A stretch of DNA of 44,393 nt from Thermodesulfobacteriota bacterium (GCA_034718555.1 JAYEMW010000346.1:1-44393), one strand, 5' to 3'. Positions 1-44,393 are shown, numbered from the stretch's first letter. Numbers and translations are program-made. Notes: generated by a model from the letters alone, not told the origin.

Positions 1-2
1 CC

Positions 3-749
3 AAATCTTACAAAGGTAAAAAATCCACGTTGCAAAGCAGAAATGCCTTGATTGGGAATTTTACTGAAAAATACTCAGTAGATTTGCTTCAAAAATTTGC
101 CAGTTCCAAAGGGCTTTGTGCTGTTCAAGGCGCTATTTGCAATGAAATTGGTCTTTCTCCTCAATCTCCGGCAGATGTTGTATTGTGCAAAAGCAAACAA
201 AGAGAACAAAAGGCAAAAGATATAGCAGCAATTTTTGAAGTCAAGATGTCAATTGTTTGGAATTGGGAATTAAAGAATAATCAATTGATTTGTTTAGGGG
301 ATTTCAAAACACATAAAGGCAATCCCGGCCTGCTTCGTTCAGATTCAATGTTAAAGGCGATTGGTAAAAGTATCAATATTCGCGTCTCCAGTTACAGTGC
401 ATCGCCAATCCCGATTATAATACTCGGAAATACTCCAATCACTGAAAGTTATATTCCAAAAGTTGACCATCTCTTTCATGCCGGAATTATTCAAGGATTT
501 TGGTCTGTTAACCCCAATCCATTAGACAGTAACGGTGATAACCTAAAGCAAACACCGGACAATGGTTTTGTGAGAATGAATTCATATGATGAGTTAGAAC
601 AAAATCTTGAAAACTTGCTATCTGAAAAACATGAATTCTTTTCCAGCATGAAGCCGAGAAGAGAATTAGGAAGAATTATTGAAATTGCAAACAGAGAACC
701 GGAGTTTGAAGCAAAAGCAGAGAAATTTTTGTTACTTATAAGGAAATAA
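3..749 (+). CDS. putative type II restriction endonuclease, 5'-partial (frame open to window edge)
   Basis: The ORF-track entry 30..749 starts at a TTG, and the same frame has no stop back to nt 3, so the gene probably starts upstream of the window. Its stop ends 1 nt before the ATG of an SPPY DNA methyltransferase. There is a candidate PD-(D/E)XK-like signature, PADVVL...(~20 aa)...FEVKMS. I did not recognise a family by eye. Confidence 0.5.
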   Translation, partial: KSYKGKKSTLQSRNALIGNFTEKYSVDLLQKFASSKGLCAVQGAICNEIGLSPQSPADVVLCKSKQREQKAKDIAAIFEVKMSIVWNWELKNNQLICLGDFKTHKGNPGLLRSDSMLKAIGKSINIRVSSYSASPIPIIILGNTPITESYIPKVDHLFHAGIIQGFWSVNPNPLDSNGDNLKQTPDNGFVRMNSYDELEQNLENLLSEKHEFFSSMKPRRELGRIIEIANREPEFEAKAEKFLLLIRK

Positions 750-750
750 A

Positions 751-1668
751 ATGGCAAACGGAATATATAAACAAAGAAAAGCCGGTACGGAGACAAGTTC
801 ATTTGGAACCTCAGGACGTATCAATCACGATTCTACCAAATTTTATAAAAGCAGATTGTATGAAGGCTTACATTCTGGGAAAAATGTAAGTTATGCTGAG
901 AACAAAATTCCTGAAAAAAATATTAACAAAATTTTTTGTAAATCTAGTGAAAAAATGGACGAGCTGCCTGATAATAGTGTCCATTTAATGGTTACTTCAC
1001 CTCCCTATAATGTATCTAAAGAATATGATGATGATTTAAGTTTGAACGAATATTTGAAATTATTAAATACTGTCTGGAAAGAAGCATTTCGTGTTTTGGT
1101 TCCTGGTGGGCGTGCCTGTATCAATGTTGCAAATCTTGGCAGAAAACCCTACATACCGCTTCACAGCTACATTATAGAAGGCATGAAGAAAATTGGTTAC
1201 CTCATGCGTGGTGAAATAATATGGAACAAGGCTTCAAGCGCAAGCCCTTCAACGGCTTGGGGAAGTTGGCTTTCAGCCGCAAATCCGGTACTAAGGGATA
1301 TTCACGAATACATTTTAGTTTTTTCTAAAGAGACATTTTCAAGAAAGAAAGAGAATAGAGAAAACACAATTAAAAAGGAAGAGTTCCTTGAATGGACAAA
1401 GAGCGTGTGGTCATTTTCAGCCGTCTCAGCAAGACAAATTGGACACCCTGCACCTTTTCCTGAAGAATTGCCTCATAGGCTGATTCAGTTATATACTTTC
1501 AAAAGCGATGTTGTTTTAGACCCTTTTGTCGGAAGTGGGACAGCCTGCCTCTCCGCTATAAAAGATAAGCGTAGCTATATTGGGTATGATATTGATTCTG
1601 AATATGTAAAATTGGCAGAAAGAAGAATTTCCAATCATACTAAGCAATTAAGGTTATTTGACGAATAG
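751..1668 (+). CDS. DNA methyltransferase, beta-class N4/N6 amino-MTase (SPPY motif, likely N4-cytosine)
   Basis: Motif IV (VTSPPYNV) precedes motif I (DPFVGSGT) near the C-terminus, which is the beta-class order of N6_N4_Mtase-type enzymes. SPPY rather than DPPY is typical of N4-cytosine enzymes. The gene is tightly coupled to the upstream ORF. Confidence 0.9.
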   Translation: MANGIYKQRKAGTETSSFGTSGRINHDSTKFYKSRLYEGLHSGKNVSYAENKIPEKNINKIFCKSSEKMDELPDNSVHLMVTSPPYNVSKEYDDDLSLNEYLKLLNTVWKEAFRVLVPGGRACINVANLGRKPYIPLHSYIIEGMKKIGYLMRGEIIWNKASSASPSTAWGSWLSAANPVLRDIHEYILVFSKETFSRKKENRENTIKKEEFLEWTKSVWSFSAVSARQIGHPAPFPEELPHRLIQLYTFKSDVVLDPFVGSGTACLSAIKDKRSYIGYDIDSEYVKLAERRISNHTKQLRLFDE

Positions 1669-1687
1669 ACTGGCCAACGAAGGCGCT

Positions 1688-1785
1688 CCACCCGGCACCA
1701 GAAACATGCGAGTTTTTAGCTTTTGCCATTTTCAGTACAAAACGTTGCTTTTGCTATGTTTTCATTAGCTTCTGGTGCCGGTGGG
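1688..1785. repeat. inverted repeat (12 bp perfect, 15 bp with one bulge) enclosing a ~66-nt loop
   Basis: CCACCCGGCACCAGAA (1688-1703) pairs with TTCTGGTGCCGGTGGG (1770-1785), immediately downstream of the methyltransferase stop. The arms are GC-rich in an AT-rich context. Confidence 0.7.
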
Positions 1786-1818
1786 CTTGACGGCTATGCC
1801 TAAAAAAAGGGATTAATA

Positions 1819-2053
1819 ATGAGCGAGCTAATAATTTCAAATCCGAAAATAATGATGGGGCAAACCTGTTATTAAAGGAGCTCGAATTACGGTCGAATTA
1901 GTTTTGGAAAAGATAGCAGATGGTGAATCCGTAGATCAAATTTAGAATGAACACCCACGGTTAAAACATGAAGCAATATTAGCATCATGCGCATTTGCAG
2001 CTGAGGCCTTGAAAGCAGATGTAGTGTATCCTGTTGAAGAGGTAACAGTATAA
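1819..2053 (+). pseudogene. decayed DUF433-type antitoxin gene (frameshift plus in-frame stop)
   Basis: Translation gives MSELIISNPKIMMGQTCY*. After a +1 shift it continues PVIKGARITVELVLEKIADGESVDQI*NEHPRLKHEAILASCAFAAEALKADVVYPV. This matches the DUF433 pattern as I recall it (GkPvIkGTRI.V..vL..la.G.s.eeIl..yP.L..e.i.aal.yA). Confidence 0.6.
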
Positions 2054-2199
2054 ATTTTGTTGCGGATGAAAGTATTGGCAAACAAATTGCTTAACGATTG
2101 CGTGATGACGGTCATTTCGTATGGTATTTAGCAGAAATGGCGCCATCTATATCTGATAGGGATTATTCTATCTTATTGTTTTCCTTTGATTCCGGTTAA
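2050..2199 (+). pseudogene. decayed, truncated DUF5615 (PIN-like, Mut7-C type) toxin gene
   Basis: Reads (ATA)NFVADESIGKQIA*RLRDDGHFVWYLAEMAPSISDRD. It has ATA in place of a start codon, an in-frame TAA, and only ~45 of the ~110 expected codons. Overlap with the DUF433 stop is typical of DUF433-DUF5615 pairs. Confidence 0.5.
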
Positions 2200-2243
2200 A
2201 TAAGCTCTGCATTTAACTGGCCAGGGAAAAAGGAAAACAATAA
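2173..2243. repeat. nested long hairpin (14-15 bp outer stem, ~10 bp inner stem)
   Basis: Outer stem: TTATTGTTTTCCTT (2173-2186) pairs with AAGGAAAACAATAA (2230-2243). Inner stem: CCGGTTAAAT (2192-2201) pairs with ATTTAACTGG (2211-2220), 9 of 10 positions. Confidence 0.65.
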
Positions 2244-2285
2244 TAACAGGCCTTACGTTAATAATGCAAACTTATATAAGATTTT

Positions 2286-3950
2286 GGTATCGTTCAAAAG
2301 TGTGTACCTGATATAACAATCAATTAGTATCGTTCAAAAGGTACGGCATGGAATATTTCTTCTATGATTTATCATTGCACAAACACAAATATTGTTTGTA
2401 GCAACACGATAGCAGACAATTTCCCTGTGCGAGAATGGGCCCTTAAGGATAGCTCGTCGGAGCATGAGGGGAATTGTCTGCGGGTATCTATAAACAATTA
2501 TTGATTAAATCACGATCTCCTTCTATGGTTAAGGTAACAACACCAAAAACCAGGAGAAAGAGACCATGATGGAACAGGAAATACATATAACACTTCGATT
2601 CGATTTTGCAATAGGTAAAGTCAATCTAAACGAGATAGTTTATAGGCTGAAAGAACTCCAAAACCCATTGATGCTGGAGATTTTAAAAAGCATTCTGATG
2701 GGCTATGATGACATAATATCAAACCGTTTAAGCCGAACAGATATTTATCCCAGTAAAGCCAGGAAGGGGTTAGGCCGGCATGTAAGAAAAGGGGATTCAG
2801 GAAATCGATTTTGTCGTGGACGGAAGATTCTGAAAAAGGGATATCGTAGCAAGCCACGGCAGATTTCCACAGTGTTTGGCGAATTAGTTTTACCTCTAAG
2901 AAGGAGCGAATGCTGCAATTGTGGTGCAATATATTCTCCCTTGCTAAATGCCTTACAATTAGGCCGATATGCCCGTAAGGAGTCAAATTTTGAGCATGAG
3001 GTGACCGAAGCGGTCATTGATACCAATTATCGAAGGCTCATTGATGGAAGATCCATAGATATATCATTAGGCGGTATCCATAACATAGTGGTTGGAAGTG
3101 ATATAGATGAGACATTTAAGCAACCGGTTTCAACAGAAGATTTATCAGCCATATTGGCTGATGGCACAGGGGTTAAAGAGCATAAGGGTCGTAAAGGAGA
3201 ACTCAGAGCCGTTATAGGCATTACCAGAGCAGGCCGAGTCGAACCCCTTGGTTCCTTTACCAATACCACCTGGCCGGAAATAGAGCGTAATATAAAAGAA
3301 CGTATTAAAGAAGCTAAACCCTATAGCATTCCCTTTATTTATGATGGAGAGCCAGGGCTTGACGATTTTCTCTCTGATGTGGCAGAGTCCCAACGTTGTA
3401 CCTGGCATGGACCAAGAGGACTTTATCATGCCCTTTGGCAAGATGGTCTAAAGAAAAAGGAAAGTCAGCCGGACACAGATAAGATAAAAGAGCTAATAGG
3501 CATAGAGCTACCTGAGGGAGACTTTGAGATTCTTAAAGAAGAAGATAAGGAAACAGTAAAATCCAAATACGAAAGCAGCAAAACAGAAATCAAAGAACTA
3601 ATAAAAACCTTTCGTGAAAAGGGTTACAAGAATGGGGCATCCTATCTTGAAAACCTCTCAGATCGGTTGTTTACCAATATAGACATTTGGTTGAAAACAG
3701 GCGTAATCGCTCCAAAGACAACCTCTCTACTTGAAAGGCTGTTTAGGGAAGTCGGTCGACGACTGAAGAAAATAGCCTGGGGATGGTCTGATGCAGCAGT
3801 GACTAATATCTCCAAGATGATTATGATAAGACAATATTCCAGAGATAAATGGGAACAATATTGGAAAGAGAAACTTGGGATCAAAGGCTACTTCAACATT
3901 GAAATCCTTTCAGTTAAATTGTCACCAGGTACACACTTTTGAACGATACC
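2286..3950 (+). mobile_element. intact insertion sequence, 1665 bp, 25-bp perfect terminal inverted repeats, 8-bp target-site duplication
   Basis: IRL GGTATCGTTCAAAAGTGTGTACCTG (2286-2310) is the exact reverse complement of IRR (3926-3950). The direct repeat AAGATTTT lies at 2278-2285 and 3951-3958. There is one long transposase ORF whose stop lies inside IRR, and a subterminal copy of GTATCGTTCAAAAG at 2327-2340. Confidence 0.9.
2566..3942 (+). CDS. IS transposase (DDE-type presumed; family not assignable by eye)
   Basis: A 458-aa ORF fills the IS and has an AGGAGAAAGAG Shine-Dalgarno sequence upstream of the ATG. The element geometry (about 1.67 kb, 25-bp IR, 8-bp DR) is compatible with ISH6/ISLre2/ISKra4-like groups, but this is a guess. 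Confidence 0.8.
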   Translation: MMEQEIHITLRFDFAIGKVNLNEIVYRLKELQNPLMLEILKSILMGYDDIISNRLSRTDIYPSKARKGLGRHVRKGDSGNRFCRGRKILKKGYRSKPRQISTVFGELVLPLRRSECCNCGAIYSPLLNALQLGRYARKESNFEHEVTEAVIDTNYRRLIDGRSIDISLGGIHNIVVGSDIDETFKQPVSTEDLSAILADGTGVKEHKGRKGELRAVIGITRAGRVEPLGSFTNTTWPEIERNIKERIKEAKPYSIPFIYDGEPGLDDFLSDVAESQRCTWHGPRGLYHALWQDGLKKKESQPDTDKIKELIGIELPEGDFEILKEEDKETVKSKYESSKTEIKELIKTFREKGYKNGASYLENLSDRLFTNIDIWLKTGVIAPKTTSLLERLFREVGRRLKKIAWGWSDAAVTNISKMIMIRQYSRDKWEQYWKEKLGIKGYFNIEILSVKLSPGTHF

Positions 3951-4180
3951 AAGATTTTAAACTCTGAATGAGTTATATAAAGAAAACTCAACTTGCTTAG
4001 GACTTTGTTTAAAGGTACAAATTCGGTGCAAAGTGGGACTTTATCTCTATGCAATATTGCTGAAAGTTATCCTGCCTGCGGAAGACAGGTCTGCCAGTTG
4101 CAGGAATAAAGGTAACTGTGAAGCCTGATTTTATCGGAAAAACTGTGAACGCTTAAACTAACTAATGAGAGAAACTATCC

Positions 4181-5281
4181 ATGAAACGATTTCAATACAT
4201 GATAAACATTACTGTCTGTCTAATCTTGCTGACCTCTTGTTTGCAAAAAAGTGAGGGGGACTTACAGAAAGAAGAAAAGCCTGTGCCTGTGCGCATAATG
4301 GAGATCGAAAATCACGATCTTCCACTAATAGTTGAATCTGTCGGACGGCTTGTGCCAAACCGGGAGGTTACCCTTTCAGCCGAGGTAGGGGGGGTAATTG
4401 AGTCGTACAACGCTGATATTGGTGACAGGGTAGAAAACGGGCGGACCCTTGTTAGGATAGATCAGACGGATTATCGACTTGCACTTAAGGAGGCGGAGGC
4501 AAACCTCGATGTAAGTCAGGCCCGTTTGGATGCCATGGAAAAGAGTTTTGAGCGTTCCAGGAATCTCTTGACGAGAAACGTTATCTCACAGAATGCCTTT
4601 GAGAAATCCGAGGCGGACTTCAAGGCGTCCAATGCATCAGTAGCCCATGGGAAAGTTCTTGTAGAAATTGCAAAGGAACGCCTTAATAAAACACGGATCA
4701 GCGCCCCTTTTTCCGGTTTAATCGCCTCCCGTATGGTGGAGAAAGGACAGACAGTGGGCGTAGGACAACCTGTTATGACACTGATAGACCTGGATCCTAT
4801 GCGAGTAAGAGTCTATCTTACGGAGAGGGATTACGTGCATCTTGACTGGGAAGATTCTGTTTCCGTCATCATAGAGGCATCTCCGGAATCCGTGCTTAAG
4901 GGTCGCATAGACCGGATAGGGATTAAGGCAGATGAACGGACAAACACGTTTGATGTAGAAATTTTGGTAGAGAATCCAAACATCTTTCTCAAGGCAGGCA
5001 TGACCGCCAACGTTCACTTGACTACCGCAGTGATACATGACGTAATCATGATACCCCAAAGTGCTGTGCTCTACAGGAAGGACAGAAAAGAGGTTTTTGT
5101 AGTTGATCCAAATCAAAAGGCTCGAGTTCGTGAGATAGAAACAGGTAGGAGTGAAGGCGCACGAATTCAGATATTGAAAGGATTAATCCCAGGAGAGAGA
5201 CTGGTGGTAACCGGAGGGCAATACCTCAAGCCGGGAAACAGTATAATGGTTTCCTCTACTGAAAAAGAAGAGGTGTTATGA
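4181..5281 (+). CDS. RND efflux periplasmic adaptor (membrane fusion protein, HlyD/AcrA family), lipoprotein
   Basis: The N-terminal signal has a lipobox (LLTSC). Coiled-coil, lipoyl and beta-barrel regions are typical of MFPs. Its stop overlaps the pump ATG (ATGA). Confidence 0.85.
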   Translation: MKRFQYMINITVCLILLTSCLQKSEGDLQKEEKPVPVRIMEIENHDLPLIVESVGRLVPNREVTLSAEVGGVIESYNADIGDRVENGRTLVRIDQTDYRLALKEAEANLDVSQARLDAMEKSFERSRNLLTRNVISQNAFEKSEADFKASNASVAHGKVLVEIAKERLNKTRISAPFSGLIASRMVEKGQTVGVGQPVMTLIDLDPMRVRVYLTERDYVHLDWEDSVSVIIEASPESVLKGRIDRIGIKADERTNTFDVEILVENPNIFLKAGMTANVHLTTAVIHDVIMIPQSAVLYRKDRKEVFVVDPNQKARVREIETGRSEGARIQILKGLIPGERLVVTGGQYLKPGNSIMVSSTEKEEVL

Positions 5282-8200
5282 GTATCTTTCGTTTCATTAT
5301 CCGTCATGGACGCATTTTCACTCTCTTGGTTATAGTTCTGCCTATAGTGGCAGGGACATTTGCCTACCAATCCCTGCCCAAGGAGGGCGAGCCTGAAATA
5401 TCAGCCCCTCATGCCATTATTATCACTTCTTATCCAGGGGCCTCACCCAGCGAGATTGAGAGCTTAGTAACCAACCCCCTTGAAGAGGAACTAAGCGATA
5501 TCAAGAATGTGGAAGAGATGCGGTCATCATCGTCAGAATCTGTCTCAGTGATCGTAATTGACTTTGATGTTGATGCGGACCTGGAGCGGTCACTCCAAAA
5601 AGTAAGGGAAAAGGTAACGGATGCGAGAAAAGATCTCCCTGACGAAGTGGAAGATAGTACTGTAGAGGAGGTAAATCTCACGGACGTCCCTGTCATACTT
5701 ATTTCAGTTGTAGGGGACATGGATCCAATCCGGCTCAAGAGACTGGCCGAAGACGTGGCGGATGAGATAGAACTCCTGCCGGAGGTGCTCTCCACGGATG
5801 TGGCAGGAGGGCTTACAAGAGAAATACAGATCTATCTGGATCCGGAAAGGCTCAATCAATATGGACTGACCATACTTGATGTGTTTAATGCGGTAAAGCA
5901 GGCGGATATAAATATTCCAGGAGGCATGGTCAACCTTGCTGGGCGCCGGTTGATGCTAAGAACATTGACAGAGATAAAAAATGTGCAGGATTATACCCGT
6001 GTGCCGCTTATTAGAAAATGGGACCGGGTAGTTTTTCTGGGAGATGTGGGGACCGTAAAGGATGGTCATACCGAAGAGGTAAGCTATTCAAGAGTGGACG
6101 GTGAATCTTCCGTTTCCATTGCCGTTAAAAAAAGGACAGGCGCAAATATCCTGGAGACCTCGGCAAAGGTCCGCCGGAAGATAAAGGAGCTTCAGAGGAG
6201 TTTCCCTGCAGGTGTTCGCATCATTACAACTGCGGATCAGGCAAAATATATTCAGCAGGGCTTTGATGTGATGAACAATTCTGCCGTGACGGGCCTGATA
6301 ATCGTCATTATTGTGCTATACTTTGCCATGGGTCTTAGGAACTCGGTCATCACATCTCTTTCTATCCCCTTGTCGCTCTTAGTAGCATTCATACTCCTCA
6401 AGGTGTTCGGTCAGACAAACAACAATATGGTTCGTTTTGCACTGGTTCTATGTATTGGACTCCTGGTAGACAACGCTATAATTGTTGTGGAAAACGTTTA
6501 TCATCACTATCAGCTTGGCAAGGATAGACTAACTGCTGTGATAGATGGAGTTTCTGAGATAGCAGCTCCGGTTATTTCGGCCACACTGACTACAATGGCG
6601 GCATTCCTGCCCATGCTTCTCATGACCGGTACTACGGGAGAATACATGGGCTATCTACCCAAAACGGTCACCATAGCGCTTTCTGCATCTCTGATCATTG
6701 CGTTGATAGCAAATCCACTCGTCCTTGCCCGATTCATGAAGAGATCAGTAAAGAAGGGTAGGGTAATCAGGCCCGAGGAGGATCTTGTCAGTCTTAAGAA
6801 AATCTATGTTAGAGGCGTTTCCTGGGCATTGAATCATCGTTTCATAATCGTGCTTTTTACCATATTAAGCCTTGCATGGGCCGTGAGCCTGATCGGCATG
6901 AAGGTGATAAAGATAGAGATGTTTCCGGATATAGATTTTGATTATATTTATATCACTGTGGAAACACCGCCAGGGACTGACGTGGACATTACAAATGATA
7001 TAGCGCTTCAAATCGAAAAGATAGTGAAAGAAAATGTGCCCGAAGCGGTTCAAGTAGTCTCGACCGCAGGTGCAAAGGGACAAAGCGCCTATGAGATATC
7101 ATTCGGATCAGGAAAAATAAGCAATTTCGCTGAGGTAACGATTGAGCTTCTTGACGGAAAGGAGTATGCCCGGCAGTCCCACAAGGAGATTGAGAAGCGT
7201 ATACGCCCTAAATTAGACACAATACCTGGAGCTGTGATACGTTTCCGCCCCCTTTCATGGGGACCTCCTTCCTTTGCTCCTATCGTGGTAAAAGTGATTG
7301 GACCCGAGATAGAAATGCTTCGTCATATAACCGAGGACGTGAAGGGTATTCTTACACGAATTCCTGGAATAGCCGATATAAAGGATGATTTTTCCAATGC
7401 ACCTCCTGAGCTTAGAGTCCAGGTAGATCGGGATTCGGCGGCCATGTTGGATGTGCCGCTGGATATGGTGGCCATGGGGCTAAGGGGAGCCACGGCCGGC
7501 CTGGATATACGGGAATTCAGGGATGAGTTGGATGTATCAAGGAAATATGATCTGAAGGTTCGGTTCTCGCCGGAATCCAGGACCAGCACTATGATGCTGG
7601 AAAAGGTCAAGGTACGGTCAAGGTCGGGTGAGCTGGTGCCCCTATCCAATATTGCCGGTTTCAACCAGGGGCCTGGTATAAACAGTATAGGGCACGTAGA
7701 TCGAAGAAGGGTGGTACGGGTTTCAGCACGGAACGAACAACGATCCGCAGTGGAAATTACTACGGATCTCAAGAAAATACTTGAAGAATACAAGCTGCCT
7801 AATGGTTATGCATTTGACCTTTCAGGAGAATACCATGAGACGGAAGAATCCTTTGCAAGTCTTAAACTGGCTTATATAGTATCATTTATCCTCATCTTTA
7901 CACTCCTTGTTACACAATTTAATTCATATTTCCAACCCCTTGCCATTATGACCGCCCTTCCTCTCTCGGTTGTGGGAGCCATGTTCGGACTGCTTGTTAC
8001 GGGAAACAACTTTTCCATCATGGGCTTTGTTGGGCTGGTGGGCCTGACCGGGATTGTAGTTAATGACTCTATTGTACTCGTAGACTGTATCAACCGAATG
8101 CGTGACAAGGAGATGAATATCTTTAATGCCATTATAGCCGCAGGTCTGCAGCGGTTGAGGCCCATCATTTCTACGACGCTTTCCACCATAGGGGGCATAA

Positions 8201-8961
8201 TAACACTCACCATAACGGACGAGCTGTGGGAGGGAATGGGGGTTGTCATAATTTTCGGCATAGCATTTGCGACGGTTTTAACCCTTATAGTAGTTCCGGT
8301 CATGTATTCCCTGTTTGAAGCATTTGGGTATCATATAACCTCTGCATTTAAAGGGCCACGATGGAAAGAGCCGCCTGCCGGGCAGAGCTTTTTCTTTACC
8401 CGCAGAAGGTATGCCAGGATATGGCTGTCTCTAATATTTATTATTCAGGTGGCGGCCATAGGTGCGGGAATATACTTCCTTGCGCCTATGTTTATGTCTA
8501 TTATGGAATCAACTGTGTTCAAGGCTCCTACCATGCTCAAGCTTGTTATAGAGATTGTCGTCTTTGCCCTTGGGATATTCTTGCAGGGAATAGGGGTTCT
8601 TTTTGTCCTATTGCTACCCAGTTGGATAGGACTTATTTATTTTATGGATCGAAGGACCGCAGACGAGCAGTATGTTGATGTGACACCTGAAGGTTTTATA
8701 GTGACCTCTCCGGTAGAGAAAATATTTGTACCGGCTACGGAAATAAGAAGAGTGAGTTACTCCCGGCTTAGAAACCGATTGATTATTCAGGCAGGGAGGA
8801 GAAGGATAAAGATAAGAGGCGTGGTGGAAGACAGGAAAACTCCGGCCAAGGCGACGTTATGGAAATGGTTTGCGACTCCAGCTCCTGGCCGCTCCGATAT
8901 AAGTGAAGGTATTGTAGCCCTAAAAAGTGCCATAGAAAATATTGCCTTAAAGCGTATATAA
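5278..8961 (+). CDS. RND (AcrB/AcrD/AcrF family) efflux permease with ~200-aa C-terminal extension
   Basis: A 1227-aa ORF with the 12-TM, two-large-loop layout and typical motifs (VVENV..., GLVGLTGIVVNDSIVLVD). Extra hydrophobic helices and a soluble tail follow the normal end of the family at about aa 1025. Confidence 0.9.
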   Translation: MSIFRFIIRHGRIFTLLVIVLPIVAGTFAYQSLPKEGEPEISAPHAIIITSYPGASPSEIESLVTNPLEEELSDIKNVEEMRSSSSESVSVIVIDFDVDADLERSLQKVREKVTDARKDLPDEVEDSTVEEVNLTDVPVILISVVGDMDPIRLKRLAEDVADEIELLPEVLSTDVAGGLTREIQIYLDPERLNQYGLTILDVFNAVKQADINIPGGMVNLAGRRLMLRTLTEIKNVQDYTRVPLIRKWDRVVFLGDVGTVKDGHTEEVSYSRVDGESSVSIAVKKRTGANILETSAKVRRKIKELQRSFPAGVRIITTADQAKYIQQGFDVMNNSAVTGLIIVIIVLYFAMGLRNSVITSLSIPLSLLVAFILLKVFGQTNNNMVRFALVLCIGLLVDNAIIVVENVYHHYQLGKDRLTAVIDGVSEIAAPVISATLTTMAAFLPMLLMTGTTGEYMGYLPKTVTIALSASLIIALIANPLVLARFMKRSVKKGRVIRPEEDLVSLKKIYVRGVSWALNHRFIIVLFTILSLAWAVSLIGMKVIKIEMFPDIDFDYIYITVETPPGTDVDITNDIALQIEKIVKENVPEAVQVVSTAGAKGQSAYEISFGSGKISNFAEVTIELLDGKEYARQSHKEIEKRIRPKLDTIPGAVIRFRPLSWGPPSFAPIVVKVIGPEIEMLRHITEDVKGILTRIPGIADIKDDFSNAPPELRVQVDRDSAAMLDVPLDMVAMGLRGATAGLDIREFRDELDVSRKYDLKVRFSPESRTSTMMLEKVKVRSRSGELVPLSNIAGFNQGPGINSIGHVDRRRVVRVSARNEQRSAVEITTDLKKILEEYKLPNGYAFDLSGEYHETEESFASLKLAYIVSFILIFTLLVTQFNSYFQPLAIMTALPLSVVGAMFGLLVTGNNFSIMGFVGLVGLTGIVVNDSIVLVDCINRMRDKEMNIFNAIIAAGLQRLRPIISTTLSTIGGIITLTITDELWEGMGVVIIFGIAFATVLTLIVVPVMYSLFEAFGYHITSAFKGPRWKEPPAGQSFFFTRRRYARIWLSLIFIIQVAAIGAGIYFLAPMFMSIMESTVFKAPTMLKLVIEIVVFALGIFLQGIGVLFVLLLPSWIGLIYFMDRRTADEQYVDVTPEGFIVTSPVEKIFVPATEIRRVSYSRLRNRLIIQAGRRRIKIRGVVEDRKTPAKATLWKWFATPAPGRSDISEGIVALKSAIENIALKRI

Positions 8962-9005
8962 AGAAAGAGATTTGATGCGTGACTGTCTTGAACGGTTACG
9001 ATAAT

Positions 9006-9914
9006 TCAAACTTTAATGGCATACAGAAGGTGCTCTCCGGACTTACCTTTTAATCTCGCGCGATACATTTTATCGGGCACTACCAACTCCTTTATTTCCT
9101 CATAGGCTGATTGTGAAATCAGCAGTTGCGTGCCAAAATCCTTATTTGACGTTTCTATCCGGCTTGCCATGTTAACTGCGTCTCCAATAGCGGAAACTTT
9201 ACTCATCATGCCGGTATCAAAACTTCCGACAATGACTTTTCCAAAATTAATTCCTGCCCTTATCCCGAAAGAACGGCCGTATATTTGATTGAGATAAGCA
9301 TTGAACTGAATCAAGGCCGTGTGCATTGCTCGAACTGTATTAATAGCATCTAATACAAGGTTTTTGCTATCTTCTATTACCCCAAACAATGCCAATATAC
9401 CGTCTCCTGCCACATCGCTGATAATGCCTTTGTGTTGAACAATAATATCGTTCATAGTTTGATAGTATCGATTTAAAACATGCACCACGTCATAGGCAGG
9501 CAAGGCCTCAGCAAATTGGGAGTAGTTTTCGATATCAGTAAAGAGAATCGAAAGATCTTTTTCTTGTCCAAGCTTGGTGCCGGACGTATCTCCGAATTGC
9601 TTTAATATGATTTTTATATCCAGGTCATCAACAACTTGACGTCTAATAGCAATATTTCCACGTATTTTTGTTTGGCAGGCAAGTCGAATATTTTCAGGTA
9701 ATCCAAGTTTGTCGGCTAACTGCTTTTCTTTTTCATTCCGAGGCAGACAGTTGTCCAATCCATCGATAACATAGACCCGGCAGGTTGAACATCGGGCATT
9801 TCCCCCACAAACATGAATGTGGTTGATTTTAGCCTTGAGTGTGGCCTCTAATATTGTGCTGTCCGGTGATGCAAAAATTGTTTTGTCGTCTGTTTGAGAG
9901 AATATCTTGTACAT
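9006..9914 (-). CDS. [2Fe-2S] ferredoxin domain fused to class III adenylate/guanylate cyclase domain
   Basis: The N-terminus has C-x5-C-x2-C...C (VCGGNARCSTCRV...LACQT). The C-terminus has cyclase motifs: LFTDIENYS (metal Asp), VAGDGILALFG (metal Asp), IRAGINFGKV and IGDAVNMASRIE (Asn/Arg). Confidence 0.85.
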   Translation of the reverse strand: MYKIFSQTDDKTIFASPDSTILEATLKAKINHIHVCGGNARCSTCRVYVIDGLDNCLPRNEKEKQLADKLGLPENIRLACQTKIRGNIAIRRQVVDDLDIKIILKQFGDTSGTKLGQEKDLSILFTDIENYSQFAEALPAYDVVHVLNRYYQTMNDIIVQHKGIISDVAGDGILALFGVIEDSKNLVLDAINTVRAMHTALIQFNAYLNQIYGRSFGIRAGINFGKVIVGSFDTGMMSKVSAIGDAVNMASRIETSNKDFGTQLLISQSAYEEIKELVVPDKMYRARLKGKSGEHLLYAIKV

Positions 9915-10310
9915 TACCTACCCCGATTTTATATGAGTACACAAGATGATTACTATAGATAACCTCAATAGCGCAAGATAATTCCATATTGGCCCCTATG
10001 GTCCTCCGGCTTATGTGAATGAGAGATAATTAATCATTTTAGAGTCTTAGTGTCTTTGTGACTTTGTGGCTGTACTAATACAAAAAAAGTCAAATCGGCG
10101 AGGTGTTTTTTCTCTTGCATGTAACTTTGTTGTTCCGTTAAGTCATTTCAGCATAGCGGGATGCATGAAAGTCGAGCTGCCCGGAAAAGATGCGTCGATA
10201 GAATAGGTATGGCCCAAAACAATATATTAAAGGTGTATCGGGTCCGGGCAGCTCGGTTATGAGAAATGCATATCTTTTTTTAGAAAAGTAGTATAAAGGA
10301 TGAACTATTA

Positions 10311-10520
10311 TCATCTATTAATACAGTATCTTTGCCCACGATACCAGAAACATATTGGACTTCCGCTATACCATACTGCCTGATCATATGTATTTGAAGG
10401 ACCTGGAAGGATATCAGGTTTCTCATCAGGCGGTACAGTTTCATCGTGTGAATCTGTAACCTCTATATGTCCATCTCCGAATATCTTGATACACATATAT
10501 TCACTTTTTTCATTTGCCAT
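10311..10520 (-). CDS. hypothetical 69-aa protein (3 Cys, acidic N-half, aromatic/basic C-half)
   Basis: ATG is preceded by GAGGAGAAAAAAA. It lies 128 nt downstream of, and on the same strand as, the FecR-TPR-barrel gene. No signal peptide or known motif was recognised. Confidence 0.45.
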   Translation of the reverse strand: MANEKSEYMCIKIFGDGHIEVTDSHDETVPPDEKPDILPGPSNTYDQAVWYSGSPICFWYRGQRYCINR

Positions 10521-10648
10521 TTTTTTTCTCCTCTACGTTTTAAATTTTTAAATTAGATAAGCGATGACCTTCTATATCCAATTTAGGTCAAACGCACCCT
10601 TGTATTTTTTATATTCACCTCCTTTCTCCTTTTTTTGCTTAAAATTAT

Positions 10649-13600
10649 TTAAAATGACAGCGTTAACTTGAGTAGAATTAGTCGATCCGGCGCTATTCGA
10701 GGGTTTCCAGGATCAGTGTCCTGAAAATTAAATTCCTCGTTTAACAGGTTTTTGCCTACCACGCTGACAAGGCCATATCGTTTGGGTAAACGGTAGCTGA
10801 TAGAGGTGTCAATGATCCAGAATTGGTCATCTCCTGGGTCAATTGAGTAGGTAAATTCTTTAGGAACTATAAAGTTGCCTTCCTGGCTTAAGTAGGTTGC
10901 CTTCAAGGAAGCGCTGAATCCGCATGGATGGAAGTATCGAATACCAATGGGAATCCGATGGGTGCGTAGCTTTTCAAATTCCTCAACACCTATGAACCCC
11001 TCTGATACATCCCTTTCAAATCGCTCGTATAGATATTCAGCGCTCAACGATAACCAGGTGAATGGGGTCCAGTAAAGGTATGCCCGACTCATCCTTTCCT
11101 CCCAGTCGCGGTGAAAAACGGGGTCCGGCACAGTGGGGTCTTTAAACACTACGTCAAGGTCTCTAAAAGACAACTCGGCCCCGACATAGATGTTGTAAGA
11201 AAATCCGTGGTCTACGGCAAGGCCATATCGCCATGCCTTATCACCTTCGGCGCCAAAAAAGAACTGATTGAATCCGGCCACTTGTGTTGGCTCAATACTG
11301 GGGTCAGCGTTTTGTCTTGATAATATCGGTCTCTGCAACGTCCTGAAGGCAGCCGCCCTTAAGACAGTTGCAGGAGCAGGACTCCAAATCAACCCGAATT
11401 TTGGATTGAATTGGTTACAGTCTTCATCTTTAGATTCCCCTTTTAGAAAATCCCCGCTGCCCCCAATTGTTAAACTGAGGTTCTCTATGAGATCAATGTC
11501 TGAGTATAAATAAAGATTGCTGTATTTTGTTTCATCATCTTCTTTTATAGGAAATCCTCCGTAATCAGTTGTTTCAATCCCATCTAATTTACGATGTCCT
11601 GCGCCGCCGGTTATATTAAACCGTTTGGAATGAAAAAGGTATCGGACTTCGCCTGTGTAGTGATCTACGTCACTATCAATGGCAAAAAAACCTGGTATAA
11701 CATCTGTATAAAGATTTGCATTTTGGTAATTAAAAGAGGCTATGATATCAGATCGAGGTGTAAACGCATGATGAAAACCAAGCCTTGTGGACTGTACCTG
11801 TTCTTTTTGTCTTAAGGTTGGTGTAAAGGATTCATTAAAGATGATTTCAAGATCTCCTTTTTCGCTTTCTGTATAACGAAATTCCCCTTGAATGCTTGTT
11901 TTATGGTTAAGGTTTATCTGGGCGAAAGCATTGTAAATGTTTTGCTCCAAGTCGTTGTTTTCACGAAACCCATCGGTTTTGTAGTGGAATTGACCTAAGC
12001 TGTAGGAGAATTTATCTAAAACAGCAGATAGGACTATTTCGTCCCCTATTGTTTGGTTACCGCCAATGACTCCGCACCCTTGTAATGCAAATCGGTTTCT
12101 ATTAAAGAGTGGGTTAAATTCGGTAAAAGAGGGATCTGTTGGGCCGGCGCCCTCCAGTATGAACAGATTGCTCTCTGCAAGCTGTGGTTGAACCGGAGTT
12201 ATGTTAATTGGCTGAAGAAGTTGGGACTGGAGCAGTTCGCTAACCCTGGCGATTTCATGCCTTGGCAGGGCACTGTATGAGTCTGCCAAAAACCTATGGG
12301 CAGAATAGTTTCCTTGATCAAAACTAAGTGATTTCCAGCCTTCTACCAGCGCAAGCTGATTAAACCCAAGGTCGCCATAAATACGGGCCAAACCGGCGCT
12401 ACGTGCTGCCAGGTCCTGATCTAACATTAGACGAGATCGGTAGACCGCCCGGTTATCATTCAACTCTATGGATTTCTGTAAGTTATGCAATGCCTCGACT
12501 GGACGATTTTTGGTCTGGTTTCGAATTGCGTCATAAAAATAGGATGTAGGATCAAGGGGGTCAAGTTTTTTGGCAATGGAAAATTGATCCATAGCCGGCT
12601 TATCACGTTTTTCTTCAAAATATGCCTTACCCAGATAGCTGCGCATAAGTGAATTGTCCGGGTCGAGGCTTACAGCAATCTCAATCTCGCTCCGGCCTTC
12701 CTTTAGATCACCCTCGCGGATCTTTGCCAGCCCGAGACCGAGCCGAGGCAAAGGGGCTGCCTGGTCTAATTCAATAGCCTTTTTAAAGGTATTCTTTGAA
12801 TCCTTGGTTTTTATCTGTGTAAGATAGGCAAATCCTAACACAGTCTGTGAGTGAGCAATATTGGGATTCAATGAAACAGCCCTTTGTGCTGCATTAACAG
12901 CTCTATCGAGATCACCCTCAGATAGATAGAGTTCTGCCAAACGCGCTTGTGCAAGGGCATTATCCGGGGCTGCTGCTACTGCCTTTTGAAGACAGGCCAA
13001 TGCACCTTGAAGATCATAACCGGCTTGTCTGGCATAAGAGAGCGCAATTTGTGAGGCAATAGAATTTGGAGCCCCCTTAACAGCCTTTTCTGCGAGGATA
13101 AGGGCCTTATCTTTATTATTTTGTGCCACTGCTATGATTGATTGAAGAGAAAATGCAAGGCTATTAGATTTATCAGCAATTAGGGCCTTTTGAATATTCG
13201 ACTTTGCCTCATCAACCCGCCCAACAGATAGTAGCAACGCAGCGCAATAGGTAAAAAAACGTGGATCGTGAATATCTTTTGGGACCTCTTTAAGGATAGA
13301 AAACGCCTTTGTAAGGTCACCGTCCCAGTAAGCCTCTATGGATTTTCTAACTATTTTCTGCCACCTTATTTCGTTGAACTTAGGAAAATCGGATGTACTG
13401 TAGTAAAAAATATGCGGGTAATAAAGGGCCCATTGAACTGAATCTCTGGGATGGACTATCATATATGGAGTAGGTTTATGATTCTTCTTAACCATAGACG
13501 ATTGTCCGCTTATCATGGTGATGCTTCCGAGCTCATTATTAGCTAATACACGTCCTTTGAAAACTGACAGAAAGGTTTTACTGTCATCAACCTTAACAAA

Positions 13601-14029
13601 GAACTCTGTGCCCTCTATTGATGCATTAACAAAGGGTGTAATCACCTTTAGGTTTGTGGGAAAGCGGCTGAAAAAATTTACAGCGCCAATGATAAGTTTT
13701 ATCAAAGAGGTTTGTTTTTTCTTTAATGTTGAAAAAACTATAGTTGTGTTTTGATCGAGGCGAAGGATAGTTTCATCTTGTAGAACAATGGCTGCCCTGC
13801 TTTTCTCCTGAACACGGATCATATCGCCAGATCTATACGTATCATTTAATTTAACTGATATCCATTGCGTTTCCCCTGATCTTTGCGCCTGAACACTACC
13901 TTGTACAGATACAACCCTGGCCACCCATTTATTATGTGTTTCTGCAGCCGCATCTGCATTTGATAGGCTACTCAATAACACAATCATTAGTATTGCAAGA
14001 ATTAAGTGCAAGTTTTTACACTTTTTCAT
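10649..14029 (-). CDS. secreted FecR-domain / TPR-repeat / C-terminal outer-membrane beta-barrel fusion protein
   Basis: I prefer ATG 14029 (MKKCKNLHLILAILMIVLLSSLSNADA signal peptide, GGGGGAGAAAA SD) over the track start at 14071. A FecR-like beta-rich region follows (VSVQGSVQAQ...GDMIRV...AAIVLQDETILRLDQNTTIVF). About 350 aa of TPR-like repeats come next. The last ~480 aa have an alternating beta-strand pattern ending in ...LLKLTLSF, and the terminal Phe is an OMP signature. Confidence 0.75.
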   Translation of the reverse strand: MKKCKNLHLILAILMIVLLSSLSNADAAAETHNKWVARVVSVQGSVQAQRSGETQWISVKLNDTYRSGDMIRVQEKSRAAIVLQDETILRLDQNTTIVFSTLKKKQTSLIKLIIGAVNFFSRFPTNLKVITPFVNASIEGTEFFVKVDDSKTFLSVFKGRVLANNELGSITMISGQSSMVKKNHKPTPYMIVHPRDSVQWALYYPHIFYYSTSDFPKFNEIRWQKIVRKSIEAYWDGDLTKAFSILKEVPKDIHDPRFFTYCAALLLSVGRVDEAKSNIQKALIADKSNSLAFSLQSIIAVAQNNKDKALILAEKAVKGAPNSIASQIALSYARQAGYDLQGALACLQKAVAAAPDNALAQARLAELYLSEGDLDRAVNAAQRAVSLNPNIAHSQTVLGFAYLTQIKTKDSKNTFKKAIELDQAAPLPRLGLGLAKIREGDLKEGRSEIEIAVSLDPDNSLMRSYLGKAYFEEKRDKPAMDQFSIAKKLDPLDPTSYFYDAIRNQTKNRPVEALHNLQKSIELNDNRAVYRSRLMLDQDLAARSAGLARIYGDLGFNQLALVEGWKSLSFDQGNYSAHRFLADSYSALPRHEIARVSELLQSQLLQPINITPVQPQLAESNLFILEGAGPTDPSFTEFNPLFNRNRFALQGCGVIGGNQTIGDEIVLSAVLDKFSYSLGQFHYKTDGFRENNDLEQNIYNAFAQINLNHKTSIQGEFRYTESEKGDLEIIFNESFTPTLRQKEQVQSTRLGFHHAFTPRSDIIASFNYQNANLYTDVIPGFFAIDSDVDHYTGEVRYLFHSKRFNITGGAGHRKLDGIETTDYGGFPIKEDDETKYSNLYLYSDIDLIENLSLTIGGSGDFLKGESKDEDCNQFNPKFGLIWSPAPATVLRAAAFRTLQRPILSRQNADPSIEPTQVAGFNQFFFGAEGDKAWRYGLAVDHGFSYNIYVGAELSFRDLDVVFKDPTVPDPVFHRDWEERMSRAYLYWTPFTWLSLSAEYLYERFERDVSEGFIGVEEFEKLRTHRIPIGIRYFHPCGFSASLKATYLSQEGNFIVPKEFTYSIDPGDDQFWIIDTSISYRLPKRYGLVSVVGKNLLNEEFNFQDTDPGNPRIAPDRLILLKLTLSF

Positions 14030-14042
14030 TTTTCTCCCCCTT

Positions 14043-16301
14043 TTATTTATTATCCAGACAAACCAAGCCATCCCACATTTCCCCCGGAGGGTTATGCCTA
14101 TATTTTTCGCAAAACTCTAAATAAAAAGTAGAAGGACCATCGTCTTTATTTATTTTTGTAGATTCATAAAACATCTTTATTGCCTCTTCCCAGGATTGCC
14201 TCGTATAGGCGCTAAGAGCTTTAGAAAAGGTTTCGCAAAGTTTTCTTTGTTTTTCATTAGATTTTTCAACGAGGCAAAGTAATTCATGAACGATAATAGA
14301 TCTTGATTTTCCGGCCAGGAGAAACTTGCCAAGTCTTCTTGTTAGAAAGCCATTTAGTTGGTAGAGTACATCTTCAGAGACCAGTATACGTGTGCCAAGA
14401 TATTTATTCAGTCCCTCTAACCTTGAAACTGTATTGACAATGTCCCCAACAGGGCGATACTCATAATGGTCAATGGCGCCAATATTACCCATAGACATTT
14501 GTCCTGAATGTAAGGCTATACGAGTTGGAAGTTGAAAGTCGCCTTGGCATTGATTAAATTGACATACCGCCTTTGCAATACCTAATGCTGCAAGGCAGGC
14601 CTTATTTCTTAGAGTGGTGTCAGGTTGTGTTGTTGACCATAATGCAAGCATAGAATCCCCTATAACGTCTGAAACATACCCGTTGTATTCCTTTACAGGC
14701 TTAAAAGCTAATTTATAGTATTCATTCATAAAACTACTGAGTTCCTTTGGATTCATAGCCTCTGATAAAGCAGTGTATTGTTCTGCATCTGTCATCAAAC
14801 AAGCGCCATAAACAATTTGACCTTCTGTTTTGATATCCGACATATTTTTCACTAATTGATCTACTATCTTATCAGGCAAATAGTATTCAAGGGCCCTTCT
14901 GGTATTTTTTCGTTCCCTGTTTGTATCGAAGTATTCCCATGACACCGCACCAAAGAAGGCAAAGGGCGCTTGAAAAAATATAGGGATAACAATTGGATGC
15001 CAAATGCCAGTATGCTTGAATTGATAATAAGCAACAAATAAATAAAGTGTACCTAACCCAGATACACTAACAGCTGAGATGACAGGAGAAAAAAGAAGAC
15101 AAAAAAAGCCCAGCGCCATACCCCAAAGAAAAATAGTCGAAAGGTGAGAGAAAAGACTGAGCGACTGGACGGGCATGTCCTCTAACAAATTTGCGAATGC
15201 CGTTGCTGCAATCTCAACGCCGCTAATATCTAAACCTAAGCCGCTTGACTGAGAAAAAACCGTATGAAAACCATCTTTTTGTTGTGGTCGTAATTGTTCT
15301 GAAAGTCCAACAAATATAGCCTTGCCGTTTAGTTGAGTTACCTTTTGACTTACAGGGGCTTTTTTCTTATTCTGTAGTATTTGATAATATGGAACAGTGG
15401 TAATAGTCCCAGGCGGCCCGTAGAAATTGAGATAGTGACTTTGTGGTCCCTGATACATCTTGATAAGGGACATGAGGAGTTGATTTTTTTTAAGGTCAAC
15501 AGGCTGTATATTTTGATCTTTCAAATTATCTAAGATTTTTTCAACAATCAATGGGTTGTTTTTAAAAATGTTTCTCAGCATCAATATGAGTTTTTTTACT
15601 CCTCTGGACTCTAAGATTGTATTCTTGTCAACAGGTAGCTGTTCAGTAAAAGATGGGGTAATTTCCTTCAACAATTGCACAAACTCATCATACACATCCA
15701 ATGCGAATATTTGAAAAGCCGCAACCGGTAAGGTAGGAGTATTAACAACGCCTGTTTTTATTAACCAGTATTGACTAACCTTAATGGGCACTTTTGGGAG
15801 GGGGAAGGGGGCTAAGGCAGCAGCGGCTTGAGCAAGTGTGGGGGCAGGTGATTCCAGTTTTTCAATACTAATCTCCCCTGTTTGGTTGCCTTTTTTGTCA
15901 ACCACGGGAATTGTCTCTTTTTTGAGGCATTCACATAAGACAACATTACCTGCCTTACTAACTGCTTTAGCGAGTAGATTATCGTATTTTGTTGAATGGG
16001 ATTTATCGAAAATGATATCAAAGGCAATAACTGAGACACCTTCTTTGGTCAGGTTTTCAATGAGTGTCGTATGAAGGGAGCGAGGCCATTTTTCCGGGTT
16101 TGTCGGCAGGGAGAGATTATCGGCTGTGGACTTGTCCATGGTTACTATAATGACTTCAGAAGGGGCTTTTCTTGGACCCCTTAGCTTAAATAGCAAACCC
16201 AGTCCCATATTTTTTTCAAGTTCAAACAGGGTAGGAATCAGGGTTAGGCCTATTAAACCTGTCATCAAACCCATGGTTACTGCCTTATAAAACCTTGACA
16301 T
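14043..16301 (-). CDS. CHASE2 extracytoplasmic sensor domain - TM - class III nucleotide cyclase
   Basis: There is an N-terminal TM helix, a ~350-aa periplasmic region of CHASE2 type, 3-4 TM helices, then cyclase motifs: LMTDAEQYT, VIGDSMLALW, RIALHSGQMSMGNIG, VGDIVNTVSRLEG. The stop lies 13 nt before the downstream ATG. Confidence 0.8.
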   Translation of the reverse strand: MSRFYKAVTMGLMTGLIGLTLIPTLFELEKNMGLGLLFKLRGPRKAPSEVIIVTMDKSTADNLSLPTNPEKWPRSLHTTLIENLTKEGVSVIAFDIIFDKSHSTKYDNLLAKAVSKAGNVVLCECLKKETIPVVDKKGNQTGEISIEKLESPAPTLAQAAAALAPFPLPKVPIKVSQYWLIKTGVVNTPTLPVAAFQIFALDVYDEFVQLLKEITPSFTEQLPVDKNTILESRGVKKLILMLRNIFKNNPLIVEKILDNLKDQNIQPVDLKKNQLLMSLIKMYQGPQSHYLNFYGPPGTITTVPYYQILQNKKKAPVSQKVTQLNGKAIFVGLSEQLRPQQKDGFHTVFSQSSGLGLDISGVEIAATAFANLLEDMPVQSLSLFSHLSTIFLWGMALGFFCLLFSPVISAVSVSGLGTLYLFVAYYQFKHTGIWHPIVIPIFFQAPFAFFGAVSWEYFDTNRERKNTRRALEYYLPDKIVDQLVKNMSDIKTEGQIVYGACLMTDAEQYTALSEAMNPKELSSFMNEYYKLAFKPVKEYNGYVSDVIGDSMLALWSTTQPDTTLRNKACLAALGIAKAVCQFNQCQGDFQLPTRIALHSGQMSMGNIGAIDHYEYRPVGDIVNTVSRLEGLNKYLGTRILVSEDVLYQLNGFLTRRLGKFLLAGKSRSIIVHELLCLVEKSNEKQRKLCETFSKALSAYTRQSWEEAIKMFYESTKINKDDGPSTFYLEFCEKYRHNPPGEMWDGLVCLDNK

Positions 16302-16628
16302 AAAGCGCTCCCTATGGCTGATTGATAATTAGTTTTCTTTCTCTAAATACCAACGTTGCATTAGCGAACTTAATATGGCAATCTTTTTTAAAATTAAAGC
16401 GGTTAAAGATTGCCCAGGCGTTGTTTCAGGAGTTCGTACCTTTCAAAATAAGGCCAAACAAGTTATTGGTAACCTTCGGTTCAGACGCGGCTCAACTACT
16501 CAGTCTTATAACAGGTGTGGAAATATCGATATGAAAATGATGCCCTATGCATTTTACCTTTGGAACAAAGAATCTTAGCCTTTTCTCAGCCTTATGTGTG
16601 ATATCTTATTTAAATACAGGTAAAACAA

Positions 16629-16652
16629 TTGATAAAATTGCAATTTTATCAA
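16629..16652. promoter_or_regulatory. 24-bp perfect palindrome, candidate operator
   Basis: TTGATAAAATTGCAATTTTATCAA is its own reverse complement. It sits in the 613-bp intergenic region, 328 nt upstream of the CHASE2 cyclase ATG. Confidence 0.5.
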
Positions 16653-16799
16653 ACGAAACATAGAATTATAAGTCAAGAGAAAAATCTAAAACAGGGTAAA
16701 ATCCAAAATCTGGGTTAAAAATATAGGTAGCCGTTCGCGGCTTGAAACTTGTCGAAGATACAGCCAAGCGGGGAAATTGGAAAATAGAAATTTGGGAGA

Positions 16800-16856
16800 C
16801 CTGTCTGCGCCTGCCTGTGCGATGCACGCAGACAGGTGCGGGCACGCACAGGCAGG
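16800..16856. repeat. GC-rich interleaved inverted repeats (A B A' B' order), REP-like element
   Basis: CCTGTCTGCG (16800-16809) pairs with CGCAGACAGG (16827-16836). CCTGCCTGTGCG (16810-16821) pairs with CGCACAGGCAGG (16845-16856). Related CTGTCTGC/GCAGAC strings occur at 4071-4095 and 44228-44359. Confidence 0.7.
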
Positions 16857-16914
16857 GATGAAGCGAGTTTACGACTAAAGAAAGGAGCCTTTCGGCAAGG
16901 AAAGATCCAGCGGG

Positions 16915-17634
16915 TTAATCGCCCAGGTAGGCTTTTTTGACCTGCTCGCTTTGTAGTAGCGACTCAGCAGTATCTGAAAGGGTACGTCCAGTCTCCATTA
17001 CGTATCCCATATCCGAATTATTAAGGGCCATATGAGCATTCTGCTCTACAAGGAAAATGGTCGTGCCTCGCTTCTTGATAGTAATGATTGCCTCGAAGAT
17101 AGTCTTGACCAGTTTCGGGGCGAGACCTAATGAGGGTTCATCCAGCAGTAATAGCAGAGGTCTGCCCATGATTGCCCTCTGGCCATGGCGAGCATTTGCT
17201 GTTCTCCACCGCTCAAGGTGCCACCTAACTGTTTTCCCCTACTTTTCAAGATAGGAAAGAACTCAAAGGCCCAATCATGATTCTTTGCAATCTCTGCCTT
17301 GTCCGAACGCAGGAAGGCTCCCATCTCTAAATTTTCAAGGGTAGTCATACGGGGAATATCTGCCGTCCCTCAGGGGTTTGGGCTACCCATCGGGCTGCGA
17401 CCTGTTCCGGTCGCAGATGCTGAATCGGCTCACCGTCAAGTAGTATTTTTCCTTCCGCAGGAGGTTGAACGCCAAAAACAGTCAGGAGCGTCGTAGACTT
17501 GCCTGCGCCGTTTGCGCCTATTAGGCAGGCAATTCCGACATGAGGTGTGGAAAGAGAGATACCCTTAAGGGCGTGAATGTTTCCATAATATGTATGCACA
17601 TTTTCAAGTTACAAGATAGGGATTTCGCCATTCA
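16915..17634 (-). pseudogene. livF: branched-chain amino acid ABC transporter ATP-binding protein (LivF-type), disrupted
   Basis: Walker A (GANGAGKST), signature (LSGGEQQMLA) and Walker B (LLLLDEPSLGLAP) are spread over three frames. Two 1-nt frameshifts lie in C and G homopolymer runs near 17345 and 17175. An in-frame TAA occurs in MNGEIPIL*LENVHTYYG. No livGHMK partner is nearby. Confidence 0.8.
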
Positions 17635-17700
17635 TTGTCTTAAGACAACAGGCTGTGAAGACCTGACGCCGTTTTTCTTTGATTGTAAAAAATAAGGGGT

Positions 17701-17748
17701 TAAAATAAAATAGCTACAGTCACATTCAGAGATGTTTGGCTGTAGCTA
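17701..17748 (-). terminator. rho-independent terminator after the FAD oxidoreductase gene
   Basis: A 9-bp stem, TAGCTACAG (17711-17719) with CTGTAGCTA (17740-17748), is followed on the minus strand by TTTTATTTTA. Confidence 0.6.
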
Positions 17749-17852
17749 AAAAATAATAACCTTTTGTTAATGGATATTTTTTGTTCAAATTAATGTTGGA
17801 GCAAAATCGGGTTGCCGAATTAAACCAATTTTAGGTTGCAATTTCTACTTTT

Positions 17853-19046
17853 CTAAACAATTCCCTTTTCAGACAATGGCTTGTTTTCAAGTATTCTCTC
17901 CGGCCCAAAAACCGAAAGATCCAAAGATATTGTATTACCGATGATTAGTTCGGATATATAACGTCCCACAGCAGGAGCCTGTTGTAAGCCATGCCCGGAG
18001 AAACCGTTAGCAAGAAAAAGGCCTTTAGTCTCCGGCCATTCTCCAAGAATGGCATTTTCATCAAGTGTGTTAACAGCGTAAAGTCCAGCCCAGCCTCTCA
18101 TCAGTTTTAGCGTATCGAAGGAAGGCACAAACTCTGCCAATTCAGGCCATAAAATCTCCATAAATCTCTTGTTATCCCATGTGAAGTCGAACTCAATCGG
18201 ATCTTCGTCCATCGATTTTCCAAGGAGTATCAGATTGCCGATCTCAGTGCGAAAGTAGAGCCCCGAGGGCAAAATTGTAAGGGGTAATGGTCCCTCCGGT
18301 TTTACCGCCGGATCCAATGTAAAAATTTGGCGCTTGATTGGAACAACCGGTAAATTTACATTGGTTGTTTTTGCAACTTTAGTTGCCCAGGCACCCGCAC
18401 AATTGACAATAATTTTGGCAGTGAGAATTTCACCTGAAGCCAATTTGACACCAGTGACTGTATTTCCAACGGTCGTGATTTCAACAACTTCATCCTTCAA
18501 GAATTCTGTTCCGAGAGTCCTGGTCCTGGCTCTATAAGCCATGAGCACAGAGTATGCGTCAAGGTGCCCGTCCTGAGGGCCAAATGTACCGCCAACACAA
18601 TCAGCAGGATCGTAGAGCGGATAATGTTCTTTTACCTTATTCGGAGTCCACCATTCAACTTCGCAGCCTAATCTTTTTTGAACCGCTATCGCTTCTTCAG
18701 CTGCCTTCCTGCTCGAATTGTCTACCAGAAAGAGGTTTCCTTCTCGGTGATAACTTATGTTTGGCTTTTCATCGTTCACAGACATCTCCTCCTCAAATCG
18801 TTCTAGAATCTTAAAGGCATACTGCGATATCTGGACATTTTCTTTAAGACTAAACTGGATTCGAATGTTGGCCATTGATAGGGTACTTGATGCCCGGGCA
18901 TAGGTGGGGTCCATTTCGATAACAGCTATCTTAAGTTTGTTGTCAGAATTTATGAGATGGTAGGCGGTGGAGCAACCCATAATTCCTCCGCCAACTATAA
19001 TCACGTCATAGCGTCCCTTTTCCATAACCAATAAAACCTCCTCCAT
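17853..19046 (-). CDS. FAD-dependent oxidoreductase, DAO family (D-proline/D-hydroxyproline dehydrogenase-like)
   Basis: It has the dinucleotide fold YDVIIVGGGIMGCSTAYHL and DAO-family length and C-terminal motifs (GFSGHGLQQAP). It is adjacent to a proline-racemase-family gene. The start could instead be ATG 19025, which follows a GGAGGAGG sequence. Confidence 0.8.
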   Translation of the reverse strand: MEEVLLVMEKGRYDVIIVGGGIMGCSTAYHLINSDNKLKIAVIEMDPTYARASSTLSMANIRIQFSLKENVQISQYAFKILERFEEEMSVNDEKPNISYHREGNLFLVDNSSRKAAEEAIAVQKRLGCEVEWWTPNKVKEHYPLYDPADCVGGTFGPQDGHLDAYSVLMAYRARTRTLGTEFLKDEVVEITTVGNTVTGVKLASGEILTAKIIVNCAGAWATKVAKTTNVNLPVVPIKRQIFTLDPAVKPEGPLPLTILPSGLYFRTEIGNLILLGKSMDEDPIEFDFTWDNKRFMEILWPELAEFVPSFDTLKLMRGWAGLYAVNTLDENAILGEWPETKGLFLANGFSGHGLQQAPAVGRYISELIIGNTISLDLSVFGPERILENKPLSEKGIV

Positions 19047-19248
19047 AATAGTTATGTAGGCCCTGATTTCTTCAGCTGCCCATTTTGATAAATTCTATGA
19101 ACATATTAATATCATGCCCTTTAAACCTTTCTGATGATATTAAAAACATCTGGTACCTGACTTTTTACAGGACCATCAGTTTTAAGCGAAAAAAAATGAC
19201 CGATATCCCTCATAGTATTTATTGGGGACATTTTTTCATGTTTCATTT

Positions 19249-20244
19249 TTATATTGAAAACCCAGTTTTATAAGGATCGTCATCAGAAGCCACAAAGTTT
19301 TGAAAGCCGGTTATATAGGCACTGCCTGTGACTTCAGGAATGATGGTCGTCACTTGTCTGAGCTGTGTTTCTTTTACAATGGTTCCCTGAAATTTAGTTC
19401 CCAAAATGCTCTCATAGGTGTAAAGACTACCTGATTGCAATTTATTTTGGGCATGCAAATAAGCCATTTTAGCGCATGTCCCTGTTCCGCATGGGGAGCG
19501 ATCTATTTGGCCAGCACCAAAGACAACCACATTGCGAGGTGAGTTGCCTTCATTGTAAAACTCAACCAGTTCCACCTTGACTTGTTTCCCACTAATCGGA
19601 TTTAAGATTTTTTCTTCTGAATTTAACTTGTCTCTAATCTTTAGACCAAGCTCTTTAATTTGTTTCAGGTGGGATAAAGTAATTTTAAGACCAACATCAT
19701 CAGCTTTAACCAGGGCAAAATAATTGCCACCATAAGCAATTGTAATTGGTAGGTTCTTAAATTCCTCTGTATTTATTGTCAAGCAGGCACACAAGAATGA
19801 AGGCACATTACGTATGGTTACCTGGGTTGCTCTGCTGTTTTTTAATTTTGCCCGAGCCATAATAATTCCTGCAGGGGTATCTAAAAAAACAGTTTTTTCA
19901 AAATCTTTTTTAGATATCGGGATGATGCCGGTTTCTAAAATTACAGTGACTGCGCCCATACTGCCATGACCGCACATGTCCAGATAGCCACCACTATCCA
20001 TAAATATCACCCCGATATCGGCCTTACTGGACGTCGGTTCAGTAATAGCCGCTCCAAACATATCCTTATGTCCCCGGGGTTCAAACATCAGCATACGTCT
20101 AATATAATCCCGATTTTTGGCAAACCAGGCCTTTTTTTCTTTCATGTTCCGGCCTGGAATAGGGCCAATGCCACCAGTTATTACCCTGGTTGGTTCTCCA
20201 AGGGTATGTGTATCAACAGTATTGATTAGACAACTAAATTGCAT
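19249..20244 (-). CDS. proline racemase / 4-hydroxyproline 2-epimerase family enzyme (Cys/Cys type)
   Basis: It carries the signature motifs LDMCGHGSMG and DRSPCGTGTCA. Both catalytic Cys are present, which argues for a racemase/epimerase rather than a dehydratase. Confidence 0.9.
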   Translation of the reverse strand: MQFSCLINTVDTHTLGEPTRVITGGIGPIPGRNMKEKKAWFAKNRDYIRRMLMFEPRGHKDMFGAAITEPTSSKADIGVIFMDSGGYLDMCGHGSMGAVTVILETGIIPISKKDFEKTVFLDTPAGIIMARAKLKNSRATQVTIRNVPSFLCACLTINTEEFKNLPITIAYGGNYFALVKADDVGLKITLSHLKQIKELGLKIRDKLNSEEKILNPISGKQVKVELVEFYNEGNSPRNVVVFGAGQIDRSPCGTGTCAKMAYLHAQNKLQSGSLYTYESILGTKFQGTIVKETQLRQVTTIIPEVTGSAYITGFQNFVASDDDPYKTGFSI

Positions 20245-20368
20245 AAAATAATCCGCGAATATTTTCTTGTGAGGCCTTTCTGATTTTTTAGGATTTTTGC
20301 AGGCTGACTTTGGCCAAACTGTCTAAAAAAGGACTAAACGTATCACAGCATCGCAGGGGTCCACATAA

Positions 20369-21688
20369 CTACCTGAGTCCAAAAATTACATCGGGAAACC
20401 ACAGAGTTATCTGAGGAAAAAACAGAATCACCAGCATCACAATAAACTGAATAGCTACAAACGGTAGAATGGAGCGGTATATATCCCCCATACTTACCTC
20501 GGGAGGAGCAACCCCCTTCAAATAAAATAGGGTAAATCCAAAGGGCGGCGTCAGATAATCCATCTCCTCCTCTACCATGAAAAGAATCCCAAACCATACC
20601 GGGTCATAGCCGAGCTGAATTACTATCGGTAGTAAAACAGGAACGATGATCATCATCTCGGTTATCTCATCTACAAAAAACCCAAAAGAGATCATTATAA
20701 CTAATGCGATAAGAAAAAACTGAATAGGTTCTAACCCTGCACCAATTATCGCATCTTGCACTAGCTGTGTGCCCCCTGTTCGGAAAAAGATGCTGGTAAA
20801 GCAGGAGGTGCCGAAGAGAATCCACATAATCATTCCGGTAACCGCCATGGTTCTATAACCTGCCTCTTTGACCATTTGCCAGTTGAGCCGGCGGTTTATC
20901 GCGGCACTGACCAAAGCCCCAACAGCACCTACAGCGGCAGCCTCTGTAGGGGAGGCGATTCCTAAGAAAATCGATCCCAGAACGGCAAGAATGAGAAGTA
21001 CAGGCAAGACTAACCCTCTGGCTAAGAGGATTTTCTCCTTCAAGGAAACCCTTTGCTCGGGGGGCAGAGCGGGAGCAAGGTGTGGCTGAAAGTAGCACCT
21101 TACGCCTATATAGCTCAAAAAAAGAAAAGAGAGCATCAGCCCGGGTATTATCCCCGCAGCAAAGAGCCTTCCTATAGATACCCTGGCTATCATACCATAG
21201 ATAATCAGCGATACACTGGGAGGGATAAGAATTCCCAGCGCCCCTCCAGCCAGGATAGGGCCTATGGCTATACTCTTGCTGTAGCCATGTTTAAGCATAA
21301 TGGGAAGGGCAATAATGCCCATAGTGACAACCCCGGTAGTGGTCACCCCCGACATGGCGGCAATTAGCGTGCAAATCAGCACCGTTCCCATTGACAAACC
21401 ACCCCTTATACTTCCCAGCAATTGCTGCATAAAATCGTAAAGGGCATGAGCTACGCCACACTTCTCCAGCACGCATGCCATAAAGATAAATAGAGGCATA
21501 GCAACCAGAACCATGCTGGACATCATACCAAAGATGTTCGTGGCAACGAAAGGAAGGCTCATAGGGCCAATGAATATCCAGGCGACAATGATAGAGCTAC
21601 TGGCCAGGGCAAACGCCATTGGTAATCCGGTGACTAGACCTAATACGAGACCACCAGCCAGATACATTATAGGAATCCAATCTATCAT
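20369..21688 (-). CDS. dctM: TRAP transporter large permease (DctM family)
   Basis: A 439-aa polytopic membrane protein. It shows 4-nt start/stop overlap with the upstream small permease gene, which is the typical TRAP gene order. Confidence 0.85.
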   Translation of the reverse strand: MIDWIPIMYLAGGLVLGLVTGLPMAFALASSSIIVAWIFIGPMSLPFVATNIFGMMSSMVLVAMPLFIFMACVLEKCGVAHALYDFMQQLLGSIRGGLSMGTVLICTLIAAMSGVTTTGVVTMGIIALPIMLKHGYSKSIAIGPILAGGALGILIPPSVSLIIYGMIARVSIGRLFAAGIIPGLMLSFLFLSYIGVRCYFQPHLAPALPPEQRVSLKEKILLARGLVLPVLLILAVLGSIFLGIASPTEAAAVGAVGALVSAAINRRLNWQMVKEAGYRTMAVTGMIMWILFGTSCFTSIFFRTGGTQLVQDAIIGAGLEPIQFFLIALVIMISFGFFVDEITEMMIIVPVLLPIVIQLGYDPVWFGILFMVEEEMDYLTPPFGFTLFYLKGVAPPEVSMGDIYRSILPFVAIQFIVMLVILFFPQITLWFPDVIFGLR

Positions 21689-22191
21689 GATAATTCCTTT
21701 CCCTTAAAAGACATGTAGAGAACTCGGATGAAGTGGGCTAACCCCTGAGCAAGCATCAATAAAGCCGCTATAGGTATAGTCAGTTTTAGAGGCCATAGAG
21801 GAGAACCCCAAGGGGAAGGGGAGACCGTCTGCCTTAGCTCCACCGCCCTCCAGGCTGTCATTATTCCATACCGCAGCATTGCAACAATAAACAAGAAAAA
21901 AAGCAGATAGGTGACCGAGTCAATAATGGCTCTGCCTCTCGGTGAGAAACGCCCATAAATAATGTCTATGTTGATATGCTGATGGTGAAGAAGTACATAA
22001 GCCCCAGCGAGCACCGAGTAGGCTCCGAACAGGTGAAGAGTTAACTCGTGAGCCCAGATGGTAGGGGCGTTAAACACATATCTCAGCATTACTTCTAAAA
22101 AAAGTATGCCAGCCATAAAAAGTATCAACACACTTACCAGTTTTCCGCTCCATTCGCTGACAATATCTACTCCGCCCAAGATACGTCTCAT
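21685..22191 (-). CDS. dctQ: TRAP transporter small permease (DctQ family)
   Basis: A 168-aa protein with 4 TM helices, lying between the binding-protein and DctM genes. Confidence 0.8.
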   Translation of the reverse strand: MRRILGGVDIVSEWSGKLVSVLILFMAGILFLEVMLRYVFNAPTIWAHELTLHLFGAYSVLAGAYVLLHHQHINIDIIYGRFSPRGRAIIDSVTYLLFFLFIVAMLRYGIMTAWRAVELRQTVSPSPWGSPLWPLKLTIPIAALLMLAQGLAHFIRVLYMSFKGKELS

Positions 22192-22283
22192 CTTTTACCT
22201 CCTCTTCATGAGCAATTAATATCGACCTCTATGAAGACCTCCCTCTGCTGTGGGGAGGTCTTCACCGGATTGGACCACCACTA

Positions 22284-23336
22284 TTACCAGTATCCCTTCT
22301 CAGCTGCCCACCGTCCTACTATCTTGAAAATTTCAGCAAAGGCAGGGTCTTTTAAATACTTTTTTGGTACAACTTCTTTAGCGGTAGCGGCCAATTTTTT
22401 GGCATCTTCCTCTGACCACTCTATTACTTCTATTCCATGCTTCTCCGCAAACTTCCATGCATCAGCGATTGCCAGTTCGGCCTCGAAGGCGTTTCTCCCG
22501 CTTCCAACCTCAACGGCTGCTTCTACTATAGCTTTGAGGTCATCAGGAAGCGCTTTCCATACATCCATGTTCACAATAAGGGCATCGGCCGCCGGTCCTA
22601 CCGCTGTTGGAAATTTTATCCAGTATTTGGTGACCTCATGGAATCCCATTGCCACATTGTCGGCTGCGTGCGAAAAGGTTATGGCGTCCACACCACCGGT
22701 GGCGAGCATGGTGTAAATTTCGGCGCCTGGGGTCCATATTGTCCCTGCTCCGTGGTGAGCCAACTGCAGAGCTATTAATTCAGAAGACCTGAACTTTTTT
22801 CCTTTGATGTCCTTTATGCCACGTATTGGTTCTTTTGATATCATTAGATTATCTAATGTCCAGTAGAGATTCCCCACGAGGTACACACCATGTTTGGCAT
22901 ATTCCTCTCTCAATAGCTTCATAATTTTTCCATCCTCGTAGGACTCATACAGGTAGCGCAACTCTGCAGTCGTCCTTGGAGCGGCAAAACAGTCCCCATG
23001 CATGAAACCGACAGGGAGTTCCCCCGGGAAATATCCGGGCCATATAAACGTCGCTTTCATCACACCCATAGATACGGCATTTAGCTGCTCCGCAACCGGA
23101 ACTATCGCCCCGGGGGCGCTTGGCTCCATAATTAGGCGCCCGTTGGACATCCTGTTAACATACTCAGATATATAACCTATGGTGTCCCAGGTTACCCCTG
23201 ACGGCAACCAGGATGACGGCTGCCATTTTTGCACCTTAGGAGTTTCAGATTGTACGGGCCGGGTAAAACCAACTACCACCAACCCGCTTATCAGTAACAC
23301 TATCATAACACGAGCCAACATCCATCCTTTTTTCAT
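22284..23336 (-). CDS. dctP: TRAP transporter solute-binding protein (DctP family)
   Basis: A 350-aa protein with an N-terminal signal peptide (MKKGWMLARVMIVLLISGLVVVG). It is first in the P-Q-M order. Confidence 0.75.
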   Translation of the reverse strand: MKKGWMLARVMIVLLISGLVVVGFTRPVQSETPKVQKWQPSSWLPSGVTWDTIGYISEYVNRMSNGRLIMEPSAPGAIVPVAEQLNAVSMGVMKATFIWPGYFPGELPVGFMHGDCFAAPRTTAELRYLYESYEDGKIMKLLREEYAKHGVYLVGNLYWTLDNLMISKEPIRGIKDIKGKKFRSSELIALQLAHHGAGTIWTPGAEIYTMLATGGVDAITFSHAADNVAMGFHEVTKYWIKFPTAVGPAADALIVNMDVWKALPDDLKAIVEAAVEVGSGRNAFEAELAIADAWKFAEKHGIEVIEWSEEDAKKLAATAKEVVPKKYLKDPAFAEIFKIVGRWAAEKGYW

Positions 23337-23518
23337 TTCTTCCTCCTTGCTAAAAATTTTGATCTTTATACAGGTACTGGTACTCCGACACTGATTTCTT
23401 TAACACAGCAACACCTCCTTTTTTGGATTTCGCTGGAAAAAACCCTGTAATCAGGGCAATCCGCTCTGACTCAGCGGCCTCTTATCAAGGATCCGCACGT
23501 GGTAAAATCTGACATTTC

Positions 23519-24253
23519 TCACATGAAACCATGAAATTCCTTTCTTGCCAGTGCTGTGTGGACATACTGAATCATTGTGGTGAAATCAAATATTGGGAGG
23601 TTAACTTCTTTTTGGATTGCATGGGCATATGGCGGCAGGTCACTACATTCCAGCACAAGTGCCCCAATGTCAGGGTTTTCTGTTATTAATTTCTTTGCAA
23701 CACCAACCACTTCGCCTTCTATAAGGTTTGAATCAAGGGTCCCCTTTTCTTCAAGTATAGCTTCTCGAAATTCCTTCTGATCTTCCATTCCACTTATAAG
23801 CAGTGGTATTTCTTTGTTTATGCCAACTGAAATGAAATGGTCAGGTGTCAAGGATTTTGAATCAGCGGTAATAATACCGATTTTTTGTTTTGTTATTTGA
23901 TAAATGAAAGGTATCTGAAGAAGACTTGAAAGGAAAACGGGCACATTTACAGCGTCTGAAACCTCTTGCTGGAAAAGAGCCATAAAGCCGCAGGCACCCG
24001 TAATTGCCTTTACCCCCTCTTCTTGCAATTCAATGGCAGCATCGATGAAACAGCTCAATAGGGTCATATCTTTTAGTTTAATAAGCCGTTCAATTGAGGC
24101 CCCTTTGACGACCTTATATCGAACAGGGAAAGAAAAGGTAGATGCATTCCCAACATTACCCGGAATGCAAGGGTATGTGGCATCTAAAATTAAAATACCG
24201 ATTGATTCGCCATACCAGGATTGTTTCTTATTCTTAACGTGATATAGCTTCAT
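23519..24253 (-). CDS. Asp/Glu/hydantoin racemase superfamily protein
   Basis: It has the pattern GILILDATYPCIPGNVGNASTFSFPVRY...GACGFM...LECSDLPPY, typical of this superfamily. I prefer ATG 24253 over the track TTG at 24259. The gene overlaps the 3' end of the GntR gene. Confidence 0.65.
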   Translation of the reverse strand: MKLYHVKNKKQSWYGESIGILILDATYPCIPGNVGNASTFSFPVRYKVVKGASIERLIKLKDMTLLSCFIDAAIELQEEGVKAITGACGFMALFQQEVSDAVNVPVFLSSLLQIPFIYQITKQKIGIITADSKSLTPDHFISVGINKEIPLLISGMEDQKEFREAILEEKGTLDSNLIEGEVVGVAKKLITENPDIGALVLECSDLPPYAHAIQKEVNLPIFDFTTMIQYVHTALARKEFHGFM

Positions 24254-24905
24254 CTTCAAGCCCTCTCATTAAGTGCGTAGCCATAGTCTTCAAGTAGAAG
24301 TTGAAGTGCTCTTTTATTAGCCTTTCCACTGCAGTTGAATTTTTATCTGTAAATGCTTGGTACACATTTTTGATGTCTTTAATAGATGATTTTATCAAAT
24401 TCTCTACAAGGGTTGTGTTTTCAATTGTATTCCACAATCGCATGCATTGATTATAAAGTTTTTCAAGTGAATCCTTTAGAATCTGATTACCTTGTGCATC
24501 TCGGATTATGCTGTGGAATTGAGCATCTAGTTCTAAATAGGAAAAAATGTCGTCTTCTGGGCGAAGAGATTCAATTTCTCCAACTATTTTCTTAAGGGTT
24601 TTTAAGTGATGCGGCTGGATCCTTTTAAAAGCAAGTTGCGCTGATACCCCCTCAAGAATGGTCCTCATTTCAAAAACATCACTAAGCGACTGTAAATTTA
24701 TAGGCGAAATGACCACTCCCACCTTGGGTTTAATGATGAGCAAATCCTCTATTTCAAGTTGAATTAGGGCCTCTCGATAAGGGGTTCTGCTAACAGCAAA
24801 TTCCTCGCAAATTTCTTTTTCACTTAGGATTGAGTTTTGTTTATATCGACCTAAAATGATTCTTTGTTTTAATTCCTCATATATTTTTAGTCGCTGGTTT
24901 TGCAT
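24234..24905 (-). CDS. GntR family transcriptional regulator (FadR/FCD subfamily)
   Basis: An N-terminal winged HTH (LSEKEICEEFAVSRTPYREALIQLE) is followed by an alpha-helical FCD-like C-terminal domain. It is the first gene of the minus-strand operon. Confidence 0.85.
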   Translation of the reverse strand: MQNQRLKIYEELKQRIILGRYKQNSILSEKEICEEFAVSRTPYREALIQLEIEDLLIIKPKVGVVISPINLQSLSDVFEMRTILEGVSAQLAFKRIQPHHLKTLKKIVGEIESLRPEDDIFSYLELDAQFHSIIRDAQGNQILKDSLEKLYNQCMRLWNTIENTTLVENLIKSSIKDIKNVYQAFTDKNSTAVERLIKEHFNFYLKTMATHLMRGLEDEAISR

Positions 24906-24991
24906 TTAATCGGTTTTAATTTCAATTTCCTTAAAAAATATTAGGATAAACAAGAATCAAATTTTATAAAGACATATTTATGTTTCTAAAT

Positions 24992-25020
24992 ACATATATC
25001 AAAAATATATCGTTTGTCAA
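24992..25020 (-). promoter_or_regulatory. candidate sigma70 promoter for the GntR/TRAP/racemase operon
   Basis: On the minus strand, TTGACA (plus 25015-25020) is followed 16-17 nt later by TATATG/ATATGT. This lies about 90-110 nt upstream of ATG 24905. Confidence 0.3.
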
Positions 25021-25113
25021 GAATTAAATTGCAATTTTTGTTAGTTTAATAAAATTTTAAAATATTTTTAAAGGCTATTAGTTAAGGTAGCTCAAACAGG
25101 TATTACCTATCTT

Positions 25114-26430
25114 TCAGTCTAATTCTCTCATTAGTTTTACCAATCCGCCTGATAGCGGGTCTAATCCAATAGCTGGAGAATAAGGTGTCTCAATAGCGGT
25201 CAGTCTGTTAACTGGTATTTTTTCAGCAATGGCAAGGGCCATTTCGTTGATTGCACCTCTTATTTTCTCCTCTGAAACAATCTGTGCTCCAATTAGTCTT
25301 TTAGACTTGCGGTCAGCAATAAGCTTAAAATGAAAAGGCCTGCCACCATACTGTACCCTTGTAGTTGGGACAGTCATGGCAATAGATACAATATCCAAAC
25401 CTTTTTCTTTAGCAATCTTTTCAGTAAAACCTACAGCTCCTATCTGATAGCCAAGGATTTCTATGGCAAACGTCAAAAGGGTTCCTTCATAGGGGATTGA
25501 ATTCCCTGATACAAGATTTCTTCCGGCAATATAACCTGTTCTATCAGCGGTAGTAACCATAAGTCTGCGTGTTTTTTGACCTATAATTCTATCATAATTC
25601 TCTATACAATCACCTGCAGCATAAATATCAGGGTCATTAGTCTGGAGAAACTCATTAACTAATATTCCTCCAGTCTCGCCTATATTAATCCCTGACCGTT
25701 TTGCCAGGTCAACATTAGGTTTAGCCCCAGTAGCAAGAAGCAAAAAGGGAGCTTCAATCTCATCATCATCAAGAATGATACGCTTTACTTCAGAGTTTCC
25801 ATTTACACCCTTGATATTGGCAGACATGATAAGTTCTAATCCCTTGCTTTTCATCGCCCTTTCAACAATAGATGCAATGTCCTCGTCTAAACCGGCCGGC
25901 AAAATATTGTCTTGCATATCCAACAGATATAACTTTTCATAATTTTTTTCCATGAGGGCCATGGCTATTTCTATTCCAATGGCGCCTGCCCCAATAACAG
26001 CAGCGCCGGTGTGTTTTGAGATAACTTGCTCCAAGGCTCTTCCGTCCGCAATATTAGTGGACACTGTATATTCATTTTTTCCATCAAGCCCGGGTATTGC
26101 TGGAACAGAGGGAATGGCTCCAGGACTTAATATCAACTTATCGTAAGAATAACTCTTATCCCCTGCTATTATGCACCTATTTTTCCTATCTATTTCAGTG
26201 ACTTCAGTGCTAAGGTGAACAGATATGCCGTTTTTCTTAAAAAAATCCCCCGAGTAAAAGATATCATCCCACTTTACTGAACCCCTAAGCACAAAAGGTG
26301 GTTCGCATGGTGCGTAGCCAATTTCAGCCTGTGTGCTAAAGAGATCTATCTGGATATTCTTGTCTAATTGCCTGATACCTCTTGAAGCGCTTCTTCCTCC
26401 GGCGCCACCGCCAATAATGCAAATTTTCAT
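25114..26430 (-). CDS. pyridine nucleotide-disulfide oxidoreductase, NADH oxidase/CoA-disulfide reductase-like
   Basis: It has MKICIIGGGAGG (FAD fold), a single redox-Cys context (GYAPCEPPF), a second dinucleotide fold (AAVIGAGAIGIEIA) and the motif YAAGDC. Confidence 0.75.
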   Translation of the reverse strand: MKICIIGGGAGGRSASRGIRQLDKNIQIDLFSTQAEIGYAPCEPPFVLRGSVKWDDIFYSGDFFKKNGISVHLSTEVTEIDRKNRCIIAGDKSYSYDKLILSPGAIPSVPAIPGLDGKNEYTVSTNIADGRALEQVISKHTGAAVIGAGAIGIEIAMALMEKNYEKLYLLDMQDNILPAGLDEDIASIVERAMKSKGLELIMSANIKGVNGNSEVKRIILDDDEIEAPFLLLATGAKPNVDLAKRSGINIGETGGILVNEFLQTNDPDIYAAGDCIENYDRIIGQKTRRLMVTTADRTGYIAGRNLVSGNSIPYEGTLLTFAIEILGYQIGAVGFTEKIAKEKGLDIVSIAMTVPTTRVQYGGRPFHFKLIADRKSKRLIGAQIVSEEKIRGAINEMALAIAEKIPVNRLTAIETPYSPAIGLDPLSGGLVKLMRELD

Positions 26431-26540
26431 ATGCCTCCTATCTGTATAAAAACTCTAATTTTGATATAATTTAATCTCTATTACCTTGGAATTTCTTTTT
26501 GAATGGCCGCAACACAAATAGTTTTAGGGTATTTTTTGAA

Positions 26541-27695
26541 TTATTTAAATATCTCCTGGCCCTTGAAGTCACGATAAGGGTCAAAGTTTTTTAAGATTTC
26601 CAGATCATCTGAATAATAACTTTTAGTTATTAACCTATAGATTAATTCAGCCATGCCCGGTCCAAGCATAAAACCCTGGCCGCACATGCCTACGGCCTGA
26701 TAAAAATTATCTAATTCCTCCATTCTGCCTACAATTGGAAAGCCGTCTGGGGTCATGGGGTACTGGCCACGCCAGGTACGGCGCACCTTTAGGTTTTTTA
26801 GGACAGGCATAATATTGATCATTCTCTCGGCAATCATAGGCAAAAATGCAGAGGTGGCACTGTTTTTTATGCCCCAGATGGGGGGATCTGGGGTCAGACA
26901 AAAAACCACCTGACCTTCACTATTCTGGTAAAAGTAAAAATTTTTAGACCCGGATGCCTCACGCATATCAACAACCATGGGGCCCATAAAAGGTTTTACA
27001 GGTTCGCAAATTCCGGCCTCATGAGAATCCGGATTTACTGGAATATCAATGCCTGCCATATGAGAGACATCTTTAGCATAGGCACCGGCAGCATTTAGCA
27101 CATTAGCCGAATAATATGAGCCTTTATTAGTCTTCACAGAGGTGATATTACCCTTTTCTATTTCAAATCCCACAACTATTTCCTTAAATCTGAACTCTGC
27201 TCCATATCCTTCTGCCTTAAAGTATGAGGACTGAGTAAATAACAAAGGGGATGCAGAGCCGTCTTCCGGGGAATAAGTGCTGCCACTCAATCCCTCCATA
27301 TTGATTCCAGGGTTTAATTCCCTATACTCTTCAGGAGACAGCCATTCAATATTAAGGTTGAAATTTTGTTGAATTTTTAATAAATCTTTTAATATTTTTT
27401 CATCTTTTTCTCTATAGACGGGGAATGAATACCCGTTTGCTTGCCACTGGATATCATCTCCATATAGTTCTTTCCACTGTGAGAAAATCTCTATGCTTCT
27501 CTGGGATACTAATATTTTTCCCTTATCTGAATGGGTGGCACGAATTCCACCAATGGCCTTTTTATCCTGTCCCTGGCCGGGAGATGCCAGGGAATCAATA
27601 ACCAAGACGGATTGCTTGTTCTTTGCAAACTCCATCGCAACAGGTACGCCAATGGAACCACTTCCTATAACAATAAGGTCATATGTTTTATTCAT
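26541..27695 (-). CDS. FAD-dependent oxidoreductase, OoxB / sarcosine-oxidase-beta / proline-dehydrogenase-beta-like
   Basis: I prefer ATG 27695 (GGGGGAAAAAATG; MNKTYDLIVIGSGSIG dinucleotide fold). That ATG overlaps the last codons of the upstream gene by 8 nt. It is a DAO-family protein with GMCGQGFMLGPG near the C-terminus. Confidence 0.8.
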   Translation of the reverse strand: MNKTYDLIVIGSGSIGVPVAMEFAKNKQSVLVIDSLASPGQGQDKKAIGGIRATHSDKGKILVSQRSIEIFSQWKELYGDDIQWQANGYSFPVYREKDEKILKDLLKIQQNFNLNIEWLSPEEYRELNPGINMEGLSGSTYSPEDGSASPLLFTQSSYFKAEGYGAEFRFKEIVVGFEIEKGNITSVKTNKGSYYSANVLNAAGAYAKDVSHMAGIDIPVNPDSHEAGICEPVKPFMGPMVVDMREASGSKNFYFYQNSEGQVVFCLTPDPPIWGIKNSATSAFLPMIAERMINIMPVLKNLKVRRTWRGQYPMTPDGFPIVGRMEELDNFYQAVGMCGQGFMLGPGMAELIYRLITKSYYSDDLEILKNFDPYRDFKGQEIFK

Positions 27696-29781
27696 TTTTT
27701 CCCCCATATGAAATATTGGAGAAAACGCCGAGCGGGGCCTCAATAAAAATCGGTCTCCTTGTGTTTAAGGTTACCTCTTCTAAGGGTATGCCTTCTTCTC
27801 TATACATCTGCAAAATCAAATTTTCACATGTCTTGGCGCCACAGGCCCCCATGCCAGCCCTGGTAATGGCCTTAATTTGATTCAAATCTTTTATCCCCCT
27901 CCTGATCAGTGGTCGGATTTCTCCTGCAGTCACTCGTTCACACCGACAGACGATTGCATCGTCCGGTATTTTACCTAATACAGCTTTGTTTTCAGGCAAT
28001 GAGACATCATCCCTTTGCACCTTAAACCCTGCAACTTGCCCGGCAATATCTTTCGGGACCCTTACCTTAATGATTTGTGTTTTTCGAGACGCCTTATTTA
28101 TAACCGTATCAATGACTACTGCCTCTTGAAGCGCGTTTCCTTCATAATCGGTCAATAAAACCGAATCTCCTTTTTTATATTCATAGTTATAAATTTCATA
28201 GGCAAGAGACACCACTGGATTATCGGAATTTTCCCGGTAATCTACCAAAGAGATTGCCAGGCCTGGGCAGATTAATACACATTTGTTGCAACCAATGCAT
28301 TTATTGTTGGTTATCTGAGGTTTCCCCGTAATAGAGTCACCAGGAATGTGAATAACGCCTTGCTTGCACACAGAAACGCATGGGTTGCATGGGATTTCCT
28401 GATGGCAATGGATAATCGGTGTAATGCCTGTTTCCGGATAAGAGTCATATTGTGCCACAGTAATGGACCCGGGATGGCTTTTCAGAATATTTGCCTTTTG
28501 ATACCAATCTTTTGGTACAGGCTTGTCTTCTTTTCCAAGTTTTCTGGCAATCTCAAGGCCGGCTATTTTTCCGCTAAACATGGCAGAGGAGGCCTCGGCG
28601 ATTTCCTGTGCATCTCCTGCTGAAAAGGTATTGATACCGGCCTTCCTGGCCTCCATAAAAAACTCATTTACAGGGCTAAGACCTGTGCCAATTAATACTG
28701 TATCGCATCCAAAGGTCTTTTCAGTCCCTGCAATTGGCCTGAAATTATCATTAACCTGGCATACGGTTACAGACTCTACATGTTCATCTCCATTTGCGGA
28801 CAAAATAGTGTGCCTTGTATATATTGGTACACCCAATCTTTTTATTTTATTAGCGTGTACTTGGTAACCACCTACGTGGCTTAGGACCTCAACTAATCCA
28901 ATCACATCAATACCAGCCTGCAAGGCATGATATGCGGCTATCAGCCCTACATTCCCACCCCCTACCACAAACAGTCTTTTGGCAGGCCTAATGAGATCTC
29001 TGTTAACAAGGGTTTGAAAGGCACCGGCACCATATACACCGGGCAATGTATTTCCTGGAAAGGTCAGGGACTTTTCCCTTGCCCCCGTGGCATTTAAAAC
29101 AATTTCTGGTTTTATAATTTTATATTCTGACCCGTTAGTAATTATCCCTACTTTTTTATCACTAAACACATACATCGCAGTGCTGTTGAGCCATATTTTC
29201 AAAGAGGAAAACTCTCCTGTTTTATCTTCTAAAATTTTTGCAATCTCTATCCCCCTCGTTCCTGCATAACAATCATCGATTGAGCCGAAAAACTTATGGG
29301 TCTGGAGAACCAATTTCCCACCTAAACGATCCTTATCATCAACAATTGTGGCTTTAATCCCCCTTTCACCTAATTGCAGGGCTGCAGAAAGACCAGCGGG
29401 GCCACCACCGATTATCAAAACCTCTGTCTCAAAATCCTTAACAGGAGAAAGTTTAAAATCATCTACATGACGCGGAAGGGTTGGCAGGCCCACAACGCTT
29501 TCTACAACCATATTTTCTTCTATTTTTGTCATGCATGATTTTACTGGAATTCCATTGGCAATGACCGTACACTGAGCACACTGACCATTGGCACAAAATA
29601 TTCCCTGGGGAAACCCATCTTTTGCATGATGGCCAAAAACATGTATGCCATTGGCAAACAGGGCAGATGAAATTACCTCATCTTCATAGGCCTGAAATTT
29701 CTTATTGTTCCAGTAAAAAACTATTCTTTTTCTTTTAGGGATACTCAGTATAGGGTGTTTTCTGATACGCCATTCAGACAT
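27688..29781 (-). CDS. multi-domain Fe-S flavoprotein: [2Fe-2S] + FAD/NAD(P) oxidoreductase (OoxA/HcnB/PDH-alpha-like) + 2x[4Fe-4S] + BFD-like [2Fe-2S]
   Basis: The N-terminus has CANGQCAQCTV...KSC. Two dinucleotide folds follow (VLIIGGGPAGLSAA and LFVVGGGNVGLIAA). Next come the Cys clusters CNPCVSVC and CIGCNKCVLICP. The C-terminus has CRCERVTAGEI...GACGAKTC, a BFD-like motif. Confidence 0.75.
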   Translation of the reverse strand: MSEWRIRKHPILSIPKRKRIVFYWNNKKFQAYEDEVISSALFANGIHVFGHHAKDGFPQGIFCANGQCAQCTVIANGIPVKSCMTKIEENMVVESVVGLPTLPRHVDDFKLSPVKDFETEVLIIGGGPAGLSAALQLGERGIKATIVDDKDRLGGKLVLQTHKFFGSIDDCYAGTRGIEIAKILEDKTGEFSSLKIWLNSTAMYVFSDKKVGIITNGSEYKIIKPEIVLNATGAREKSLTFPGNTLPGVYGAGAFQTLVNRDLIRPAKRLFVVGGGNVGLIAAYHALQAGIDVIGLVEVLSHVGGYQVHANKIKRLGVPIYTRHTILSANGDEHVESVTVCQVNDNFRPIAGTEKTFGCDTVLIGTGLSPVNEFFMEARKAGINTFSAGDAQEIAEASSAMFSGKIAGLEIARKLGKEDKPVPKDWYQKANILKSHPGSITVAQYDSYPETGITPIIHCHQEIPCNPCVSVCKQGVIHIPGDSITGKPQITNNKCIGCNKCVLICPGLAISLVDYRENSDNPVVSLAYEIYNYEYKKGDSVLLTDYEGNALQEAVVIDTVINKASRKTQIIKVRVPKDIAGQVAGFKVQRDDVSLPENKAVLGKIPDDAIVCRCERVTAGEIRPLIRRGIKDLNQIKAITRAGMGACGAKTCENLILQMYREEGIPLEEVTLNTRRPIFIEAPLGVFSNISYGGKNE

Positions 29782-29833
29782 TGAATTGCTCCTTATATCT
29801 AACCCGGGAAAGCTGGGTAAAAATAAATAAATT

Positions 29834-30559
29834 TCAAGTCTCAGATTTCTTTGCTTTTTCCTCCATTAACCGGTTGAATCGATATACGTGATTCTGAACC
29901 AGTAAATGGGCCTGGGCTGCCTGTCTATTTTCCACCGCCTCAACGATTTCGCAAAGATCTTGATAGTTTTCCCTTAGAAGACCTTCTTCTCTTGTAAGAA
30001 ACTGATCGAAATAACGATGTATATTATCGTAAACCGTCTGTAGAATTGATTCATATATGGGGTTTCCTGCAATATGAGCCAAAGCCATATGCAATTGGTT
30101 GTCCACATGAATGAAATTATCCCAGTCACATGTCCCTTCATCAAGGTGGCCTTTTGCATCTGCTAAAAGCTTTTTTAAATACTGGATATCTTCACTCTTG
30201 GCTCTCTCCACAGCAAGGCCTGCAACAATACCTTCAACCCCCTCTCTAAATTCTGCAAGATCCCTAAGGGATACCTTTTGATATCGTATAAGAAGATCCA
30301 GATTCTCGCTGATCTGGTCAGTAGTAAGGGAATTCACCACAGCGCCTCCTGCAACACCTGTCTTGATTGTGATAAGCCCCTTTTGCTCTAATATACGAAG
30401 CGCTTCCCTTAGTGTGCCCCTGGAAGACCTGAACATTTCCTTCATCTCCCTTTCCGGGGGCAGTTTGTCTCCAGGTTTCAATCTGCCTTCAAGTATGGCA
30501 TCCTGAATCTGTTGAACTACGTCCTGAAATATTCTATTTTGTTTCGCCTCGCGGAACAT
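29834..30559 (-). CDS. GntR family transcriptional regulator (FadR/FCD subfamily)
   Basis: It has a wHTH (PPEREMKEMFRSSRGTLREALRILE) and an FCD-like C-terminal domain. It heads the second minus-strand operon. Confidence 0.85.
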   Translation of the reverse strand: MFREAKQNRIFQDVVQQIQDAILEGRLKPGDKLPPEREMKEMFRSSRGTLREALRILEQKGLITIKTGVAGGAVVNSLTTDQISENLDLLIRYQKVSLRDLAEFREGVEGIVAGLAVERAKSEDIQYLKKLLADAKGHLDEGTCDWDNFIHVDNQLHMALAHIAGNPIYESILQTVYDNIHRYFDQFLTREEGLLRENYQDLCEIVEAVENRQAAQAHLLVQNHVYRFNRLMEEKAKKSET

Positions 30560-30585
30560 AGCATCACTCTTTTTTGTTAGTTTAG

Positions 30586-30600
30586 AATGGTTAAACCATT
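30586..30600. promoter_or_regulatory. candidate GntR operator, 15-bp perfect palindrome AATGGTTAAACCATT
   Basis: The GT-N-AC core is typical of GntR/FadR operators. The site lies 27-41 nt upstream of the GntR ATG (30559) and overlaps the predicted -10. Confidence 0.55.
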
Positions 30601-30624
30601 ATCATACTTTATTTATATTGTCAA
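30596..30624 (-). promoter_or_regulatory. candidate sigma70 promoter of the second GntR operon
   Basis: On the minus strand, TTGACA (plus 30619-30624) is followed by GATAAT/ATAATG/TAATGG at 15-17 nt spacing. Confidence 0.4.
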
Positions 30625-31036
30625 GAAGATTTTCTCAAAAATATATTTAAATATAGGCGTAAGGGATTTGCTGGTGAAATAACTGTCATTATATCGGAAT
30701 TTCGGATATACACAACAGACATCGTAATTTATAGCGTATCATGGTGTAATATTTTGGACAACAGCCTCCTATACCAAACTGACGTTCAATCAATTTGCAA
30801 TTCCGCGGGATATAAAGCTCTCCAGGCATTTGTTTAAAGTGAATGACGAAGTCTGAGTTTATAGTTTATTGATACTTTGGATTTTCTATGATATAGATTT
30901 CGATATTACAGACAGCGGGGTTTTTAGCTCTTTTTTATTGCATCGTCAAGATGTTTTTCATGTTTCATGTTTTAAACGATGTCATAGAGAGTATTTCAAG
31001 TAGAGACGGAGTTGTTAAAATTTTATTTTTGAAGGA

Positions 31037-31870
31037 ATGAGCATGGCATTGTCACCAGTTGATATTTATAAAAATGTTCTGCCGAAAACTAACTGTGGAG
31101 ATTGTGATTTTCCTACATGTCTTGCCTTTGCCAGCATGGTTGTAAAGGAAAAGATACCCTTGAACAAATGTCCTCATCTCGATCCTTTAGTCATTGAAAA
31201 GTACCAGCAAATACTGAATAAACAGCATAAATCTGGAAAACACGTAAAGAAGGATGTGTCTAAGGATGCCTTGAAATGGGCAAAGAAAAGGGCGTCTTCC
31301 ATAAAAATAGAGGATTTGCAGGGCATAATTGGAGGGGATATTTATAAAGATAGTGGGAATTATTTTTTAGAGCTACCATATCTTGCGGATCGTATTGTTA
31401 TAAGCGAAGAAAACATCTCATATAAGAATGGGTTTTCACTAAACATATTGGAGCAGGTTTTAATTTATAACCACATTATAAAAAAAGGCAATTCTAAGCC
31501 TATTGGAAAATGGAAGGCTATAGAGGAGTTCCCCAATTCGGTCTCTAAAATAGTATCCATGAGGGACAGTGTAGAAATGCCATTGCTGGAAAAGTTTAGC
31601 GGGTATACTGAAGAATTATTGGAGGCCGCAAAATCCATTGGAGGAGTTGATATCACAGAAAAAGACAATTTTGCAGACCTTGTAATTCTTTTCAGGCCCC
31701 TTCCGAGGATTCCTATAATGCTCTTATTCTGGGAGGAAGACAAGGAAGAGGGTTTTGATGCAAAGGTAAAGCTTTTATTCGATGAGACTATCGCAGAGCA
31801 TCTTGACTTAGAATCGATTATATTTTTAAGCGAAAGGCTTAGGAAACTACTTTGTGAAGGAAATATGTAA
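31037..31870 (+). CDS. Fe-S domain protein (RnfB/CFeSP N-terminal type C-x2-C-x4-C-x16-C), DUF3786-like C-terminal region
   Basis: NCGDCDFPTCLAFASMVVKEKIPLNKCP matches the putative Fe-S cluster domain seen at RnfB and AcsC N-termini. Assignment of the remaining ~220 aa to DUF3786 is from recollection only. Confidence 0.55.
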   Translation: MSMALSPVDIYKNVLPKTNCGDCDFPTCLAFASMVVKEKIPLNKCPHLDPLVIEKYQQILNKQHKSGKHVKKDVSKDALKWAKKRASSIKIEDLQGIIGGDIYKDSGNYFLELPYLADRIVISEENISYKNGFSLNILEQVLIYNHIIKKGNSKPIGKWKAIEEFPNSVSKIVSMRDSVEMPLLEKFSGYTEELLEAAKSIGGVDITEKDNFADLVILFRPLPRIPIMLLFWEEDKEEGFDAKVKLLFDETIAEHLDLESIIFLSERLRKLLCEGNM

Positions 31871-31943
31871 CTTTTCACCCACTAAAGTGCCAAGACATTA
31901 AGATTACAGAATTATTCTTTTAATACCCTTCTTGATAAGCGGA

Positions 31944-32276
31944 TTATTCCTCACGAACCATAGTTATTGCGCCTTTTGGGCAAATAAAGGCACAGATACC
32001 GCATCCCTTGCAGAAATCATAATCAATTTCAATCTGTCCGGTATGTTCATTTCTGGTTATGCATAAATCCGGGCACGAGTACCTGCAGAGATCACAACTG
32101 TCACAAAAATTATTTACCAGACATCTTTTTGCCTCTTTTACAGCCGTCTCCTCATCAAAGGTAGATTTAACCACCTCAACTTTGTTTGAACCTGCTGTAT
32201 AAGGATTGCTTTTTTCCTGGTTTCGGCTTAAAATCTCTAATTTACATTCATTAGATATGTAATTTTCTTTGCCCAA
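31944..32276 (-). CDS. 2x[4Fe-4S] ferredoxin, 2-oxoacid:ferredoxin oxidoreductase delta-subunit-like
   Basis: Cys clusters CDSCDLCRYSCP and CKGCGICAFICP are present. It has a TTG start 2 nt after the upstream stop and is the last gene of the OFOR operon. Confidence 0.7.
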   Translation of the reverse strand: MGKENYISNECKLEILSRNQEKSNPYTAGSNKVEVVKSTFDEETAVKEAKRCLVNNFCDSCDLCRYSCPDLCITRNEHTGQIEIDYDFCKGCGICAFICPKGAITMVREE

Positions 32277-32278
32277 AT

Positions 32279-33691
32279 TTATTCTCTCTCTTCTGATAAA
32301 TAGTGATCAACTGATTTAGCCACTTTTTTGCCACTGGCCATTGCCTCAACAACGGTGGTTGGTCCGTTTATATTATCCCCTGCTGCAAAAACGCCTTTCA
32401 TGTCCGTCATCATAGTTTTATCATTAACGGCAAGGGTGTTTTGCCGTGTTATTTCAAGGGAGCTGTCCTTTTCCATCCAGGAAAAATCCGGTTCCTGGCC
32501 AACAGCCGATATAATAGTACTGGCATTAATAATAAATTCCGAGCCATCAATGTTTACAGGCCTTGGTCTATCTGAATCAGCATCATATATTAATCTGGTT
32601 TTAACGCATTGTAATCTTTTAACTATTCCATTCTCAGCTATTATCCTTTTTGGGGATGTAAGAAATTTTAGGGCCACATTCTCAGCGAGCGCCTCATCAA
32701 CCTCATCCCTGTCAGCCGGCATTTCATTTCGTCCCCTGCGATAAAGAATGGTCACTTTTTCGGCCCCCAAACGAATAGCAGACCGGGCAGTATCTATGGC
32801 GGCATTACCGCCCCCTATAATCAATACATCATTGCCTAAATGTATATCGTCATGATGAGCATACCCCTTCAGAAGGCTAAGGCAATCAGTGAATCCCTTA
32901 AAATTCCCTTCATTTTCTATTCTCATTTTAAGGCTTTTCTGTGTTCCTGTAGCCAGGATAATGGCATCAGCTCCGTCTTTTTTTATATCCGAAATAGTTG
33001 CATCCAGGCCAAGACTGATTCCTGTTTTAATGGTCACACCCATTTTTCTTATGTATTCAATATCCCTTTTAAGGATTTCCTTAGGTAGTCTGAAGTTAGG
33101 TATAGCCCACGCAAGCATGCCGCCGGGCTCTTGATAACTCTCTATTATTTCTACTATATAGCCTTTTTTAACTAACTCATGTGCCGCTGTTAATCCGGCA
33201 GGACCTGAACCTATTATAATTATTTTTTTACCCTGTGTTTTTTCCGTCTTAGTCGGCTCTATCTCACCATTATCATAATCTGCTGCAAATCTTTTTAAAG
33301 ACTTTATAGATAATGCCTCATCCACTTGACTTCTAATGCATGCTAACTCACACGGGTGGTGACATACATATCCACAAACCGATGGGAGGGGATTAGTTTT
33401 CCTTATCAGATTTAAGGCTTCCTTGTGATGTTTTTCCGCAATCAGCCTCATATATCCACGAACATCCTGGTCGATAGGGCAGGCAACCTGGCAGGGAGGA
33501 GAAACAAATTCCTTGGAAATATTAATTCTTATGTCAGTATCAACATCGCTGTAGATTGTTCCACGGAGGCTGTCGGTCTCAGTTCGCATATCCGGAATTA
33601 TCTCAGCAGGGCATGCCTCAATACAGACTGAGCAGGCGCTGCATTTCTCATAATCAATAACAGGTTTATGGGTTCTTCCTTCTATAGCCAT
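32279..33691 (-). CDS. NAD(P)H-dependent flavoprotein, glutamate synthase small-chain (GltD)/NfnB/SudA-like, with N-terminal Fe-S clusters
   Basis: The N-terminus has CSACSVCIEACP plus further Cys clusters (CQVACP, CGYVCHHPCELAC). Two dinucleotide folds follow (IIIIGSGPAGLTAA and VLIIGGGNAAIDTA), then FAAGD. Confidence 0.8.
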   Translation of the reverse strand: MAIEGRTHKPVIDYEKCSACSVCIEACPAEIIPDMRTETDSLRGTIYSDVDTDIRINISKEFVSPPCQVACPIDQDVRGYMRLIAEKHHKEALNLIRKTNPLPSVCGYVCHHPCELACIRSQVDEALSIKSLKRFAADYDNGEIEPTKTEKTQGKKIIIIGSGPAGLTAAHELVKKGYIVEIIESYQEPGGMLAWAIPNFRLPKEILKRDIEYIRKMGVTIKTGISLGLDATISDIKKDGADAIILATGTQKSLKMRIENEGNFKGFTDCLSLLKGYAHHDDIHLGNDVLIIGGGNAAIDTARSAIRLGAEKVTILYRRGRNEMPADRDEVDEALAENVALKFLTSPKRIIAENGIVKRLQCVKTRLIYDADSDRPRPVNIDGSEFIINASTIISAVGQEPDFSWMEKDSSLEITRQNTLAVNDKTMMTDMKGVFAAGDNINGPTTVVEAMASGKKVAKSVDHYLSEERE

Positions 33692-33759
33692 TTTGGGTTT
33701 CTTGTATTATTTGGTATTTTGTGTTTTTTTCCTACTGTCTACTGCCTGTTCCCTACTGC

Positions 33760-34305
33760 TTACCTTAATTCCTCGCCCACATTATATCCAACCTCAAGGG
33801 CCTTTAGGTTTAGTTTCATGAATCGTTTTTCAACATTATTTTTAATGGATGTAATCACCGCCTGCTTGCTCACCATTTCAGTTATTGCCGTTGATGCGCA
33901 TAACATGACAATATTGGATACCTGCTTATTATTTAGTTCACTTATTGCCGTGTTAGTCGCCGGAACACCGACTTGCTGAATGTCGTTTCTGTTTACAGGG
34001 TTCACCAACATATTATCGTAAATAACAATTCCAACCTTTTCAGCAACATCTTTGATGTAATCGTCATATGCAGTCTGTGACATTGCAATAAGGATGTCTG
34101 CCCTTATTACATGGGGGTACTTGATAGGGTTTTTTGAGATGATTATCTCAGATCTTGCAGAACCTCCCCTGGCCTGAGCGCCATAAGCATTGGAACCGGA
34201 AACCCATTTTCCGTCATTAATGGCGGCATGGCCGAGAATCGTTCCAGCCAAAACTACCCCTTGTCCACCAAAACCACAGATACGAATTTGTTTAAGATTA
34301 CCCAT
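33760..34305 (-). CDS. 2-oxoacid:ferredoxin oxidoreductase gamma subunit
   Basis: It has IRICGFGGQGVVLAGTILGHAA, which is typical of the gamma subunit. It is 181 aa and overlaps the beta gene by 8 nt. Confidence 0.85.
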   Translation of the reverse strand: MGNLKQIRICGFGGQGVVLAGTILGHAAINDGKWVSGSNAYGAQARGGSARSEIIISKNPIKYPHVIRADILIAMSQTAYDDYIKDVAEKVGIVIYDNMLVNPVNRNDIQQVGVPATNTAISELNNKQVSNIVMLCASTAITEMVSKQAVITSIKNNVEKRFMKLNLKALEVGYNVGEELR

Positions 34306-35059
34306 TGCTGAACTCTCCAGTAATAATTTTGTCCTTCAGCTCATTTTCAGAGAAATTGCCTGCCTCTTCCCTGGTAACACATTTCTCCATCAAGATTTTT
34401 AACATATCTGCCGGAGAATCGTATCTGTTTCTTCTTCCAAATTGAGTAGGGCAGGGGGAAAGCACTTCAATGAAGGTAAATCCATTAATCGTGAGGGATT
34501 TTTTTATGGCATTAATCAGTAATAGTGGTTGAGTTACTGAATATCTCGCCACATAAGAACCACCGGCGCCAAGCACTAACTTGCAGAGATCGAAAGGTCG
34601 ATAAGGGTTCCCATCCACACTGGTAGAAGTAAAAGCCCCTTCAGGCGTTGTAGAGGCCATCTGGCCGCCGGTCATTCCATATATCATGTTGTTTGCGCAT
34701 ATAACCTTTAAATCAATATCTCGTCTCGCAGCATGAATAAGATGATTTCCCCCAATTGAGGTGAGATCTCCATCTCCACTTATCACCATAGTCTTGAGTT
34801 TTGGGTTGAACATCTTGGCGCCTGTTGCAAAGGCAATAGCCCTTCCGTGGAGTGTATGCAGGGTGTCCGCATTGAAATTAGGACTTGGTATCCAGGCGGC
34901 ACAGCCTATGCCTGATACAAAAAGCATCTCATCCACATTAAGATGGAGTTCATCTATCGCCCTGAGAATAAGGTTCATCAATATCCCATGACCACATCCT
35001 GGGCAAAAGGGTGTTGATTGAACACCTGGACGTAGGTATTTTTCCAGATCCCGTGCCAT
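34298..35059 (-). CDS. 2-oxoacid:ferredoxin oxidoreductase beta subunit (TPP-binding)
   Basis: It has FCPGCGHG near the N-terminus and the TPP/Mg motif ISGDGDLTSIGGNH. The start overlaps the alpha stop (TAATG). Confidence 0.85.
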   Translation of the reverse strand: MARDLEKYLRPGVQSTPFCPGCGHGILMNLILRAIDELHLNVDEMLFVSGIGCAAWIPSPNFNADTLHTLHGRAIAFATGAKMFNPKLKTMVISGDGDLTSIGGNHLIHAARRDIDLKVICANNMIYGMTGGQMASTTPEGAFTSTSVDGNPYRPFDLCKLVLGAGGSYVARYSVTQPLLLINAIKKSLTINGFTFIEVLSPCPTQFGRRNRYDSPADMLKILMEKCVTREEAGNFSENELKDKIITGEFSNG

Positions 35060-36201
35060 TATAAAAGCTTCCTCAATTCATTTATTATTGTATGAGGATG
35101 GATAATTTCACCATCGGTTTGATTATAGGTAATGACATCACATTTTGCATATTTCATTATTTCACCTGCTACCTGGCCCCTGTTCATCTCTGGGACAAAA
35201 ATCTTTTTTACACTCTTATCAATTTTATGTATTTTATTGTCAGCAAAAGGCCAGATTGTCTTAAGCCTGAGGAGGCCAACTCTTTTTCCCTCAGCTCTGA
35301 GCTCATCTACGGCAAATAGTGCGCTTCTTGCAGTAAAACCATAGGAGACAACAATGATCTCAGCATCGTCTAAGTGGTATGATTCGGTCTGGGTAATGCT
35401 ATCCCGGTTATTTAATATTTTATCATTAATACGACTAACGAGCTTTGAGTGGACTGATGGATTATCAGTCTTTCTGAAACCACGATCATCATGGGTTGAC
35501 CCTGTCACCAGCAGTTTTTCTCCTTCACCAAAGGCAGGCATTGGAGGGACTCCATCTTTTTTTTCAGTGCCAAAAGGGGCTTCCCCCGGTTTTTTTACCC
35601 TGTTAAAAACCTCGACCTCTTCTTCGATATCCACCCTCTCTCTTAAATGCCCTATAGCCTCATCTCCCATGAGAAAAACAGGTACCCTGTAAATCTCTGC
35701 CAGGTTAAATGCATCTATAGTCTGACTATACATCTCCTGTACGGACCAGGGAGAAAGTGCAATGATTTGATAATCTCCGTGGGAACCCCACTCGGCCTGC
35801 ATAAGATCACCGCTTGCCACCCGTGTTGCCTGTCCGGTTCCAGGGCCGGCCCTCTGGATATCAACAATAACCAGGGGCGTTTCTGTTAATGCAGCATAAC
35901 CAATTCCCTCCTGCATAAGGCTAAAGCCAGGACCGGACGTTGCCGTCATAGCCTTGGCGCCTGCCCAAACAGCGCCTATCACAGAACATATGGATGCTAT
36001 TTCATCCTCCATTTGCATGAAAGTGCCGTCAATGTCCTTAAACCTCACGCTTATACGTTCCATTATATCACTGGAAGGTGTGATGGGATATCCTCCGTAG
36101 TACAGACAACCGGCAGCAATAGCGCCCTCTGCAACTGCCTCATTTCCAGAAAAGTAATAGGTGCCTGGGGAAAGCGTAGTTTTTATTTTTTTAGGTTCCA
36201 T
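35059..36201 (-). CDS. 2-oxoacid:ferredoxin oxidoreductase alpha subunit
   Basis: A 380-aa protein with GNEAVAEGAIAAGC..YGGYPITPSS, typical of the alpha subunit. It is the first gene of the operon. Confidence 0.85.
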   Translation of the reverse strand: MEPKKIKTTLSPGTYYFSGNEAVAEGAIAAGCLYYGGYPITPSSDIMERISVRFKDIDGTFMQMEDEIASICSVIGAVWAGAKAMTATSGPGFSLMQEGIGYAALTETPLVIVDIQRAGPGTGQATRVASGDLMQAEWGSHGDYQIIALSPWSVQEMYSQTIDAFNLAEIYRVPVFLMGDEAIGHLRERVDIEEEVEVFNRVKKPGEAPFGTEKKDGVPPMPAFGEGEKLLVTGSTHDDRGFRKTDNPSVHSKLVSRINDKILNNRDSITQTESYHLDDAEIIVVSYGFTARSALFAVDELRAEGKRVGLLRLKTIWPFADNKIHKIDKSVKKIFVPEMNRGQVAGEIMKYAKCDVITYNQTDGEIIHPHTIINELRKLL

Positions 36202-36384
36202 AAATTATAATTTTTATTAAAATGCTTGTATATTGTTTACGTTTTATTTGCAAAGGAATTTTTAAGTCTCAAATGATCTTAATAAATTTGATTTGCCCTG
36301 TATATTACTTTTTTTTACATTCGTCTACTGAAAAAAATTGTTTAAAATAAAAAAAGATGATCCCGCAAAAAATAAATATACCCC

Positions 36385-36435
36385 AAAAAAATCCCCTTAA
36401 AAAACCTTTTAATGAAAAGGTAATTTAAAGGGGAT
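36385..36435 (-). terminator. rho-independent terminator after the CpxP-like gene
   Basis: The outer stem is ATCCCCTT (36391-36398) with AAGGGGAT (36428-36435). The inner stem is CCTTTT with AAAAGG. On the minus strand the hairpin is followed by a T6-7 run. Confidence 0.7.
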
Positions 36436-36544
36436 TACTATTCAGATTTGATAGATGTTTCAAAAGAAAAAATCTTTAAACCTGGGAGGTGCAATAAAAT
36501 ATTATTCCTCACCACTAACCATCGACAGTATCATGCCTTCAAGG

Positions 36545-37021
36545 TCAGGGATATTTCTTAGGACGTCTGTGTTCTAAAAAACGCTTCTTCTTAATCCTCT
36601 GCATCAATTCCCTTTTAAGCTCTTCAAGCTTTTGAAACTGCCCCTGTGAGAGTTCTTGTCGAATGTCTATGGCCATCTTTATCTGCTCTGTTCTATGTCT
36701 TGCCTGGAGTTGCCCTATGCTTTCCGCTATTTTATAAGCCTCTTGCCTGTCAATTACAGGACGTGTTAAAAGGTTTTCCAGATCAAGGAAATCCTTTTTT
36801 ATAAGGCCATCTATATCAATTAATTTTTTTCTGTAGTCGGTCCATATACTGTTTATCCTATCTATTTGATCAGAATCTAATTTTAGCTTGTCCCTCACAA
36901 AAGGTCTCTGCCACCACCTACCTGGCCCTAAAGGGTCTTTAAAGGCAAAAGCTTCAGGCATGTATGTTGCGTTTAAAAGCAGTAATGCCGAAAATATCAT
37001 CAGTAAAATCTTCTTTTTCAT
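36545..37021 (-). CDS. periplasmic Spy/CpxP/ZraP-family (LTxxQ-type) protein
   Basis: It has a signal peptide (MKKKILLMIFSALLLLNATYMPEAFA), helical LxxxQ-type repeats (LDSDQIDRI, LSQGQFQKL) and a strong GAGGAGG SD. It is the third gene of the ECF module. Confidence 0.65.
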   Translation of the reverse strand: MKKKILLMIFSALLLLNATYMPEAFAFKDPLGPGRWWQRPFVRDKLKLDSDQIDRINSIWTDYRKKLIDIDGLIKKDFLDLENLLTRPVIDRQEAYKIAESIGQLQARHRTEQIKMAIDIRQELSQGQFQKLEELKRELMQRIKKKRFLEHRRPKKYP

Positions 37022-37508
37022 TATAATCCTCCTCTAATGGTAAGAATAAATCCAAGAAATTATCGAATTCTTCAGGCTCGTAACCGCTTAAATAAAGGAT
37101 GCTTTGCGAGAATTCGACATTGCCTTTAAAATCTGTAACGACCTGAATTTCCGCCAATAAATCTCTTTCTGAAATTAAAACTTCATTGTTGTAGTAGAAT
37201 TGTTTAAACAAAAAGACTGAAACTAAAATCAAGCATGCAAATGTAACGGCCGTTGCCCATTTCCATCTTAAAAATGAAGGCCTATTTTGCTCTGATATGG
37301 ATGCAAGGATCTTTTGTTTTTCCATTGTCCAGTTTATATCACCTTGTTCAACGTACTCTTGGAAGACCCCTGTAAACGCCTTTATTTTGTTAAGTCGTTT
37401 TTGACATAGGGCACATTTTTCAAGGTGACTGTATATTTCTCGCTCATAAGCGTCCGACTCTATGATTACAGAGAAAATTTCCTTATCTGTAAGATGTTTA
37501 TCTTTCAT
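36954..37508 (-). CDS. anti-sigma factor (zf-HC2, single TM)
   Basis: It has the H-x3-C-x2-C motif (HLEKCALC) near the N-terminus and a central TM helix (WATAVTFACLILVSVFLF). It overlaps the sigma gene stop by 4 nt. Its 3' end overlaps the next gene by 68 nt. Confidence 0.7.
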   Translation of the reverse strand: MKDKHLTDKEIFSVIIESDAYEREIYSHLEKCALCQKRLNKIKAFTGVFQEYVEQGDINWTMEKQKILASISEQNRPSFLRWKWATAVTFACLILVSVFLFKQFYYNNEVLISERDLLAEIQVVTDFKGNVEFSQSILYLSGYEPEEFDNFLDLFLPLEEDYNEKEDFTDDIFGITAFKRNIHA

Positions 37509-38038
37509 GGCTTTTCCAAATCTCTAAAATTTCGTTTGGCCTTGTCCAATGCCCTGTAGAGATAGGTTTTTACTGAGCTTTGGCCTATGCCAATTAGCGC
37601 AGATATATCTTTAATGCTATACTCGCACCCAAATCTTAGGGCAAATACCTCCCGCTCTCTCCCTTTTAAGCTTTCCTGAAAGAATTTTAATTTTGCCCCT
37701 AATTGTTTCTGTTCGAGGTTTTCATATGGGGAAGGGTTGTTGTCTTTAACCATGGTAATAGTTTTATCTTTTGTATTTTCCGGTTTTAAAAAAAGAAATC
37801 TTTTCAGTTTCTCTTTTCTGATGTAATCCTTTACCTTGTTTATAGTGATTCTGATTAACCATGTCTCTAAGGATGAATTAAACCGAAAGTCATTGTAAGA
37901 TTTAAATGCCTTTAAGAACACCTCCTGGGTAATATCAAGGGCCTCGTCTCTATTGCCCAGCATACCCATTGCAACATGGAATATTTTGTTTTGATGATCA
38001 TTGATAAGCTTACCGAAAGCAGCTCTGTTATAGTTCAT
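37505..38038 (-). CDS. ECF (group IV) RNA polymerase sigma-70 factor
   Basis: A 177-aa protein. Region 2 is (ALDITQEVFLKAF...LETWLIRITINKVKDYIRK) and region 4 is (REVFALRF...SIKDISALIGIGQSSVKTYLYRA). Confidence 0.9.
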   Translation of the reverse strand: MNYNRAAFGKLINDHQNKIFHVAMGMLGNRDEALDITQEVFLKAFKSYNDFRFNSSLETWLIRITINKVKDYIRKEKLKRFLFLKPENTKDKTITMVKDNNPSPYENLEQKQLGAKLKFFQESLKGREREVFALRFGCEYSIKDISALIGIGQSSVKTYLYRALDKAKRNFRDLEKP

Positions 38039-38068
38039 GGATATTCCTTTTCGGTACTTTTTATTATG

Positions 38069-38097
38069 TTAGACGAATTATATAGGAAAAAGTTTAC
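38069..38097 (-). promoter_or_regulatory. candidate autoregulated ECF-type promoter (GTAAAC-N16-CGTCTAA)
   Basis: On the minus strand, GTAAAC (plus 38092-38097), a 16-nt spacer and CGTCTAA (plus 38069-38075) fit the AAC-N16-CGTC pattern of ECF promoters. The site is about 30 nt upstream of the sigma ATG. Confidence 0.5.
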
Positions 38098-38231
38098 AAA
38101 GATGAAATATTTTGTGTGATTTTGAGAAAAAGATTTCAGTAGGGTCTGATTAAGAATCTACGTTTCCCAAATACTCCAATTGGAAAAGGTGTGCCTTTGG
38201 GGTGGTTTGTTCTTATTGAGATGTGAAGTTG

Positions 38232-38252
38232 GAAACTTGAAACTTGAAACTT
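38232..38252. repeat. tandem heptamer (GAAACTT)x3 with degenerate flanking copies
   Basis: GAAACTTGAAACTTGAAACTT was read directly. It is followed by GAAAAAA and preceded by GAAGTTG. Confidence 0.85.
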
Positions 38253-38371
38253 GAAAAAAGAAGGGGAGGTCAAATTTTGCTGATTATTGAAAATTATTCA
38301 ATTACTATGTGTTATATAATCTAATGATGAGGCGGGAGGGGAGGGTGGTGGGGTTTTAAGGTCTTCTGATC

Positions 38372-38626
38372 TCAAGAACCTGTCCTTCTTCTATCCCTTA
38401 CCATGCGCTTATTATTCTTAGCGGAAAGAGAAACAAATATACCTTCCCTTACGCTTTTTCGCCTATCCCGTCTATTTTTTCGTCGATCTTTTTTTCGTTC
38501 TCTTTTTAAAGGAGTAAATTTCTTTCCTTCTGAAGAGTCCATACTGACGGAAGTTGGGCTTCCAACTACTATATCCATTAAAAAATCCTCCATATTCCTA
38601 CTTCTCTTAATCGGCATTACTGACAA
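38372..38626 (-). CDS. small Arg/Lys-rich hypothetical protein
   Basis: The ORF has a TTG at 38626. ATG 38578 is preceded by GGAGGA at 7-nt spacing, so the likely product is 68 aa. It contains KRERKKDRRKNRRDRRK and DRRR tracts. No family was recognised. Confidence 0.4.
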   Translation of the reverse strand: MSVMPIKRSRNMEDFLMDIVVGSPTSVSMDSSEGKKFTPLKRERKKDRRKNRRDRRKSVREGIFVSLSAKNNKRMVRDRRRTGS

Positions 38627-38663
38627 AATACTTTAGATTTTAGTTTCACTTTATAAATAAATT

Positions 38664-38767
38664 TGTAACATCTCAATAAGTTTGGGCATTCCGACTGCTT
38701 CCCCCTTTTGCAAAGGGGGATTGAGGGGGATTTTTTTAATTCAGGCCGGATTTATTGAGAACTTACA
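38664..38767 (+). mobile_element. 104-bp MITE copy A (17-bp terminal inverted repeats, 6-bp TSD TAAATT)
   Basis: The ends are TGTAACATCTCAATAAG...CTTATTGAGAACTTACA. There is an internal hairpin CCCCCTTTTGCAAAGGGGG. It is flanked by TAAATT at 38658-38663 and 38768-38773. Confidence 0.8.
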
Positions 38768-39057
38768 TAAATTTGTGTTCAAAACTGGCAGAAAATCAAA
38801 AACGAGACATCTTCTCACGCAAAGCCGCTAAGCTCGCAAAGGAAAAGATGATGAAAAAATGTTTAAAAAAATCCCCAGAAGTACCGGGGATGTAAACTAA
38901 AGAATTGAATGGGTGTATATAGGGTGCATTTTGCCCTTATCAAAAAAAACGAATTATCTCATTTTATTTGTGGTATATATACCGAAAGGTTACTTTTTTT
39001 GACTCACTTTTTTCGCTCTGTTACTTCAGTATAACTTAAATTTAAGGAGGAAGAGAG

Positions 39058-40278
39058 ATGCAAAAGTATAATCCGGAACAAAAAATGGCGGAAGCCAAAC
39101 GGGAATTCGGCGAGCACGGTGGTGTAACGCCGTCTATTTCGCGTTCATGCACATTTTCGGTAATGGAGCCGGACACAATGCCGGAAATATTTGATGGCAT
39201 AAAAACTCCTGATAAAGGCGGCTGCTTTTTATACAGCCGACACTTCAATCCTACGGTAGATATTTTAGCGCGTTATCTGGCCGCGATGGAAGGCACCGAG
39301 GCCGCCGCCTGCACGGCGAGCGGTATTTCGGCAATCGCCGCGACGCTTTCGCAAATATGCAAGAACGGCGACCATATAGTATCAAGTGACACAATTTACG
39401 GTGGCACTCATGCGCTTTTGGGCGATCTGTTCCCAGAGATGGGCATAACCACGACATTTGTTGACCCCAGTGATACGGCGGCTTTCGCTGCTGCAATCAA
39501 ACCGGAAACAAAGGTGCTTTACACCGAAAGCGTCGGCAACCCGACACTTAAAACCTCCGACATAAAAGCCCTTTCAAAGCTGGCAAAGGATAAAGGGCTG
39601 AAACTGATTATTGATAACACCTTCTCGCCGGTTATGATTTCGCCCGCGCAATTGGGCGCCGACATCGTTATTTACTCGATGACGAAATTCATAAACGGCG
39701 CCAGCGACAATATCGCCGGGGCTGTTTGCGCAAGCAAGGATTTTATTTATGAACTCATGGACTTACATAAAGGCAGGATAATGCTACTCGGCCCGACAAT
39801 GGATCCTCGCTCTGCTTACGATATCATACAGCGCCTGCCCCACCTGCCGCTTCGCATTCGAGAACACAGCTACAGAGCGCAGACAATCGCTGAAAGGATG
39901 AATGAAATCGGTGCTCCTGTTGTTTATCCGGGCTTGCCTTCTTACAATCAGCATGAGCTGATAACTTCAATAATTAACGAAGGCTATGGCTACGGAGGCA
40001 TGATGACTATCGATTGCGGCACAGTTGAAAAAGCGAATAAGCTTATGTCCGTTCTGCAAAACAAAGAGGATTTCGGCTACATCGCGGTTTCGCTGGGCTA
40101 TTTCGATACGCTTATGTCATGTTCAGGCTCTTCTACATCTTCAGAAATATCCGAAGAAGAACAAAAGAAAATGGGTCTTTCACCGGGGCTGCTAAGAATT
40201 GCGATTGGCTACACCGGAGGACTCGATGAACGGATTGCTCAGATTGAAAGAGCGGTAAAAGAGGTCGGCCTTGTGTAG
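39058..40278 (+). CDS. PLP-dependent Cys/Met-metabolism enzyme (methionine gamma-lyase / cystathionine gamma-synthase family)
   Basis: It has the family pattern YSRHFNPT...ASGISAI...DNTF.SP...GADIVIYSMTKFINGASD (PLP Lys) and a strong AAGGAGGAAGAGAG SD. G+C is visibly higher than in neighbouring genes. Confidence 0.85.
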   Translation: MQKYNPEQKMAEAKREFGEHGGVTPSISRSCTFSVMEPDTMPEIFDGIKTPDKGGCFLYSRHFNPTVDILARYLAAMEGTEAAACTASGISAIAATLSQICKNGDHIVSSDTIYGGTHALLGDLFPEMGITTTFVDPSDTAAFAAAIKPETKVLYTESVGNPTLKTSDIKALSKLAKDKGLKLIIDNTFSPVMISPAQLGADIVIYSMTKFINGASDNIAGAVCASKDFIYELMDLHKGRIMLLGPTMDPRSAYDIIQRLPHLPLRIREHSYRAQTIAERMNEIGAPVVYPGLPSYNQHELITSIINEGYGYGGMMTIDCGTVEKANKLMSVLQNKEDFGYIAVSLGYFDTLMSCSGSSTSSEISEEEQKKMGLSPGLLRIAIGYTGGLDERIAQIERAVKEVGLV

Positions 40279-40308
40279 CCAGATTTTATATATTTAAATA
40301 AAAATTAT

Positions 40309-41610
40309 TTGGTCATGAAAAAATATAGCAAAGCGCAAAAATCTCGCATTATTGAAGATTTTAAAAAATACGTATCGCCCGGCAAAGTGGATGTCTATCA
40401 CGAATATGGTATGGAATTTGTTATGGGGCATCGAGAAGGGTGCTACATATGGGACATTAGAGGCAAGAAAAAGCTTATCAATTGCCATTCAAACGGAGGC
40501 GTTTTTAATTTAGGGCATCGGCACCCTTATATGATTAAAGTGCTGAAGGAAAGCCTGGACGAACTGGATATTGGGAATCATCACTTCATCAGCGAACAAC
40601 GAGCAGAGCTTGCGAAGAAAATTGCTTCCCTTATGCCTGGGGACTTGAACTATACTATTTTTGGAGTAAGTGGCGGCGAGGCAATTGATTTAGCAATAAA
40701 ACTTGCCAGAGGACATAGCAAGAGAAATGAAATTATCAGCACAATTGGTGGATATCATGGTCATACAGCATTTGCGCTTGCAACAGGAGATGTCCAGTAC
40801 AGAGAACCTTTTGGGAGTCAAATACCAGGGTTTATGCAGGTGCCATATAATGATATTGGGGCCTTAAAAAGGGCGATATCATCAAACACGGCTGCTATTA
40901 TTCTGGAAACAGTTCAAGCAACAGCCGGAATTGTGATCCCTGATAAGGCATATATTCAAGAGGTTCGAGAGCTATGCACAGAAAATGATACCCTTTTGAT
41001 TATGGATGAAGTTCAAAGCGGATTAGGGCGAACAGGAAAATATTGGGGATTTGAGCATTTTGATATTATTCCAGATATCGTTGTCCTGGGAAAAGGACTT
41101 TCTGGAGGAATTTACCCCATGAGTGCGACTGTAATCAGAAAACCTTTAATTAAAATTTTTAAAGAAAACCCTTTTATCCATATTAGCACTTATGGAGGGT
41201 CGGAAGTGGGCGCAGGAGTGACATTGGAGGTTCTTAATCTTCTTTCAAGGCCTGATTTTTTGGAACATGTGAATGCAATGGCAAACATGTTTTCTGAAGG
41301 ATTTGAAAGATTAAAAATGAAATATCCTGATACGATACACTCTTTTAGACAGCTTGGTTTAATGATGGGCATAAAATTTACTGATGAAGAATATGGCCCT
41401 TTATTTACAAAGGCAGCTTACGAAAGCGGGATTTGGAGCGTTTATTCAAATAATGATAAATCTGTGAGCCAGCTTCTTCCGCCTCTTATTGTTGACGAGC
41501 AACAAGTGCAGGAAATTCTCGATAAAATGAATAAAGCTATCAGAAAGATGAAATTTTATCGGATAGCCTTAAAAACAAAGAAATTATTTTCATCTATATT
41601 TGGAAATTAA
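40309..41610 (+). CDS. class III PLP aminotransferase (putrescine/ornithine/GABA aminotransferase-like)
   Basis: It has GVFNLGHRHP, GVSGGEAIDLAIKLAR, IMDEVQSGLGRTGKYWGFEHF and VVLGKGLSGG (PLP Lys). The track start is a TTG, and ATG 40315 is more likely. Confidence 0.9.
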   Translation: MVMKKYSKAQKSRIIEDFKKYVSPGKVDVYHEYGMEFVMGHREGCYIWDIRGKKKLINCHSNGGVFNLGHRHPYMIKVLKESLDELDIGNHHFISEQRAELAKKIASLMPGDLNYTIFGVSGGEAIDLAIKLARGHSKRNEIISTIGGYHGHTAFALATGDVQYREPFGSQIPGFMQVPYNDIGALKRAISSNTAAIILETVQATAGIVIPDKAYIQEVRELCTENDTLLIMDEVQSGLGRTGKYWGFEHFDIIPDIVVLGKGLSGGIYPMSATVIRKPLIKIFKENPFIHISTYGGSEVGAGVTLEVLNLLSRPDFLEHVNAMANMFSEGFERLKMKYPDTIHSFRQLGLMMGIKFTDEEYGPLFTKAAYESGIWSVYSNNDKSVSQLLPPLIVDEQQVQEILDKMNKAIRKMKFYRIALKTKKLFSSIFGN

Positions 41611-41631
41611 TAATTATGATTGAATCTGAGT

Positions 41632-42600
41632 ATGAATTTATCTATTAACAGAGCACTTATCCGTGAGATTGAGAAATGGCTTGACCCTATAAACCCTTCA
41701 AATAGTCTAATGAATATTGAGATCTTGGGGTACGGAGAAATATCAACAGTTTTTGGAATAACGTTTGAGAATAGTCAATCCTGTGCCTGTAAGCGTTTAC
41801 CTGTTTTTAGTTCTGAAAATGAATCTAAAGATTACATCAAGTTATATAAAAACTATAATCTCAGGCTCCATGAAATAGGCATCAATGTTCCAAACTACGA
41901 TGGCATAAACATAAAAGGACATGGAGGGATTTACGTAAATTACCTTATCCAAGAACGTTTGGCAGGATCGGCGGTCTGCAATAAGATTATTCACAAAATT
42001 ACTGTTGATGAGAGCCTGGTTCTATTGGAATTGATTATAAAAGAAATGGCAAAAGTATGGCATTTTAATCGAAAAAATAGGGCTGTAAGTATTGGTTTGG
42101 ATGGCCAAATATCCAATTGGGCAATAAAGAACTTCAGTGAAGAGAATCTTAAGATTGATAAAAACACAGAACTGTATTTTATCGATACATCAACACCTTT
42201 TATAAGGATAAATGGAGAAGAGCAAATAAATGGTCTCTTACTGTTAAAATCAGCCCCCGGTATATTGCAACCCATTTTGGCAAAATTGTTTTTAGCTGAT
42301 GTTATTGGAAGGTATTACAATTTTAGAGATGTCATCATAGACTTGTTAGCCAACTTGCACAAAGAACAAAAACCTGAACTAATTGCCCCTGCACTAATTG
42401 GGATTAACCGACTTTTTGAGAATGAGTTATCGGAATTTAACATGACACCTATAACTCAAGATGAAATCGACAAATATTATAAAGAAGACAAATTTATCTG
42501 GTCTTTGTATATGGCGGTTAGAAAACTTGACCGATTCATAAAAACAAAAATCTTACGCAGACGTTATGAATTTATTTTGCCGGGGAAAATACAAAGGTAA
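41632..42600 (+). CDS. protein-kinase-like fold protein (putative small-molecule kinase)
   Basis: I prefer ATG 41632 over the track TTG at 41620. It has a Gly-rich loop ILGYGEISTVFGI, a candidate beta3 Lys in ACKRLP, a D-x4-N catalytic-loop candidate (LDGQISNW) and a DFG-equivalent (YFIDTS). The assignment is by eye only. Confidence 0.4.
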   Translation: MNLSINRALIREIEKWLDPINPSNSLMNIEILGYGEISTVFGITFENSQSCACKRLPVFSSENESKDYIKLYKNYNLRLHEIGINVPNYDGINIKGHGGIYVNYLIQERLAGSAVCNKIIHKITVDESLVLLELIIKEMAKVWHFNRKNRAVSIGLDGQISNWAIKNFSEENLKIDKNTELYFIDTSTPFIRINGEEQINGLLLLKSAPGILQPILAKLFLADVIGRYYNFRDVIIDLLANLHKEQKPELIAPALIGINRLFENELSEFNMTPITQDEIDKYYKEDKFIWSLYMAVRKLDRFIKTKILRRRYEFILPGKIQR

Positions 42601-42628
42601 TATAAGGTTTTAAGTTCTGAAAACACAT

Positions 42629-42732
42629 TGTAATATCTCAATAAGGCAGGGCATTCATATAACTTCCCCTTTTGAAAAGGGGGATTGAGGGAGATTTTTT
42701 CTAAATCTGCCCGGACTTATTGAGATATTACA
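42629..42732 (+). mobile_element. 104-bp MITE copy B (17-bp terminal inverted repeats, 6-bp TSD ACACAT)
   Basis: The ends are TGTAATATCTCAATAAG...CTTATTGAGATATTACA. It has the same length, orientation and internal hairpin (TCCCCTTTTGAAAAGGGGGA) as copy A. It is flanked by ACACAT at 42623-42628 and 42733-42738. Confidence 0.8.
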
Positions 42733-42781
42733 ACACATTCAGTCAAATGGCTGCAAGGCAAAATAAAATGGAGCAAACAGC

Positions 42782-43993
42782 ATGAATGATAAAGGCACTC
42801 CTTTTACAGGTAAAATAATCGAAAGGTTATGTTCTCTTTCACACAGGGGAGCCACAACAGAAAATGAAGCAACTGCAGCAAACTATCTGGAAGAATTTAT
42901 TACAAAAATTGGCGGAAAAGCAACGCGTCAATACTTTAAGACATCCGTAAGCTATATATTTGAAGTATGGTGGCTGCTTTTCTTTTTACTTATTGGATTA
43001 TCGTTAATCCCGTTTTTTAAACTGCTGTCATTAGCCTTCATTACAATTTCTATTGTAATGTTATTTCTATATTTTGACTGGCGTGATACATGGATTACTG
43101 AATTTCCTCCACAGAGGCAAAGCCAAAATGTTATTGGAAAAAAGCAATTCGATTCCAATGAACCACAACCTCGAAATAGAATTGTATTAATGGCTCATTA
43201 CGATTCAGCGCCGGTTTCGCTTTTGTATTTACCCTCAATGGTAAAAGGATTTTCCAGTTCACTCAAGTTTAATTTATTTAACCTCCTCATTGTCGAGCTA
43301 ATCGCTGTCTTAAATTGTTTTGCAATAGCTGCGGCACTCGTTTTTTGGCTAAGATATATTTATATGACTTATTTTTTCATTCAAGCCATCATCGCTGGTT
43401 TGGATTACTTCCGAAAAGGCTATACCAATGGCGCAGCAGATAATGCAAGCGGCGTGGCAGTGGCAATTACAACAACACAAAAACTTTGGACTCAAAACAT
43501 ACCTAATTGGAATATTGAGCTTGTTCTGACTGGAGCAGAGGAAGTGGGTATGAGAGGAGCAAAATATTATCTTAACACTTGCTTAAGCAAATGGAAAGGC
43601 GAGAAGGTTCATGTGTTAAATTTTGATAATCTCGGCGTTGGGAATCTTAAAATAATCACAAAAACAGGCAGTATTACAGCAATCAAATATGACGGAGATC
43701 TCGTAAAAACTGCCATTGGCACATCAAAAAGCAAGCCAGAGTATAGCAATATCGAAATTGGCGAATGGCATACCGGTGACTTTGATACCATTCATTTTCA
43801 GCGATCCGGATTGAGTTCCTTGACATTATCAGCACAGGATGAAAATGGACTTATTCCAAATTTGCATCGCCCTTCGGATACAGTGGAAAATGTAGACTTT
43901 GATACGGTTGAACGAGCTGCAAATTTCGCTTATGAAGTCTTAGTCGATTTAATTAATGGAAAGTATATTTCTCGTCAAGACGTTGACGCATAG
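42782..43993 (+). CDS. M28-family metallopeptidase with membrane-spanning insertions
   Basis: M28 motifs are MAHYDSAP (His/Asp), GAADNASGVAV (bridging Asp), TGAEEVGMRGAKYY (Glu-Glu) and a late His (NLHRPSD). Hydrophobic helices lie before, and between, the first two motifs. Confidence 0.75.
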   Translation: MNDKGTPFTGKIIERLCSLSHRGATTENEATAANYLEEFITKIGGKATRQYFKTSVSYIFEVWWLLFFLLIGLSLIPFFKLLSLAFITISIVMLFLYFDWRDTWITEFPPQRQSQNVIGKKQFDSNEPQPRNRIVLMAHYDSAPVSLLYLPSMVKGFSSSLKFNLFNLLIVELIAVLNCFAIAAALVFWLRYIYMTYFFIQAIIAGLDYFRKGYTNGAADNASGVAVAITTTQKLWTQNIPNWNIELVLTGAEEVGMRGAKYYLNTCLSKWKGEKVHVLNFDNLGVGNLKIITKTGSITAIKYDGDLVKTAIGTSKSKPEYSNIEIGEWHTGDFDTIHFQRSGLSSLTLSAQDENGLIPNLHRPSDTVENVDFDTVERAANFAYEVLVDLINGKYISRQDVDA

Positions 43994-44227
43994 AACAAAA
44001 GAACCCCTTATCTGCCTCTTTTCATAACTTAGTACCATGTGTCGGTATAATGTATTTTTAGAGGTCTGGTCATAATTGTTTTTGTAATAGAATTGAAAAG
44101 ATGAGTCAACGGCAGACCCCAGTCCTCTTACAACTTGTTGTCTCCCCATTTCTCGTGGGTGGGTTTTCCTTCATGATAATGGATATACCGCCAGCAATTC
44201 TAATTATAACGAAACAAGAGATTAGCC

Positions 44228-44359
44228 GCAGACACACGCAGACCCACACAGACATTTAAGCCGAGCAAGTCGCTCGGCTTAAATATTATCATCGCTTCGC
44301 GAAAAGAGCTTAAGGGTATAGGATGAATAATTTGTCCGTGGTCGTCTGTTTGTGTCTGC
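44228..44359. repeat. MITE/REP-like element: imperfect 16-bp GCAGAC-rich inverted repeats around a 13-bp-stem hairpin
   Basis: GCAGACACACGCAGAC (44228-44243) matches the reverse complement of GTCTGTTTGTGTCTGC (44344-44359) at 14 of 16 positions. The internal hairpin is TTAAGCCGAGC-AAGTC-GCTCGGCTTAA (44256-44282, extendable to 44254-44284). Confidence 0.6.
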
Positions 44360-44393
44360 CTGCCCCGTAGCTCCGGAAGATGGTACTGGGGTG

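Follow-up and report, generated by a model that had tools for sequence, protein, structure and literature searches.

The NsrA-CyaK system (with CyaD1/D2) of Sinorhizobium meliloti, reportedly described by Garnerone et al. in 2018 (J Bacteriol 200:e00019-18) and by Tian et al. in 2012 (PNAS), is the closest described relative of the locus considered here. NsrA is an outer-membrane beta-barrel protein that is required for signal perception by CyaK and CyaD1/D2 (PMC7529298, PMC13001267, PMC10463352), and its reported cue is plant or ribosomal protein uL2. In the Campylobacterota, gene clusters of a FecR outer-membrane protein and a CHASE2 cyclase have been described by comparative genomics only (PMC9239204), while the “BiofilmReg” operon of Burkholderia brings together a response regulator, a LysM-FecR periplasmic protein, and a CHASE2 histidine kinase (PMC5192318).

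The window, i.e., the whole 44,393-nt stretch of DNA that was analysed, carries on its minus strand, in this order, a CHASE2-class III cyclase gene, a FecR-TPR-barrel gene, and a 69-aa Cys-containing ORF. It is likely that this unit belongs, if distantly, to the NsrA/CyaK-type trans-envelope signalling systems. An earlier reading, made from the sequence alone, knew of no characterised example of such an arrangement, which has to be corrected, given that NsrA/CyaK is a homologous system built in the same way, and that FecR-CHASE2 couplings are also present in the Campylobacterota and Burkholderia. The locus is not a new type of system, and what it adds to NsrA/CyaK is a small conserved Cys protein and unusual substrate-binding residues in the cyclase. 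The features of the locus are as follows, in the direction of the minus strand.

14043..16301, minus strand: CHASE2-class III nucleotidyl cyclase gene, 752 aa, product predicted to lie in the inner membrane (ORF, Pfam, hydropathy, BLASTP to CyaK)
15111..16253, minus strand: sensor domain of the CHASE2 type, aa 17-397, with a predicted periplasmic location (Pfam PF05226, flanking hydrophobic segments)
14301..14798, minus strand: class III cyclase catalytic domain, aa 502-667 (alignment to the bPAC and IlaC structures, family tabulations)
14030..14042, minus strand: intergenic spacer of 13 nt with the SD GGGGGAG of the barrel gene (sequence read)
10649..14029, minus strand: outer-membrane protein gene, 1126 aa, product predicted to be secreted, distant NsrA homologue (Pfam, AF2, Foldseek, hhalign)
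13463..13921, minus strand: FecR-type beta-sandwich, aa 37-189, predicted to be periplasmic (Pfam FecR, all-beta model segment)
12215..13450, minus strand: TPR-like helical repeats, aa 194-605, predicted to be periplasmic (Pfam TPR matches, model)
12095..12214, minus strand: conserved linker, aa 606-645, with ...LLQPINITPVQPQLAESNLFILEGAGP..., without regular secondary structure (A1/A2 columns, model)
10649..12094, minus strand: 22-strand TonB-dependent-transporter-like beta-barrel, aa 646-1126 and the stop codon (DSSP, Foldseek, Pfam)
10521..10648, minus strand: spacer of 128 nt from the barrel stop to the mini ORF, with the SD GAGGAG (sequence read)
10311..10520, minus strand: mini-protein gene, 69 aa (ORF; gene calls in two relatives)
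9006..9914, minus strand: Fer2-class III cyclase gene, 302 aa, soluble, 2Fe-2S ferredoxin type (Pfam)

The 3' end of the cyclase gene reads ...LVCLDNK-TAA and is followed by the 13 nt AAGGGGGAGAAAA and then by the barrel ATG at 14029, which is the start adopted in the database gene calls and in homologues, and which gives 1126 aa (1140 aa if the ORF is read as 10649..14071). Given this tight spacing, co-transcription of the cyclase and barrel genes is suggested, and the two may possibly also be coupled in translation. The sequence itself bears out the earlier description of three tight same-strand genes with SDs and gaps of 13 and 128 nt, in which the mini ORF of 69 aa follows the barrel stop with an SD of its own, and the unit is conserved. 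The last ~110 nt of the longer spacer are ~88% identical in the related contig L087, as read by eye from the alignment.

The 1126-aa protein is composed, in order, of a signal peptide (hydropathy), a FecR-type sandwich, a TPR superhelix, a linker, and a barrel with a final Phe. The Pfam matches comprise FecR (2.2e-14, aa 70-161), many TPR families, and TonB_dep_Rec_b-barrel (9e-12), while NCBIfam returns sub-threshold partial TPR/FecR matches only. In the AlphaFold2 model (pLDDT 86.5, pTM 0.84), a beta-sandwich (37-189), some 12 helical hairpins (194-605), and the linker (606-645) lead to a barrel of 22 strands (646-1125) with the C-terminal end ...TLSF (DSSP), and Foldseek matches this barrel to FptA, FpvA, BtuB, and FecA, with E values of 3e-16 to 1e-13. 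The domains, the secretion signal, the C-terminal barrel, and the final Phe proposed in the sequence-only reading all stand, as does the covalent joining of the FecR-type domain to the barrel, which is a fusion via the TPRs (Pfam, AF2 model), and only the length of the TPR region, put at ~350 aa, has to be revised to ~410 aa.

No Pfam match was found in this protein for either the Plug domain (PF07715) or the STN (N-terminal signalling) domain, and only the 40-aa linker precedes the barrel. The linker is near-invariant in the A1/A2 columns and may occupy the lumen of the barrel, i.e., act as its plug. The surface loops of the barrel are unusually conserved across phyla, and the long conserved loops are those of aa 899-930 and aa 1094-1116.

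A tblastn search leads to a 1190-aa FecR-TPR-barrel protein on pSymB of S. meliloti, whose gene overlaps the start of cyaK by 1 nt. We take this protein to be NsrA, given its size, its architecture, and its adjacency to cyaK, and no nsrA locus tag was found in the papers or supplements. It has the same Pfam architecture as the 1126-aa protein, the two are collinear in BLASTP (3e-23 over FecR and TPR, 1e-06 over the barrel) and are aligned by hhalign over 997 columns (99.8%), and the cyclase of the window matches CyaK in BLASTP at 2e-25. The two systems thus share an outer-membrane protein of ~1100-1200 aa with a signal peptide, FecR, TPRs, and a C-terminal barrel, the adjacency of its gene to a CHASE2-class III cyclase gene without a sigma factor, and full-length homology of both proteins. 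On the other hand, the identity between the proteins is just 23-26%, the gene order is reversed, with the cyclase first in the unit of the window, the substrate residues are Asp/Arg rather than the Lys/Ser of CyaK, the S. meliloti locus has no gene for a Cys-hairpin mini-protein, and the host of NsrA-CyaK is a plant symbiont, whereas that of the window is an uncultured anaerobe-type bacterium.

The cAMP cluster of the Campylobacterota resembles the unit in linking a CHASE2 cyclase to a FecR-domain outer-membrane protein and TPRs, but its FecR-OMP and TPR are, as described, separate proteins rather than a fusion, and it includes a phosphodiesterase (PMC9239204), of which no gene adjoins the unit of the window. 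In a Nitrospiraceae relative (L003), a class II/MBL-type phosphodiesterase gene follows the unit, as in the Campylobacterota cluster. The Burkholderia operon likewise couples a FecR-domain envelope protein genetically to a CHASE2 sensor, but its output is a histidine kinase with a response regulator instead of a cyclase, and its FecR protein is soluble or peptidoglycan-binding (LysM), without a TPR region or barrel. No published description was found of a Cys-hairpin protein gene after the barrel gene, of a cyclase subfamily with Asp/Arg for Lys/Asp-Thr, or of a TonB-transporter-like barrel without a plug domain.

NsrA/CyaK of S. meliloti is thereby an outlier within a large and strongly conserved family, whose barrel proteins share 55-60% identity across phyla. 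In a collection with one genome per species, at least 533 stretches encode a barrel relative, and these come from more than 10 phyla, mostly from uncultured anaerobes. When a CHASE2 gene was sought within 6 kb in 80 related loci, drawn from more than 10 phyla, it was present in 61, in agreement with the co-occurrence expected in the sequence-only reading, and in 45 of the 61 it lies directly upstream of the barrel gene, in the same orientation and at a median distance of 55 nt. This arrangement is far beyond chance, recurring in dozens of genomes of many phyla, and the cyclase and barrel genes are both under purifying selection, with pN/pS of 0.05/0.24 and 0.06/0.21, respectively, against the L087 relative.

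Of the 19 loci without a CHASE2 gene, eight have no upstream DNA, and the other 11 have enough flanking DNA. In place of CHASE2, some of these 11 encode HAMP-PAS-GGDEF-EAL or cNMP-binding proteins, and partners other than CHASE2 are thus open to the barrel. In three loci the barrel is paired with CHASE2-SpoIIE (PP2C phosphatase output), and in one with a CHASE2 protein that bears a degenerate cyclase domain, which indicates that the barrel tracks CHASE2 and not the output domain. CHASE2 is, to our knowledge, among the most widespread bacterial sensor domains without a known ligand, and given that the barrel accompanies it whether the output is a cyclase, a PP2C phosphatase, or a dead cyclase, the comparative evidence suggests that it is an outer-membrane protein, and not a small molecule, that CHASE2 reads.

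The identity of the CHASE2-TM-class III cyclase, as first read from the sequence, is supported by two Pfam matches and by hydropathy. The match to CHASE2 (PF05226) covers aa 17-397 and scores 97.7 bits (1.1e-27), the cut-off being 26.3, while Guanylate_cyc is matched over aa 502-667 at 1.5e-11. Hydropathy places a TM segment at aa 8-26, followed by the periplasmic domain and by TMs between aa 390 and 455, i.e., the usual layout of CHASE2, in which one TM helix precedes the domain and a TM bundle follows it, and leaves the catalytic domain and a helical tail of ~85 aa in the cytoplasm. NCBIfam has no model for this protein or for the mini-protein. The metal-binding Asp505 and Asp549, together with Arg594, Asn623, and Arg627, are aligned with the catalytic residues of bPAC and IlaC, and, judged by this alignment, the metal-binding, Asn, and Arg residues of the enzyme are intact, which speaks against a catalytically dead domain, a possibility raised in the earlier reading.

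At the positions that specify the substrate, Asp545 replaces Lys and Arg616 replaces Asp/Thr, and the family tabulations place this Asp/Arg pair, for the canonical Lys/Asp-Thr, throughout a large subfamily of cyclases. The adenine-selecting Lys, with Asp/Thr/Ser, that would mark a cAMP producer is not present, and given this non-canonical pair, set against the Lys/Ser of CyaK, the product of the cyclase is uncertain. In chemical terms, it is guanine rather than adenine that Asp/Arg would complement, which makes cGMP at least as plausible a product as cAMP, and the pair would predict a nucleotide other than cAMP. Synechocystis Cya2, a CHASE2 guanylate cyclase for which we know of no reported outer-membrane partner, is also a class III cyclase with a residue other than Lys at the purine-selecting position, and its structure (PDB 2W01) is among the best structural-sequence matches of the enzyme of the window, although its pair is Glu/Gly, which is also carried by a subset of the barrel-linked cyclases. 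Literature searches on the Asp/Arg specificity pair returned nothing relevant.

The C-terminal half of the mini-protein is conserved, terminates in a Cys-bracketed aromatic hairpin, SPICFWYRGQRYCINR, and is under purifying selection (pN/pS = 0.013/0.207), while the N-terminal half is fast-evolving, with pN >= pS in two of three comparisons. The protein has neither a signal peptide nor a TM segment by hydropathy, gives no match in Pfam, NCBIfam, or PADLOC, and is modelled by AF2 with low confidence (pLDDT 66). Two relatives, 74-75% identical, are called as genes, and a single-sequence search returns two relatives and a profile search 18, all of them “hypothetical”. The Cys-hairpin motif family has 22 matches beside barrel genes, with none elsewhere and none in reversed decoys, and a regex search likewise finds the motif next to barrel genes (odds ratio 13.7, p = 1.6e-20).

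A gene for a divergent Cys-hairpin protein lies directly 3' of the barrel gene in many loci, and in most loci this position is held by a gene for a Cys-containing protein, many of which have Sec or lipoprotein signal peptides. Most of the minis in the range of 60-110 aa lack a signal peptide, as does that of the window, and would therefore not reach the periplasm by the Sec route. The mini-protein is read as a lineage-specific third component of the unit, and the best guess for its role is that it serves the barrel or the CHASE2 module, either as an accessory partner or as a ligand.

The outer-membrane barrel protein probably relays a signal from outside to the cyclic-nucleotide enzyme of the inner membrane. 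The 1126-aa protein would be exported and its 22-strand barrel inserted in the outer membrane, with the FecR-type and TPR domains hanging in the periplasm. An extracellular or envelope cue would then act on the barrel, be handed on by the FecR/TPR part to the CHASE2 domain in the periplasm, and alter the synthesis of the cyclic nucleotide in the cytoplasm. Here, we infer the physical contact between FecR/TPR and CHASE2, as well as the nature of the cue and of the nucleotide product. The earlier proposal that the outer-membrane protein, or something that it binds or imports, is the input for CHASE2 agrees with the published genetics of S. meliloti, in which NsrA is needed for CyaK signalling, while the part of that proposal that concerns import through the barrel finds no support.

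A further step would make the Cys-hairpin protein a self-encoded ligand or co-receptor, with a docking site either on the barrel, which has no plug, or on the relay from FecR/TPR to CHASE2, and would have the cyclases of the Asp/Arg (or Asn/Arg) clade produce cGMP or another non-cAMP nucleotide. Taken as a whole, this proposal is speculative and rather unlikely. If true, it would provide the first CHASE2 pathway beyond NsrA with a genetically defined input partner, and, among the bacterial class III cyclases, a specificity class not recognised before.

The protein might instead be mainly a translocon for the Cys-hairpin or Cys-rich protein, comparable to Slam, BcsC, or PgaA, with the CHASE2 cyclase monitoring or regulating export. 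The position of the Cys-containing genes and the signal peptides of many of their products fit this, as do the absence of a plug domain, the combination of periplasmic TPRs with a barrel, which resembles exporters, and weak matches to TPR_Slam, BcsC, and PgaA. However, the exporter matches are confined to the TPR region and fall below the family cut-offs (TPR_Slam in Pfam at 0.0044, 17.9 bits against 35.2; BcsC and PgaA in NCBIfam, far under theirs), the barrel is TonB-transporter-like, with 22 strands against the 14-18 of those exporters, and neither the mini-protein of the window nor most of its counterparts has a Sec route. NsrA of S. meliloti, moreover, acts in signal perception (PMC7529298), and its locus has no neighbour gene of this kind. 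Altogether, the translocon is an unlikely explanation.

The barrel fold, the TonB_dep_Rec_b-barrel match, and the FecR domain would equally suit a variant of FecA-FecR-FecI surface signalling, in which the barrel imports a nutrient in a TonB-dependent manner and the cyclase replaces the sigma and anti-sigma factors. The unit does share with that system a 22-strand barrel of the transporter type and a FecR-family periplasmic domain that would carry information inward from the outer membrane. Against this, Plug, STN, and anti-sigma domains are lacking (Pfam, hydropathy), the FecR domain and the barrel are parts of one protein, and the output is a nucleotide cyclase; a Pfam scan of 26 ORFs of the window found no sigma factor, ECF or other, as the sequence-only reading had noted for the unit, and no TonB, ExbB, or ExbD gene. 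In FecR proper, a cytoplasmic anti-sigma domain and a TM helix come before the FecR domain, whereas here a predicted cleavable signal peptide directly precedes it, and the conservation of the surface loops is unlike that of nutrient receptors, all of which makes nutrient uptake quite improbable. That the genes merely adjoin one another with no connection in function, and that the mini ORF arose by chance, is hardly credible, given the retention of the barrel-CHASE2 linkage in 61 loci of more than 10 phyla, the selection on the C-terminal half of the mini-protein, and the restriction of its motif family to the surroundings of barrel genes. Relay from the outer membrane to the cyclase is the reading retained here.

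The Fer2-cyclase gene lies 396 nt downstream of the mini ORF on the same strand, and its product matches Fer2 (2.3e-9) and Guanylate_cyc (4.5e-17) in Pfam and has Asp/Ser as its specificity pair. The sequence-only reading mentions neither this second cyclase nor the non-canonical substrate residues of the first, nor the lack of a signal peptide in the mini-protein. The Fer2-cyclase gene occupies the same position in the relative L087 and is absent from the other 80 related loci, and, given that it is linked to the unit in close relatives only, it is probably a separate unit. A heterodimer of the two cyclases is not supported, since each retains both metal Asp residues and has Asp at the Lys position, which leaves nothing to be complemented, and the absence of the Fer2-cyclase from the other loci weakens the idea further. 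The PADLOC PycC matches of both cyclases reflect generic class III similarity and do not point to a Pycsar system. No cNMP receptor gene is encoded nearby, and Rfam and tRNA scans of the window gave no matches. The promoter-like sites of the window number 28, a modest excess over the shuffle mean of 20.8 (sd 3.7), and the terminator-like sites are fewer than the shuffle mean.

The sequence comparisons place the locus as a distant member of the NsrA/CyaK family of Sinorhizobium meliloti, in which the core idea, i.e., an outer-membrane partner for a CHASE2 cyclase, is already known. The window and its relatives add to this known kind a conserved third gene, a D/R class of cyclase (named after the residues at two substrate-specifying positions), a plug-less barrel of 22 strands, and CHASE2-PP2C variants. 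The family-wide picture is useful to the study of bacterial signalling and provides two testable leads. The unit is organized as follows:

16301-14043, minus strand: CHASE2 cyclase gene, 752 aa (ORF scan)
14029-10649, minus strand: FecR-TPR-barrel gene, 1126 aa counted from the ATG at 14029
10520-10311, minus strand: mini ORF, 69 aa (ORF scan)

The TAA of the cyclase gene and the ATG at 14029 are separated by 13 nt, AAGGGGGAGAAAA, and an in-frame ATG further upstream, at 14071, falls within the cyclase gene. A further 128 nt separate the barrel-gene stop from the mini ORF, which is preceded by GAGGAG, and all that the sequence-only reading had stated of the three ORFs, their coordinates, and their spacings proved correct by ORF scan, sequence read, and Pfam. 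Its identification of a CHASE2 class III cyclase is likewise confirmed by Pfam matches of the 752-aa protein to CHASE2 (1.1e-27) and Guanylate_cyc (1.5e-11), and hydropathy indicates the standard CHASE2 topology (TM 8-26, a periplasmic domain, and TMs between 390 and 455). The 1126-aa protein has a signal peptide (hydropathy) and matches FecR (2.2e-14), many TPR families, and TonB_dep_Rec_b-barrel (9e-12). An AlphaFold2 model built from 119 homologues is confident (pLDDT 86.5, pTM 0.84) and divides this protein as follows:

aa 37-189: FecR beta-sandwich
aa 194-605: TPR region, ~12 helical hairpins
between the TPR region and the barrel: linker of 40 residues without secondary structure
aa 646-1125: barrel of 22 beta-strands

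The FecR, TPR, and C-terminal barrel folds proposed from the sequence are thus supported by both Pfam and the model, although the TPR region spans ~410 aa rather than the ~350 first estimated. On one side of the barrel the turns are short, whereas the opposite side bears longer loops, and its top Foldseek matches in the PDB are TonB-dependent transporters (FptA 3e-16; FpvA, BtuB; FecA about 1e-13). No Plug domain was matched by Pfam in the 1126-aa protein, in which the barrel is preceded by the 40-aa linker alone, itself nearly invariant across the family. High conservation of the long loops 899-930 and 1094-1116, unusual for surface loops, suggests that either these or the linker may fill the barrel lumen.

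In a tblastn search against plasmids, the 1126-aa protein matched S. meliloti pSymB. An annotated pSymB record gives the match as a 1190-aa 'FecR domain-containing protein', the stop of which overlaps the cyaK start by 1 nt, and which Pfam divides in the same manner as the window protein, into FecR, TPRs, and a weakly matched outer-membrane barrel. The two proteins are collinear (3e-23 over FecR+TPR, 1e-06 over the barrel), hhalign gives 99.8% and E 1.5e-27 over 997 columns, and the window cyclase aligns with CyaK at 2e-25. We take this cyaK neighbour to be NsrA on the basis of its size, architecture, adjacency to cyaK, and what Garnerone et al. 2018 reportedly described. PMC7529298, PMC13001267, and PMC10463352 describe NsrA as an outer-membrane beta-barrel protein with its barrel portion at amino acids 600-1200, and signal perception by CyaK in S. 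meliloti as genetically dependent on NsrA. Gene linkage was also reported in Campylobacterota, between a CHASE2 cyclase, a phosphodiesterase, an outer-membrane FecR protein, and a TPR protein (PMC9239204), and in Burkholderia, between a LysM-FecR protein and a CHASE2 histidine kinase (PMC5192318). Because of the homologous S. meliloti pair and these two further linkages, the earlier statement that no characterised example was known is wrong. The S. meliloti locus has no gene like the Cys-hairpin mini-protein of the window, and CyaK carries the pair K/S where the window cyclase has D/R.

The nsrA-cyaK pair also adjoins, just upstream of the nsrA-like gene and on the opposite strand (L002:6250-6795, on pSymB), a gene for a 181-aa DUF5706 membrane protein with a Pfam match to PycTM (Pycsar effector transmembrane domain; 9.4e-12), which could be a cNMP-responsive effector tied to the nsrA-cyaK pathway. 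In a Nitrospiraceae locus (L003:12031-12795, CP070632.1), the cyclase-barrel-small ORF unit is followed by a metallo-beta-lactamase / class II phosphodiesterase / Apyc1-like gene, with a similar gene at the same position in locus L018, which recalls the phosphodiesterase of the Campylobacterota cluster.

The barrel family is large: a word-indexed search with a cut-off of E ≤ 1e-5 yielded 5439 proteins, and it also gave over 100 full-length relatives with identities of 55-90%. At least 533 barrel relatives are encoded among the 600 pattern matches listed from GTDB species representatives. At about 60% identity, MAGs of Thermodesulfobacteriota and Desulfobacterales are the closest named relatives among the matches listed, and the host of the locus is therefore probably an uncultured, Desulfobacterota-like bacterium. 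The 80 loci that were retrieved span Desulfobacterota, Nitrospirota, Planctomycetota (Brocadia, Scalindua), Rokubacteria, Binatia, Dadabacteria, Gamma- and Betaproteobacteria, Poribacteria, Spirochaetia, and others. The proposed co-occurrence recurs across these genomes, as the CHASE2 HMM finds a gene within 6 kb of the barrel gene in 61 of the 80 loci; it lies directly upstream on the same strand in 45, which is the arrangement of the window (median gap 55 nt), and downstream on the same strand in 11, and in 8 of the 19 loci without it there is <1.6 kb of upstream DNA. Three independent look-ups of precomputed Pfam annotation gave the same gene order in one Nitrospiraceae, one Scalinduaceae, and one Desulfobacula genome. 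A minority of the loci are without CHASE2, with HAMP-PAS-GGDEF-EAL or glutaminase-STAS-cNMP-binding signalling proteins nearby.

In three loci, the CHASE2 partner has a SpoIIE/PP2C phosphatase domain in place of the cyclase, which makes the system there a variant whose output is not a cyclase; the gene of this partner follows those of the barrel protein and a secreted Cys protein:

L038:10289-12484: CHASE2-SpoIIE/PP2C protein (Pfam)
L052:7821-9965: CHASE2-SpoIIE/PP2C protein (Pfam)
L045:4974-7190: CHASE2-SpoIIE/PP2C protein (sequence motif)

The barrel-linked CHASE2 protein of a Scalinduaceae locus (L004:5475-7703) is a pseudo-cyclase, because its cyclase-like domain has lost both metal-binding Asp and the Asn/Arg pair, and a HAMP histidine kinase gene directly upstream suggests that its output was rewired. 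Given these PP2C and degenerate partners, the barrel goes with the CHASE2 domain whichever the output, which, of the comparative arguments, speaks most strongly for the barrel protein as the input partner of CHASE2.

Aligned to solved cyclases, the window domain retains the metal-binding Asp 505 and 549, Arg594, Asn623, and Arg627 and, judged by these residues, the cyclase first proposed is apparently not catalytically dead. Asp545 occupies the adenine-selecting Lys position and Arg616 the Asp/Thr position (K197 and T267 in bPAC). Among the 61 barrel-linked CHASE2 proteins, the pair is D/R in 17, N/R in 13, and Cya2-like E/G in 5, the last mostly where the cyclase gene is downstream of the barrel gene, and Lys at the first position is found only in CyaK (K/S) and one Nitrospiraceae protein (K/D). 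When the window domain was searched exhaustively, 1930 50%-identity clusters came up at E ≤ 1e-30, and a regex tally of the top 150 of these, almost all as long as a CHASE2 cyclase, counted D/R in 85, N/R in 13, and Lys in 0. The D/R-type pair is thus a family trait, and literature searches found no description of it. In class III cyclases, recognition of adenine N1 and N6 falls to Lys and Asp/Thr, and that of guanine N1-H/N2-H and O6 to Glu and Cys/Gly, a model that reportedly stems from Tucker in 1998, Sunahara in 1998, and Linder in 2005. Under this model, a first-position acceptor (Asp/Asn) combined with a second-position donor (Arg) would be complementary to guanine, not adenine, so cGMP would be at least as likely a product as cAMP.

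The 69-aa mini-protein has no match in Pfam, NCBIfam or PADLOC and no hydrophobic segment in its hydropathy profile, and its database relatives are all named 'hypothetical'. Gene calls in two related contigs include the ORF (74-75% identity), and one of these contigs (L087) shares all four genes with the window. The C-terminal half of the mini-protein, with pN/pS of 0.013/0.207, 0.039/0.103, and 0.026/0.207 in three comparisons, is under purifying selection; in the N-terminal half, two of the three comparisons show nonsynonymous changes at or above the level of synonymous ones, and the flanking genes have about 0.05-0.06/0.21-0.24. Across the 80 loci, a small ORF that begins no more than about 270 nt past the barrel stop very often bears a C-terminal hairpin motif, i.e., [N/S]-P-x-C, an aromatic-rich strand, G, then C close to the C-terminus. 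An iterated tail HMM matched 22 of 77 loci at E < 0.01, always adjoining the barrel-gene 3' end, and nothing in about 10,800 other ORFs or in reversed decoys, and a tail regex matched 29/122 adjacent ORFs vs 143/6429 others (odds ratio 13.7, p = 1.6e-20). In most remaining loci, the mini position is taken by a larger protein that has 6-26 Cys and a signal peptide, and some of these share the terminal hairpin; the small versions, that of the window included, have no signal peptide. A third, fast-evolving Cys-hairpin component is thus a real feature of the window's branch and, as far as found, has no earlier description. In six loci (L030, L036, L046, L051, L063, L077), the protein directly after the barrel gene, in the place of the mini-protein, has 240-360 aa and 19-26 cysteines, nearly always with a predicted signal peptide; several share the N-terminus ...ATC.(A/S)GYTYKCP..., and those tested had no Pfam match.

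The locus is probably an NsrA/CyaK-type relay, in which the outer-membrane barrel would control the CHASE2 cyclase through its periplasmic FecR/TPR arm. This reading draws on the architectures, the homology, the conserved linkage, and the catalytic competence, as well as on the genetic dependence described in the literature for S. meliloti; we infer the physical contact between FecR/TPR and CHASE2, as well as the cue and the product. The barrel might instead be a TPR-barrel exporter for the Cys protein, which is improbable given its 22 strands of the transporter type, the sub-threshold matches to exporter families, and the lack of signal peptides in the small Cys proteins. A TonB-dependent uptake and surface-signalling system is somewhat less probable still, as Pfam matches neither Plug nor an STN domain in the protein and neither a sigma factor nor TonB genes among the 26 window ORFs scanned, and a chance adjacency of the genes, which the conservation data contradict, is the least credible.

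Finally, the surroundings of the unit hold other elements. The fourth gene, 396 nt downstream of the mini ORF (9006-9914, minus strand), encodes a soluble 302-aa protein that joins a 2Fe-2S ferredoxin domain, at the N-terminus, to a class III cyclase domain, the substrate pair of which, Asp/Ser, is also non-canonical; the position of this gene is kept in L087 and not in the other 80 loci. Between these two genes lies a perfect 13-nt inverted repeat (10173-10185 / 10243-10255, CGAGCTGCCCGGA / TCCGGGCAGCTCG, 57 nt between arms), which may act as a terminator or else represent a small element of the mobile or repeat kind, and the arms of which are partly conserved in L087, with an insertion between them. 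The 1.5-kb gap upstream of the cyclase gene contains three successive ORFs in differing frames, 84, 73, and 84 aa long (16915-17599, minus strand), which jointly resemble a LivF-type ABC transporter ATPase (GANGAGKST..., LSGGEQQ..., LLLLDEPS...), apparently a pseudogene broken by frameshifts or else the product of several sequencing errors. At 30-1668, on the plus strand, a 239-aa ORF without a Pfam match ends 1 nt before an N6/N4 DNA methylase gene (751-1668), and the two may form a restriction-modification pair.
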